A stretch of 64,000 nt of DNA. It comes from Escherichia coli (lineage in GTDB: Bacteria > Pseudomonadota > Gammaproteobacteria > Enterobacterales > Enterobacteriaceae). Where the stretch lies: assembly GCF_003334765.1 (NCBI RefSeq), contig NZ_QOWT01000008.1, one strand, 5' to 3'. The position numbers and the translations under genes are program-made. This document shows positions 1-64,000 of the stretch, one piece after another; positions within the stretch are counted from its first letter, which is position 1; every line of letters begins with the position of its first letter. Under the pieces are notes generated by a model, which saw nothing but the letters and a program-made list of their open reading frames with translations, searched no databases and was not told the origin of the DNA.

Positions 1-11578: not shown

Positions 11579-12862
11579 ATGACAGAAGCGATGAAGATTA
11601 CCCTCTCTACCCAACCTGCCGACGCGCGCTGGGGAGAAAAAGCAACTTACAGCATTAATAATGACGGCATTACCCTGCATTTGAACGGGGCAGACGATCT
11701 GGGGCTGATCCAGCGTGCGGCGCGCAAGATTGACGGTCTGGGCATCAAGCATGTTCAGTTAAGCGGTGAAGGCTGGGATGCGGATCGCTGCTGGGCATTC
11801 TGGCAAGGTTACAAAGCCCCGAAAGGCACGCGTAAAGTGGTGTGGCCGGATCTGGACGATGCCCAGCGCCAGGAACTGGATAACCGCCTGATGATCATCG
11901 ACTGGGTGCGTGACACCATCAACGCACCGGCAGAAGAATTGGGACCATCGCAACTGGCACAGCGTGCTGTTGATCTGATCAGCAACGTCGCGGGCGATCG
12001 TGTGACTTATCGGATCACCAAAGGCGAAGATCTGCGTGAGCAAGGTTATATGGGGCTGCACACAGTCGGACGCGGTTCAGAACGTTCTCCGGTATTGCTG
12101 GCGCTGGATTACAACCCAACTGGCGATAAAGAAGCGCCAGTGTACGCGTGCCTGGTAGGTAAAGGTATCACTTTTGACTCCGGCGGCTACAGCATCAAAC
12201 AGACTGCGTTTATGGACTCGATGAAGTCGGACATGGGCGGCGCGGCAACGGTTACCGGGGCGCTGGCATTTGCCATTACGCGCGGACTGAACAAGCGCGT
12301 GAAGCTGTTCCTCTGCTGTGCGGATAACCTGATTAGCGGCAATGCGTTCAAGCTGGGCGATATCATCACCTATCGCAACGGTAAAAAAGTTGAAGTGATG
12401 AACACTGATGCCGAAGGGCGTCTGGTGCTTGCCGATGGTCTGATTGATGCCAGTGCGCAGAAACCGGAAATGATCATTGATGCGGCGACCCTCACCGGGG
12501 CGGCGAAAACTGCGCTGGGTAATGATTATCACGCGCTGTTCAGTTTTGACGATGCGCTGGCCGGTCGCTTGCTGGCGAGTGCCGCGCAGGAGAACGAACC
12601 GTTCTGGCGTCTGCCGCTGGCGGAGTTCCACCGCAGCCAGCTGCCGTCTAACTTTGCCGAACTGAACAATACCGGAAGCGCGGCGTATCCGGCAGGCGCG
12701 AGCACGGCGGCGGGCTTCCTGTCGCACTTTGTTGAGAACTATCAGCAAGGCTGGCTGCATATCGACTGCTCGGCGACTTACCGTAAAGCGCCGGTTGAAC
12801 AGTGGTCTGCGGGCGCTACGGGACTTGGTGTGCGCACGATAGCTAATCTGTTAACGGCGTAA
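11579..12862 (+). CDS. pepB: peptidase B (M17 aminopeptidase)
   Basis: ORF track 11492..12862; start at [10 protein letters not shown] (427 aa); NTDAEGRL motif. Confidence 0.9.
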
Positions 12863-12870
12863 ACTAATAT

Positions 12871-12968
<98 letters not shown>

Positions 12969-13003
12969 TTTGCGCCCCGAACGTTGAATGAATTGTGGTT
13001 CTT

Positions 13004-13780
13004 ATGTCCGAAACAAAAAACGAACTTGAAGACCTGCTGGAAAAAGCAGCAACTGAACCGGCGCACCGCCCGGCCTTTTTCCGTACTCTACTGGAATCCA
13101 CCGTCTGGGTGCCTGGTACGGCGGCGCAGGGCGAGGCTGTGGTTGAAGATAGCGCGCTTGATTTACAGCACTGGGAAAAAGAAGACGGCACCAGCGTCAT
13201 TCCTTTTTTCACCTCGTTAGAAGCACTTCAACAGGCGGTTGAAGACGAACAGGCATTTGTCGTAATGCCCGTTCGCACGCTGTTTGAGATGACACTTGGC
13301 GAAACGCTCTTCCTTAATGCCAAACTGCCAACCGGTAAAGAATTTATGCCGCGTGAAATCAGTTTGTTGATTGGTGAAGAGGGAAATCCGCTGAGCAGCC
13401 AGGAAATCCTGGAAGGCGGTGAATCGCTGATATTATCGGAAGTCGCAGAGCCGCCAGCACAAATGATTGATTCACTCACCACCTTATTTAAAACCATTAA
13501 GCCGGTGAAGCGTGCTTTTATTTGTTCAATTAAAGAGAACGAAGAGGCACAGCCTAATTTACTTATTGGCATTGAAGCCGATGGTGATATCGAAGAAATT
13601 ATTCAGGCGACGGGAAGTGTAGCGACCGATACATTACCTGGCGATGAACCAATCGATATTTGTCAGGTGAAAAAAGGGGAAAAAGGAATTAGCCACTTTA
13701 TTACCGAACATATTGCGCCATTCTATGAACGTCGCTGGGGTGGTTTTTTGCGTGACTTTAAACAGAATCGGATAATCTAA
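13004..13780 (+). CDS. sseB: SseB family protein
   Basis: ORF track 12995..13780 (GTG); ATG at 13004 gives 258 aa. Confidence 0.85.
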   Translation: MSETKNELEDLLEKAATEPAHRPAFFRTLLESTVWVPGTAAQGEAVVEDSALDLQHWEKEDGTSVIPFFTSLEALQQAVEDEQAFVVMPVRTLFEMTLGETLFLNAKLPTGKEFMPREISLLIGEEGNPLSSQEILEGGESLILSEVAEPPAQMIDSLTTLFKTIKPVKRAFICSIKENEEAQPNLLIGIEADGDIEEIIQATGSVATDTLPGDEPIDICQVKKGEKGISHFITEHIAPFYERRWGGFLRDFKQNRII

Positions 13781-13802
13781 AATATGCCGCCCAAAGGGCG
13801 GC
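13779..13802 (-). terminator. intrinsic terminator hairpin (gccgccc-aaa-gggcggc) with U-run on the minus strand; ends the leftward transcript and abuts the sseB stop
   Basis: perfect 7-bp GC stem 13786-13802 followed on the minus strand by AUAUUUU. Confidence 0.45.
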
Positions 13803-13960
13803 ATTCGGGCTTACTTGCTGCTCTGAAGGTTGTTAACCACCAGTAAATTGTCGCCGGAGAGACTCCGGTTATTATTTACCTCGGTTAACAGCGCACCAGA
13901 AACAATAAGTACGATACAAAAGCACCGTATCTTCATTGTGCGGTCCATGCGAAGACCGCA

Positions 13961-14035
13961 TCACGACAGCACCACTGGCGATATTGCCGCGATAGCAAGC
14001 GCTGTGAAACACCTGCATTTACGGCCACGGAACAT
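13961..14035 (-). CDS. candidate small ORF (24 aa, MFRGRKCRCFTALAIAAISPVVLS) with basic N-terminus and hydrophobic tail; hypothetical
   Basis: ATG preceded by AGGAAAGG Shine-Dalgarno; lies ~45 nt downstream of a predicted leftward promoter (-10 TATTAT, 14088-14093); stop overlaps the ATG of a second mini-ORF (TGATG). Confidence 0.25.
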   Translation of the reverse strand: MFRGRKCRCFTALAIAAISPVVLS

Positions 14036-14063
14036 CCTTTCCTAAAGCCAGCGCCCGTTTGCG

Positions 14064-14258
14064 AGACGGCGGAAAGGGCCGCAGTGGATAATACACTAAC
14101 AGAACAATAATAACTCTCTTTTGCTTGACAAAAAGAGAGTTACTGGCGAGTATTGTCTCCGCTGAGACGCGCTTGCATTACTACGGTAATACAACCTGCT
14201 GGAAAGGCCGCGAACCGGACCAGCAACAAAAAACCGCCTGATTTTGGCGGTTTTTTGT
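14064..14258. repeat. intergenic module copy 1: promoter -10, AT-rich 10-bp perfect palindrome, conserved core, GC hairpin terminator
   Basis: direct repeat of 14388-14582 with identical blocks (acggcggaaagggcc; ttttgcttgacaaaaagagagttactgg; aacctgctggaaaggccgcgaacc) and a diverged centre. Confidence 0.7.
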
Positions 14259-14402
14259 TTTTTAAAGGAAAGTGAATTTACATGTTTAAGTAATATCTTT
14301 TACCGGTTAGAATTTTTAATTTTGAGCAGGATTTGTTTATATTTGTCTGAATTCGGACTAATAAGCCAGGTTATTTTATTACCGAACACGGCGGAAAGGG
14401 CC
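14099..14402 (-). ncRNA. ryfA: RyfA-like small RNA (~304 nt)
   Basis: sigma70 -10 TATTAT at 14410-14415 (minus) places the TSS at 14402; transcript ends after the palindrome actctcttttgcttgacaaaaagagagt plus U-rich tail near 14099; position between sseA and sseB matches my recollection of E. coli ryfA. Confidence 0.5.
14228..14258. terminator. bidirectional GC hairpin (ccgcc-tgatttt-ggcgg) flanked by A-run and T-run, internal to ryfA
   Basis: aaaaaaccgcctgattttggcggttttttg. Confidence 0.5.
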
Positions 14403-14582
14403 GGTGTCGATAATACGCTAAATAAACAATAATTACTCTCTTTTGCTTGACAAAAAGAGAGTTACTGGTGAGTATTGTTTTGCTGTGAAGCACCTGCGTT
14501 GCTCATGTAACACAAGTCAACCTGCTGGAAAGGCCGCGAACCAGACTAGCAATAAAAAACCGCCAAATTCGGCGGTTTTTTA
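14388..14582. repeat. intergenic module copy 2 (sseA 3' region), paralogous to 14064-14258
   Basis: same block structure as copy 1; hairpin stems conserved while loops differ. Confidence 0.7.
14554..14582. terminator. bidirectional intrinsic terminator downstream of sseA
   Basis: aaaaaaccgccaaattcggcggtttttt; stem ccgcc/ggcgg with U-runs on both strands. Confidence 0.6.
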
Positions 14583-14597
14583 TTGCCTGTAAAATAC

Positions 14598-15443
14598 TTA
14601 TTTCACTGGCTCAACCGGTAAATCTGCCCGCGCGCCCCATTCACTCCATGCGCCGTCGTACAGTTTCACGTTTGGCACATCCAGCGTAGCGAGTGCTAAC
14701 AAAACCACGGCTGCCGTTACACCAGAGCCGCAGCTGACGATAATTGGTTTGTCGTAGCTGACGCCGCGACCAAAAAATATCGCATCCAGTTCATCGGTCG
14801 TTTTTAGTTCGCCTTCGCGCACCAGTTCCGTCCACGGAACATTCAGTGCTCCGGGAATATGTCCGCGACGTAAACCTGGGCGAGGTTCATCAACTTCTGC
14901 GTTAAAACGTGCAGCCGGGCGGGCATCAATAATTTGCGCCGTATTTTCATGGCTTGCCAATAATACATCGGTTACTTTCACCACGGCTTCAGGATTAAAC
15001 GCGGCGTTAAACTCTCCTTCCGGCAGCTCTACTGCACCTTCTTCTAACAGCAGATCATCGCGCTGCCAGCCTGCAAGTCCACCCCCCAGAATCGACACTT
15101 TCTCTACACCAAAGGTGCGCAGCATCCACCATGCTCGTGGGGCTGAGAAAAGATTACCTTCGTCATAGACAATCAGGTGCTTATCCTGGTTAACGCCTAA
15201 TTCACGCATCGCCACGGCGAACGTTTCCGGGCGCGGCAGCATGTGCGGAAGCGGGGAAGTGTGATCAGAAAGCGCTTCGATATCAAAAAACACTGCGCCG
15301 GGAATATGTCCATTCAGATACTCCTGAGCAACGTTACGATCCTCCTGTCCAGGCGACGCCATGCGGGCATCGATAATCTGAATTTCCGGGTCATCAATAT
15401 GTTCGGCGAGCCAGTCGGCTCCTACAAACCATGTCGTGGACAT
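14598..15443 (-). CDS. sseA: 3-mercaptopyruvate sulfurtransferase
   Basis: ORF track 14598..15602; start at MSTTWFVGADW (281 aa); two rhodanese domains with active-site CGSGVTA. Confidence 0.9.
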   Translation of the reverse strand: MSTTWFVGADWLAEHIDDPEIQIIDARMASPGQEDRNVAQEYLNGHIPGAVFFDIEALSDHTSPLPHMLPRPETFAVAMRELGVNQDKHLIVYDEGNLFSAPRAWWMLRTFGVEKVSILGGGLAGWQRDDLLLEEGAVELPEGEFNAAFNPEAVVKVTDVLLASHENTAQIIDARPAARFNAEVDEPRPGLRRGHIPGALNVPWTELVREGELKTTDELDAIFFGRGVSYDKPIIVSCGSGVTAAVVLLALATLDVPNVKLYDGAWSEWGARADLPVEPVK

Positions 15444-15649
15444 AGGCATCTCCATTTTTGCCGGGGTTAGGCTAAATTGTCGGATGTTTAGTGAAAAGCG
15501 ACAAGCAAAAGAGGCTGATTTGGCTGTCTGAGCCACAATTCTCACTAAAATTCGGATTGTATGGGCGTGATACTGAATTACATAACGTAAATTCTCACGC
15601 ATAATAATTATTCGACGTTGCTAACGGGCCATTGTGGCAGGGATGAAAA

Positions 15650-18600
15650 ATGAAAAAGTTACGCGTAGCCGCCTGCATGCTAATGCTGGCGCTGGCAGGG
15701 TGCGACAACAACGATAACGCGCCAACAGCGGTGAAAAAAGATGCGCCTTCTGAAGTTACTAAAGCGGCCTCTTCAGAAAACGCGAGTTCAGCAAAACTCT
15801 CCGTGCCGGAGAGACAAAAACTGGCCCAACAGAGTGCCGGTAAGGTGCTGACATTGCTGGATCTCTCTGAAGTCCAACTTGATGGTGCAGCCACGCTGGT
15901 GCTGACGTTCTCCATCCCTCTCGACCCGGATCAGGATTTCTCACGCGTTATTCATGTCGTCGATAAAAAAAGCGGCAAAGTGGATGGTGCCTGGGAGCTG
16001 TCAGATAATCTTAAAGAGTTACGTTTACGCCACCTCGAACCGAAACGTGATTTGATCGTTACTATTGGCAAGGAGGTCAAAGCACTCAACAACGCAACCT
16101 TCAGTAAAGATTACGAAAAAACTATAACTACCCGCGACATCCAACCCAGCGTCGGTTTTGCCAGCCGTGGTTCGCTGCTGCCTGGCAAAGTCGTTGAAGG
16201 GCTGCCGGTAATGGCGCTCAACGTTAATAATGTCGATGTTAACTTCTTCCGCGTTAAGCCAGAATCTCTGCCAGCATTCATTAGCCAATGGGAATACCGC
16301 AATTCGCTGGCGAACTGGCAGTCAGACAAACTGCTGCAGATGGCGGATCTGGTCTACACCGGACGGTTTGATCTCAATCCTGCGCGTAACACCCGTGAAA
16401 AATTATTGCTGCCGCTGGGCGATATCAAACCGCTTCAGCAGGCGGGCGTGTATCTGGCTGTGATGAATCAGGCTGGACGTTACGATTACAGTAATCCCGC
16501 GACGCTGTTTACGTTAAGTGATATCGGCGTTTCAGCTCACCGTTATCACAATCGTCTGGATATCTTTACCCAAAGTCTGGAAAACGGCGCGGCCCAGCAA
16601 GGAATTGAAGTCTCTTTATTAAATGAGAAAGGGCAGACTCTGACTCAGGCAACCAGTGACGCTCAGGGGCATGTGCAGCTGGAAAATGATAAAAACGCGC
16701 ATTACTGTTGGCGCGTAAAGACGGTCAGACAACGCTACTCGATTTAAAACTTCCGGCGCTGGACTTAGCAGAATTTAACATTGCTGGCGCGCCAGGCTAT
16801 AGCAAACAGTTTTTCATGTTTGGCCCACGCGATCTTTATCGCCCAGGTGAAACGGTAATCCTCAATGGTTTGCTGCGTGATGCAGACGGTAAAGCGTTGC
16901 CCAATCAACCCATCAAGTTAGACGTGATTAAACCCGATGGGCAGGTACTCAGGAGCGTCGTTAGTCAGCCGGAGAATGGCCTCTACCACTTTACCTGGCC
17001 ACTCGATAGCAATGCGGCAACCGGTATGTGGCATATTCGCGCTAACACGGGCGATAATCAGTATCGGATGTGGGATTTCCACGTCGAAGATTTTATGCCA
17101 GAGCGCATGGCGCTGAATCTGACCGGTGAGAAAACCCCGCTAACGCCGAAAGATGAAGTGAAATTCTCCGTGGTGGGGTACTACCTGTATGGTGCACCTG
17201 CTAATGGTAATACTTTGCAAGGGCAACTTTTCCTGCGCCCACTGCGTGAAGCTGTGTCAGCCTTACCTGGTTTTGAATTCGGCGATATAGCTGCCGAAAA
17301 TCTTTCCCGCACGCTGGATGAAGTTCAGTTGACGCTGGATGATAAAGGGCGCGGCGAAGTTTCTACAGAAAGCCAGTGGAAGGAAACGCATTCCCCATTA
17401 CAGGTTATTTTCCAGGGTAGTTTGCTGGAATCGGGCGGTCGCCCGGTGACGCGCCGCGCTGAGCAGGCTATCTGGCCTGCCGATGCATTGCCGGGGATCC
17501 GTCCGCAGTTCGCCTCGAAATCGGTTTACGATTATCGTACTGACAGCACGGTGAAACAGCCCATTGTTGATGAAGGCAGTAACGCCGCTTTTGACATCGT
17601 TTATAGCGATGCGCAAGGCGTGAAAAAAGCCGTGTCGGGCTTGCAGGTGCGCCTGATTCGCGAACGCCGCGATTACTACTGGAACTGGTCAGAAGATGAA
17701 GGCTGGCAGTCACAGTTTGATCAAAAAGATCTGATCGAAAATGAACAAACTCTGGATCTGAAAGCGGACGAAACCGGCAAGGTCAGTTTTCCGGTAGAGT
17801 GGGGCGCTTATCGTCTGGAAGTCAAAGCGCCGAATGAAGCGGTCAGTAGTGTTCGTTTCTGGGCTGGCTATAGCTGGCAGGACAACAGCGACGGTAGCGG
17901 CGCAGTGCGACCCGACCGTGTCACGCTGAAACTGGATAAAGCCAGTTATCGCCCTGGCGACACCATTAAGTTGCATATCGCCGCGCCAACGGCGGGTAAA
18001 GGTTATGCGATGGTCGAGTCCAGTGAAGGGCCGCTGTGGTGGCAAGAGATTGATGTTCGGGCTCAAGGGCTGGATCTGACGATTCCGGTCGATAAAACCT
18101 GGAATCGTCATGATCTGTATTTAAGTACGCTGGTGGTACGTCCTGGCGATAAATCTCGCTCCGCGACGCCAAAACGCGCGGTTGGTGTGTTGCATCTGCC
18201 GCTTGGCGATGAAAACCGTCGCCTCGATCTGGCGCTGGAAACACCAGCAAAAATGCGTCCCAATCAACCATTAACCGTGAAAATTAAAGCCAGCACTAAA
18301 AATGGCGAGAAGCCTAAACAGGTGAATGTGCTGGTGTCTGCCGTTGATAGTGGTGTGCTGAATATTACTGACTACGTCACGCCAGATCCGTGGCAGGCGT
18401 TCTTTGGTCAGAAACGCTATGGCGCAGACATTTACGATATTTACGGTCAGGTTATTGAAGGTCAGGGGCGTCTGGCAGCTCTGCGTTTCGGTGGCGATGG
18501 TGATGAGCTGAAACGTGGTGGTAAACCGCCGGTCAATCACGTCAATATTGTCGTGCAGCAGGCGCTGCCGGTAACGCTCAACGAACAGGGCGAAGGCTCG

Positions 18601-20610
18601 GTTACACTGCCGATTGGCGATTTTAACGGTGAATTGCGCGTCATGGCGCAAGCCTGGACGGCAGATGACTTCGGTAGCAACGAAAGTAAAGTGATAGTTG
18701 CCGCACCGGTGATTGCTGAACTGAACATGCCGCGCTTTATGGCGAGTGGCGATACCTCGCGTCTGACGCTGGATATCACTAATCTTACCGATAAACCGCA
18801 AAAACTGAACGTTGCCCTGACCGCCAGTGGTTTGCTTGAACTGGTCAGCGATTCACCCGCAGCCGTTGAATTAGCGCCAGGTGTGCGTACTACGCTGTTT
18901 ATCCCGGTGCGAGCATTGCCGGGTTATGGCGATGGAGAAATTCAGGCCACCATTAGCGGGTTAGCGTTACCGGGTGAAACCGTTGCCGATCAGCATAAGC
19001 AGTGGAAAATCGGCGTCCGTCCGGCGTTCCCGGCACAAACGGTTAATTACGGTACGGCGTTACAGCCTGGTGAGACATGGGCGATTCCGGCGGATGGATT
19101 GCAAAACTTCTCGCCTGTTACGCTGGAAGGGCAATTGTTGTTGAGCGGCAAACCACCGCTGAACATCGCACGTTATATCAAAGAGTTAAAAGCGTATCCG
19201 TACGGCTGTCTTGAGCAAACCGCCAGCGGCCTGTTTCCGTCACTTTATACCAACGCAGCCCAACTGCAGGCGTTGGGCATCAAAGGCGACAGTGATGAGA
19301 AACGCCGTGCATCGGTCGATATCGGCATTTCCCGTTTGCTGCAAATGCAACGTGATAACGGCGGCTTTGCGCTGTGGGATAAAAACGGTGACGAAGAGTA
19401 CTGGCTGACGGCTTACGTGATGGATTTCCTGGTCCGCGCAGGCGAACAGGGTTACAGCGTGCCGACAGACGCCATTAACCGGGGTAATGAGCGTCTGCTG
19501 CGCTATTTACAAGATCCGGGCATGATGTCGATCCCGTACGCGGATAATCTCAAAGCCAGTAAATTCGCCGTACAGTCTTACGCTGCGCTGGTGTTGGCCC
19601 GTCAGCAAAAGGCTCCGCTGGGTGCGCTGCGTGAAATCTGGGAGCATCGTGCAGATGCCGCTTCTGGTTTACCGCTGCTGCAACTTGGCGTTGCGCTGAA
19701 AACCATGGGTGATGCGACGCGTGGTGAAGAAGCGATTGCGCTGGCGCTGAAAACGCCGCGTAATAGTGATGAGCGGATATGGCTGGGTGATTACGGTAGT
19801 TCACTGCGCGACAACGCGTTAATGCTCTCCTTGCTGGAAGAAAATAAACTGCTACCCGATGAGCAGTACACTTTGCTGAACACACTTTCGCAGCAGGCGT
19901 TTGGTGAACGCTGGCTATCGACGCAGGAAAGTAACGCGTTGTTCCTGGCTGCCCGTACGATTCAGGATTTACCCGGTAAATGGCAGGCGCAAACCTCTTT
20001 CTCAGCTGAGCAGCTGACAGGCGAGAAAGCGCAAAACAGCAATCTGAATAGCGATCAACTTGTCACCTTGCAGGTGAGCAACAGTGGCGATCAGCCGTTA
20101 TGGTTGCGTATGGATGCCAGCGGTTATCCGCAATCCGCACCTTTACCGGCGAACAATGTGCTGCAAATCGAGCGTCATATTCTTGGTACTGATGGTAAGA
20201 GCAAATCGCTGGACTCGTTACGTAGCGGCGATCTGGTGCTGGTGTGGTTGCAGGTAAAAGCCAGTAACAGCGTGCCGGATGCGTTAGTCGTGGATCTGCT
20301 GCCTGCGGGTCTGGAACTGGAAAACCAGAATCTGGCGAACGGTAGCGCCAGCCTGGAGCAAAGTGGTGGCGAAGTGCAGAACTTACTGAACCAGATGCAG
20401 CAGGCGAGCATTAAGCACATTGAGTTCCGTGACGATCGCTTTGTGGCGGCGGTTGCCGTTGATGAATACCAACCGGTAACGCTGGTGTATCTGGCGCGGG
20501 CGGTGACGCCGGGAACGTATCAGGTACCGCAACCGATGGTGGAATCAATGTATGTTCCCCAATGGCGGGCGACCGGCGCGGCTGAAGATCTGCTGATTGT
20601 CAGACCGTAA
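15650..20610 (+). pseudogene. yfhM: alpha-2-macroglobulin family lipoprotein YfhM, split by an apparent 1-nt frameshift near 16699-16702
   Basis: two adjacent same-strand ORFs (15650..16747 and 16708..20610) overlap by 40 nt in different frames; first has lipoprotein signal (LAGC), second has thioester motif GCLEQ; combined length plus one base gives 1653 codons. Confidence 0.7.
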
Positions 20611-22923
20611 ATGCCTCGCTTGTTAACCAAACGCGGCTGCTGGATAACGTTGGCAGCCGCGCCCTTTCTCCTTTTTCTTGCAGCGTGGGGAGCAGATAAA
20701 CTCTGGCCTCTACCGCTGCATGAAGTCAATCCCGCACGAGTGGTCGTGGCGCAGGATGGTACGCCGCTCTGGCGCTTCGCCGATGCTGACGGCATCTGGC
20801 GTTATCCGGTAACAATCGAAGATGTTTCTCCACGTTACCTTGAAGCGCTGATCAATTATGAAGATCGCTGGTTCTGGAAGCATCCGGGGGTGAATCCATT
20901 CTCGGTGGCGCGCGCAGCATGGCAAGATCTCACTTCGGGACGGGTTATTTCCGGTGGCAGCACGCTCACTATGCAGGTTGCTCGTCTGCTTGATCCTCAC
21001 CCCAAAACATTTGGCGGCAAAATTCGCCAGCTCTGGCGCGCGTTGCAACTGGAATGGCATCTGTCTAAGCGTGAAATTCTGACCTTGTATCTTAACCGCG
21101 CTCCGTTTGGCGGTACGTTGCAGGGGATCGGTGCGGCAAGTTGGGCTTATCTCGGAAAATCGCCTGCGAATTTAAGCTATTCCGAGGCGGCAATGCTGGC
21201 GGTTTTGCCGCAAGCGCCCAGCCGTCTTCGCCCGGATCGTTGGCCGGAGCGTGCCGAAGCCGCGCGTAATAAAGTGCTCGAACGGATGGCCGTGCAAGGT
21301 GTGTGGTCCCGTGAGCAGGTAAAAGAGTCAAGGGAAGAACCCATCTGGCTGGCCCCCCGACAAATGCCGCAACTGGCACCGCTGTTTTCGCGCATGATGC
21401 TCGGTAAAAGCAAAAGCGACAAAATCACTACTACGTTGGATGCCGGTCTTCAACGACGTCTGGAAGAACTGGCGCAAAACTGGAAAGGGCGGTTGCCACC
21501 GCGCAGCTCACTGGCGATGATCGTGGTTGATCATACCGATATGCGTGTTCGCGGCTGGGTGGGATCGGTTGATCTCAACGATGATTCACGCTTTGGTCAT
21601 GTTGATATGGTCAATTCGATCCGATCGCCAGGATCAGTGCTCAAACCGTTTGTTTATGGTCTGGCGCTGGATGAAGGCTTGATCCACCCGGCATCACTGC
21701 TGCAAGACGTCCCCCGGCGCACCGGTGATTATCGACCAGGTAACTTTGATAGCGGTTTTCATGGCCCGATCAGCATGAGCGAGGCGCTGGTGCGCTCGCT
21801 GAACTTACCTGCTGTGCAGGTGCTGGAAGCCTATGGACCGAAACGGTTTGCGGCAAAGTTACGCAATGTTGGATTGCCGTTATATTTGCCCAACGGTGCT
21901 GCGCCGAATCTTTCACTCATTCTCGGCGGCGCTGGTGCAAAACTGGAAGATATGGCGGCAGCGTATACCGCGTTTGCTCGCCACGGCAAGGCAGGCAAAT
22001 TGCGCTTACAGCCTGACGATCCGCTGCTTGAACGGCCTTTAATGTCGTCGGGGGCGGCGTGGATCATTCGCCGGATTATGGCTGATGAAGCGCAACCCTT
22101 GCCGGATAGTGCCTTGCCGCGCGTCGCCCCACTGGCATGGAAAACGGGCACCAGCTATGGCTATCGTGACGCCTGGGCGATTGGGGTTAACGCTCGCTAT
22201 GTCATTGGGATCTGGACTGGCAGACCGGACGGCACGCCCGTTGTTGGTCAGTTTGGCTTTGCCAGTGCCGTACCATTGTTGAATCAGGTCAATAATATCT
22301 TACTGTCGCGCAGTGCGAATCTGCCGGAAGACCCGCGCCCGAACTCAGTCACTCGTGGCGTTATCTGCTGGCCGGGCGGACAGTCTTTGCCGGAAGGTGA
22401 CGGTAACTGTCGCCGCCGCCTGGCAACCTGGCTGCTGGACGGGAGTCAGCCGCCAACTCTATTACTGCCGGAGCAGGAAGGCATTAATGGCATTCGTTTC
22501 CCCATCTGGCTGGATGAAAATGGCAAACGTGTTGCCGCTGATTGCCCGCAAGCGCGACAAGAAATGATAAATGTCTGGCCGCTACCGCTGGAACCCTGGC
22601 TGCCCGCATCAGAACGTCGCGCTGTGCGCTTACCACCGGCCTCGACAAGTTGCCCGCCATACGGTCACGATGCCCAGCTCCCGCTGCAGCTGACAGGCGT
22701 TCGCGATGGCGCGATTATTAAACGTTTACCGGGCGCAGCGGAAGCGACTTTGCCGTTGCAATCAAGTGGAGGGGCAGGTGAACGCTGGTGGTTTCTGAAT
22801 GGCGAACCGTTAACTGAACGCGGGCGCAACGTGACCCTGCATTTGACGGATAAAGGTGATTATCAATTGCTGGTGATGGATGACGTGGGGCAAATCGCGA
22901 CAGTGAAATTTGTCATGCAATAG
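20611..22923 (+). CDS. pbpC: penicillin-binding protein 1C (transglycosylase / transpeptidase-like)
   Basis: 770-aa ORF starting immediately after the yfhM stop (taaatg); glycosyltransferase motifs. Confidence 0.9.
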   Translation: MPRLLTKRGCWITLAAAPFLLFLAAWGADKLWPLPLHEVNPARVVVAQDGTPLWRFADADGIWRYPVTIEDVSPRYLEALINYEDRWFWKHPGVNPFSVARAAWQDLTSGRVISGGSTLTMQVARLLDPHPKTFGGKIRQLWRALQLEWHLSKREILTLYLNRAPFGGTLQGIGAASWAYLGKSPANLSYSEAAMLAVLPQAPSRLRPDRWPERAEAARNKVLERMAVQGVWSREQVKESREEPIWLAPRQMPQLAPLFSRMMLGKSKSDKITTTLDAGLQRRLEELAQNWKGRLPPRSSLAMIVVDHTDMRVRGWVGSVDLNDDSRFGHVDMVNSIRSPGSVLKPFVYGLALDEGLIHPASLLQDVPRRTGDYRPGNFDSGFHGPISMSEALVRSLNLPAVQVLEAYGPKRFAAKLRNVGLPLYLPNGAAPNLSLILGGAGAKLEDMAAAYTAFARHGKAGKLRLQPDDPLLERPLMSSGAAWIIRRIMADEAQPLPDSALPRVAPLAWKTGTSYGYRDAWAIGVNARYVIGIWTGRPDGTPVVGQFGFASAVPLLNQVNNILLSRSANLPEDPRPNSVTRGVICWPGGQSLPEGDGNCRRRLATWLLDGSQPPTLLLPEQEGINGIRFPIWLDENGKRVAADCPQARQEMINVWPLPLEPWLPASERRAVRLPPASTSCPPYGHDAQLPLQLTGVRDGAIIKRLPGAAEATLPLQSSGGAGERWWFLNGEPLTERGRNVTLHLTDKGDYQLLVMDDVGQIATVKFVMQ

Positions 22924-23071
22924 TCTGTTTTGTCCCTGATTGTTGCTAAAACTCATTTTATTTAAAAAAAATGTTACCTTCATCAATAGTCAACGGCCCT
23001 GTTGCTCATTATAATCCGCGCCATCTCGTACGCTGGTACAGACAACAACAGAACAATTTACAGAGGTAAAA

Positions 23072-23503
23072 ATGGCTATTGAACGTACTTTTTCCATCAT
23101 CAAACCGAACGCGGTAGCAAAAAACGTCATTGGTAATATCTTTGCGCGCTTTGAAGCTGCAGGGTTCAAAATTGTTGGCACCAAAATGCTGCACCTGACC
23201 GTTGAACAGGCACGTGGCTTTTATGCTGAACACGATGGAAAACCGTTCTTTGATGGTCTGGTTGAATTCATGACCTCTGGCCCGATCGTGGTTTCCGTGC
23301 TGGAAGGTGAAAACGCCGTTCAGCGTCACCGCGATCTGCTGGGCGCGACCAATCCGGCAAACGCACTGGCTGGTACTCTGCGCGCTGATTACGCTGACAG
23401 CCTGACCGAAAACGGTACCCACGGTTCTGATTCCGTCGAATCTGCCGCTCGCGAAATCGCTTATTTCTTTGGCGAAGGCGAAGTGTGCCCGCGCACCCGT
23501 TAA
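23072..23503 (+). CDS. ndk: nucleoside diphosphate kinase
   Basis: 143-aa ORF with NGTHGSDS active-site His motif. Confidence 0.95.
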
Positions 23504-23562
23504 TAATTTCGTAAATGCCGCGTGCAAACGTGGCATCCGTGCGCCAGAATTTGTACAATGCA

Positions 23563-23606
23563 GCGCCCCCGGACGAGCAGCCGCTCACCGGGGCGTTTCT
23601 TTTTTC
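23563..23606 (+). terminator. intrinsic terminator downstream of ndk
   Basis: gcgcccccggacgagcagccgctcaccggggcg followed by tttcttttttc. Confidence 0.5.
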
Positions 23607-23652
23607 AACCCTCCAGGGGCCATAACGTGTAATAACGAGGCCGGAATAGCAT

Positions 23653-24807
23653 ATGTCTGAACAATTAGTCACACCTGAAAACGTCACCACGAAAGATGGA
23701 AAAATCAACCTGCTGGATCTCAACCGTCAGCAGATGCGGGAGTTTTTTAAAGATTTAGGTGAAAAACCCTTCCGCGCCGATCAGGTGATGAAGTGGATGT
23801 ATCACTATTGCTGCGACAACTTTGATGAGATGACCGACATCAACAAAGTGTTGCGCGGCAAACTGAAAGAGGTGGCGGAAATCCGCGCACCGGAAGTGGT
23901 TGAAGAACAGCGTTCATCTGACGGCACCATTAAATGGGCGATCGCCGTTGGCGATCAGCGCGTCGAAACGGTGTATATCCCGGAAGACGACCGTGCCACG
24001 CTCTGCGTCTCTTCGCAGGTGGGGTGTGCGCTGGAGTGTAAATTCTGTTCCACCGCCCAGCAGGGCTTTAACCGCAACCTGCGGGTGTCGGAAATTATCG
24101 GCCAGGTGTGGCGTGCGGCGAAAATCGTCGGCGCAGCAAAAGTCACCGGTCAGCGTCCGATCACTAACGTAGTGATGATGGGCATGGGCGAGCCGCTGCT
24201 CAACCTGAACAACGTCGTTCCGGCGATGGAAATCATGCTTGATGATTTCGGTTTTGGCCTGTCTAAACGTCGCGTCACGCTTTCCACTTCCGGTGTAGTT
24301 CCGGCGCTGGATAAACTGGGCGATATGATCGACGTTGCACTGGCAATTTCCCTGCACGCGCCGAACGACGAAATTCGTGACGAAATTGTGCCGATCAACA
24401 AAAAGTACAATATCGAAACGTTCCTTGCTGCGGTGCGCCGTTATCTGGAGAAATCCAACGCCAATCAGGGCCGAGTCACTATTGAATACGTGATGCTTGA
24501 CCACGTTAACGACGGCACTGAACACGCGCACCAACTGGCGGAACTGCTGAAAGATACGCCGTGTAAGATCAACCTGATCCCGTGGAACCCGTTCCCGGGT
24601 GCGCCGTATGGACGCAGCTCGAACAGCCGTATCGACCGTTTCTCAAAAGTGCTGATGAGCTACGGTTTCACCACTATTGTGCGTAAAACTCGTGGTGATG
24701 ATATCGATGCTGCCTGTGGTCAGTTGGCGGGCGATGTTATCGACCGTACGAAACGTACCCTGCGTAAACGGATGCAGGGTGAAGCCATCGACATTAAAGC
24801 GGTCTGA
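23653..24807 (+). CDS. rlmN: 23S rRNA m2A2503 / tRNA m2A37 methyltransferase (radical SAM)
   Basis: 384-aa ORF with [11 protein letters not shown] radical-SAM motif. Confidence 0.95.
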
Positions 24808-25091
24808 TAGCCATTACGCCACGGTTACTTTATGTACCGTGGCGTAATGTTTTATGAATGAAGTATTAAGTTGCAATTGTCTGGTCAATATTAACGGTGC
24901 GTTTTTGCTGACTTTAAGGCAGTATGTAACGATGCAACAGTAAGTTAGCCTTAGTGAATGTGGGCTTTGTCACGAGCACACAGACGGTCTTATACTGTAT
25001 GATAACGGTTAACTTAACGGATGTTTCGCGGTGTGGGTGAGCATGATGGTTCACCGGCATCTCAATTCTCATTTAAACGTACCTGCAGCGA

Positions 25092-26105
25092 ATGAATACT
25101 GAAGCCACGCACGACCAAAATGAAGCACTTACTACCGGCGCTCGCCTGCGTAATGCTCGCGAACAACTAGGACTTAGTCAGCAGGCCGTTGCCGAGCGAC
25201 TTTGCCTGAAGGTTTCCACGGTACGCGACATTGAAGAAGATAAGGCACCCGCCGATCTTGCTTCAACATTCCTGCGCGGATATATCCGCTCTTATGCGCG
25301 TCTGGTACATATTCCAGAAGAAGAACTGCTGCCAGGGCTGGAAAAGCAGGCTCCACTTCGGGCTGCAAAAGTTGCGCCGATGCAGAGTTTTTCCCTCGGT
25401 AAACGCCGCAAAAAACGCGACGGCTGGCTGATGACCTTCACTTGGCTGGTGTTGTTTGTGGTTATCGGCCTGAGCGGTGCCTGGTGGTGGCAAGACCACA
25501 AAGCTCAGCAGGAAGAGATCACCACTATGGCCGATCAATCTTCGGCGGAACTGAGCAGTAATAGCGAGCAGGGGCAGAGTGTTCCATTAAATACGTCGAC
25601 AACTACAGACCCGGCTACAACGTCCACGCCGCCAGCGTCTGTGGATACTACCGCAACCAACACGCAAACACCTGCCGTAACTGCGCCAGCACCAGCTGTT
25701 GATCCGCAACAGAATGCGGTTGTTTCGCCTTCGCAGGCAAATGTTGATACCGCCGCGACCCCGGCACCAACGGCAGCAACAACGCCAGATGGTGCTGCGC
25801 CGTTGCCAACCGATCAGGCTGGCGTGACCACGCCGGTGGCTGATCCGAATGCGCTGGTGATGAACTTTACTGCCGATTGCTGGCTGGAGGTCACTGATGC
25901 TACCGGTAAAAAATTGTTTAGCGGTATGCAGCGTAAAGACGGTAATTTGAACTTAACCGGCCAGGCACCGTACAAACTGAAAATTGGTGCGCCAGCCGCA
26001 GTACAGATCCAGTATCAAGGGAAACCTGTCGATCTGAGTCGTTTTATCAGAACTAACCAGGTTGCGCGTCTGACCCTCAATGCCGAACAATCACCGGCGC
26101 AGTAA
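25092..26105 (+). CDS. rodZ: cytoskeleton protein RodZ
   Basis: 337-aa ORF: N-terminal HTH, single TM segment, Pro/Thr/Ala-rich linker. Confidence 0.9.
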
Positions 26106-26131
26106 CAGACGGGTAACGCGGGAGATTTTTC

Positions 26132-27250
26132 ATGCATAACCAGGCTCCAATTCAACGTAGAAAATCAACACGTATTTACGTTGGGAATGTGCCGATTGGC
26201 GATGGTGCTCCCATCGCCGTACAGTCCATGACCAATACGCGTACGACAGACGTCGAAGCAACGGTCAATCAAATCAAGGCGCTGGAACGCGTTGGCGCTG
26301 ATATCGTCCGTGTATCCGTACCGACGATGGACGCGGCAGAAGCGTTCAAACTCATCAAACAGCAGGTTAACGTGCCGCTGGTGGCTGACATCCACTTCGA
26401 CTATCGCATTGCGCTGAAAGTAGCGGAATACGGCGTCGATTGTCTGCGTATTAACCCTGGCAATATCGGTAATGAAGAGCGTATTCGCATGGTGGTTGAC
26501 TGTGCGCGCGATAAAAACATTCCGATCCGTATTGGCGTTAACGCCGGATCGCTGGAAAAAGATCTGCAAGAAAAGTATGGCGAACCGACGCCGCAGGCGT
26601 TGCTGGAATCTGCCATGCGTCATGTTGATCATCTCGATCGCCTGAACTTCGATCAGTTCAAAGTCAGCGTGAAAGCGTCTGACGTCTTCCTCGCTGTTGA
26701 GTCTTATCGTTTGCTGGCAAAACAGATCGATCAGCCGTTGCATCTGGGGATCACCGAAGCCGGTGGTGCGCGCAGCGGGGCAGTAAAATCCGCCATTGGT
26801 TTAGGTCTGCTGCTGTCTGAAGGCATCGGCGACACGCTGCGCGTATCGCTGGCGGCCGATCCGGTCGAAGAGATCAAAGTCGGTTTCGATATTTTGAAAT
26901 CGCTGCGTATCCGTTCGCGAGGGATCAACTTCATCGCCTGCCCGACCTGTTCGCGTCAGGAATTTGATGTTATCGGTACGGTTAACGCGCTGGAGCAACG
27001 CCTGGAAGATATCATCACTCCGATGGACGTTTCGATTATCGGCTGCGTGGTGAATGGCCCAGGTGAGGCGCTGGTTTCTACACTCGGCGTCACCGGCGGC
27101 AACAAGAAAAGCGGCCTCTATGAAGATGGCGTGCGCAAAGACCGTCTGGACAACAACGATATGATCGACCAGCTGGAAGCACGCATTCGTGCGAAAGCCA
27201 GTCAGCTGGACGAAGCGCGTCGAATTGACGTTCAGCAGGTTGAAAAATAA
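26132..27250 (+). CDS. ispG: 4-hydroxy-3-methylbut-2-en-1-yl diphosphate synthase
   Basis: 372-aa ORF with C-terminal Fe-S Cys motifs ([16 protein letters not shown]). Confidence 0.95.
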
Positions 27251-27252
27251 TA

Positions 27253-27345
27253 ACGTGATGGGAAGCGCCTCGCTTCCCGTGTATGATTGAACCCGCATGG
27301 CTCCCGAAACATTGAGGGAAGCGTTGAGGGTTCATTTTTATATTC
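27253..27345 (+). ncRNA. sroE: possible SroE-like 3'-UTR-derived small RNA between ispG and hisS
   Basis: 110-bp intergenic region; my recollection that an ~90-nt sRNA maps between gcpE(ispG) and hisS; boundaries approximate. Confidence 0.3.
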
Positions 27346-27360
27346 AGAAAGAGAATAAAC

Positions 27361-28635
27361 GTGGCAAAAAACATTCAAGCCATTCGCGGCATGAACGATT
27401 ACCTGCCTGGCGAAACGGCCATCTGGCAGCGCATTGAAGGCACACTGAAAAACGTGCTCGGCAGCTACGGTTACAGTGAAATCCGCTTGCCGATTGTAGA
27501 GCAGACCCCGCTATTCAAACGTGCGATTGGTGAAGTCACCGACGTGGTTGAAAAAGAGATGTACACCTTTGAGGATCGCAATGGCGACAGCCTGACTCTG
27601 CGCCCTGAAGGGACGGCGGGCTGTGTACGCGCCGGCATCGAGCATGGTCTTCTGTACAATCAGGAACAGCGTCTGTGGTATATCGGGCCGATGTTCCGTC
27701 ACGAGCGTCCGCAGAAAGGGCGTTATCGTCAGTTCCATCAGTTGGGCTGCGAAGTTTTCGGTCTGCAAGGTCCGGATATCGACGCTGAACTGATTATGCT
27801 CACTGCCCGCTGGTGGCGCGCGCTGGGTATTTCCGAGCACGTAACTCTTGAGCTGAACTCTATCGGTTCGCTGGAAGCACGCGCCAATTACCGCGATGCG
27901 CTGGTGGCATTCCTTGAGCAGCATAAAGAAAAGCTGGACGAAGACTGCAAACGCCGCATGTACACTAACCCGCTGCGCGTGCTGGATTCAAAAAATCCGG
28001 AAGTGCAGGCGCTTCTCAACGACGCTCCGGCATTAGGTGACTATCTGGACGAGGAATCTCGTGAGCATTTTGCCGGTCTGTGCAAACTGCTGGAGAGCGC
28101 GGGGATCGCTTACACCGTAAACCAGCGTCTGGTGCGTGGTCTGGATTACTACAACCGTACCGTTTTCGAGTGGGTGACTAACAGTCTCGGCTCCCAGGGC
28201 ACCGTGTGTGCAGGCGGTCGTTATGACGGTCTTGTGGAACAACTGGGCGGTCGTGCAACACCGGCTGTCGGTTTTGCGATGGGCCTCGAACGTCTTGTAT
28301 TGTTAGTACAGGCCGTTAATCCGGAATTTAAAGCCGATCCTGTTGTCGATATATACCTGGTGGCTTCAGGTGCTGATACACAATCTGCGGCTATGGCATT
28401 AGCTGAGCGTCTGCGTGATGAATTACCGGGCGTGAAATTGATGACCAACCACGGCGGCGGCAACTTTAAGAAACAGTTTGCCCGTGCTGATAAATGGGGT
28501 GCCCGCGTTGCTGTGGTGCTGGGTGAGTCTGAAGTGGCTAACGGCACAGCAGTAGTGAAGGATTTGCGCTCTGGTGAGCAAACGGCAGTTGCGCAGGATA
28601 GCGTAGCCGCGCATTTGCGCACGTTACTGGGTTAA
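27361..28635 (+). CDS. hisS: histidine--tRNA ligase
   Basis: 424-aa ORF with GTG start; class II aaRS motifs. Confidence 0.95.
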
Positions 28636-28652
28636 GGAAGGAGAAGGACAGC

Positions 28653-29273
28653 GTGGAAATTTACGAGAACGAAAACGACCAGGTAGAAGCGGTTAAACGC
28701 TTTTTTGCTGAAAATGGCAAAGCACTGGCTGTTGGGGTGATTTTGGGCGTTGGCGCACTGATTGGCTGGCGCTACTGGAACAGCCATCAGGTTGATTCTG
28801 CACGCTCCGCTTCTCTTGCCTATCAAAATGCGGTTACCGCAGTGAGCGAAGGCAAACCGGATAGCATCCCGGCGGCGGAAAAATTTGCTGCTGAAAATAA
28901 AAATACTTATGGTGCGCTGGCTTCTTTGGAACTTGCGCAGCAATTTGTTGACAAAAATGAACTAGAGAAAGCTGCCGCCCAGTTACAACAGGGGCTGGCA
29001 GACACGAGCGATGAAAATCTCAAAGCCGTGATAAATCTGCGTCTTGCTCGCGTTCAGGTACAGCTCAAGCAGGCTGATGCCGCGCTGAAAACCCTTGATA
29101 CCATCAAAGGTGAAGGGTGGGCTGCCATTGTTGCCGACCTGCGTGGTGAAGCATTGCTGAGCAAAGGTGATAAGCAAGGTGCGCGTAGTGCATGGGAAGC
29201 AGGCGTGAAAAGCGATGTTACTCCGGCACTGAGCGAAATGATGCAGATGAAAATTAATAATTTGTCCATCTGA
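28653..29273 (+). CDS. yfgM: membrane-anchored TPR-like protein YfgM
   Basis: 206-aa ORF, GTG start, N-terminal TM segment. Confidence 0.85.
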   Translation: MEIYENENDQVEAVKRFFAENGKALAVGVILGVGALIGWRYWNSHQVDSARSASLAYQNAVTAVSEGKPDSIPAAEKFAAENKNTYGALASLELAQQFVDKNELEKAAAQLQQGLADTSDENLKAVINLRLARVQVQLKQADAALKTLDTIKGEGWAAIVADLRGEALLSKGDKQGARSAWEAGVKSDVTPALSEMMQMKINNLSI

Positions 29274-29283
29274 GAGGGACCCG

Positions 29284-30462
29284 ATGCAATTGCGTAAATT
29301 ACTGCTGCCAGGACTGCTTTCCGTTACCCTTTTAAGCGGCTGTTCGCTGTTTAACAGCGAAGAAGATGTGGTAAAGATGTCCCCATTGCCAACCGTTGAA
29401 AACCAGTTTACGCCGACCACGGCGTGGAGCACTTCCGTTGGTAGCGGCATTGGCAACTTCTATTCCAATCTTCATCCGGCACTGGCGGACAACGTTGTCT
29501 ATGCAGCGGACCGCGCTGGTTTAGTAAAAGCGCTGAATGCGGATGATGGCAAAGAAATCTGGTCTGTCAGCCTGGCCGAGAAAGATGGCTGGTTCTCTAA
29601 AGAGCCTGCATTACTTTCTGGCGGTGTGACCGTGTCTGGTGGGCATGTCTACATTGGCAGCGAAAAGGCGCAGGTTTACGCGCTGAATACCAGCGATGGT
29701 ACTGTGGCATGGCAAACTAAAGTCGCGGGTGAAGCACTTTCGCGCCCGGTGGTCAGCGACGGTCTGGTGTTAATCCACACCAGTAACGGTCAGTTACAAG
29801 CGCTGAACGAAGCTGACGGCGCTGTCAAATGGACAGTTAACCTCGATATGCCTTCGCTCTCTTTGCGTGGCGAGTCTGCGCCGGCAACGGCTTTTGGTGC
29901 GGCCGTCGTGGGGGGCGATAATGGTCGCGTCAGCGCAGTGCTGATGGAACAGGGCCAGATGATTTGGCAGCAGCGTATTTCCCAGGCGACCGGTTCTACC
30001 GAAATTGACCGTCTGAGCGATGTTGACACGACTCCCGTCGTTGTTAACGGCGTTGTTTTCGCGCTGGCCTATAATGGTAACCTGACGGCGCTTGATCTGC
30101 GCAGTGGTCAGATTATGTGGAAACGCGAACTGGGTTCGGTGAATGATTTCATCGTCGACGGCAATCGCATCTATCTGGTCGATCAAAATGACCGGGTGAT
30201 GGCGTTGACCATTGATGGCGGCGTTACGCTGTGGACACAAAGCGATCTGCTGCATCGCCTGCTGACTTCTCCGGTGCTGTATAATGGCAACCTGGTGGTC
30301 GGTGACAGTGAAGGTTATCTGCACTGGATTAACGTCGAAGATGGTCGTTTCGTTGCCCAGCAAAAAGTTGATAGTTCCGGTTTCCAGACTGAACCGGTTG
30401 CCGCTGACGGCAAACTGCTGATCCAGGCAAAAGACGGAACCGTGTACTCTATTACACGTTAA
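29284..30462 (+). CDS. bamB: outer membrane protein assembly factor BamB (PQQ beta-propeller lipoprotein)
   Basis: 392-aa ORF with lipoprotein signal (LLSGCSLF). Confidence 0.9.
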   Translation: MQLRKLLLPGLLSVTLLSGCSLFNSEEDVVKMSPLPTVENQFTPTTAWSTSVGSGIGNFYSNLHPALADNVVYAADRAGLVKALNADDGKEIWSVSLAEKDGWFSKEPALLSGGVTVSGGHVYIGSEKAQVYALNTSDGTVAWQTKVAGEALSRPVVSDGLVLIHTSNGQLQALNEADGAVKWTVNLDMPSLSLRGESAPATAFGAAVVGGDNGRVSAVLMEQGQMIWQQRISQATGSTEIDRLSDVDTTPVVVNGVVFALAYNGNLTALDLRSGQIMWKRELGSVNDFIVDGNRIYLVDQNDRVMALTIDGGVTLWTQSDLLHRLLTSPVLYNGNLVVGDSEGYLHWINVEDGRFVAQQKVDSSGFQTEPVAADGKLLIQAKDGTVYSITR

Positions 30463-30579
30463 TCGTCTCTGTCGTTCACTTTGAAAACGGCTCCTGGACA
30501 GGGGCCGTTTTCCTGTTTTTAACAACGACGCGAATATAGCGTGCGTTGTCTGATGATTTATAAAAATGAGGCTTTAAAC

Positions 30580-32052
30580 ATGGTACCTGTGGTCGCGCTT
30601 GTCGGGCGCCCTAACGTAGGAAAATCCACGTTATTTAACCGTCTAACTCGCACCCGAGATGCGCTGGTTGCGGATTTCCCGGGTCTGACTCGTGACCGTA
30701 AGTACGGTCGTGCGGAAATTGAAGGCCGTGAGTTTATCTGTATTGATACCGGCGGGATTGATGGCACAGAAGACGGTGTAGAAACCCGCATGGCGGAACA
30801 GTCGCTGCTGGCGATTGAAGAAGCGGACGTCGTACTGTTTATGGTGGATGCGCGCGCGGGCCTGATGCCGGCAGATGAAGCGATTGCCAAACATCTGCGC
30901 TCCCGTGAAAAACCGACCTTCCTGGTGGCAAACAAAACTGACGGTCTGGATCCCGATCAGGCAGTGGTTGATTTCTACTCGCTTGGTTTAGGTGAAATCT
31001 ACCCGATCGCCGCGTCTCACGGTCGTGGCGTATTAAGTCTGCTGGAGCATGTGCTGCTGCCGTGGATGGAAGATCTCGCACCGCAAGAGGAAGTCGACGA
31101 AGACGCTGAATACTGGGCGCAATTTGAAGCGGAAGAGAACGGCGAAGAAGAAGAGGAAGACGACTTCGACCCGCAAAGTCTGCCGATCAAACTGGCGATT
31201 GTGGGTCGTCCGAACGTAGGTAAGTCTACACTCACTAACCGTATTCTTGGTGAAGAGCGCGTTGTTGTTTACGACATGCCTGGCACGACGCGTGACAGCA
31301 TCTACATCCCAATGGAACGCGATGGACGTGAGTATGTGCTCATTGACACCGCTGGCGTACGTAAACGCGGCAAAATCACCGATGCTGTAGAGAAATTCTC
31401 CGTAATCAAAACGTTGCAGGCCATTGAAGACGCCAACGTGGTGATGTTAGTGATTGATGCGCGCGAAGGTATTTCCGATCAGGATCTCTCGCTGCTGGGC
31501 TTTATTCTCAATAGTGGGCGCTCACTTGTCATTGTGGTGAATAAGTGGGATGGCCTGAGTCAGGAAGTGAAAGAGCAGGTGAAAGAAACGCTGGACTTCC
31601 GTCTGGGCTTTATCGATTTTGCTCGTGTGCACTTTATCTCTGCCTTGCACGGCAGTGGTGTTGGTAACTTGTTTGAATCAGTACGTGAAGCGTATGACAG
31701 CTCCACCCGTCGTGTGGGGACCTCTATGCTGACGCGCATCATGACGATGGCTGTTGAAGATCACCAACCGCCGCTGGTACGCGGTCGTCGTGTGAAGCTG
31801 AAATATGCCCACGCCGGTGGTTATAACCCGCCGATTGTGGTGATTCACGGTAATCAGGTGAAAGACCTGCCTGATTCCTACAAGCGCTACTTGATGAACT
31901 ACTTCCGCAAATCGCTGGACGTAATGGGATCGCCGATTCGTATTCAGTTCAAAGAAGGGGAAAACCCGTATGCGAATAAGCGTAACACCCTGACGCCAAC
32001 CCAGATGCGTAAACGTAAGCGTCTGATGAAGCACATCAAGAAAAATAAATAA
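30580..32052 (+). CDS. der: ribosome-associated GTPase Der (EngA), tandem GTPase domains
   Basis: ORF track 30541..32052; start at [16 protein letters not shown] (490 aa); two G1 motifs GRPNVGKST. Confidence 0.9.
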
Positions 32053-32121
32053 TTATCCGTAAGTATTTTATCTGCCATTCCCTCTATGAATGTAGAGGGA
32101 ATGGCTACCGGAGGAATTCAT

Positions 32122-33734
<1,613 letters not shown>

Positions 33735-33759
33735 TTATTCAGTCGATAGTAACCCGCCC

Positions 33760-33835
33760 TTCGGGGATAGCAAGCATTTTTTGCAAAAAGGGGTAGATGC
33801 AATCGGTTACGCTCTGTATAATGCCGCGGCAATAT
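33760..33835 (+). promoter_or_regulatory. guaBA promoter region (tataat at 33817-33822, GC-rich discriminator gccgcgg)
   Basis: consensus -10 hexamer ~45 nt upstream of guaB ATG; atgcaatcggttacgc resembles a PurR-type operator half-palindrome. Confidence 0.4.
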
Positions 33836-33865
33836 TTATTAACCACTCTGGTCGAGATATTGCCC

Positions 33866-49998: not shown

Positions 49999-50358
49999 TT
50001 AACCCACGATTTCCAGTACCTGCTCCGGTGGACGACCAATCCGCGCTTTGCCATTCGCGACCACAATCGGGCGCTCCATCAGCTTCGGATTATCCACCAT
50101 TGCCTGAATCAGCGCCTCTTCGCTAAGCGAACTGTCAGCCAGGTTCAGTTCTTTATAAAGATCCTCTTTCTGGCGCATCAATTCACGGGCGCTATTCATC
50201 CCCAGTATTTTCAGCAAATCGCGCAGCGTTGCCGCATCGGCGGGTGTCTCAAGGTAGAGCACCACTTCTGGCTCCACGCCGTTTTCTTTCAGCAGGTTCA
50301 GCGTTTCCCGGCTCTTTGAACAGCGTGGGTTATGGTAGATTTTTACCTGTTTGGTCAT
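49999..50358 (-). CDS. yfgD: ArsC-family reductase-like protein YfgD
   Basis: 119-aa ORF with N-terminal Cys motif (YHNPRCSKSR). Confidence 0.8.
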   Translation of the reverse strand: MTKQVKIYHNPRCSKSRETLNLLKENGVEPEVVLYLETPADAATLRDLLKILGMNSARELMRQKEDLYKELNLADSSLSEEALIQAMVDNPKLMERPIVVANGKARIGRPPEQVLEIVG

Positions 50359-50378
50359 TGTTCTTCCTTTAATGCGAA

Positions 50379-51842
50379 TTACATCTTGGTATAAGGCTTA
50401 AAGCGTTCCTGCAGCTGGCGCAACTGGTCGATGCGCGCATCGTAACGCGCTTGTTGCAGGCTGCCTAATTTCACCTGCGAACTGGCGCTACTCAACAGCG
50501 AAATGGCCTGATCGAGTCGTCCGGCGAGCGCATAACCTTCTGCTCGCGCAGCCAGCTCCTGATCGCGGTTATTTAGCGCGGCTTCCGCCTGTGCCAGCAA
50601 ATCCCAGCCGTTGCTGTCATCTTTATTATTAAAGGTGTAGCGATTCAGAATATTGGCCGCTTCTTGTGGTTGACCGCCTTGCAAATAAGCGTTCGCCAGG
50701 TTGAGCTGCAACACCGGATTGGTGCGTAAATCGCGGGCATTTTTCAGACGATTGATCGCCTCATTGGCTTTGTTTTGCCCAAGATCGATATCAGTAGCCA
50801 GATCGAGATACCATGCGTTGCCAGGTTCTGCCGCCAGTAACGGTTGCAGCGTTTTACGCGCCTCGTCGTATTTATTGGCTTCCATCGCCTGTAAAGCACG
50901 ACCATATTGTGCTGCTCGTTGCTGACGAACGTTTCCTTTCGCCCATTCATCCAGCAAATCACTGGTGAGCTGGTTACGTCCGGAATTATACATCCCCAGT
51001 GTGCGCGCTTTCGCCAGATAGAAATCTTCCGACGACTGCACCACCATCGGGCGCATCTGATTAGCACGGTTGCGGGCATCTGCCAGACGACTTTCCGGCA
51101 ACGGGTGAGTCAATAAAATTTCCGGCGGGCGCGAGGAGTAACGCGCCTGATCGAGTAATTTTTCGAGGAAGGTTGGCATCGCCTGCGGATCGAATCCCGA
51201 GCGTTGCAGCACCTGAATACCAATGCGGTCCGCTTCCTGTTCATTTTGCTGGGTGAAACTGATCATCCCCTGACGCGTTCCCGCCAGTGTACCGGTCAGC
51301 GCCGCCATCCCCGCCTGCGGACTGGCCATCGCCAGTAAAATAGAACCTAACGCGCCGACCCAGGTCAGCGGCGCGCTGCGCTGCTGATCTTCCATCGCTC
51401 GCGCCAGGTGACGTTGGGTGACGTGGGAGATTTCGTGCGCCATAACTGAAGCCAGTTGACTTTCGTTATCGGAATAACGGAACAGGGCAGAGTGCAGCAC
51501 CACGTTGCCGCCAAAGAAAGCAAAGGCGTTAATTTCGTCGTTGTTGATCAGAAAAAAATGAAACGGTGTCTTAACCGAATTGGCATGCGAAACCAGACGC
51601 ATCCCCAGCGAATTAATATATTGCGTTAACAGCGGGTCATTAATTAACGGCGCGCTGCCGCGTAGCTGGCGGACATAATAGTCGCCCATCTGCATTTCCT
51701 GACCAATGGAAAGCGTGCTTCCTGCGGAGGTTCCCATATCCGGCAAGGTGTCTGCGCTGTCGGCAAACGCCGGGGCTACCTGACCAATGGTCATAGCAGC
51801 AATGAGGGTTGCAACCAGGTTTTTTTTCAACTGCCTGAACAT
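50379..51842 (-). CDS. bepA: periplasmic beta-barrel assembly-enhancing protease BepA (M48 metalloprotease with TPR)
   Basis: 487-aa ORF, signal peptide, HEISH zinc motif. Confidence 0.9.
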
Positions 51843-51865
51843 AACCTCTATCCTGTATTTCTGGA

Positions 51866-51905
51866 GATAGTCATTTGACCGATACTGTGAAATATCGTTC
51901 CCACC
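51866..51905 (-). promoter_or_regulatory. putative sigmaE promoter for bepA
   Basis: minus-strand GGAACga - 16 nt - TCAAA ending ~25 nt upstream of bepA ATG; matches GGAACTT-N16-TCAAA. Confidence 0.4.
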
Positions 51906-52054
51906 GCGCCGCCTTTGAGTGTAACGGCGAAGATTAGCCCACTCAAATGACTTTTCAGTTTCCTGAATCCGTCATAAAAAGCGAAGTCTTTTTTGTGACA
52001 TTTCGATACAATTGCGGATCGCAATCCCGCTCTTGAGGTTCAGGGAAGGTCTTT

Positions 52055-53116
52055 ATGCTCGAAATGTTGATGCAATGGTATCGCCGCCGTTTTAGCGACC
52101 CGGAAGCGATTGCCTTGCTGGTTATTTTAGTTGCCGGATTTGGCATTATCTTTTTCTTTAGTGGCCTGCTTGCTCCGTTGCTGGTGGCTATTGTGCTGGC
52201 CTATTTGCTGGAATGGCCAACCGTGCGTCTGCAATCTATTGGCTGCTCCCGCCGCTGGGCGACGTCGATTGTATTGGTGGTTTTCGTCGGTATATTGCTA
52301 CTGATGGCGTTCGTGGTACTGCCTATCGCCTGGCAACAGGGCATCTACTTAATCCGCGATATGCCGGGGATGCTCAATAAGCTTTCTGACTTTGCCGCCA
52401 CGTTGCCGCGCCGCTATCCGGCGTTAATGGACGCGGGCATTATTGATGCAATGGCCGAAAATATGCGCAGTCGGATGCTGACCATGGGCGATTCGGTGGT
52501 GAAAATTTCCCTCGCCTCGCTGGTCGGTTTGCTGACCATAGCCGTCTATCTGGTGCTGGTGCCATTGATGGTCTTCTTCCTGCTGAAAGACAAAGAGCAG
52601 ATGCTGAACGCCGTTCGCCGGGTGCTGCCGCGTAACCGTGGGCTGGCAGGACAGGTGTGGAAGGAGATGAATCAACAAATCACCAACTATATCCGCGGCA
52701 AAGTGCTGGAGATGATCGTGGTGGGGATCGCCACCTGGCTGGGGTTCTTGCTCTTCGGGCTGAACTATTCGCTGCTGCTGGCAGTGCTGGTCGGCTTCTC
52801 GGTTCTTATTCCGTACATTGGCGCATTTGTGGTGACCATTCCGGTGGTTGGCGTGGCGCTATTCCAGTTTGGCGCAGGTACTGAATTCTGGAGCTGCTTC
52901 GCGGTGTATCTGATTATTCAGGCGCTGGACGGCAACCTGTTAGTGCCGGTGTTGTTCTCCGAAGCGGTTAACCTGCATCCGCTGGTGATTATTTTATCGG
53001 TGGTGATCTTCGGTGGTTTGTGGGGATTCTGGGGCGTATTCTTCGCCATTCCGTTGGCGACGCTGATCAAAGCCGTGATTCATGCCTGGCCCGATGGGCA
53101 AATCGCGCAAGAATAA
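52055..53116 (+). CDS. perM: AI-2E family permease PerM
   Basis: 353-aa multi-TM ORF divergent from bepA. Confidence 0.85.
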   Translation: MLEMLMQWYRRRFSDPEAIALLVILVAGFGIIFFFSGLLAPLLVAIVLAYLLEWPTVRLQSIGCSRRWATSIVLVVFVGILLLMAFVVLPIAWQQGIYLIRDMPGMLNKLSDFAATLPRRYPALMDAGIIDAMAENMRSRMLTMGDSVVKISLASLVGLLTIAVYLVLVPLMVFFLLKDKEQMLNAVRRVLPRNRGLAGQVWKEMNQQITNYIRGKVLEMIVVGIATWLGFLLFGLNYSLLLAVLVGFSVLIPYIGAFVVTIPVVGVALFQFGAGTEFWSCFAVYLIIQALDGNLLVPVLFSEAVNLHPLVIILSVVIFGGLWGFWGVFFAIPLATLIKAVIHAWPDGQIAQE

Positions 53117-53153
53117 TCTTCAGCCCGACGAACTGTTTCGCCGGGCTGATTTT

Positions 53154-54002
53154 TCAGGGTTCCTGACGTAAATAAATAGCCCGATAACACATACTCACCA
53201 GCACCGCACCGCCGATAATATTACCCAGCATCACCGGGAGCAGATTGGCGGTAATAAAATGGCTGACCGTCAGTGCCGGAAAATTGTCTGCGCTACTGTG
53301 CGCCAGCTGCCAGAAGGGGGGAGGGGCGAAATGGCGAATGGCAATGGCGAACGGAATCACAAACAAATTGGCGATACAGTGCTCAAAGCCACTGGCGACA
53401 AACAGGGTGATGGGCAAAATCATGGCGACGATTTTGTCGCATAACGAACGCCCGCAATAACTCATCCACAGCGCCAGGCAAACCATCAGATTGCACATAA
53501 TGCCGAGGCTGACAGATTCAGTAAATGTATGATGCATTTTGCCCTCGGCGCAGTGTAAAACCGCGACTCCCCACATCGCGTTTTCACTCATCACCAGCCC
53601 GGAAAACCAGATTAACAAACTGAAACAGGCAATACCTGCCAGATTACCGCAGGCCACCAGAAGTGCGTTAATCAGCCAAGTTCGCCAACTAATAACGCCC
53701 CGACTTTTTGCCATCACCGTCATTACCGACGAGGTGAACAGGCTGGTGCCGCAAACCGCCAGCAAAATAAAGCCGAGTGTAAAGCAAAGGCCGCCCACCA
53801 GATGGGTTAATGCCTGTGAAGACGGGGCATCGGCGATAACGGAAAGGTAAAAAGTAAATCCGATCGCCATAAACACGCCAGCGGACATCGCCATTAAAAA
53901 GACCGACACTTTACTGCGGGCAATTTTATGGGCGGCAATCCGTTCAGCGATTGCCGCTTTTCTGGCGCTCAACTGCAAGTCGAAAGAGAGTTTGTTTCTC
54001 AT
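53154..54002 (-). CDS. focB: formate channel FocB (FNT family)
   Basis: 282-aa multi-TM ORF downstream of hyfR. Confidence 0.9.
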   Translation of the reverse strand: MRNKLSFDLQLSARKAAIAERIAAHKIARSKVSVFLMAMSAGVFMAIGFTFYLSVIADAPSSQALTHLVGGLCFTLGFILLAVCGTSLFTSSVMTVMAKSRGVISWRTWLINALLVACGNLAGIACFSLLIWFSGLVMSENAMWGVAVLHCAEGKMHHTFTESVSLGIMCNLMVCLALWMSYCGRSLCDKIVAMILPITLFVASGFEHCIANLFVIPFAIAIRHFAPPPFWQLAHSSADNFPALTVSHFITANLLPVMLGNIIGGAVLVSMCYRAIYLRQEP

Positions 54003-54023
54003 GCATACTCCTGCAAAAGCAGA

Positions 54024-56036
54024 TTACAACACCTCGCGAACCGAGATCCCCAGCCGCTGCATTCGTGACAGCAGCGTGGTGCGCTTCATCCCTAATCGCG
54101 TCGCTGCGCCACGGGGCCCGGCAACAATGCCATTGGTTTCTCGCAATACCTGAACAATGCGCTGACGTTCTTCTTCGTCATTCTCTGGCGTCGTCGGGTG
54201 CAGTAACTGCGCCATTGAACTGCGAAGCGCTGAATCTTCATTTAGCGTCGGCAGTAAACGGCTTTGTCGGACATTTAGATGTAAATTCAGACTGTTACCA
54301 CGAGTCAACAGTACCGCCCGCTCAATCACGTTTTCCAGCTCGCGCACGTTGCCCGGCCAATCCCACGACATCAACTGGCGTAGTGCCTCGGTCGGGATGG
54401 CGTCAATTGCGCGATTCATATGGCGCGCCATTTTTTGCGTGAAATGTTTTGCTAAAAGAGGGATATCTTCCGGACGGTCGCGTAGCGGCGGCAATTCCAG
54501 TGGGAAGACATTCAGGCGATAAAAGAGATCGCTGCGAAACTGGCGATCTTCAACCATTTGCCACAAATCACGGTTGGTGGCGGCAATGACTCTGACATTC
54601 ACCGGGATCGTTCTACTCCCGCCGAGACGCTCAATCTCCCGCTCCTGCAATACGCGCAGCAGTTTAGGCTGAAGTTCTAACGGCAGATCGCCAATTTCAT
54701 CGAGAAACAACGTGCCGCCATCGGCAATTTCAAAACGACCACGATGGGTATTAATCGCACCAGTAAACGCCCCTTTGTCATGACCGAATAACTCACTTTC
54801 CAGAAGACTGGCGGGGATGGCAGCGCAGTTGATTTTGACCAGCGGCTTGTCGCGTCGCGGGCTAAGTTGATGGATCGCTCTGGCGATCACCTCTTTGCCA
54901 GTTCCGGTTTCACCACAAATCAACACCGTACTGTCGCTCTTCGCCACAATATCTACCTGCTGGAGCAGGTCTTCCATTGCCTGGCTTTGATAGATAATGT
55001 CACCGATGCCCAGATTCGAAAGGAGCTGCTCGCTAAGCTGGTGGTTTTCTTGCTGCAAACTTTCCTGCAAATCGGTCATGCTACGCCAGGCATCGGCATT
55101 GCCAACGGCAATAGCGATGCGATCGGCTATGTGTTGTAGTAGCTGGCAGTTTTCCTCACTAAAGAGAGTGGAAGAGGTATGCGCCAGCAACAATGCACCC
55201 GGTGTATGGTTGCCAAAGGTAAGCGGTATAAGGAGCGCAGATTCGCAGCCGTTAGATGCAAGTAAGAGTAATAACGGGTCGCGTTGCCAGAGAAACAGAT
55301 CATCTGCACGGTGCGTCAAGGTCGGTTGTCGGGTTTGTAGCGTTTGTGTCAGCAATACACTTTCGCCAGGCATACAGCGTGGCAGACACGCACAATGTGA
55401 GGCAGAAAGATCGCTGCACCACAGGCTGAACTTCTCGTTCTTTCGATGATCGCCCAGTACCATACTGACTGAAGCCAGACCGAAAAAATGATGGATCTCA
55501 CGAGCGACGTCAGCGATCAGATCGTCGAGATCAAGATGTGACAGCACTGCATTAGTAATATCAACCAGTACCCGATGATGATCGCGATCTTTCTCCAGCA
55601 AACGCAGCGCCACCTGCTGTTCTTCATCATTGAGCCATGATTGCAGAACCGGGGTGATTATCCGCGCCAGCCAGTTAAACAGTGTGCAATCCTGGGAAGT
55701 AAAACGACTGCCGTGGGTGCGAATAAAGCGTAGCTCCGCCATTCCACTACTGCCGAGAAGGACGGCGTGACGCGAATAATCGACCATCTCGCCCTGATAC
55801 TCTGTTGTTGCCGTCACATCGCTGCCATCATCATGGTAGCGGTAATAGAAGTTGCTTTTGAGAACATGCAGTTCAATAAGTTGTACCGGGCTGAACGGCG
55901 GCGGCAGCGGGATGAAGGCGCGTAATAAAGACGCCTTGCCGTGTTTCTGTGCTAACCGCTCCGCGAGCATTCCGTTTACCGCTTCAATTGTTATTCCTTG
56001 TGGCGGGGCAAACATCGCCTCGTCTGACATAGCCAT
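54024..56036 (-). CDS. hyfR: sigma54-dependent transcriptional activator HyfR
   Basis: ORF track 54024..56039; start at [12 protein letters not shown] (670 aa); GAFTGA motif and C-terminal HTH. Confidence 0.9.
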
Positions 56037-56065
56037 CAACAGTCCTTATTAATGAGAAATCCTTC

Positions 56066-56479
56066 TCACGCAATTTTTCTGGCCATCAGATAGATGGCCG
56101 GTTCCTGCACAATTTCATCCAACAGATGAATGAATTGAATGCTACGCGCCTGCCACACAGACGTCGCGTCATCCGCCAGTGGCGCGAATGCCCGGGTCAA
56201 CAGGGCGGTGTGGCTGGCGTCAATAACAATCTCACCAAAAGTCATCACCCCCAGCATCTTACGTCGGGCTTGCTCCTCTTCGACCAGTGCAAGCCAATCT
56301 TCGTATTCCGTCAGTGGGCAGCGGAAGGCGACATTCAGACAATCAATCACGCCAACGTGATGGCCGATAGCTAGCGAGTAATACATTACCTGAGAGCTGT
56401 GTTCCGGCATCTCGTCGCTACTGGCGACAAACTTTTTTCGCAGCGTCCAGAAAACAATTTCCCCGCACTCTTCAGTCAT
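56066..56479 (-). CDS. hyfJ: hydrogenase-4 component HyfJ
   Basis: ORF track 56066..56542; start at [10 protein letters not shown] (137 aa); overlaps hyfI end by 8 nt. Confidence 0.8.
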
Positions 56480-57230
56480 GTAACCCCCGGAGTACGCGAA
56501 AGAGTTGCTGAACGATACTATTGAGACGTGGATCGTCGGCATCGCGCAACCAGGTGTTAACCCGATTTCCTGTAGGAGCGTCGCTTAAATGGCGCAGGAG
56601 CCGATCGCAAATTTCTCGCCCCTGACGATAGCCCGCCAGCCGCCGCGCTTCTCGCTCAATGGCGATACGCTGTGATGGCGGGATCTGCGGCCACAACGGT
56701 TGCATAGTCACCCCGGTGGGATCGCGATAATCCACAGCGTGAATCTTCTGTTGCAGCAAACCGAGCGCCACGGCGAAACCGTGAATGGTGGCGGCCGGTG
56801 TTGGCGGGCAGCCGGGGATCCAAACATCAATGGGGACAATGGTGTCGCTACCGCCCCAGACGCTGTAGAGATCGTGGAAAATACCGCCGCCGACACCGCA
56901 CGCGCCGTAGGAAACACAAATTTTATGATCGGGGGCAGACTCATACGCCCGAAGTGCAGGCATACGCATCGCCCGGGTGACTGCGCCAGTAAATAACAAA
57001 ATATCGGCGTGACGCGGTGATGAAACAACCTTAATGCCAAAACGTTCTGCGTCGAATACTGGTGTAATGGCAGCAAAAATTTCGATTTCACAGGCGTTGC
57101 AGCCGCCGCAATCGACGCGATAAACGTAAGCCGAGCGACGGATATCCTGTAGCAAATGCCGCTTCATCTTTTGCGTTTGCTCGTCCAGCGTGATGGGCTG
57201 GCTGACATGTTGTGTAAGCACTGGACTCAT
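56472..57230 (-). CDS. hyfI: hydrogenase-4 small subunit HyfI
   Basis: 252-aa ORF with CGGCNACE and CPPTP Fe-S motifs. Confidence 0.9.
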
Positions 57231-57772
57231 AGCTGCTCCTTAGCCACCAGCAGTACATCTGTATCGTCGTTGATCAGCGTCGCGCGTTGTTTGCATTCCG
57301 GGCAGACGCTCGCTTGCGCCCACAACATTTCGCGGTTTTGTGGCGCATTTTGTTGCTGTGCTAACAATTCAGCAGCCAGTGCGATGGTTTTTTGCGGGGC
57401 AAACGGGCGTTCGCAACGGCTGCAACGTTGTAGATGGAACGTCGCGCGGGTATAGAGATCGGCTTTATTGGTGACGGTCAGTTCAAAGTTATTGGTAAGC
57501 TGGATGGCTCTGGTCGGGCACACTTCTTCACAACGTCCGCAGTAAATACAACGCCCCAGATAGAGCTGCCAGGTGCGCGAATTTTGCTGGTCGTCGGTCT
57601 GGATAGTCAGCGCATTTGCCGGACAAGCACAGGCGCAGGCACCGCAGGCAATACATTGGCTGGGCATCAGGTCCGGTTTTCCGCGAAAGCCAGGGCTGAC
57701 CTCCAGTGGCGCGAAGGGATATTTCACCGTCGCGGTTCCGGCGCGCATAATAGTTTTCAGTAACTTCAGCAT
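57227..57772 (-). CDS. hyfH: hydrogenase-4 ferredoxin-like subunit HyfH
   Basis: 181-aa ORF with two CxxCxxCxxxCP motifs. Confidence 0.9.
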
Positions 57773-57781
57773 CTTCTGTCC

Positions 57782-59449
57782 TTACTTCAGCGGCGAACGG
57801 TTACGATCAATGCCGTAGCGTTCGATCTCTTTATACGGCACGGTTTTTGACTGGCGCTTGCGCACATCTACCAGCGTCACACGGTCGGTACAGGAGTAGC
57901 AGGGATCAAGGCTACCGATAATCAGCGGTGCGTCAGAAACGGTATTGCCGCGCAGCATGTAACGCAACACCGGCCAGTTGGCGTAGGTGGCGGCACGGCA
58001 GCGCCAGCGGAACAATTTTTGGTTATCACCGAGCATGCTCCAGTGCACGTCTTCACCGCGTGGCGCTTCAACAAAGCCCAGCGCGAATGCGTGAGGTTTA
58101 TAGCTAAAGCCTTCGGTCAGCAGTGGGGTATCCGGCATGTTGTCGAGGGCAAATTCCAGCATTGCCAGCGAATCAAACGTCTCTTTGACACGGACCATCA
58201 CGCGGGAGAAAACATCGCCGCCGGTAAAGGTAAACAGTGTTTTTGGAATATTGCCGTAGTCGGCGTAGGGGTGATCAAAGCGCAAATCACGGGCGATTTG
58301 TCGGTCGAGAATGCCAATGCCCTGAGTGCGTTGTTCCATATTCGGCGTAGCAAGCAGCATCTCTACCAGCTCCGACACGTCGGCGCGCATCTCGCGCACC
58401 AGTTTCAGCGTTTGCAGACGTTGCTCTTTGAGAATATCGCGGCGAACACCACCAATCAGATTCAGACCGTAGGTTTTACGCGACCCGATCAGCAATTCCG
58501 CCATCGTCATCGACTTTTCCCGCACGCGGAAAAATTGCATAAAGCCGGTATCAAAACCAACGAAATGGCAGGAGAGGCCAAGGTTAAGCAAATGACTGTG
58601 TAGCCGTTCGACTTCCAGCAGAATCGAGCGAATAGTATGTGCTCGTTGCGGCACCTCAATCCCCAGTGCATTTTCAACCGAATTGGTATAGGCCACACTG
58701 TGGGCAAAACCGCAAATCCCACACACGCGGTCCGATAAGAAGGTCACTTCGTTGTAGCCCATCCGCGTTTCTGCCAGTTTCTCCATGCCGCGATGGACAT
58801 AAAACAGGCGGTAATCAGCATCGACAATTTGCTCGCCATCCACAAACAAGCGGAAGTGACCCGGTTCATCGGAGGTGATATGCAGCGGGCCGACAGGGAT
58901 CACCCGCGCATCGCTGTTGCCCTCATTGATAAACGGATACGTTTCGGAATCAGTCGTCGGTTCAGGGCGCAGTCGATAATCCATCGCATCTTTGCGCAGC
59001 GGATGCATATCTTCCGGCCAGTCATCGGGCAACACCAGGCGACGCTGATCCGGCAGGCCAACCGGAATCAGCCCGTACATATCGCGAATTTCTCGCTCGC
59101 CCCAGACCGCGGCAGGGACGCGCGGTGTGACTGACGGAAACTCCCGACTGTCGGCATCGACCAGCGCCTTCACCACAATCCAGCATTTTTCGGCCCCTTC
59201 CATTGAAAGGGCATAATAAACCGCGTAATGACCGTTAAGTGTCCGCTCGTCGTTGCCAAACAGGACCGGAAGCCAGCCATCATGTTGATAATAAAGATAC
59301 TGTACAACGTCAGGCAGCAGATTGATTTTCACCGCAATGGTGACCTGTTCAGGCGTTTGTCGCTCTTCATCCAGCACCGCGCCGGGGAACTGCGTTTTCA
59401 GGGCGGCGAGAATCGCTTCGCCACGATTTGACGATGAATTAACGTTCAC
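57782..59449 (-). CDS. hyfG: hydrogenase-4 [NiFe] large subunit HyfG
   Basis: ORF track 57782..59494; start at in-frame GTG ([11 protein letters not shown], 555 aa); [10 protein letters not shown] and DPCYSCTDR Ni-binding motifs. Confidence 0.9.
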
Positions 59450-61019
59450 TGTGTTTCTCCGAAACAGATGCGGTGCCTGAAGGCAAAAAATCATGCCAGG
59501 TGCTACGTTGTGCAGGCAGATCGTGCGTCCCTGAGAGGACTATAGTGGAAGCGCCCGCCAGGATCCTGATGACAGGTTGTGGAATATGCGTTCCCATCGC
59601 CAGCATCATGACCAGCAGAATCACCATTGGCGAGGTGGTCAACCAGCCGAGATCACCCCGGTTAACGGCCTGCGGCGGTTTCGCCATTAACACCCGCGCA
59701 GCCATCCGTACCAGGCCCGCCAGCACCAGCGTTAACAGCAATAACAGCAGGACGATAATCAGCAGGTGATTACGTGCCAGTCCGGCGGTAATGGTCATAA
59801 ATTCGCTAAGAAAAATGTTGAAGGGCGGCATCCCTGCCAGCGCCAGCGCACCGCCGCCAAACAGCACGGCGGTAAATGGCATGATTTTGAGCATCCCACA
59901 GACGACGTTGAGATCGCGCGTGCCGTACTTGAGCAGTACATTGCCGGAACCGCAGAACAGCAGCGTTTTTGCCAGACTGTGGTTTAAGATGTGCAGCAGC
60001 GCGGCAAAAATTCCCAGCGGCCCGCCAATGCCTAGCTCCACCGCGACCAGCCCCATGTTCTCCACGCTGGAGTACGCCAGCAGACGCTTAATGTCCCGCT
60101 GTACCAGAATGAAAAATGCCGCCACGGCAACCGACAACATGCCGAAGATGAGCAACAACCGGTTGGGGAAATCGCTGCCGATGGCTTGGCAAATAATGAT
60201 GTAATAGCGAATCAGCACCAACAGCGCGCAGTTCAGCAATACGGCGGAGAGCAGGGCGCTGACCGGACTCGGCGCTTCACTGTGAGCATCCGGCAGCCAG
60301 GCGTGCATGGGAAATAGCCCGGTTTTGGTACCAAAGCCAATTAGCAAAAACACAAAGGCCAACAGCATTAATGTTGGGTCAAGCAAGGACGATTGCTTAA
60401 GAACCTCGCTCCAGAATATCGCCATTTCTGCCTGCGGCATAACGCTGGCGGCGTTGGCGTATACCAGCACGGTACCGAACAGACCAAAAGCGACACCAAC
60501 AGTACAAATAATGATGTACTTCCATGCAGCTTCCAGCGATGAACGCTGACCGTAAATGCCTACCAGAAACGCCGAGCTTAAGGTGGTGGCTTCGATCGCC
60601 GCCCACATCACAATCAGGTTATTGCTGGTAACAACCAGCAGCATGGTGAACAAAAACAGATGGAAGAAACCGTAGTAATCGCACAGCGTAACGGGTGAAA
60701 GCTCGCCGTGTGCCACTTCATGACGCATGTAGCCAATCGAGTAAATACCGGTGAGAAAGCCAATCACACCAAGAATGGCGAGGAACAAACCGCCCAGACC
60801 ATCAATATGAAGCCACAGTCCCGCAGCGAATATTTCTCCTGCATCAGCGGCAGTTTGGACCACCCAGAGTGCCAGAATCAGCAGCAGTATGATCCCTAAG
60901 CTATGTAATACGGTCACCGTGCGAGTCGCAGAAAGTCTCCGTTTCCGGCAGGCAAAACAGAGCAGCGAAAAAAGCAGCGGCGTGAGCAGGAGTAAAGCGA
61001 ACATCACAGAATAACTCAT
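59439..61019 (-). CDS. hyfF: hydrogenase-4 membrane subunit HyfF (NuoL/M/N-like)
   Basis: 526-aa multi-TM ORF. Confidence 0.9.
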
Positions 61020-61023
61020 CTCA

Positions 61024-61674
61024 TTATCCCTTCAGCGCGGTCAAGTTGTTCACGTCCAGCGTGCCGTGGGTACGCCATATTTTTCTTGCCAGTAACACCA
61101 TCACAATGACGGCGAAGATGGCGTCGGTAGCGATACCTATTTCCACCAGTTCCGGTGCTCGCCAGGCAAGAAGCGCCAGCACCAGATGGGAGCCGTTTTC
61201 CATCAGGCAGTAACCAAAAATTTGCCGCAGGATATTGCGCTGGCTGACAATGCACAGCAGGCCAAGCAGAAAATGACCTAACGCTACCGCCAGCGCCGGT
61301 TTCAGCCCGGTAGCCATCGGTAGCTTCACGGGCTGAACGACAAATGCGCAAAGCAGGACAATTAACGCCGCGAGCAGTGCCATCATTGCCGGACCGAATA
61401 ACGCTTTTTCCGGGATGTTCTGGGGAATATTTCGTGCAGCGTAAGTCATGATTAACGGTACCAGCAGCACTTTGGTGATAAAGGCGCTGGCGGACCAGAT
61501 CAGCAGTTGCTCTGCGGCGAACAGGCACGAGAGAGTGGCGAAAATAGACACCAGCACCAGTGACTGGCAGGCGTAAAATCCGCATGACAGGCGATAGCTT
61601 TTGACGCTAATCACAAACAGCGATGTCAGCATCATCAGTCCCGCCAGATTATTTACGATCATAGAACCGGTCAT
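61024..61674 (-). CDS. hyfE: hydrogenase-4 membrane subunit HyfE
   Basis: 216-aa multi-TM ORF. Confidence 0.85.
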
Positions 61675-61685
61675 TCATCATCTCC

Positions 61686-64000: not shown

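Follow-up and report, generated by a model that had tools for sequence, protein, structure and literature searches.

The stretch of Escherichia coli DNA analyzed in this study, 64,000 nt of contig NZ_QOWT01000008.1 and hereafter called the window, carries the ryfA/timP toxin gene between sseB and sseA (sseA ORF 14598-15602, minus strand, with its stop codon at 14598). A covariance-model search confirmed the RyfA RNA that the initial annotation had placed at 14082-13779: the match to Rfam family RF00126 (13779-14082, minus strand) covers the full model (positions 1-296) with 314.9 bits (gathering score, 80) and corresponds to MG1655 ryfA (b4440), the mRNA of the toxin TimP. This was the single RF00126 match in the scanned interval 11000-17000, in which a second complete ryfA was not found. 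The timP ORF (13811-13936, minus strand) encodes a small, predicted toxic inner-membrane protein of 41 aa, MKIRCFCIVLIVSGALLTEVNNNRSLSGDNLLVVNNLQSSK, the N-terminal half of which is hydrophobic; the protein belongs to NCBIfam NF040796 (toxic_TimP; 86.8 bits, cut-off 45) and is annotated as timP by PGAP in 5,426 genomes. The combination of a small hydrophobic toxin with a complementary local sRNA is, as judged from the sequence, that of a type I toxin-antitoxin locus.

Repeat search and pairwise alignment located two direct repeats of about 195 bp each between ryfA and sseA (14066-14258 and 14388-14582), with a similarity far above chance. The two tandem copies claimed in the initial annotation were thereby recovered, together with all three of the identical blocks quoted for them. 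The repeat search revealed a 91-nt block (14066-14156 versus 14388-14478, 90% identical) and a 64-nt block (14192-14255 versus 14518-14581, 84% identical) on either side of a diverged center of 35 nt in copy 1 (14157-14191) and 39 nt in copy 2 (14479-14517). The GC hairpins with flanking A and T runs that had been described in each copy were seen as inverted repeats I6 and I5. Hairpin A (14225-14259; I6, 14-nt arms, 100% complementary) has the form of a bidirectional terminator, lies at the 3' end of the first of the two sRNA genes described below, and is conserved across genera with compensatory changes. Hairpin B (14549-14586; I5, 19-nt arms, 95% complementary) is a terminator common to the second sRNA gene on the plus strand and the convergent sseA on the minus strand. 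The promoter and terminator scan did not report either main hairpin, and both rest on the inverted repeats and on folding.

Each copy further contains an AT-rich palindrome (TAACTCTCTTTT/AAAAGAGAGTTA at 14111-14142, with its equivalent at 14435-14464). The palindrome had been noted correctly; it holds not a terminator but overlapping divergent -35 boxes, TTGACA on the plus strand and TTGTCA on the minus strand. The divergent promoter region of module 1 (14083-14158), drawn from the sequence and the scan, comprises putative ryfA boxes on the minus strand (-10 TATTAT at 14093-14088, alternative -10 TATTGT at 14109-14104, and -35 TTGTCA at 14131-14126) and putative TimR boxes on the plus strand (-35 TTGACA at 14125-14130 and -10 GAGTAT at 14148-14153). 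The promoter region of module 2 (14405-14481), drawn from the sequence and a scan match, has informative sites of the module II type and contains putative TimR boxes on the plus strand (TTGACA at 14447-14452 and GAGTAT at 14470-14475) as well as a relic ryfA promoter on the minus strand (TATTAT at 14415-14410, TATTGT at 14431-14426, and TTGTCA at 14453-14448). The minus-strand TATTAT elements were found where they had been reported, 5-7 nt upstream of GGCCCUUUCCGCCG in both copies, and the copy near sseA indeed shares its first 15 nt and its promoter sequence with ryfA without a difference. The promoter scan reported TTGTCA-16-TATTGT; it did not report the TimR promoters, the -10 box GAGTAT (3/6 matches) being below its threshold. 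These putative TimR promoters are consensus matches resting on conservation across strains: TTGACA-17-GAGTAT is preserved among the E. coli module types, and the TTGACA box occupies the same position in most species.

The initial annotation had read the repeats as leftward terminator-promoter modules and had missed the unit on the opposite strand. In each repeat, the functional unit that has been conserved is a TimR/RyfB antitoxin sRNA gene of about 100 nt on the plus strand. The TimR family is absent from Rfam, and we searched with R1, a covariance model of nine non-Escherichia TimR sequences (Citrobacter, Yersinia, Rahnella, Erwinia, and Superficieibacter). The results revealed full-length matches on the plus strand for copy 1 (97.8 bits, E 6e-20) and copy 2 (14480-14582; 75.3 bits, E 5.5e-15); the other R1 matches in the 64-kb window were two weak ones (26.2 and 21.3 bits) on the minus strand over both terminator hairpins. 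The proximal paralog (14159-14257, plus strand) carries a type I seed, GCUGAGACGCGCUUGC, and equals ECS011/IS129. The distal paralog (14482-14581, plus strand) carries a type II seed, GCUGUGAAGCACCUGC, and equals timR (b4811) of MG1655; the MG1655 annotation labels b4811 "putative," places it exactly at copy 2, and has nothing at copy 1. The alignment of 19 TimR sequences comprises three hairpins, namely SL1, which covaries (GC to AU), SL2, which is almost invariant, and the terminator, and the fold of copy 1 has a z score of -4.3. The two paralogs are alike in promoter, central stem-loop, and terminator but unlike in the 5' seed; what had been taken for mere divergence in a center of about 45 nt is this seed, the determinant of target specificity. 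The start of copy 1 is 77 nt away from the 5' end of ryfA, as in all other loci; copy 2 has the same spacing, but from the 15-nt remnant of ryfA, the real gene being 400 nt away. A second toxin ORF at the repeats was considered and rejected, 14085-14600 having only unsupported ORFs with TTG or GTG starts.

The seed of copy 2 contains a 20-nt run complementary to nt 64-83 of the resident ryfA. This complementarity defines the predicted TimR-binding site in the timP 5'UTR (14000-14019, minus strand), which is of the type II allele with the core UGUUU. Copy 1 has a longest complementary run of 11 nt with the resident ryfA, versus 17 nt with type I ryfA, and the best TimR partner of ryfA in the window is copy 2, not the adjacent copy 1. 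Across six genera, ryfA nt 55-95 had its best partner, alone or in a tie, in the TimR of the same locus at 19 of 20 loci, with own-partner runs 16-21 nt long in 18 of those loci. A degenerate scan for the ryfA hairpin returned at least 120 loci, mostly unrelated GC-rich hairpins, of which about 15 Enterobacterales loci were usable; Salmonella was not among the degenerate-pattern matches listed. The distal TimR, with its matching seed, is the predicted cognate antitoxin of the resident timP; weaker pairing with this mRNA is predicted for the proximal TimR, the seed of which fits the commonest other timP allele of E. coli. The proximal gene is a previously unrecognized TimR paralog in the known timPR system, probably non-cognate for the resident timP.

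Comparison with six reference modules revealed a mosaic in the resident ryfA, with type I at the informative sites of 13815-13852 and 14082-14160 and type II at those of 14005-14058; the TimR site sits within this type II patch (minimum 14005-14058) of an otherwise type I ryfA. Among 5,426 complete genomes, TimR seed I was present in 4,544 but ryfA target I in only 2,910, and TimR seed II was present in 2,021 and ryfA target II in 1,971. Double-ryfA forms occur in about 178 E. coli genomes. In MINF_9A, PapRG-06-5, and CUVET19-970, the order is sseB - ryfA - TimR - spacer - sseB' fragment - ryfA - TimR - sseA, and the cognate pairs are adjacent.

The window has the same AT-rich inter-module spacer (14260-14374), which occurs in two-module forms only (2,243 of the 5,426 genomes), is absent from single-module strains, and in double-ryfA strains lies between TimR and the sseB' fragment. 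In the window, the spacer is followed by the first 14 nt of sseB' (TTTATTACCGAACA, 14375-14388, plus strand), an exact repeat of 13697-13710 in sseB, where double-ryfA strains have the full fragment of about 83 nt, and the sequence then jumps to approximately nt 15 of ryfA. The deletion junction is at 14388|14389. Alignment with MINF_9A and PapRG-06-5, both of which retain the whole second ryfA, identified 14389-14404 (minus strand) as the remaining 5' end, about 15 nt, of the deleted gene. The layout of the window was found in about 30% of the 5,426 complete genomes, the deletion junction of the K-12 type occurring in no more than 1,774. On the basis of the double-ryfA strains, the locus of the window is therefore a tandem timP-timR duplication from which the distal ryfA has been deleted. 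A genome with the presumed intermediate form (type I proximal, type II distal, and both ryfA genes intact) was not found by a single chimeric query, the matches of which were joined to the real sseB in every K-12 type genome. The initial annotation had pointed to the ryfA1/ryfA2 siblings of Shigella and had doubted that the second unit is a simple sibling copy; both the kinship and the doubt are borne out, and the second ryfA is cut to about 15 nt.

The best explanation of the observed anatomy, homology, complementarity, mosaic structure, and population counts, to which we assign a probability of about 0.8, is a duplicated timP-timR locus that has lost one ryfA and kept two TimRs, of which the distal one is cognate and the proximal one stranded. 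The starting point would have been the tandem duplication, between sseB and sseA, of a module in which the ryfA/timP mRNA is read leftward and a TimR of about 100 nt with a hairpin terminator is read rightward, a short stretch with divergent promoters lying between them. A type II patch of about 50 nt would have overwritten the TimR site of the type I ryfA by gene conversion. The second ryfA would have been deleted, and the distal module thereby reduced to its promoters and an entire TimR gene, preceded by 14 nt from a duplicated end of sseB and 15 nt from the 5' end of ryfA; from the mosaic, we infer that the patch came before the deletion. The surviving pieces leave the locus with a single toxin mRNA and two paralogs of TimR, and the mosaic ryfA suggests that the proximal TimR is most likely a former partner stranded by a specificity switch. 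By extension from Salmonella, the TimR 5' end would pair with the SL2 loop of the timP 5'UTR (approximately nt 64-83) and thereby block the pseudoknot-dependent start of translation.

A further-reaching proposal, that the K-12 type timP swapped antitoxin partners by conversion and that the transcribed TimR-I was kept for another role, is one we hold as speculative. Such a role may be partial cross-repression of timP, neutralization of an incoming type I timP, or regulation of mRNAs in trans. If the proposal is true, seed-target cassettes evolve by recombination among tandem modules, and the locus offers a concrete route by which the specificities of type I toxin-antitoxin systems diversify.

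The two TimRs might instead both be working antitoxins of the single timP, the proximal one cross-reacting by extended imperfect pairing and giving redundant or additive repression. We consider this unlikely. Full-length RNAduplex calculations of TimR against ryfA gave meaningless whole-molecule duplexes, and seed-restricted calculations were used instead. The predicted energies were -38.7 kcal/mol for TimR-II with ryfA-II, -33.4 kcal/mol for TimR-I with ryfA-II, and -44.0 kcal/mol for TimR-I with ryfA-I, and in the 16-nt core TimR-I forms 11 Watson-Crick and 3 G-U pairs with the resident mRNA, in addition to a flanking imperfect helix. The proximal TimR appears to be an orphan, a term that may overstate the case because pairing is partial rather than absent and the duplex is just about 5 kcal/mol weaker than the cognate one. 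The proximal copy is also the one detected in K-12: the 71-nt read cluster ECS011 is identical to 14159-14229, and a 35-mer Northern probe that matches copy 1 exactly and is specific to its seed gave bands of approximately 95 and 100 nt (PMC3175480). The distal TimR is missing from the 229 candidates of that K-12 small-RNA sequencing study, with no reads in its supplements. BL21(DE3) lives with an IS element inserted in the loop of the distal copy's terminator; nevertheless, the viability of BL21 carries little weight because Salmonella without timR grows normally (PMC7667032). Against a shared function of the two paralogs stand the longest uninterrupted runs of 11 versus 20 nt and the tight covariation of seed and target in all the other loci examined, which argues that full core pairing is selected. 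In addition, RyfB1 of S. dysenteriae reduced RyfA1 but not RyfA2 (PMC5333039).

The initial annotation, the overall interpretation of which is partly supported, had proposed two leftward units of about 300 nt, RyfA and a second RyfA-like or IS128 functional sRNA sharing its first 15 nt. RyfA stands, as described above; a second functional unit from 14402 to about 14099 we regard as very improbable. Copy 2 does retain, intact, the relic promoter boxes of ryfA and its first 15 nt, and the Rfam IS128 model (RF00125) matches 14214-14422 on the minus strand with 262.1 bits against a gathering score of 80. However, the supposed unit is what a deletion has left behind (14 nt from an sseB fragment fused to 15 nt from a ryfA 5' end), and the body of its RNA would be inter-module spacer and deletion debris, with no ATG ORF and with a spacer that single-module E. 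coli lack. What the IS128 model covers here is the relic promoter of ryfA, the remnants of ryfA and sseB', the spacer, and the antisense of terminator A, and the model also matches the spacer of double-ryfA strains. The strong hairpin 14259-14225 lies in the path of a leftward transcript from 14402, which would therefore end after about 175 nt rather than about 300 nt. Chen et al. (2002), as cited in PMC3175480, obtained a signal of 90-95 nt with a double-stranded probe, but in K-12 no band was seen with a strand-specific Northern probe for IS128 placed in the spacer (window 14301-14335), and the read count in deep sequencing was 0 (PMC3175480). ECS011 on the opposite strand, that is, TimR copy 1, explains a signal of 90-100 nt, and it is the plus strand that carries the unit with conservation, structure, and covariation. 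The IS128 match is probably not a gene, and what the Rfam IS128 family represents appears to be spacer DNA and not an RNA gene.

The possibility that the copies are a REP-like or MITE-like element or merely two alike terminators unlinked to timP, to which the similar A-run, GC-stem, and T-run hairpins at both ends and the sub-threshold Rfam matches on the copies (RNAI, rimP leader, AgrB, and OhsC) might point, can be practically dismissed, because the similarity extends beyond generic terminator sequence over about 190 nt, including the 91-nt block (90% identical) that precedes the hairpin, because both copies match the TimR model of other genera over its full length, and because the unit is confined to the sseB-sseA locus of E. 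coli genomes, each genome having a single seed copy and plasmids none, which led us to reject a mobile element.

The timPR type I system and the RyfA1/2-RyfB1/2 siblings are already known; the proximal TimR paralog had not been recognized before. In Salmonella Typhimurium (Andresen 2020, PMC7667032; Rizvanovic 2024, PMC11228461; NAR 2026, PMC13000454), TimR represses TimP synthesis (PMC7667032), and its site is the SL2 loop (PMC13000454). The window has the same gene pair in the same sseB-sseA neighborhood, a ryfA that encodes the membrane toxin TimP, and a divergent sRNA of about 100 nt, the 5' end of which is predicted here to face the SL2 loop of the timP 5'UTR. In contrast to Salmonella, the window has two TimR genes for one timP, and the adjacent TimR has a mismatched seed, the matching TimR being 400 nt away behind a deleted module.

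The tandem duplication of a ryfA-ryfB module is shared with S. dysenteriae (Fris 2017, PMC5333039), in which RyfB1 represses at the RNA level, repression is partner-specific, and the variable region of ryfA overlaps the RyfB pairing site, as it does here. The target core UGUUU of the window is of the S. dysenteriae "ryfA2" type, and the proximal seed fits the CGCGU "ryfA1-like" type (PMC5333039). Unlike S. dysenteriae, the window retains one ryfA, the second being reduced to 15 nt, and its two sRNAs are swapped relative to their targets, whereas the cognates are adjacent in MINF_9A, PapRG-06-5, and CUVET19-970; the K-12 layout is not described in PMC5333039. Earlier studies (Shinhara 2011, PMC3175480; Chen 2002; RF00125) treated ECS011/IS129 as an antisense partner of IS128 with unknown function. 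In the present analysis, ECS011 is a TimR paralog and the IS128 match at 14214-14422 (minus strand) is spacer and deletion debris.

The known mechanism of timPR is unchanged by these findings. The window type is the reference E. coli locus for ryfA/timP, and the locus is a compact natural example of a change in toxin-antitoxin specificity, combining seed-target alleles that covary, modules in tandem, a probable conversion patch, and deletions within the direct repeat of seed and target. Other duplicated type I pairs of E. coli, paralogous toxin-antisense pairs in tandem or dispersed arrangement, are zorO-orzO/zorP-orzP, ibs-sib, and ldr-rdl, in which a few nucleotides of the pairing region decide the partner; to our knowledge, none of them has a sequence relationship to timP-timR. 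The single timR listed for MG1655 is 400 nt away from the toxin gene; the TimR-family gene adjacent to the toxin is unannotated and is the one with published evidence of expression. Experiments that delete "timR" in K-12, BL21, or other phylogroup A strains, or that compare these strains with UPEC, APEC, or Salmonella, must reckon with two paralogs with different seeds. It has been proposed that TimR acts by itself when ryfA is absent (PMC13188913).

The repeats also gave matches below the gathering scores to the Rfam families OhsC, AgrB, OrzO-P, RNAI, rimP leader, and Leu leader, which lie on the terminator hairpins and were rejected as candidates; those to OrzO-P, OhsC, and AgrB scored 25-30 bits and appear to be terminator-derived.

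A repeat search of the sseB-sseA intergenic region recovered the direct repeat proposed in the initial annotation as two blocks, 14066-14156 versus 14388-14478 (91 nt, 90% identical) and 14192-14255 versus 14518-14581 (64 nt, 84%), which flank a diverged centre of 35 nt in copy 1 and 39 nt in copy 2. Pairwise alignment reproduced the three identical blocks quoted there. Each copy contains a GC hairpin with A and T flanks (terminators A, 14225-14259, and B, 14549-14586), an AT-rich palindrome (14111-14142 and 14435-14464), and a minus-strand TATTAT box 5-7 nt upstream of GGCCCUUUCCGCCG. A covariance-model search confirmed RyfA at 13779-14082(-) (Rfam RF00126, 314.9 bits), and a second Rfam family, IS128 (RF00125), matched 14214-14422(-) with 262 bits. 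The earlier interpretation was correct in tying the repeat to a ryfA duplication and in rejecting a simple sibling copy, but it missed which strand is functional and what the diverged centre represents.

In Salmonella, ryfA is the mRNA of the small membrane toxin TimP, and the divergently encoded sRNA TimR (also RyfB) represses it by pairing of its 5' end with the timP 5'UTR (PMC7667032, PMC11228461, PMC13000454). In Shigella dysenteriae, the module occurs as a tandem duplicate, ryfA1-ryfB1 and ryfA2-ryfB2, and the pairing site overlaps the "variable region" of ryfA (PMC5333039). The system at our locus is this already known timPR type I toxin-antitoxin; the timP ORF lies at 13811-13936(-), and its 41-aa translation matched NCBIfam toxic_TimP with 86.8 bits against a cut-off of 45. 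We searched the window with a TimR covariance model made exclusively from nine non-Escherichia sequences, sRNA-like stretches beside the ryfA loci of other genera. The model matched copy 1 at 14159-14257(+) (97.8 bits, E 6e-20) and copy 2 at 14480-14582(+) (75.3 bits, E 5.5e-15), and it found nothing further in the window save two weak antisense matches over the terminators. An alignment of 19 TimR sequences revealed three hairpins, namely a small covarying stem-loop (GC to AU), a near-invariant stem-loop (CUGCUGG...CCAGCA), and the terminator; both window copies take this fold, with z-scores of -4.3 (copy 1) and -3.1 (copy 2). Because of the model matches and the shared fold, each repeat copy is read from its sequence as about 15 nt of the ryfA start with its minus-strand promoter, a TimR promoter, and a complete plus-strand TimR gene. 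The putative TimR promoter, TTGACA-17-GAGTAT, was kept in all E. coli module types by sequence match, and the AT-rich palindrome contains two overlapping -35 boxes, TTGACA (+) and TTGTCA (-).

Since ryfA and TimR lie on opposite strands, target and seed read alike on the plus DNA strand. The resident ryfA carries the target GCTGTGAAACACCTGC at 14001-14016. The copy 2 seed, GCTGTGAAGCACCTGC, forms a 20-nt unbroken run with this ryfA, including one G-U pair, and the longest run of the copy 1 seed, GCTGAGACGCGCTTGC, is 11 nt; the copy 1 seed is exactly complementary to the ryfA allele that single-module strains (e.g., NCCP15648) and E. whittamii carry. The diverged centre is thus best described as the predicted TimR seed, and the two seeds (types I and II) differ in predicted specificity. 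Of 20 ryfA loci compared across Escherichia, Citrobacter, Superficieibacter, Yersinia, Rahnella, and Erwinia, 19 had their own TimR as the best or tied-best partner, with runs of 16-21 nt in 18, and the seed/target core differed between loci and covaried within each. The best partner adjoined ryfA at every locus except those of the window and strain 3702594, in which the distal TimR is the match. Seed-restricted duplex energies were -38.7 kcal/mol for TimR-II with the resident ryfA, -33.4 kcal/mol for TimR-I with the resident ryfA, and -44.0 kcal/mol for TimR-I with a type I ryfA; by these predicted energies, the proximal TimR is clearly the poorer partner of the resident ryfA, and some cross-reaction may occur.

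Isolate 3702594 (L005, 716-1470 and 2013-2136) carries a ryfA target of a GUAUC type absent from the four variable-region types of Fris 2017. This target finds its complement in the distal TimR; the proximal TimR, type II-like, does not match it. An STnc490 match and a gene for an IS200/IS605 transposase adjoin that locus.

Against K-12 and further laboratory or phylogroup A type strains, the window shows 99.8-100% identity. The MG1655 interval is annotated with sseA, timR (b4811, "putative small regulatory RNA TimR"), ryfA (b4440) with the timP ORF (b4812) inside, and sseB. After coordinate conversion, timR falls on repeat copy 2, at window 14482-14581(+), and the MG1655 annotation holds no feature at the stretch equivalent to copy 1. 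Small-RNA sequencing of K-12 by Shinhara et al. in 2011 (PMC3175480) yielded the candidate ECS011, a 71-nt cluster that is identical to window 14159-14229(+). The ECS011 Northern probe complements 14161-14195 exactly. With up to three mismatches allowed, it has no second target in the window, so it reports on the copy 1 seed specifically. This probe detected bands of approximately 95 and 100 nt in K-12, and the authors equated ECS011 with IS129 of Chen et al. 2002; the distal TimR is absent from their candidate list (PMC3175480). The literature found on this point contained no account of two K-12 TimR paralogs and none tying ECS011 to TimR. An unannotated, expressed TimR paralog beside timP, with a seed unfit for the resident toxin mRNA, may be a modest novelty. 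The tiling-array candidate C0614, with coordinates from the supplement of PMC3175480, maps to 14399-14485(+), from the promoter region into the first bases of the distal TimR, and may be an imprecisely placed TimR-II signal.

Published K-12 data speak against the second leftward transcript of the initial annotation: a strand-specific probe (window 14301-14335) revealed no IS128 signal, and IS128 had no reads (PMC3175480). The IS128 model also matched the inter-module spacer of double-ryfA and related strains with 165-213 bits (L004 2241-2450, L006 1454-1664, and L005 1157-1335), extending over terminator A and the spacer into part of the sseB fragment. These matches favour reading Rfam IS128 as a description of spacer DNA; that the family is likely spurious may also be a modest new point.

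Most complete E. coli genomes carry a single module in an interval 325 bp shorter, and approximately 178 genomes carry two ryfA genes. In MINF_9A, PapRG-06-5, and CUVET19-970, the order is sseB, ryfA, TimR, terminator A, AT-rich spacer, an sseB 3' fragment of approximately 83 nt, ryfA, TimR, terminator B, and sseA, with cognate pairs adjacent. Like the double-ryfA strains, the window has terminator A followed by the spacer, and of the sseB fragment it retains the first 14 nt (14375-14388, TTTATTACCGAACA, an exact repeat of 13697-13710); it then runs straight into ryfA nt ~15, followed by the module II promoter and seed. Because the sseB remnant joins directly to ryfA nt ~15, we infer that the second ryfA was deleted (about 357 bp) and that the "second unit" reported earlier is its remainder. 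Informative sites against six reference modules revealed that the surviving ryfA is a mosaic, with type I sites at 13815-13852 and 14082-14160, on through the proximal TimR, and type II sites at 14005-14058, the stretch with the TimR site. On the simplest reading, in an order that we infer, a type I module would have lain proximal to a type II module, a conversion patch would have turned the binding site of the proximal toxin into type II, and the donor ryfA copy would then have been lost, leaving TimR-I without a partner. This origin by duplication, patch conversion, and deletion may likewise be new, in a modest way.

Counts across 5,426 complete E. coli genomes gave TimR seed I in 4,544, ryfA target I in 2,910, TimR seed II in 2,021 (1,624 at 99% or more), ryfA target II in 1,971, the AT-rich spacer in 2,243, and the K-12 type deletion junction in at most 1,774. 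The surplus of approximately 1,630 genomes that have seed I without target I is in line with the count of K-12 type loci, which occur in roughly 30% of genomes. Other forms include single type II modules and further target-seed alleles, CACCC and the GUAUC type outside the four of Fris et al.

In Yersinia pekkanenii A125KOH2, the ryfA hairpin pattern matched three contigs of one genome (L055, L056, and L057); two scanned contigs have ryfA matches with different target-seed pairs, and the third is 369 bp. Multiple timPR copies may thus exist beyond Escherichia and Shigella. Two unrelated genomes, E. coli fS54a (L130 1290-1330) and Citrobacter amalonaticus (L087 ~8069), lack ryfA nt 1-63, both promoters, and the first TimR bases, which leaves the ryfA target abutting the TimR seed. 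Read on the plus DNA strand, the two constitute a direct repeat of 16-20 nt at these loci, and this form looks like a repeat-mediated deletion silencing toxin and antitoxin together. In BL21(DE3) (L002, NC_012971.2, 2370-3813), the IS3-family element ISEcB1 lies in the terminator-hairpin loop of the distal cognate TimR, at window ~14566-14569; the predicted timP-repressing sRNA is therefore without its normal 3' end in this strain. The window is identical to BL21(DE3) over 13700-14569 and to strain H3 over 13700-14700, and one base in the spacer, near 14358, separates it from MG1655 (ATATAAACAAATCC versus ATATAAATAAATCC), so it comes from a close relative of K-12 and not from K-12. Elsewhere in the window, matches below Rfam gathering scores were found to V_AS5 and CssrA at 11350-11527(-) and to naRNA4/CssrE and ES036/CssrF at 12842-12946, the latter of which look like REP-type palindromes.

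Follow-up and report, generated by a model that had tools for sequence, protein, structure and literature searches.

A 24-codon reading frame upstream of timP in Escherichia coli is probably an incidental frame within the structured leader of a known type I toxin mRNA

Introduction

The closest described counterpart of the locus analyzed here is timP/timR of Salmonella enterica, an orthologous locus situated between sseB and sseA (Andresen 2020, PMC7667032; PNAS 2024, PMC11228461; NAR 2026, PMC13000454). Overexpression of Salmonella TimP is toxic and the sRNA relieves this toxicity, and RNAcode applied to the Rfam alignment identified timP, from +145 to +261, as the conserved ORF (PMC7667032). 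So far, TimP toxicity has been demonstrated with the Salmonella protein rather than that of E. coli (PMC13188913). As experiments in Salmonella have shown, the primary timP mRNA folds into four stem-loops (SL1-SL4), leaving the timP Shine-Dalgarno (SD) sequence locked in SL4. The inactive fold is characterized by pairing between sites 1 and 2 of the RNA. In the active one, a pseudoknot between SL1 and SL3 is formed by sites 1-3 and site 2 pairs with site 4; SL4 is thereby opened and the timP SD freed, so that TimP is translated. TimR blocks translation by binding SL2 of the active form.

Other toxin and replication systems share parts of this architecture. In tisB/istR-1, as in timP/timR, the antitoxin binds far upstream of a sequestered ribosome binding site (RBS), and 30S recruitment requires a 5' pseudoknot (PMC11228461); unlike tisB, timP does not depend on ribonucleolytic processing, the primary transcript being activated by a structural switch. 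Likewise, in the hok/mok/sok system and in CopA/tap/repA of plasmid R1, the RBS of a structured toxin or rep mRNA is occluded, an ORF lies upstream, and the antisense RNA binds ahead of the regulated RBS. However, their upstream ORFs are conserved and required, and the requirements of timP translation are provided for by RNA-RNA pairing, unlike leader-ORF coupling of the mok/tap type. A putative uORF has been considered in the Salmonella timP leader by the Holmqvist group, with its AUG at +53-55 and its stop at +77-79; it was dismissed as not conserved (PMC11228461). Besides, the RyfA sRNA of UPEC, APEC and Shigella (PMC8205139, PMC13188913) is the same transcript as the timP mRNA, and its phenotypes have been ascribed to the RNA. 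In CFT073, TimP-null alleles complemented a ryfA deletion, and the ryfA phenotypes of UPEC were independent of the TimP ORF.

In this work, we analyzed a stretch of 64,000 nt of an E. coli genome (hereafter the window), in which a first-pass annotation had flagged a 24-codon ORF with a strong SD in a RyfA-like transcript as a possible small membrane or toxin-like peptide.

Results

The timP/timR locus in the window

The flagged ORF lies in a region that matches the Rfam family RF00126 (ryfA) with 314.9 bits, against a gathering score of 80, over model positions 1-296 of 296. The leader is identical to that of E. coli K-12 over the 155 nt compared, and the locus is present in 5,426 of 5,426 complete E. 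coli genomes. The K-12 MG1655 RefSeq annotation places ryfA (b4440) at 14082-13779, timP (b4812) at 13936-13811 and timR (b4811) at 14482-14581 (+). These matching coordinates bear out the statement in the first-pass annotation that the Salmonella ryfA locus had been reinterpreted as a toxin mRNA, timP, repressed by the sRNA timR, and show that it applies here. The transcription start, at about 14080, was deduced from the Salmonella numbering (timP AUG = +145, PMC7667032) and the gap-free alignment of both 5'UTRs. The features of the module are the following:

13779..14082, minus strand: ryfA/timP mRNA, full-length match to Rfam RF00126, start placed at about 14080
13811..13936, minus strand: timP coding sequence, 41 aa, MKIRCFCIVLIVSGALLTEVNNNRSLSGDNLLVVNNLQSSK (RefSeq; NF040796; K-12 b4812; TIMP_ECOLI)
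13784..13804, minus strand: intrinsic terminator of the timP mRNA, a T run after a 9-bp stem of which 7 pairs are G-C; it is the 3' hairpin of the Rfam model
14482..14581, plus strand: timR (K-12 b4811), antitoxin sRNA, coordinates mapped from K-12

The annotated toxin ORF at 13811-13936 opens with MKIRCFCIVLIVSGALL, and its 41-aa product matches the NCBIfam family NF040796 (toxic_TimP) with 86.8 bits (cutoff 45) over profile positions 1-40 of 40. In contrast, neither the flagged 24-aa peptide nor the overlapping 29-, 31- and 48-aa ORFs matched any NCBIfam family, even at E<=10. Both components of a type I module are in place: timP is a small hydrophobic toxin ORF conserved as a protein, and timR, which has a promoter and a terminator of its own, encodes an antisense sRNA to the toxin mRNA. 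The locus is therefore the known timP/timR type I toxin-antitoxin module, and its real small toxin gene is timP, already annotated; the suggestion that the toxin is the flagged ORF picked the wrong ORF, TimP being the next ORF downstream in frame.

In the comparison with Salmonella, the 5'UTRs align without gaps, SL1-SL4 and sites 1-4 are kept, TimR is likewise a divergently encoded sRNA complementary to SL2, and the Salmonella leader too has the upstream AUG, at +46, and a 24-codon frame. The differences are found in TimP, which has 41 aa in E. coli and 38 in Salmonella with a divergent C-terminal half, and in a tandem duplication of 322-326 nt in the K-12-type locus, which brings with it a second TimR-like gene and a putative IS128 remnant.

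The 24-codon reading frame

The flagged ORF occupies the following position, as given by the ORF listing:

13961..14035, minus strand: flagged 24-codon upstream ORF, ATG start, MFRGRKCRCFTALAIAAISPVVLS; +46 to +120 of the timP 5'UTR, with its TGA inside the 3' arm of SL3

Its description in the first-pass annotation was accurate. The ORF is exactly where it was read, preceded by the SD-like stretch UUUAGGAAAGGAUG at 14046-14033; the translation of 13961-14044 (-), a stop followed by ERMFRG..., confirms the in-frame TAG three codons upstream of the ATG, which blocks any extension; and the TGA (13963-13961) does share one base with the ATG of a 29-aa frame, MRSSHGPHNEDTVLLYRTYCFWCAVNRGK, this ATG being an internal start within a 48-aa ORF (13872..14018). 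Counted from the start at about 14080, the flagged AUG is at +46; in MG1655 it corresponds to 2653902-2653904, and the timP AUG to 2654001. The ORF is in the same frame as timP, 99 nt apart, with the TGA and eight codons between them.

These features are not beyond chance expectation, and an ORF of this kind is not unusual. When the 302-nt transcript was shuffled with its dinucleotides preserved, an ATG ORF of 24 codons or more appeared in 62% of the shuffles, and in 9% such an ORF had an SD-like 4-mer no more than 16 nt upstream. The spacing between SD and AUG for the +46 start is moreover poor (0-4 nt), and the same SD suits the codon at +53 better. The N-terminus of the encoded peptide is basic; after it come 16 uncharged residues, a proline among them, against about 19 or more for a membrane-spanning segment. 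The uncharged run of TimP itself has 14 residues and acts as a signal-peptide-like segment. The best 15-aa hydropathy window is 2.29 for the flagged peptide and 2.48 for TimP. The exact 24-aa peptide is absent from a collection of 15 billion proteins, which is uninformative because gene callers skip ORFs so short. A literature search found no ribosome-profiling or initiation-site evidence for ryfA, either way.

The +46 ORF is distinct from the putative uORF of Salmonella (+53 to +79; PMC11228461). Both lie in the same leader, share the SD-like sequence and overlap the TimR site, but the latter starts 7 nt downstream and in another frame. The counterpart of the Salmonella +53 AUG in the window is a GTG at 14028. 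It opens a 31-codon frame, at 13933-14028 (-), the positional ortholog of the +53 uORF, whose TGA overlaps the timP ATG (AATGA). Its start is ATG in some relatives and its stops vary in other genera.

Comparative analysis of coding potential

We aligned 28 homologous leaders from Escherichia (several alleles and species), Salmonella, Citrobacter, Superficieibacter, Yersinia, Rahnella, Erwinia, Kalamiella and three metagenomic contigs. A contig scan with GCGGTCNNNGCANNGACCGCAC returned at least 120 loci, mostly chance hairpins in GC-rich genomes, with 17 usable Enterobacterales loci; further genera were added through TimP protein searches and the contigs encoding the proteins found. The ATG of timP is present in 28/28 homologs. 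The triplet at +46 is ATG in 14 of them, ATA or ATT in 5 and AGT, ACA or AAT in 6, with a deletion of the region in the other 3; the start is thereby missing in 11 of the 25 full-length leaders, all 25 of which have an intact timP. The +46 AUG is carried by E. coli K-12, Salmonella, C. freundii, Superficieibacter, Rahnella and Kalamiella, and is absent from Yersinia, Erwinia and Citrobacter MGH106.

The length of the frame is no better kept. Codon 6 is a TAG in the L002-type allele of E. coli and in E. whittamii, and Erwinia CGal63 has a 1-nt deletion in the frame. The truncated, 5-codon L002-type allele is the commonest in E. coli: 2,794 of 5,426 genomes have it within one mismatch, versus 1,661 with the window allele and 173 with a third one. 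The missing start in 11/25 leaders and the truncation in the majority allele argue against a conserved regulatory role of the ORF. Its TGA is kept in 23/25 full-length leaders, but it sits within the SL3 stem; the exceptions are Kalamiella (substitution) and Erwinia CGal63 (frameshift).

The substitution pattern gave no indication of selection at the protein level either. The pooled pN/pS over 18 non-redundant sequences was 0.94 in the flagged frame and 0.73 and 0.81 in the other frames (0.73 for the frame of the 31-codon GTG ORF), whereas timP showed 0.25-0.33 in its true frame and 0.8-1.2 off-frame. Column entropy by codon position was 0.65/0.58/0.51 in the flagged ORF, the third position being the lowest, versus 0.52/0.28/0.88 in timP, the third position being the highest. 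The open state of the frame (23/25 homologs; 20/22 distinct) was considered as coding evidence and rejected: independent columns predict a stop in 10% and 9% were seen, so that the lack of stops reflects nucleotide conservation and not selection against stops. Altogether, the flagged ORF has no protein-level coding signature across the 28 homologs. The conservation of the reading frame and the synonymous bias, proposed in the first-pass annotation as a check, thus turned out negative, with start and length not kept, a pN/pS of 0.94 and the indel of Erwinia CGal63. The second mini-ORF (the 29-aa frame) lies in an off-frame of timP with a pN/pS of ~1.2; Yersinia, Rahnella and Erwinia have AAG in place of its ATG.

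RNA structure of the leader

The elements of the timP RNA switch fall on the flagged ORF and its surroundings as follows:

14037..14042, minus strand: GGAAAG, the "Shine-Dalgarno" of the flagged ORF, which is the 3' arm of the SL1 basal stem (partner CCUUUC at 14071-14076)
14022..14027, minus strand: site 2 of the timP RNA switch (C57, C58 and G59 of Salmonella), in codons 4-5 (GGC CGU) of the flagged frame; mapped from PMC13000454 by alignment
13996..14015, minus strand: SL2, the TimR-binding stem-loop (TimR duplex; PMC11228461), about codons 7-14
13960..13993, minus strand: SL3, its loop, GCC (13979-13977), being pseudoknot site 3; spans codons 15-24 and the stop
13940..13959, minus strand: SL4, which sequesters the timP SD (PMC11228461), directly after the flagged TGA

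The site 3 residues, G102 and C103, were also mapped from PMC13000454, through the gap-free alignment. When the Rfam consensus structure was scored on an alignment of 23 sequences, standard pairs were found in 95.9% of the cells, compared with 39-47% when the partners were slid by 1-3 columns; eight pairs had changed on both sides, and the covariation score exceeded that of 500/500 shuffles. The pairing of GGAAAG with CCUUUC is kept in 97.8% of the cells across the 23 homologs, with G-C, G-U and A-U variation. What had been taken for a gene signal is hence the 3' arm of a conserved stem. Helix 4, in SL2, is paired in 97.5% of the cells with one pair changed on both sides; helix 5, in SL3, has five such pairs; and helix 6, in SL4, is paired in 100% of the cells. 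The compensatory pairs, together with the lack of a protein signature, explain the conservation of the region as RNA structure: the leader evolves as RNA, not as protein.

The ViennaRNA minimum-free-energy folds of the full mRNA did not contain SL1, and comparative pairing was used instead. The probability of being unpaired in thermodynamic folds was 0.01 for the timP SD, 0.29-0.42 for the SD-like stretch of the flagged ORF and 0.7-0.9 for the +46 AUG.

The published genetics of the Salmonella leader fits this RNA reading. The substitution C57G abolishes timP translation and a distant compensatory mutation in site 4 rescues it (PMC13000454); read in the flagged frame, C57G is synonymous (GGC to GGG). 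The defect of M2' (G102C+C103G in SL3), a pseudoknot mutant, is compensated by M2 (PMC13000454), which sits in SL1, outside the flagged ORF. Deletion of SL2 leaves timP translation unaffected (PMC11228461). Mutation of the timP start codon alone ends the toxicity of the overexpressed transcript (PMC7667032), and in this transcript the 24-codon homolog of the flagged ORF, MTHGRKRRHAVVLAITALSPAVLP, is intact. The published start-codon knockout M1 (AUG to AAG) had no effect on timP translation and hit the +53 AUG, which is in a frame other than that of +46 (PMC11228461); the +46 ORF is neither mentioned nor mutated in the timP papers considered (PMC7667032, PMC11228461, PMC13000454), and the text of PMC13000454 describes no FASTBAC-Seq pattern in which function is lost with all substitutions that destroy the AUG at 46-48 but kept with those that leave a start codon.

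Discussion

These results point to the flagged ORF being an incidental reading frame within the leader of a known type I toxin-antitoxin module, to which we assign a probability of about 0.86; its gene-like features would be RNA elements of the structured timP 5' leader. From the conservation of sequence and structure we infer that the E. coli leader works like that of Salmonella, and the product of the switch would be TimP, a 41-aa, signal-peptide-like inner-membrane toxin whose toxicity is known from the Salmonella protein only.

A different view would be that the +46 ORF serves as a regulatory uORF, translated in lineages such as K-12-type E. coli and Salmonella where its AUG is kept. Ribosomes passing through SL2 and SL3 would then disrupt the pseudoknot and dislodge TimR; SL4 could be opened by termination at the TGA, which precedes it by one base, and timP initiation 24 nt downstream could be coupled to this, as in hok/mok. 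The layout of the leader lends itself to this, since the frame overlaps the TimR site and its stop is immediately 5' of SL4; initiation at +46 is conceivable, as the AUG, kept in 14/25 full-length leaders, is predicted to be largely unpaired, although the 0-4 nt spacing of the SD favours the +53 codon. Such a role would not need a conserved peptide, so that pN/pS does not bear on it, and the knockout in the literature concerned the +53 AUG only. A leader ORF of the mok or tap type would, however, keep its start and stop wherever the regulated gene is found, and the +46 ORF varies in start and length: it has no start codon in Yersinia, Erwinia and Citrobacter MGH106 and only 5 codons are left of it in the commonest E. 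coli allele, in which timP and TimR are both intact. Moreover, deletion of SL2 does not change timP translation, and compensatory RNA mutations fully explain the need for SL1, SL3 and site 2 in Salmonella. We consider this kind of regulation unlikely. A narrower proposal, in which the +46 ORF is a lineage-specific uORF that remodels the SL2/SL3 switch or is coupled into SL4, or else yields a peptide behind some of the 'RNA-only' phenotypes of RyfA in UPEC, seems to us distinctly improbable.

That the 24-aa peptide itself might be a small membrane-active or toxic protein is suggested by its basic N-terminus and 16-residue uncharged stretch, by a hydropathy (2.29) near that of TimP (2.48) and by the overlap of the ORF with the target of the antisense RNA. 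The hydrophobic run, with its proline, may nonetheless be too short to cross a membrane, the peptide shows no purifying selection (pN/pS 0.94), the frame is cut short in about half of the E. coli genomes and the start codon is missing in several genera; furthermore, the Salmonella timP start mutant is non-toxic though its 24-codon homolog is intact (PMC7667032). This makes a toxic peptide highly improbable. Read-through or loss of the TGA, giving a TimP of ~74 aa that is extended at its N-terminus and has another function, can be imagined from the change of TGA to CGA in Kalamiella and to TGG in one C. freundii protein, with continuous ORFs of 71-72 aa. These are sporadic single cases, the TGA being present in 23/25 full-length leaders, the upstream part shows no protein-level selection, and the signal peptide of TimP would be buried in such a product, so that this idea is hardly credible.

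With the incidental-frame reading preferred, the main value of the analysis is a correction: the small-protein gene of the locus is timP (13811-13936), not the flagged ORF, and both the locus and its true small protein had been described and annotated before. The leader in which the flagged sequence lies is among the best-dissected of toxin mRNAs, and it illustrates how a structured RNA can mimic a gene: the arm of a stem reads as an SD, and the frame stays open and looks hydrophobic owing to GC-rich stems. A small gap in the study of timP is the +46 AUG shared with Salmonella, as the knockout in the literature covers the +53 AUG.

Additional observations

The 5' end of timR, GCUGUGAAGCACCUGC, is complementary to SL2 of the resident timP, with a duplex energy of -39.5 kcal/mol. 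RNAduplex was run on 30-nt TimR 5' ends; long fragments gave meaningless whole-length duplexes. Two further elements lie between timP and timR:

14161..14257, plus strand: second TimR-like gene, absent from the K-12 RefSeq annotation; 3' end approximate, by homology to timR
14214..14422, minus strand: IS128 RNA (RF00125, 262.1 bits; repeat families D1 and D2)

The 5' recognition sequence of the second TimR-like gene, GCUGAGACGCGCUUGC, is a perfect complement of the SL2 of the L002-type timP (-42.6 kcal/mol); against the resident timP it reaches -32.0 kcal/mol, weaker than the distal, annotated timR. The tandem duplication, of 322-326 nt, takes in the timP promoter, the 5' half of SL1 and the TimR unit, the duplicated pairs being 14066-14156 / 14388-14478 (90% identity) and 14192-14255 / 14518-14581 (84%); the terminator-like hairpin of the TimR unit falls within repeat family D2. 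The IS128 RNA opens with the duplicated timP promoter and ~35 nt of SL1, and then diverges. Judging by these repeats, it seems to be what is left of a second timP copy that arose by tandem duplication. L002-type E. coli does not have the duplication block.

Elsewhere in the window, two sub-threshold Rfam matches were seen: one to naRNA4/CssrE at 12857-12901, between pepB and sseB, with 40.3 bits versus a threshold of 59.5 and REP-element-like, and one to V_AS5 at 11403-11527.

Among the relatives, E. marmotae (L132), C. farmeri (L126) and C. amalonaticus (L083) have the leader upstream of SL2 replaced by an antisense TimR body, the arrangement expected from recombination between the direct repeats formed by SL2 and the TimR recognition sequence. 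Such a recombination would remove the timP promoter, SL1 and site 2; the genes of the three loci are still annotated as TimP. In Kalamiella (L127, 1102-1320) and in a C. freundii protein (P0097), the leader frame is fused to TimP, giving 71-72 aa. Finally, one genome of Yersinia pekkanenii carries three ryfA/timP copies on three contigs (L051, L052 and L053) with differing SL2 sequences, which suggests that this species may hold multiple paralogous timP/TimR pairs with distinct recognition codes.

Follow-up and report, generated by a model that had tools for sequence, protein, structure and literature searches.

The spacer between sseA and sseB raises the question of which RNA is made from positions 14099-14402 of the window (the whole stretch of DNA analysed, 64,000 nucleotides) and from which strand. 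An earlier note, made from the sequence alone, had placed there a single RyfA-like sRNA on the - strand, starting from a -10 element at 14410-14415 and ending either at a GC hairpin (~180 nt) or at an AT palindrome near 14105 (~300 nt). K-12-like E. coli chromosomes carry the stretch at 100% identity, and around 14099-14402 it consists of the sseA–sseB spacer of the E. coli K-12 type. Coordinates were converted by taking the MG1655 position as 2667937 minus the window position. In the MG1655 RefSeq record (NC_000913.3) the spacer contains timR (b4811), ryfA and the timP CDS; inside 14099-14402 neither IS128 nor any other feature is annotated, and the RNA called TimR-2 below has no entry there.

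The interval is not a single gene; it holds two elements, an IS128 stub (-) and a TimR copy (+). We consider it likely that 14226-14403(-) represents what is left of a second timP (ryfA) toxin gene, a fossil without a function of its own, and that the functional RNA of the interval is TimR-2(+). The grounds are paralogy, a deletion junction, a lack of structure and conservation, and an RNA with mapped ends on the opposite strand. The features are listed in Table 1.

Table 1. Features of the sseA–sseB spacer and its flanks, in window positions.
Feature	Position	Strand	Basis
sseB	12995-13780	+	
ryfA = timP mRNA, intact paralogue downstream	13779-14082	-	Rfam RF00126, 314.9 bits; RefSeq annotation
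timP CDS	13811-13936	-	RefSeq annotation
Inverted repeat, arms 14111-14122 and 14131-14142	14109-14144	both	12-bp arms
TimR-2, second, unannotated TimR antitoxin sRNA copy (= IS129 / ECS011 / ES141)	14159-14258	+	ECS011 reads, Northern, Term-seq, fold
Bidirectional intrinsic terminator, paralogue of the sseA/TimR-1 terminator	14225-14259	both	14-nt perfect arms, folds, Term-seq
AT-rich spacer, IS128 'body'	14260-14374 (115 nt)	-	27% GC
sseB 3'-end duplicate remnant, 13 nt, GTTCGGTAATAAA	14375-14387	- (antisense orientation)	AH50/Santai fragment ends
15-nt stub of the ryfA/timP mRNA 5' end, GGCCCTTTCCGCCGT	14388-14402	-	Identical to ryfA 14080-14066
-10 hexamer TATTAT of the relic timP/ryfA-type (IS128) promoter	14410-14415	-	Homologous to the ryfA -10 at 14088-14093
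TimR-1, annotated timR (b4811), best K-12 timP match	14482-14583 (RefSeq annotation 14482-14581)	+	RefSeq, ES139, Term-seq 2653354
sseA	ends 14598	-	

The locus was identified with the Rfam covariance models. The IS128 model (RF00125, gathering threshold 80 bits) scored 262.1 bits at 14214-14422(-), and the match ran from end to end of the model (positions 1-209 of 209) at the same locus between sseA and sseB. The ryfA model (RF00126), even at E <= 1, matched only 13779-14082 and nothing in 14099-14422. The description as RyfA-like is therefore correct for the promoter and the first 15 nt and fails for the remainder, which belongs to the existing family IS128. IS128 is said to have been predicted by Chen et al. 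in 2002. The Rfam coordinates begin upstream of the -10, and the likely 5' end of the RNA is ~14403; at the other end, the interval proposed in the earlier note runs ~115 nt beyond the IS128 3' end, into timR-2.

Two direct repeats were found in the spacer. The longer one (91 nt, 90% identical) relates 14066-14156, which contains the true ryfA promoter and 5' end, to 14388-14478, and bears out the proposed ryfA-like promoter and 5' end. The shorter one (64 nt, 84% identical) relates 14192-14255 to 14518-14581. Both have a spacing of 322-326 bp, and together they identify the spacer as two tandem copies of one module consisting of a terminator, timR, divergent promoters and the start of ryfA.

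The TATTAT hexamer is present at the predicted position and is followed on the - strand by GGCCCTTTCCGCCGTGTTCGG. For comparison, timP loci of other species were retrieved using a DNA pattern derived from the Rfam ryfA consensus (six loci, four of them relevant). The sequence GTATTAT lies just upstream of GGCCC, at equal distance, in the timP loci of Citrobacter, Superficieibacter and E. whittamii, and TATTAT at 14410-14415 is thus the homologue of the -10 of the real timP promoter. GTATTAT is also consistent with the annotated 5' end of ryfA. A promoter/terminator scan had instead proposed TTGTCA-16-TATTGT promoters; these were rejected as the main promoters, since TATTGT is not kept in Citrobacter and Superficieibacter, whereas GTATTAT is. 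Between the relic promoter and that of the full-length, sseB-proximal timP in strain AH50, two of ~75 positions differ; across the stretch compared, the relic promoter is identical to its counterpart in strain Santai. It probably still fires. The supplement text of the Cappable-seq and SMRT-Cappable-seq studies holds no entries at its coordinates. Homology to ryfA ends after the 15 transcribed nucleotides (at 14388).

What follows the stub is explained by strains with a fuller arrangement. AH50 (L007) and O157:H16 Santai (L017) carry two complete timR-timP modules in the order sseA, terminator, timR, ryfA/timP, 87-bp sseB fragment, AT-rich body, terminator, timR, ryfA/timP, sseB. The 87-bp fragment is a pseudogene of the sseB 3' end, finishes with GTTCGGTAATAAA or a near-identical string and abuts the body; the same GTTCGGTAATAAA string is present in the intact sseB of the window. 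The fragment/body junction reads ...ATATGTTCGGTAATAAA|ATAACCTGGCTTATTAG in AH50 and GGCCCTTTCCGCCGT|GTTCGGTAATAAA|ATAACCTGGCTTATTAG in K-12. Comparison of the two shows that K-12 keeps 15 nt of ryfA and the last 13 nt of the sseB fragment, followed by the body. The equivalent of 357 bp present in AH50, which spans the ryfA leader in full along with the TimR site and the timP ORF, is missing from K-12.

The AT-rich body was searched for in 5426 complete E. coli genomes and was found in 2244 of them (41%), in one place each and always at this locus. The other ~59% have a single timR-timP module and no such body. The single-copy loci of E. whittamii, Citrobacter and Superficieibacter do not contain it either, and it gave no match among phage records; the sole match in a plasmid collection was a 4.9-Mb E. 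coli record that is evidently a chromosome. The K-12-type stub is at least 95% identical in ~1,700 genomes. This uniformity reflects clonal relatedness, although constraint may also play a part.

A third class of strains (L004, L008 and L009; ~340 genomes as judged by identity bands) keeps a TimR gene and the body and has lost the timP-type promoter; strains of the L004 type keep both TimR genes. Taken with K-12, this class points to at least two losses of the upstream toxin copy, with the antitoxin gene retained in each case. In K-12 a type-1 stub lies upstream and a type-2 TimR beside a type-1 timP leader, an arrangement that no single deletion in the sampled full tandems can produce. Compared with AH50, the K-12 ryfA has a promoter (100%) and an ORF (99.2%) like those of the upstream copy and a leader (98.6%) like that of the downstream copy. 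On these identities the K-12 ryfA looks chimeric, and recombination or gene conversion would be needed besides deletion.

The body was indeed AU-rich, as the earlier note had described: the GC content of 14260-14385 is 27% against 52% for the window and lies in the lowest 0.5% of 126-nt windows. Its predicted fold showed no structure beyond chance when compared with shuffled sequence (z = +0.70). The z-score of the whole IS128 RNA (-3.49) arises because the terminator is included. Among five IS128 sequence variants no compensatory changes were found; some pairs were broken and there were two 1-nt indels. No segment of the locus is less conserved than the body, which is 88.8% identical between K-12 and L004-type strains; timR-2 and the promoter region reach 96-97%, and timP, sseA and sseB 95-98%. 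No TimP-like ORF was found among the open reading frames of 14099-14402. Beyond the shared terminator, no complementarity of the stub to TimR-1 or TimR-2 was found: the 5' parts of TimR-1 and TimR-2 paired with it only in scattered places (-11.6 and -20.4 kcal/mol, respectively), against -40 to -50 kcal/mol with ryfA. The RNAduplex energies of the TimR copies with timP leaders given below were computed on short segments.

The GC hairpin with its U-run is a terminator, as had been predicted. Its arms (14225-14238 and 14246-14259) are 14 nt each and 100% complementary, A-tracts and U-tracts flank it on both sides, and its 3' flank on the - strand is UUUUUUGUU. It terminates in both directions, and its documented use is only for TimR-2 on the + strand. 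The TimR-side U-tract is invariant in the five variants; the IS128-side tract is interrupted (TTATTT) in two of the five. The promoter/terminator scan missed both bidirectional terminators of the spacer because the A/U tracts are taken up into the stem when it is extended.

The AT palindrome near 14105, taken in the earlier note for the end of the longer transcript, proved to be an inverted repeat (14111-14142) with the loop TTGACA. This loop, at 14125-14130(+), is the -35 element of timR-2, and the divergent promoters of timR-2 and ryfA have the palindrome as their common -35 region. The string CTTGAC is kept across genera; the arms are not kept beyond E. coli and E. whittamii. In the scan the palindrome is flagged on the - strand as a weak hairpin of terminator type followed by a U-rich tail. 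This is the sole support for a ~300-nt end, and the palindrome lies outside every mapped RNA. A ~300-nt transcript would need to read through a strong terminator and to run antisense across the RNA at 14159-14258 into the ryfA promoter.

Published transcript data were then placed on the window. The original IS128/IS129 Northern analysis used a double-stranded probe and gave bands of 90-95 nt (Shinhara et al., 2011, PMC3175480); these bands match TimR instead. A strand-specific probe against the IS128 body gave no signal and there were zero IS128 reads among RNAs of <200 nt; Shinhara et al. (2011, PMC3175480) accordingly labelled IS128 as an artefact or condition-specific. The same study reported a read cluster, ECS011, on the strand opposite to IS128, with bands of ~95 and ~100 nt detected by a copy-specific probe (PMC3175480). 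We placed this cluster exactly at 14159-14229(+).

A Term-seq 3' end at MG1655 2653679(-), labelled "antisense IS128" (Adams et al., 2021, PMC7815308), corresponds to window 14258(+), at the hairpin. It is strong throughout, with scores of 107,037, 48,011 and 208,460 in three conditions (PMC7815308). The 3' end of TimR-1 (window 14583; 2653354) was recorded in minimal medium only, with a score of 34,005, and the IS128 strand had no 3' end in any of the three conditions (PMC7815308). In a further RNA-seq study, transcripts ES139 (101 nt, level 10.5) and ES141 (101 nt, level 30.6) were described (Rau et al., 2015, PMC4676190); ES139 is TimR-1, and ES141 is window 14159-14259, at three times the level of TimR-1. 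The weak + strand transcript ES140 spans 14309-14402. In the same strand-specific data sense-strand IS128 had a value of 4.4, compared with 12.7 for RyfA, falling in late growth (PMC4676190), from which it follows that some IS128 transcript exists. Overexpression of IS128 had no effect in a screen for biofilm, motility and fimbriae (PMC4606813).

The RNA demonstrably made from the coordinates 14099-14402 is thus that of the + strand, and a - strand product is at best rare. The treatment of 14099-14402 as one sRNA unit has to be given up, as its last ~100 bp encode another RNA on the opposite strand. The two isoforms of ~180 and ~300 nt find no support in the published transcript maps, which put the sRNA elsewhere: the mapped ~100-nt RNA lies on the opposite strand at 14159-14258.

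In the published type I toxin-antitoxin system TimPR, TimR uses its 5' end to pair with 18 nt of the timP leader, and translation is blocked via destabilization of a pseudoknot (PMC7667032, PMC11228461). TimR-1 and TimR-2 are predicted to have one architecture: the terminator and a CUGCUGG...CCAGC hairpin are common to both, and the difference lies in the pairing region at the 5' end. Against the K-12 timP leader (the ryfA 5' UTR), TimR-1 gives 16 contiguous base pairs at -40.4 kcal/mol; for TimR-2 the value is -33.4 kcal/mol, and by hand alignment its 19 bp include two mismatches and three G·U pairs. For the type-2 timP leader allele found in single-copy E. coli strains the ranking is reversed: TimR-2 matches perfectly (-44.0 kcal/mol) and TimR-1 pairs poorly (-20.4 kcal/mol). 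TimR-2 would accordingly be weaker than TimR-1 on K-12 timP, judging by computed duplex energies only. TimR-1 sits 320 bp farther from K-12 timP than TimR-2 does, and IS128 and TimR-2 overlap by ~35 nt at their common terminator.

The following picture is proposed. An intact timP-type promoter and 15 nt of mRNA were joined to 13 nt of an sseB duplicate and the 115-nt AT-rich spacer by a deletion (357-bp equivalent), with the loss of the entire toxin ORF together with the pseudoknot elements and the site bound by TimR. A transcript of the stub would halt at the terminator of the next module, and the resulting product of ~176 nt is expected to be unstructured, AU-rich, rare or unstable, quickly degraded and functionless. 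TimR-2 is transcribed from the TTGACA promoter in the palindrome loop and ends at the same bidirectional hairpin; published mapping shows that it is abundant. The distal TimR-1 would be the perfect partner of K-12 timP, the 5' end of TimR-2 fitting the allele of single-copy strains.

Three other explanations were weighed against this one. That the -10 at 14410-14415 drives a genuine trans-acting RyfA-like sRNA, with a ~180-nt form and a ~300-nt read-through form, appears highly improbable. Points in its favour are an intact promoter with homology to functional timP promoters, a canonical terminator, the standing of the locus as an Rfam family and a weak, growth-phase-dependent sense signal in one RNA-seq data set. 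The strand-specific probe gave no band, however, small-RNA reads number zero and Term-seq has no 3' end, while the bands first seen came from a double-stranded probe and have the size of TimR (90-95 nt). The body, moreover, has no structure, covariation or conserved seed and is the least conserved segment; it occurs in only 41% of E. coli genomes, is absent from the other sampled genera and is kept without the promoter in ~340 genomes, and overexpression produced no phenotype. It is scarcely credible that the stub encodes a 29-aa protein (GTG at 14389, MFGNKITWLISPNSDKYKQILLKIKNSNR). Both small ORFs named in the earlier note do exist in the sequence, and the 29-aa frame is open in K-12 as well as in the full-tandem strains, where it starts with an ATG inside the sseB fragment. 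The start has no Shine-Dalgarno sequence on its 5' side, though, and K-12 and AH50 differ by three non-synonymous and two synonymous changes (hand count). In L004-type strains the frame loses its start, with an in-frame stop ahead of the region, and its C-terminus is put out of frame by a 1-nt insertion, so the call of this region as non-coding stands; the frame is an accident of the deletion junction.

A role in cis, in which firing of the relic promoter tunes the antitoxin and hence TimP, either through competition with the back-to-back timR-1 promoter or through convergent transcription or an antisense end directed towards timR-2, is unlikely. In its favour, the relic and timR-1 promoters have an upstream region and a palindrome in common, the ~35-nt overlap brings IS128 and TimR-2 together at the terminator, TimR-1 is scarcer than TimR-2, and ES140 (14309-14402, +) suggests some read-through in the opposite direction. 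Yet every normal timR-timP module has the same divergent layout and requires nothing special, the IS128-side U-tract has decayed in some lineages, and L004-type strains have lost the promoter and kept both TimR genes. A deleted timP copy opposite an expressed TimR-2 is the explanation that we prefer.

As first stated, the candidate sRNA matters little: Rfam already lists it as a family, and doubts about its reality were raised in 2011. For curation, the best description of IS128 is a remnant of a deleted timP copy that still bears a promoter, rather than an sRNA gene, and TimR-2 is absent from MG1655 RefSeq though its Term-seq and RNA-seq signals exceed those of the annotated timR. Work on TimP that uses "timR" deletions in K-12-type strains has to reckon with two copies that differ in pairing to the toxin mRNA. 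It is possible, rather than probable, that K-12-type E. coli (~1,500 complete genomes) keep two TimR antitoxins of differing specificity around a single toxin gene, TimR-2 being largely orphaned, TimR-1 the true partner of timP and IS128 the scar of the toxin copy. If this is true, the perfect target allele of TimR-2 exists only in other strains, TimR-2 would be free for other targets or for cross-protection against incoming timP alleles, and the locus would preserve a natural record of a toxin lost, an antitoxin kept and specificity reshuffled by gene conversion.

The IS128 family, its doubtful status, the antisense ~100-nt RNA and timPR are already known. In the literature searched we found no statement that IS128 is a timP remnant, nor one that K-12 has two TimR copies of which the proximal one is mismatched. 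The reading of IS128 as a remnant beside two TimR copies is a curation-level addition and not a new kind of system. With the RyfA/timP mRNA (RF00126) the stub has in common the promoter with its GTATTAT -10, the first 15 transcribed nucleotides and a position divergent from a TimR gene; the leader with SL1-SL4, the pseudoknot partners, the site for TimR and the timP ORF are all absent from it. The RNA at 14159-14258(+) resembles TimR (Salmonella STnc2070) and RyfB1 and RyfB2 in its length of ~100 nt, its divergence from ryfA, the intrinsic terminator and the conserved CUGCUGG...CCAGC hairpin; its 5' end is perfectly complementary to the type-2 timP leader and imperfectly so to that of the adjacent K-12 timP. 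The K-12 RyfB and RyfC, which we take to be shoB and ohsC, were set aside as unrelated to the Shigella RyfB1/2; they lie ~45 kb away in published coordinates.

S. dysenteriae also has two TimR-type copies with differing 5' ends, as in K-12; there RyfB1 and RyfB2 are 60% identical and RyfB1 is specific for RyfA1 (PMC5333039). The K-12 stub is a deletion derivative, unlike the sibling pair RyfA1/RyfA2 of that species (PMC5333039). K-12 differs further in that the timP-adjacent TimR-2 pairs imperfectly, the perfect partner, TimR-1, is distal and only TimR-1 is annotated. Tandem duplication of small-toxin/sRNA modules, with divergent pairing regions and decay of a toxin copy, is a theme of the E. 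coli type I toxin-antitoxin loci zorO-orzO/zorP-orzP, ibs-sib and inactivated hok-sok. Compared with zorO-orzO, ibs-sib and hok-sok, it is here the toxin copy that has been deleted, while its promoter, the antitoxin and the next module are intact.

Only the sseA-proximal copy of the antitoxin sRNA TimR (TimR-1, b4811) is annotated in MG1655 RefSeq; the ryfA-proximal copy (TimR-2) carries no annotation there. In published Term-seq (PMC7815308) and RNA-seq (Rau et al., PMC4676190) the signal of TimR-2 is several-fold higher than that of the annotated copy. At its 5' end TimR-2 is a better match for the timP allele that other E. coli strains carry than for the one of K-12.

The timP mRNA gene of K-12, ryfA, was compared with the spacer of strain AH50, which holds two full timR-timP modules. 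The promoter (100%) and the timP ORF (99.2%) match the upstream AH50 module, and the 5' UTR, including the TimR site, matches the downstream module (98.6%). On these identities K-12 ryfA looks chimeric, and patchy gene conversion between tandem copies is suggested as the source of the mosaic.

Coordinates of the features discussed (window positions unless a strain is named)
Feature	Position	Strand	Remark
TimR-1	14482-14583	+	
TimR-2	14159-14258	+	
K-12 ryfA, region compared with AH50	13779-14158	-	
Perfect inverted repeat	14111-14142		12-bp arms; flanks promoter -35s
Perfect inverted repeat, copy 1	14435-14464		10-bp arms; flanks promoter -35s
ES140	14309-14402	+	94 nt
C0614	14399-14485	+	
Spacer deletion, E. 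coli 06-00048	about 1150-1360		
ISEcB1 insertion, BL21(DE3)	about 669-720		
Antitoxin-model matches of TimR copies	14503-14584 (+), 14225-14300 (-)		Sub-threshold; mostly terminator
naRNA4, iscRS stability element, sroE	5507-5578, 6295-6404, 27250-27341 (+)		Above threshold

In E. coli 06-00048 the spacer has collapsed through a deletion, with the crossover within the 16-nt CAGGCACCCCACAGTG. This sequence is present twice, in one place as the complement of the 5' end of TimR and in the other as the target site in timP. The complementarity between antitoxin and target thus amounts, in the DNA, to a direct repeat, through which the two promoters can be lost together with the initial ~65 nt of ryfA. 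The IS3-family element ISEcB1 was found in the loop of the bidirectional sseA/TimR-1 terminator in BL21(DE3) and also in 06-00048. A single GGCGG arm is left beside timR-1 in both strains, so TimR-1 should be without a terminator in them.

The timR and ryfA promoters are divergent and their -35 hexamers overlap; the inverted repeat encloses these hexamers and lies, at both positions, beyond the bounds of every mapped RNA. It could be a protein-binding site, but conservation of the arms was absent in Citrobacter, Superficieibacter and O157-type E. coli.

Two further transcripts have been reported nearby. ES140 (Rau et al., PMC4676190) is weak, runs antisense to the body of IS128, the stub of a lost timP copy, and has its end precisely at the start point expected for the relic promoter; it could arise from TimR-2 read-through or from spurious initiation in AT-rich DNA. 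C0614, an old array-derived sRNA, falls in the promoter region directly upstream of TimR-1. Its RNA-seq signal is nearly nil, and it is probably a detection of TimR-1 with wrong boundaries.

naRNA4, the iscRS stability element and sroE, the further above-threshold Rfam matches in the window, are all expected in this region of the K-12 chromosome. Rfam holds no TimR family; against its models of other type I antitoxins, the TimR copies reached 29.6 bits for AgrB, 28.8 for OhsC and 25.8 for OrzO-P.

Follow-up and report, generated by a model that had tools for sequence, protein, structure and literature searches.

A one-base deletion in yfhM and a probable inherited pseudogene in a lineage of Escherichia coli

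In the stretch of E. coli DNA analysed here (64,000 nucleotides, hereafter the window), the alpha-2-macroglobulin gene yfhM is laid out as two overlapping open reading frames on the + strand. The original prediction ascribed this arrangement to a one-nucleotide frameshift and left two readings side by side, a strain-specific pseudogene that really exists or a mistake of sequencing or assembly. The locus thus raises the question of whether the break belongs to the organism or to its assembly, and whether any full-length YfhM could still be made from the split gene. To answer it, we located the break and described the products, asked where else the same junction occurs, and considered how translation might bypass it and what it might mean for the adjacent gene pbpC.

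The frame break and the products of the split gene

The open reading frame list gives a 365-residue frame opening with ATG and an overlapping 1300-residue frame opening with TTG (Table 1). In the frame translations the 5' frame ends in LENDKNAHYCWRVKTVRQRYSI followed by a stop codon, and the 3' frame reads ALLLARKDGQTTLLDLKLPALDL; the split and the translated strings of the original prediction were both reproduced in this way. An alignment with MG1655, the comparison with a reference yfhM that had been called for, showed a single 1-nt gap, with K-12 AACGCGGCATT standing against AACGCGCATT in the window. The lone G at 16699 corresponds to a GG pair in K-12, and the missing G at 16699/16700 matches exactly the predicted site and the proposed repair (gcggca for gcgca). 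When the G was put back, a single frame of 1653 residues was obtained, which is the length expected for the intact gene, with no differences from K-12 YfhM. The deletion lies in a two-base GG run and not in a homopolymer. The native frame of the 3' part is open already from 16693, and the TTG at 16708 is only the first start-type codon in it. Translation from the native start runs for 15 out-of-frame codons after the break before it reaches a TAA, giving 350 native YfhM residues followed by an out-of-frame tail (HYCWRVKTVRQRYSI).

Table 1. Features of the yfhM-pbpC region. Positions are those of the window; domain boundaries are residue numbers.
Feature	Position	Strand	Details
Candidate sigma-70-type promoter	15577..15605	+	ATTACA-17-CATAAT upstream of yfhM; consensus match only
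Lipoprotein signal peptide	15650..15703	+	Translation MKKLRVAACMLMLALAGCDNN; lipobox LAGC, Cys18, Asp at +2
5' yfhM fragment	15650..16747	+	365 codons; bMG1 59-163, bMG2 169-287, bMG3 289-350 of 289-381 (Pfam)
Dual-open stretch	16693..16744	+	17 codons; sole place where a -1 slip could give full-length YfhM
1-nt deletion site	16699..16700	+	K-12 ACGCGGCA, window ACGCGCA; codon 350/351, inside bMG3
Premature TAA stop from the frameshift	16745..16747	+	From the open reading frame list and translation
3' yfhM remnant	16708..20610	+	1300 codons; no differences from K-12 residues 354-1653
pbpC (penicillin-binding protein 1C)	20611..22923	+	Intact; no nucleotide differences from K-12

We compared the two fragments with the features of the alpha-2-macroglobulin family. 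The translation of the 5' fragment begins with a lipoprotein signal peptide, MKKLRVAACMLMLALAGC, in which the lipobox cysteine is Cys18 in LAGC. An Asp at position +2 after the lipobox Cys is an inner-membrane retention residue. ECAM, the periplasmic alpha-2-macroglobulin of E. coli that yfhM encodes, has been described as anchored in the inner membrane (PMC4498604). Matches of the 365-residue product to the ECAM structures in the PDB (4rtd, 4ziq, 4zjg and 5a42) end at residue 351. The 3' remnant carries MG2, bMG5, bMG6, the bait-region domain, A2M, the thioester domain, CUB and bMG10; of the domains named here, bMG1, bMG2, bMG3, MG2 and bMG5 come from a Pfam scan, and bMG6, A2M_BRD, A2M, TED_complement, CUB_A2MG and bMG10 from the precomputed Pfam record for an identical 1300-residue product. 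The MG series and the bait-region, thioester, CUB and C-terminal MG domains are therefore all present in the DNA, split over two frames. The CXEQ thioester motif is present as CLEQ at residue 1187 of the restored protein (nucleotides 19207-19218), where the original prediction had placed it near 19210, and this is the position of Cys1187 and Gln1190 in ECAM (PMC4498604). What the window lacks is a continuous frame in which the membrane anchor, the bait region and the thioester domain are joined. Because the frame breaks at codon 350/351 and stops at 16745-16747, we regard yfhM here as a pseudogene of the type I alpha-2-macroglobulin family and not as a functional member.

From the native start, the expected product would be an inner-membrane lipoprotein stub of 365 residues and about 38 kDa. 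It would comprise bMG1, bMG2 and about two thirds of the bMG3 sandwich, and would lack the C-terminal MG domain. Protease trapping requires both bait cleavage and the thioester (PMC4498604), and since the stub would contain neither the bait region nor the CLEQ thioester domain, it should be unable to trap proteases. Useful levels of translation are improbable for the 3.9-kb remnant, which in any case would have no export signal. No further defects were found in the remnant or in pbpC in the window. This absence of further decay in the sequence fits a very recent event, and would also be compatible with selection still acting on a protein that the cell continues to make. In one carrier, a metagenome contig from ENA (L011), a Mu-like prophage lies inside the remnant at about window position 19152, suggesting that the remnant is dispensable at least in that sequence. 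Spanning 13503-21098 of the contig, the prophage encodes, among others, Mu transposase A and B, Kil and Gam. Other short N-terminal YfhM products fall into the same cluster as the 365-residue protein, one of 346 residues (WMI91418.1, on a 4.81 Mb contig) and one of 359 residues (on a 4.61 Mb contig), which suggests independent truncations in other E. coli strains.

Inherited allele or assembly error

A 601-base query around the site was compared with the complete RefSeq genomes of E. coli, and yfhM ("alpha2-macroglobulin") was matched in all 5426 of them, nearly all matches covering 602 bases in the record instead of 601. The same genomes were searched with a junction-spanning 61-mer and later with a 31-mer, for which megablast reports only genomes that contain the junction. 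The 31-mer was found in three genomes, namely H3 (Mexico, faeces), HSP425 (Brazil, urine) and AF58 (UK, blood culture), and the site is uninterrupted in the other 5423. In all three carriers PGAP labels yfhM a "frameshifted" pseudogene (AOY60_RS17265 in H3, ACQ2G9_RS08990 in HSP425 and AC9VTJ_RS23500 in AF58). Considering that 4-5 SNPs over 50 kb separate the window from each of them, it represents a fourth, independent carrier sequence. Beyond complete genomes, the exact 365-residue product was found in 361 public contigs and the exact 1300-residue product in 327 (NCBI, ENA, JGI/IMG and Logan), and the index of a large protein collection lists the 365-residue product in 513 blocks. The split pair has also been deposited from E. 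coli KTE161, as ELF23564.1 ("hypothetical protein") and ELF23563.1 ("alpha-2-macroglobulin").

These occurrences bear directly on the suspicion of a sequencing or assembly error, according to which consensus calling dropped one G although the isolate has the GG pair and an unbroken yfhM. One-base indels are the commonest assembly mistake, and elsewhere the window equals genomes with an intact yfhM, for example SHP24 over 25 kb. However, the same junction occurs in three further complete genomes and in 361 contigs from four repositories, and the affected site is a two-base run, not a homopolymer. The ENA metagenome scaffold L009 moreover matches the window at every one of 21,098 bases, among them the SNP 22964A, which is absent from the compared complete genomes. 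A systematic artefact would be spread over the species, whereas the junction is restricted to one haplotype and is not scattered across the 5426 genomes, which disfavours such an artefact. An error peculiar to the assembly of the window is very unlikely too, as it would need to coincide base for base with an allele already known to circulate. We therefore hold an error of either kind to be extremely improbable, and consider it highly probable that the frameshift is a real, vertically inherited loss-of-function allele in which one G of the GG pair at codon 350/351 was lost. Thus the first of the two readings offered originally stands, supported by the three genomes, the 361 contigs and the L009 scaffold, and only its wording needs amending, from strain-specific to lineage-specific.

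The carriers share one near-identical haplotype, differing by 1-5 SNPs per 50 kb among themselves and from SHP24, in which yfhM is intact. IAL7250 is, like SHP24, among their nearest relatives with an intact gene. The comparison covered about 114 kb for H3, HSP425 and SHP24 (the window region plus 50 kb past window position 1) and the window region alone for AF58. Between SHP24 and the window, the first 25 kb show no mismatch and one gap, and positions 14002-64000 show four SNPs and that gap. Past window position 1, the further 50 kb show one SNP between H3 and SHP24 and four between H3 and HSP425. The derived markers form a consistent nested series: every carrier has the frameshift, HSP425, AF58, L010 and L011 also have 11264A, and HSP425 and AF58 have a hyfH deletion in addition. 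Judged from these sequences, the markers fit a single recent origin followed by spread, the SNPs being too few for a tree or for proof of monophyly. The deletion would have arisen recently and most likely once, on a K-12-like haplotype of phylogroup A type, and would now tag a small, widely distributed lineage. No MLST locus lies within the window.

Several other differences were recorded along the haplotype. A length difference of 91 nt that separates H3 and HSP425 from the window was considered as a conflicting character and rejected, because it reflects the copy number of a tandem REP-type repeat and is too unstable. The repeat lies between trmJ and iscR (5445-5629) as two tandem 91-nt units, overlapping a match to Rfam naRNA4 (CssrE) at 5507-5578; SHP24 matches the window in copy number, and H3 and HSP425 have one copy fewer. 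The hyfH deletion of HSP425 and AF58 is in frame and removes 162 bp (384 versus 546 nt, "4Fe-4S binding protein"); it is found neither in the window nor in H3, and the feature was recorded at 6391-6774 of the sequences L007 and L008, around window positions 57287-57439. At 22964, 41 nt past the pbpC stop, the window has A, as does L009, and all compared complete genomes have T; this position closely precedes the best promoter-like match ahead of ndk (TAGTCA-17-TATAAT, 22987-23015). At 59335 the window has C and the four compared genomes have T, which on the gene strand changes codon 39 of hyfG from Thr to Ala. Between sseB and sseA, Rfam matches were found to ryfA (timP mRNA; 13779-14082, - strand) and IS128 (14214-14422, - strand). 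Within this intergenic region, the segments at about 14066-14256 and 14388-14581, each of roughly 195 nt, share 83% sequence identity, which suggests a local duplication of a small toxin or sRNA locus.

Ribosomal slippage and re-initiation

A deletion in the DNA need not silence the gene if ribosomes bypass it, and yfhM might still be expressed by a -1 slip within 16693-16744, altering at most 17 residues, or by re-initiation at TTG 16708 or ATG 16816. Both frames are open over 17 codons, and the A-rich T-AAA-AAC at 16690-16696 is an imperfect slippery motif; a slip at AAC would read DKN-R-ALLL in place of the native DKN-A-ALLL, a single substitution. In some of the E. coli proteins used for testing in one study, non-programmed -1 suppression of one-base deletions reached an aggregate of 1-10% (PMC10861913), and a trace of near-native YfhM may therefore be made. 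The lack of further decay in the remnant in the window would also accord with a recoded or split gene. Yet no canonical X XXY YYZ heptamer was found in the overlap; the best candidate, T AAA AAC, has a mismatched X (T) and AAC instead of AAG as its A-site codon. No stimulatory RNA structure was found downstream either, the segment 16697-16790 folding less stably (-17.6 kcal/mol) than its shuffled versions, which average -21.6 (z = +1.47). Nor is the frame break conserved among homologues: with the junction in only three of the 5426 complete genomes and a continuous frame in the rest, there is no selection for recoding here. Programmed -1 frameshifting was rejected on these three grounds, i.e., conservation, the non-canonical heptamer and the low stability of the RNA.

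Re-initiation fares no better. The absence of a visible Shine-Dalgarno sequence at TTG 16708, pointed out in the original prediction, was borne out when the in-frame starts were inspected, as none of those past the break, including ATG 16816, is preceded by a Shine-Dalgarno-like sequence. A protein started there would also be without the signal peptide and lipobox, and would remain in the cytoplasm. Against a recoded or split gene stands, in addition, the prophage tolerated inside the remnant in L011. We thus consider continued expression of yfhM by either route very improbable, and the reading of yfhM as an inherited pseudogene is retained below.

Consequences for pbpC and relation to known systems

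The pbpC gene follows in the same orientation, and its ATG abuts the yfhM stop in the sequence TAAATG at 20608-20613, the junction that had been described from the sequence alone. The pairing of yfhM with pbp1C has been described (PMC4498604). No obvious Shine-Dalgarno sequence precedes pbpC. From sseA to inside pbpC, the only promoter-like site on the + strand is the candidate upstream of yfhM, and the number of matches is not above that in shuffled sequence. An internal promoter for pbpC was not found, there being no sigma-70-like match on the + strand within yfhM in a scan whose matches do not exceed those in shuffled sequence. Four short C-rich windows resembling Rho-utilisation sites were noted in the remnant (18193-18321, 18747-18832, 19186-19274 and 19812-19889); their density is lower in the remnant than in the translated N-terminal part, and G exceeds C along most of the remnant. 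With the frameshift, ribosomes would stop 3.86 kb upstream of pbpC, translational coupling would be lost and Rho-dependent termination would become possible. Where pbpC begins, at the end of yfhM, neither a ribosome-binding site nor a promoter belonging to pbpC itself is obvious, and for this reason expression of the gene may be lowered. The original prediction had raised a polar effect on pbpC, and from the sequence it is plausible that PBP1C is reduced through the lost coupling, possibly with Rho-dependent polarity.

The allele is a known one in the sense that it is an ordinary lineage-specific pseudogene, already present in public databases and labelled "frameshifted" by PGAP. A literature search on yfhM returned no paper describing this allele, and searches on KTE161, HSP425, scaffold ROBE23 and sample SAMEA112438531 returned nothing; for diabetic-foot isolates, one paper lists, without details, a stop-gain affecting "putative lipoprotein YfhM". 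For annotation, the two frames should be merged into one frameshifted yfhM pseudogene, as some GenBank records list them as separate "putative protease inhibitor" genes. Acting with PBP1C, YfhM has been postulated to shield the envelope from host proteases in vivo (PMC4498604). The lineage offers a naturally occurring yfhM null allele with near-isogenic intact relatives (SHP24, four SNPs over 50 kb), which could be used for testing this still-postulated role in envelope defence. Because the carriers come from faeces, urine and blood, yfhM appears to be dispensable for colonisation and invasive infection in the carrier background. A bolder proposal, which we regard as very unlikely, is that the lineage is a natural double knock-down of the proposed YfhM-PbpC "trap and repair" module, the loss of YfhM and a polar reduction of PbpC being tolerated or even favoured in human-associated E. 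coli, or else that a -1 slip of a few percent within 16693-16744 supplies a low level of near-native, exported YfhM. If either were true, the strains would be a ready-made in vivo test of a bacterial alpha-2-macroglobulin.

The window can be set beside three known cases. The programmed -1 signal of E. coli dnaX consists of A AAA AAG with an upstream Shine-Dalgarno sequence and a downstream hairpin. The window resembles dnaX in its overlapping frames and in the A-rich run at the start of the overlap, but differs from it in that the break is not conserved, the heptamer is imperfect and no stable structure lies downstream. With the pseudogenes of H3, HSP425 and AF58 and the frame pair of KTE161, the window shares the deletion junction and the 365- and 1300-residue products; it differs in having 22964A and 59335C, neither of which occurs in H3, HSP425 or AF58, and it lacks the 162-bp hyfH deletion and the 11264A of the HSP425/AF58 branch. 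Compared with YfhM/ECAM of K-12 (WP_000736312.1; PDB 4rtd, 4ziq and 5a42), a type I thioester-containing protein, it has the same locus, sseA-yfhM-pbpC-ndk, and after restoration of the G its 1653 codons are identical, with the same lipobox, MG domains, bait-region domain and CLEQ. As it stands, however, the window is one G short at codon 350/351, and its native start encodes only residues 1-350 of the K-12 protein and a 15-residue tail.

Follow-up and report, generated by a model that had tools for sequence, protein, structure and literature searches.

Positions 27251–27360 of the window (the entire 64-kb stretch of Escherichia coli DNA that was analysed) form the spacer between ispG (gcpE; coding sequence 26132–27250, plus strand, according to both the ORF list and the K-12 annotation of b2515) and hisS, which starts with a GTG codon at 27361. 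The ispG stop codon TAA occupies 27248–27250 and is directly followed by a second in-frame TAA. By the ORF list, the spacer from the ispG stop to the hisS GTG is 110 bp long, exactly as claimed in the original prediction. A cmscan search of the whole window against Rfam identifies a single family in this region, sroE (RF00371), which matches 92 nt at 27250–27341 on the plus strand with 116.6 bits over model positions 1–92 of 92, i.e., with more than twice the gathering score of 51; the match on the minus strand has only 16.1 bits, and no other Rfam family is detected within 27150–27450, even at E <= 10. SroE has the same orientation as both flanking genes. In E. coli K-12 MG1655 (NC_000913.3), the ncRNA gene sroE (b4761) lies between hisS and ispG; its annotated coordinates, 2640595..2640686, correspond to 27341..27250 of the window (window position = 2667936 minus the genome coordinate). 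A 310-bp query spanning the spacer is 100% identical to the K-12 sequence and occurs as a single copy in every one of the 5426 complete E. coli genomes.

Thus, the covariance model and the reference annotation agree that the spacer encodes SroE, and the feature is a known one that has long been represented in Rfam and in the K-12 annotation, given that the same 92 bases are identical to, and annotated in, K-12. Compared with the SroE type locus (RF00371, K-12 b4761), the sequence, coordinates, neighbours and strand are all equal, with no difference. The original prediction had pointed to a reported RNA of ~90 nt named SroE between gcpE (ispG) and hisS; this identification was right, as attested by the end-to-end Rfam match and by b4761 on the same bases, and the sequence comparison that it suggested yields identity with the annotated K-12 gene. 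SroE was reportedly first described in an E. coli RNomics screen in 2003. In the database entries, SroE is a small RNA whose function is unknown, with no mention of a hisS transcription start at SroE position 46.

Folding of SroE gives a minimum free energy of -40.1 kcal/mol, compared with -23.65 +/- 3.48 kcal/mol for 200 dinucleotide shuffles (z = -4.73; 0 shuffles equal the native value), and the two-hairpin structure predicted in this way exceeds chance. The reverse strand folds comparably (z = -4.91), as is expected for hairpins, and the assignment of SroE to the plus strand follows from the position of the U-run and from the disparity of the Rfam scores. Hairpin 1 (27260–27278, plus strand) consists of GGGAAGCG, a CCU loop and CGCUUCCC, which in the predicted fold form a perfect 8-bp stem closed by a 3-nt loop (-14.1 kcal/mol for the fold of 27260–27279). 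Hairpin 2 together with the adjacent UUUUUAU covers 27288–27341 on the same strand; its outer stem pairs UGAACCC (27288–27294) with GGGUUCA (27328–27334), the predicted energy of 27288–27334 is -21.7 kcal/mol, and the U-run UUUUUAUAUU abuts the outer stem. When the 5' arm is removed, the remaining part (27295–27334) is predicted to fold with -9.2 kcal/mol. A second copy of GGGAAGCG is located inside hairpin 2 (27316–27323, plus strand); this copy is lineage-specific and does not act as a conserved partner in an antiterminator. The strings quoted in the original prediction are all located where it placed them, namely gggaagcgcctcgcttccc/GGGAAGCGCCTCGCTTCCC at 27260–27278, gggaagcgttgaggg/GGGAAGCGTTGAGGG at 27316–27330 and the U-rich stretch ttcatttttatatt/TTCATTTTTATATT at 27331–27344. 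One detail of its description needs correction: the second of the segments that it calls complementary repeats the left arm GGGAAGCG directly instead of complementing it. The label "3'-UTR-derived" appears to fit the anatomy of the element, judging by a 5' end that coincides with the final nucleotide of the ispG stop, the ispG strand and a terminator-like 3' hairpin.

The linker between the two hairpins contains the hexamer TATGAT (27282–27287, plus strand), which matches the -10 consensus in 5 of 6 positions and was recognized both in an alignment of 21 Enterobacteriaceae spacers (hereafter A1) and by a script scan. At a distance of 18 bp upstream, the script scan of all loci finds the -35-like hexamer ATGGGA (27258–27263, plus strand; 3/6), which is the candidate -35 element of the hisS promoter and is carried in part by the left arm of hairpin 1. 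In some genera, this hexamer reads TTGGGA or TTGTGA, and the arrangement nTGGGA-N18-TATGAT scores 8–9 of 12 (8/12 for ATGGGA-N18-TATGAT in E. coli). Two genome-wide maps place a transcription start of hisS-yfgM-bamB at G27295 on the plus strand. Kim et al. 2012 list a start at NC_000913.2 2638663(-), assigned to 'sroE', for which the -50..+1 sequence ends with ...GTATGATTGAACCCG (...TATGATTGAACCCG; ...CCCGTGTATGATTGAACCCG), which identifies it as G27295 (PMC3415461). SMRT-Cappable-seq, a method that reads primary transcripts at full length, gives the same base as start 2640641 (NC_000913.3, reverse strand) of the unit b2514|b2513|b2512, i.e., hisS-yfgM-bamB (PMC6131387). The support in both maps is modest (6 reads in Kim et al.). 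G27295 lies 8 nt 3' of TATGAT and 66 nt 5' of the hisS GTG, at position 46 of SroE, and is the base that directly follows the 5' arm of hairpin 2 (27288–27294). Further downstream, the ribosome-binding region of hisS (AAAGAGAAUAAAC) and the GTG occupy 27342–27363 on the plus strand and are found Enterobacteriaceae-wide in A1.

Thus, a sigma-70 promoter of hisS sits within SroE, with hexamers suitably spaced from a start that has been mapped by two independent methods; the poor -35 match (3/6 in E. coli) counts against this assignment. Both the promoter and the mapped start inside SroE were overlooked in the original prediction. A general promoter and terminator scan of the E. coli spacer calls nothing: the promoter, at 8/12, falls under the 9-of-12 threshold of the scan, and the terminator is missed because the loop of hairpin 2 is longer than 8 nt. 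At the 5' end of SroE, Kim et al. 2012 report no start in the surrounding 100 bases (26387xx) and one start 45 nt further in (PMC3415461), and the portion of the Cappable-seq supplements covered here holds no entry matching this region. Candidate promoters for a primary start at 27250 were considered and rejected: TTGACG (27225–27230) and AATAAT (27246–27251) are separated by 15 bp and would direct a start at about 27258, and TTGACG/TTGATA-N17-TAACGT, seen in three other genera, would direct an even later one, so that neither fits 27250.

The stem of hairpin 2 is G+C-rich and is directly followed on its 3' side by the U-run, as in intrinsic (Rho-independent) terminators. In Enterobacter, the hairpin 2 homologue is minimal, consisting of GAACCC-ATTCT-TTGGGTTT followed by TTTTT, and is called as a canonical terminator. 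The position of G27295 relative to this structure separates two kinds of transcripts. Those that come from ispG contain both arms of hairpin 2 and so can stop there, which would give the 3' end of SroE. The hisS mRNA that starts at G27295 lacks half of the terminator stem and therefore would not be stoppable by hairpin 2; in the folding model, such an RNA forms the inner stem only (-9.2 kcal/mol), with the 9 nt GAGGGUUCA interposed between this stem and the U-run. The available maps of transcript ends show passage through this site. In SMRT-Cappable-seq, the units ispG-hisS-yfgM and rodZ-ispG-hisS read through into hisS, and no listed unit ends after ispG (PMC6131387). The portion of the Term-seq tables covered here (Adams et al. 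2021, PMC7815308) contains 3' ends within hisS and ispG and none at 2640595. As far as these tables reach, the read-through units and the lack of a Term-seq 3' end indicate that in E. coli the hairpin 2 terminator is leaky; it may even work with very low efficiency, or else the 3' end of SroE may arise otherwise. The same part of the Term-seq tables includes strong 3' ends within the hisS coding sequence, at 27502 and 27653 of the window (NC_000913.3 2640434 and 2640283), i.e., at distances of 141 nt and about 290 nt from the start of the gene, which may reflect premature termination or processing.

Analysis of 80 hisS-containing loci, from Escherichia to Vibrio, reveals ispG directly upstream of hisS in every one (80/80), with a spacer of 13–411 nt. 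RF00371 reaches the gathering score in 19 of these loci, all from Enterobacteriaceae and always between ispG and hisS; no scanned locus from the other Enterobacterales or from Vibrionaceae attains it. In A1, the two outer stems, the linker GTGTATGATTGAACCC, the sequence GGGTTCATTTTT and the ribosome-binding region of hisS are invariant or nearly so, and TATGAT with its flanks is unchanged in 21/21 Enterobacteriaceae; the inner part of hairpin 2 is freely variable, and Enterobacter lacks it. Pairing in the annotated stems amounts to 96.8% across the 21 Enterobacteriaceae versus 25–57% with slid partners; hairpin 1 has 95.8% of cells paired and the outer stem of hairpin 2 has 97.9%, and changes on both sides are seen in 2 pairs only, both in hairpin 1. 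The small number of double changes at such a high level of pairing indicates that the structure is maintained mainly by sequence invariance, beyond the needs of folding. The stems being nearly invariant, covariation is slight, so that the comparative data cannot separate constraint at the RNA level from constraint at the DNA level. Much of the conservation of the SroE sequence can be attributed to the promoter and start of hisS that lie inside it, so the element is more than a fragment of a 3' UTR.

Apparent insertions of ERIC-like repeats, judged by eye, are seen in several spacers of the collection (L006, 2316–2500; L048, 2256–2500; L054, 2261–2500; L076, 2090–2500), and the spacers of L006 and L054 score under the Rfam gathering threshold. 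Such an insertion occupies the loop of hairpin 1 in Pseudocitrobacter, lies within hairpin 2 in a Klebsiella sp. and, in Photorhabdus caribbeanensis, splits the -10 element as TATA / insert / TATAAT. In another spacer (L008), a terminator-like element made up of hairpin 1 with CACGTTATTT on its 3' side is called on the minus strand (2447–2425); this call is probably meaningless because there is no convergent gene at this place.

Beyond the Enterobacteriaceae, a hairpin directly follows the ispG stop codon in nearly all Enterobacterales, with unrelated sequences. The spacers of Yersiniaceae, Pectobacteriaceae, Hafniaceae, Morganellaceae and Budviciaceae resemble the SroE region in the presence of this post-ispG hairpin, a hisS promoter, a GGGTTCATTTTT-like sequence and a ribosome-binding site, but are not members of RF00371 and have a near-consensus promoter within hairpin 2, in contrast to the weak TATGAT promoter of Enterobacteriaceae, which is upstream of hairpin 2. 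Specifically, the script scan identifies TTGAAn-N18-TATAAT, a 10/12 match, in about 20 loci outside Enterobacteriaceae, from Rahnella, Serratia, Yersinia, Pectobacterium, Brenneria, Dickeya, Edwardsiella, Photorhabdus, Proteus, Budvicia and others; the -10 element ends 31–40 nt before hisS in most of these distant genera and farther upstream in a few, and the Rahnella promoter is also called by the general scan. These promoters have a CGGGTTCATTTTT-like sequence on their 3' side, and in Rahnella, Serratia plymuthica and Pectobacterium/Brenneria a complementary 5' arm (TGAACCCG) is present upstream of the -35 element, so that the hairpin arms bracket the promoter. The same logic applies to both groups: ispG is followed by a hairpin, and hisS transcription starts at a place that leaves the 5' arm out of the mRNA; it is the position and the strength of the promoter that differ between Enterobacteriaceae and the other Enterobacterales.

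The sequence GGGTTCATTTTT (27328–27339 of the window; L022 2466–2479, as well as L027 and L029) is retained from E. coli to Rahnella, Serratia and Hafnia, in a changed context. In these more distant genera, the consensus TATAAT immediately precedes it, which places it at the discriminator/start position; in E. coli, it comprises the 3' arm of the terminator and the U-run, and the equivalent of TATAAT reads CGTTGA. In the Vibrionaceae and Orbaceae loci (L059–L080), ispG and hisS are adjacent and the spacer is mostly 17–54 nt long (71–104 nt in three Photobacterium loci), i.e., mostly too short for a pair of hairpins; in these bacteria, hisS is presumably either part of an ispG transcript or served by a promoter located within ispG.

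These observations make it likely that the spacer, besides encoding SroE, is a compact junction between the ispG terminator and the hisS promoter, with SroE as its stable RNA product. According to this model, the polymerase arriving from ispG would copy hairpin 2 in full, with both of its arms, and in part of the cases would stop at the U-run. The resulting ispG 3' ends would then be trimmed, most likely by an endonuclease that cuts within the AU-rich AAAAAUAAUAAC, which would leave the stable 92-mer with its two hairpins. The polymerase that starts at G27295 would make an RNA without the 5' arm, and the hisS mRNA would accordingly be immune to a terminator that overlaps its own promoter. The invariance of the family would then reflect stacked constraints, namely promoter DNA, terminator RNA and the hisS ribosome-binding site, and not a demonstrated trans-acting seed. 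SroE itself would thus most likely represent a stable by-product left by the 3' end of ispG, and any Hfq-associated role would be minor at most. In Salmonella, the SroE region is required in TraDIS libraries (Barquist et al. 2013, PMC3632133), and the promoter of the essential hisS gene would account for this requirement, with no need for an RNA function.

A further proposition, which is considerably more tentative, is that the RNA as such may contribute little to the family-wide conservation of SroE: the element would be a terminator-embedded promoter with the start just inside the 5' arm, in a junction that has been rebuilt as Enterobacterales evolved. An arrangement of this kind would partly stop transcription coming from ispG upstream but leave that of hisS, downstream, unaffected.

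The foremost alternative, an unlikely one in our assessment, is that SroE is a trans-acting, Hfq-associated sRNA derived from the ispG 3' UTR that pairs with mRNAs or sponges the stationary-phase sRNA SdsR. Its anatomy fits that of type-II 3'-UTR sRNAs, with a 5' end at the stop codon and a terminator apparently common to the parent mRNA. Both features, along with some reported Hfq association, resemble those of CpxQ, SroC and SdhX, which are processed, Hfq-dependent sRNAs of this type, and Kim et al. 2012 place no start site at the 5' end of SroE. Unlike CpxQ, SroC and SdhX, it lacks a validated target, seed or phenotype, has a short U-run (5 U, then AU) and overlaps the promoter and 5' UTR of a downstream essential gene. 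The single-stranded linker GUGUAUGAUUGAACCC is invariant and of a kind frequent in sRNA seeds, but the -10 element and the mapped start account for this invariance. Part of the evidence for a role in trans comes from nitrogen starvation, where SroE is among the 26 Hfq-associated sRNAs at 24 h (PMC12539622) and sdsR:::sroE chimeras are recovered by RIL-seq, with at most 70 per library at N-24 (PMC10954441). Such recovery on Hfq with SdsR counts against a pure by-product, which need not show chimeras of this kind. However, SdsR accounts for about 1/3 of all chimeras at N-24 and has 124 mRNA partners, so that one further partner is weak evidence, and the 'sroE' annotation spans the first 47 nt of the hisS 5' UTR, so that the SdsR chimeras may come from the hisS mRNA. 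Furthermore, the predicted whole-length duplex of SdsR and SroE has an energy no better than that of dinucleotide shuffles (z = -0.17), and SdsR pairing was rejected on the ground of this whole-length prediction. In the INTERFACE study, which calls SroE uncharacterised, 9/10 predicted targets were unbound in vitro and the tenth, ligB mRNA, was bound weakly (PMC6172242); overexpression of SroE produced no phenotype in biofilm, motility and fimbriae screens (PMC4606813), and the level of SroE is equal across nutrient conditions (PMC12266141). Generally, the literature contains no established function for SroE, and a trans-acting role is unproven, with thin support. If real, such a role would link ispG/hisS transcription to stress regulation and would be compatible with the junction model.

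It is far less probable that SroE is a cis-acting attenuation leader of hisS, either sensing tRNA-His in a T-box-like manner or switching through the two copies of GGGAAGCG, with the 92-mer being the prematurely terminated leader. Other 'Sro' RNAs are terminated riboswitch leaders, a precedent in favor of this possibility. A cis-regulatory, T-box-like leader of hisS has been proposed by Barquist et al. 2013, and SroE indeed constantly adjoins the essential hisS on its upstream side and is needed in the TraDIS libraries (PMC3632133). Moreover, in E. coli, CGCUUCCC is able to pair with either copy of GGGAAGCG, in competition with the terminator, and the read-through from ispG into hisS provides a fraction of transcripts that a terminator could modulate. 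The parallel with known synthetase attenuators (the hisS T-box of Firmicutes, the his leader peptide) consists of the position before a synthetase gene and the terminator-like hairpin; SroE differs from them in that it matches no T-box and has neither a conserved antiterminator nor a His-rich leader ORF, and in that the hisS start bypasses the terminator. Each of the specific variants was rejected. The T-box-like leader has no Rfam counterpart, SroE being the only family detected in 27150–27450 at E <= 10, and hisS attenuators of the T-box type are discussed for Firmicutes only (PMC2965389). As G27295 lies past the 5' arm, hisS transcripts from the proximal promoter are always devoid of the terminator, which is present only in the read-through from ispG. 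For the switch between GGGAAGCG copies, the alternative pairing of 27271–27278 with 27316–27323 is 60.1% paired in 21 genera, the level of shuffled and slid controls, and the interior of hairpin 2 that it involves is variable elsewhere and deleted in Enterobacter. For the His-codon leader peptide, the sole plus-strand ORF of the spacer is 27297..27437 (46 codons), whose ATG lies 2 nt after G27295 and which overlaps the hisS start out of frame; this ORF is probably spurious given that its ATG is not conserved in other genera. The portion of the Term-seq tables covered likewise shows no 3' end at hairpin 2 (PMC7815308). Thus, a T-box or attenuator role for SroE is not supported.

The least probable explanation, that the hairpins are a structured 3' end shielding the ispG mRNA from exonucleases and the 92-mer is a decay intermediate without a terminator or promoter role, agrees with the finding that nearly all Enterobacterales have a hairpin behind the ispG stop although its sequences are unrelated, with the lack of a termination peak in the portion of the Term-seq tables covered (PMC7815308) and with the RepRanger classification of sroE as containing a REP-like palindrome (PMC12306157), but leaves unexplained the base-for-base invariance of the linker and the two concordant start maps, and is at odds with the textbook terminator formed by the Enterobacter homologue of hairpin 2.

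Taken with the structural and comparative data, the two start maps show that the 3' half of SroE is the 5' UTR of hisS and its middle is the hisS -10 element, yet target screens still treat SroE as an uncharacterised sRNA. Deletion or mutation of 'sroE' will disturb hisS, an essential tRNA synthetase gene, and reads or chimeras credited to 'sroE' may derive from the hisS mRNA. If the design of this junction is general, some annotated intergenic 'sRNAs' would be footprints of junctions and not regulators. The value of these findings as a discovery is small; the gain is interpretive and comes from the combination of two start maps with structural and comparative data.

The same Rfam search identifies four further RNA features elsewhere in the window, all at the gathering score: ryfA (13779–14082, minus strand, 314.9 bits), IS128 (14214–14422, minus strand, 262.1 bits), iscRS, the iscR stability element (6295–6404, plus strand, 138.1 bits), and naRNA4, a REP-like nucleoid-associated RNA (5507–5578, plus strand, 72.2 bits). 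All of these are known E. coli features.

Follow-up and report, generated by a model that had tools for sequence, protein, structure and literature searches.

The rpoH gene is served by sigma70 promoters plus the sigmaE-dependent P3. For the sigmaE promoters themselves, the class against which we tested the present site was that of E. coli sigmaE (RpoE/sigma24, ECF group IV) as modelled by Rhodius et al. (2006, PMC1312014). The excerpted text of that study gives a -35 motif GGAACTTTT with the consensus GGAACTT(TT), a -10 motif (T/C)GGTCAAAA, a spacer of 15-19 nt with a strong preference for 16, and a 5/6-nt discriminator with an A/G start, the distance from -35 to +1 being 25-28 nt. An A/T-rich UP region is usual for these promoters and strengthens them, and is not obligatory according to the same text.

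SigmaE-dependence of bepA, also named yfgC, is on record. Upon overexpression of rpoE, yfgC rose 2.4-fold and yfgD 1.5-fold in Table 2 of Bury-Moné et al. (2009, PMC2731931), where both genes are marked as earlier reported by Rhodius et al. The name 'yfgC' is absent from the excerpted main text of the latter paper (PMC1312014), with its Table 1 outside this search. In excerpted text, Lacoux et al. (2020, PMC7075262) refer, from tagRNA-seq, to the 'sigmaE-dependent bicistronic operon bepA-yfgD', and further papers call yfgC/BepA sigmaE-regulated ('yfgC, a gene regulated by sigmaE'; BepA in the sigmaE regulon). A literal search of full texts for the promoter sequence gave 0 matches.

Here, we compare with these systems a motif upstream of bepA in the window, that is, the whole 64-kb stretch of E. 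coli DNA that was analysed. In E. coli K-12 the bepA-yfgD operon has a catalogued sigma24 promoter, listed under yfgC, and the motif is very probably this sigmaE (RpoE, sigma24) promoter. The 501 bases around it are 100% identical to E. coli K-12 MG1655, over annotated yfgO and bepA, and the same 501 bases were found in 5426 of 5426 complete E. coli genomes.

The motif upstream of bepA and the sigmaE promoter model

According to the RefSeq annotation, bepA (yfgC, b2494) is a minus-strand gene (50379..51842, ATG at 51842) and encodes the beta-barrel assembly-enhancing protease of 487 aa; the product scored 742.6 bits against the NCBIfam equivalog NF052400 M48_BAM_BepA, for which the cut-off is 570. 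The second gene of the transcription unit, the ArsC-family yfgD (b2495; 49999..50358, minus; annotation and TIGR00014), follows after a gap of 20 nt, and a scan of this gap for a terminator-like site found none. On the other side, yfgO (52055..53116, plus) is divergent from bepA, leaving an intergenic region of 212 bp. A window position w converts to NC_000913.3 as 2616094 + (51842 - w), and NC_000913.2 equals NC_000913.3 - 1978 at the bepA locus; the yfgC start at 2614116 (NC_000913.2) is window 51842.

Upstream of bepA the minus strand reads ...ggcgcggtgGGAACGAtatttcacagtatcggTCAAAtgactAtctccagaaatacaggatagaggttATG. An earlier note on this DNA had reported GGAACGA-N16-TCAAA on the minus strand within 51866..51905, and the motif is indeed present there, at 51901..51874, with strand and coordinates right. 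The note had also let the motif end ~25 nt before the bepA start codon, and this figure needs correction: the -10 ends 31 nt from the ATG, and it is the predicted start, A 51868, that is 26 nt away.

The -35 element GGAACGA (51895..51901, minus) agrees with GGAACTT at 5/7 positions and has the complete invariant core GGAAC (51901..51897). The spacer tatttcacagtatcgg (51879..51894, minus) is exactly 16 nt in E. coli, and its last three bases, CGG, are part of the extended -10, CGGTCAAA (51874..51881, minus), with the core TCAAA at 51878..51874. Read as CGGTCAAAT over 51881..51873, the extended -10 agrees with (T/C)GGTCAAAA at 8/9 positions. The 5-nt discriminator TGACT is then followed by A 51868, an arrangement that suits the model at sequence level, and the distance from -35 to this predicted +1 is 26 by the counting of Rhodius et al. 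The promoter has the sequence GGAACGATATTTCACAGTATCGGTCAAA with its predicted +1 (minus) at NC_000913.3 2616068, or NC_000913.2 2614090, and a 26-nt leader. The remainder of the leader (51843..51867, minus) holds a conserved ribosome-binding region, ACAGGAtAGAGGTT, which adjoins the ATG.

An A/T-rich UP element was not found at the bepA sigmaE promoter: 11/30 bases (37%) are A/T in 51931..51902, and the segment proximal to GGAAC on its upstream side is GGCGGCGCGGTG. Since the -35 matches no further than GGAAC and the 30-nt stretch upstream is G+C-rich, without an UP element, the promoter is probably weak to moderate.

GGAAC-N18-TCAAA has one match on both strands of the 64-kb window, and this is the bepA site. 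Dinucleotide shuffles of the window gave a mean of 0.12 matches, with at least one match in 11 of 100 shuffles; occurrence of the bare motif by chance is only mildly unlikely. A looser consensus scan of the window gave two further matches of at least 10/12, each within coding sequence, namely ACAACTT-N16-TCAAA (55857..55884, minus) inside hyfR and GGAACTG-N16-TCGAA (42348..42375, minus) inside a 526-aa ORF at 41280..42860. These two are most likely chance matches, and among the window's matches of at least 10/12 the bepA site alone is intergenic and correctly placed. Neither the exact pattern nor the looser consensus scan found a second sigmaE-like site in the 212-bp intergenic region. A stringent sigma70 scan of 51700..52200 at a threshold of at least 9/12 found no site, so none overlapping the sigmaE motif, and an Rfam scan of 51500..52300 matched no family.

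Conservation across the Enterobacteriaceae

The decisive support beyond chance is the comparative evidence across species. With one genome per species, we scanned 80 Enterobacteriaceae bepA loci with protein identities of 84-99%, from genera including Escherichia, Citrobacter, Enterobacter, Klebsiella, Raoultella, Kluyvera, Buttiauxella, Cedecea, Kosakonia, Trabulsiella and Franconibacter. In the BepA homologue search all of the 120 matches listed were at least 86% identical, and the footprint refers to Enterobacteriaceae only. With the upstream regions aligned on the ATG, almost every one showed the motif on visual inspection. GAAC-N18-TC[AG]AA was found within 90 nt of the ATG in 73/81 species, always with N=18 (73/73), which corresponds to the 16-nt spacer; the background of this relaxed pattern elsewhere in the same loci was 0.0024 per 90 nt. 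Salmonella enterica, retrieved separately, has GGAACGA-N16-TCAAA upstream of bepA. The earlier note's reading of the motif as a sigmaE-type promoter is supported.

To avoid circularity, conservation was measured in an unanchored MAFFT alignment of 78 unique segments spanning -110..+12. In this alignment (n=78), GAAC was 96-100% conserved and the GGTCAAA columns 87-100%, and the predicted +1 A (-26) was 92% conserved next to discriminator columns of 23-46%. Spacer columns were mostly 24-73% identical, the 5' part of the spacer varying at fixed length, and the leader was mostly 91-100% conserved at -14..-1 and variable nearer the start site. Judged from these aligned bases, the -35 and -10 blocks are under purifying selection across Enterobacteriaceae while nearby bases drift. 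Two conserved blocks at fixed spacing, with a drifting spacer and discriminator, are the signature of selection on a bipartite sigma-factor site and exclude a chance match.

The relaxed motif was missing in 8/81 species, which comprise Kosakonia-type genomes with an altered -10 and two whose upstream region is different. In Kosakonia and relatives (L029, L034, L052, L055 and L057) the -35 GGAAC/GAAC is kept and the -10 is GGTCATA, GGTCAATA or GGTCTTTA. In the two other genomes (L041 and L056) the sequence upstream of bepA is unrelated, and no sigmaE motif is recognisable in it. In both cases sigmaE control may have weakened or been lost in particular lineages.

Within E. coli, the armadillo isolate A24 (L089; NZ_CP028751.1 3648989-3649132) has a ~190-bp deletion relative to window 51895..52090. 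The deletion lies apparently between two CGATA microrepeats and joins 5' yfgO to ...CGATAATTTCACAG; the yfgO start, the entire upstream intergenic region and the GGAAC -35 are gone, and GGTCAAA and the leader are kept. This strain is a natural bepA promoter deletion.

Start sites, the upstream element and the yfgO side

Region SigE_54 of Cho et al. (2014, PMC3923258), 2613790-2614190 (NC_000913.2), lies over the bepA/yfgO intergenic region. In that study sigma24 ChIP failed and 65 sigma24 promoter regions were taken from RegulonDB; SigE_54 is therefore the record of a catalogued promoter, not binding data, and we rejected it as sigmaE ChIP evidence. The sigma24 regions of that study are 401 bp wide, and start+300 falls 5-6 nt past a sigmaE-type -10 in SigE_4 (bamA), SigE_55 and SigE_1, which suggests that the regions run from TSS-300 to TSS+100. 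Applied to SigE_54, this rule gives 2614090 (NC_000913.2), equal to 2616068 (NC_000913.3) and window 51868, the same A as predicted from the sequence. The rule fails for the skp and lpxD entries, i.e. for 2/5 calibrators, and because the exact +1 rests on such an inferred padding rule, this placement is not watertight; we infer that transcription starts exactly at window 51868.

In the excerpted TSS table of Kim et al. (2012, PMC3415461), obtained from non-stress cultures, the sole yfgC 5' end is 2614009 (NC_000913.2), with a 107-nt leader; this -107 end is window 51949 (minus). The excerpt of this genome-wide table holds no start at 2614090 (NC_000913.2), which fits low sigmaE activity without stress. 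In addition, the sigma70 and RNAP ChIP regions of Cho et al. (2014, PMC3923258) span the bepA/yfgO intergenic region.

Between the -107 mapped start and the sigmaE -35 lies a conserved sigma70-like element, TTGAGT (51946..51941)-N17-TACACT (51923..51918), which covers 51918..51946 on the minus strand and has no mapped start of its own in the excerpted table of Kim et al. It scores 8/12 and was therefore missed by the stringent sigma70 scan. Across genera, conservation is 94-96% for the T, A, A and T of TA[C/A]ACT and 89% for the G two bases upstream, and Klebsiella and Raoultella have the hexamer as TAAACT. Relative to the sigmaE +1 the conserved block occupies -57..-49, a position given for UP subsites in the excerpted text of Rhodius et al. 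(2006, PMC1312014). From its sequence the element is a candidate housekeeping promoter, or else a candidate UP-position element of the sigmaE promoter.

The excerpted data of Kim et al. (2012, PMC3415461) also give a second yfgO 5' end at 2614095 (-) (NC_000913.2), with a 192-nt leader. In the window this end is 51863 (plus; 2616073 in NC_000913.3), an antisense start with respect to the bepA leader, and the predicted sigmaE +1 is 5 nt away. It is conceivable, and in our estimate unlikely, that transcription of bepA from the sigmaE promoter and of yfgO with its long leader are mutually exclusive by transcriptional interference, or that the TACACT block, G(C/T)TA(C/A)ACTC, would be an unrecognised regulator or alpha-CTD site tuning the sigmaE promoter and not a sigma70 -10.

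Farther upstream, a 37-nt block at 51975..52011 (bepA -133..-169; minus-strand sequence TTGTATCGAAATGTCACAAAAAAGACTTCGCTTTTTAT) shows at least 90% conservation in nearly every column across 80 Enterobacteriaceae species, far more than the remaining intergenic region. It contains the inverted repeat AAAAAG-N6-CTTTTT and immediately precedes the published yfgO start (52020, plus; -10 TACAAT) in the excerpted data of Kim et al. (2012, PMC3415461). Conservation of the whole yfgO promoter, spacer included, suggests an overlapping regulator site.

Several of these records would suit another reading of the sigmaE-type motif, in which it agrees with the consensus by chance, bepA depends on sigmaE indirectly or via another site, and upstream sigma70-type promoter(s) alone drive bepA. 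The exact GGAAC-N18-TCAAA did arise in at least one copy in 11/100 window shuffles, the excerpted E. coli TSS table of Kim et al. gives -107 and not -26, and the sigma70 and RNAP ChIP regions of Cho et al. lie over the intergenic region; moreover, Bury-Moné et al. (2009, PMC2731931) note that some induced operons have no sigmaE site and that their induction may be indirect. However, GAAC and GGTCAAA are invariant at fixed spacing in 73/81 species in which spacer and discriminator have diverged, the RegulonDB-derived coordinate coincides with the predicted +1, and the 212-bp intergenic region offers no other sigmaE-like site. We consider this reading very improbable.

It is just as hard to credit that the GAAC and GGTCAAA blocks are a transcription factor site, or part of the antisense yfgO transcript or its promoter (51863, plus): conservation by itself is silent on which protein reads the bases, and a yfgO 5' end 5 nt from the sigmaE +1, as given in the excerpted table, makes the two transcripts overlap head-on, yet conservation falls precisely on the information-rich positions of the sigmaE motif at its preferred spacing, the blocks are downstream of the antisense start and so cannot serve as its promoter, conservation of the antisense promoter region (51813..51862) is due to its being mostly bepA coding sequence and ribosome-binding site, no Rfam RNA family matched, and experiments have shown the operon to be inducible by sigmaE (Bury-Moné et al. 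2009, PMC2731931; excerpted text of Lacoux et al. 2020, PMC7075262).

Proposed regulation and comparison with known systems

In the best-supported reading, which is the standard one, envelope stress (unfolded outer-membrane proteins, LPS defects) leads DegS/RseP to cleave the anti-sigma factor RseA, and the freed sigmaE forms with core RNA polymerase a holoenzyme that would occupy the -35 GGAAC (51901..51897) and the -10 GGTCAAA (51880..51874). Transcription would begin at or beside A 51868 and give a 26-nt leader with a strong, conserved ribosome-binding site. BepA, the periplasmic M48 protease/chaperone acting on BAM substrates such as LptD, would be raised together with YfgD. The sigmaE promoter would thereby add a modest stress increment (~2.4-fold, the figure under rpoE overexpression) to basal upstream sigma70-type transcription. 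It looks like the stress-inducible proximal member of a multi-promoter region, and we infer a division of labour between sigmaE and the upstream promoter(s).

The link of bepA to the envelope stress regulon, also drawn in the earlier note, is borne out by the published sigmaE induction and by the RegulonDB-derived region placed at -300/+100 around the predicted +1. The note had further pointed to bamB in the window, and this gene is at 29284..30462 (plus). For bamB, Bury-Moné et al. (2009, PMC2731931) also reported yfgM-bamB-der as sigmaE-induced, and the excerpted text of Rhodius et al. (2006, PMC1312014) mentions yfgL/bamB as having a sigmaE promoter predicted in five organisms. In the window, GGAACTT-N16-ACAAA (7/7 + 4/5) is found at 28928..28955 (plus), inside yfgM (28653..29273) and ~330 nt upstream of the bamB ATG at 29284.

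The novelty that the note implied for the bepA sigmaE promoter does not stand, the promoter being catalogued already. Because bepA (yfgC) has been in sigmaE regulon lists since 2006 and its promoter is in RegulonDB, the promoter was already known and we report no new biology. Our modest additions are the family-wide footprint of selection on the GAAC and GGTCAAA blocks, the distance between them and the +1 A, the Kosakonia-type -10 variants, and a second conserved sigma70-like element just upstream. The case confirms that a genuine regulatory site with a coherent function can be found by inspecting nothing but the sequence; at this site the envelope-stress sigma factor turns on a protease/chaperone that clears stalled outer-membrane proteins.

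The closest known system is the E. coli K-12 yfgC sigma24 promoter listed by RegulonDB/EcoCyc after Rhodius et al. (2006, PLoS Biol 4:e2), which has the same genome, gene, intergenic position and inferred +1. On these points there was no detectable difference between the two, and they appear to be the same object. The bamA (yaeT) promoter inside rseP, GGAACTA-N16-TCGAA with a 6-nt discriminator and a G start, is like that of bepA in architecture and in the theme of outer-membrane protein assembly. Compared with the canonical GGAACTT, the bepA -35 GGAACGA has the GGAAC core only, and bepA is without an A/T-rich UP element. Induction on rpoE overexpression was also lower for bepA, 2.4-fold against 3.7-56-fold for bamA, bamD and degP (Bury-Moné et al. 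2009, PMC2731931). In its layout the bepA region resembles rpoH, with a proximal sigmaE promoter downstream of sigma70-type start(s); for bepA this likeness is based on the -107 5' end, on TTGAGT-N17-TACACT, an element without a mapped start, and on the sigma70 ChIP signal.
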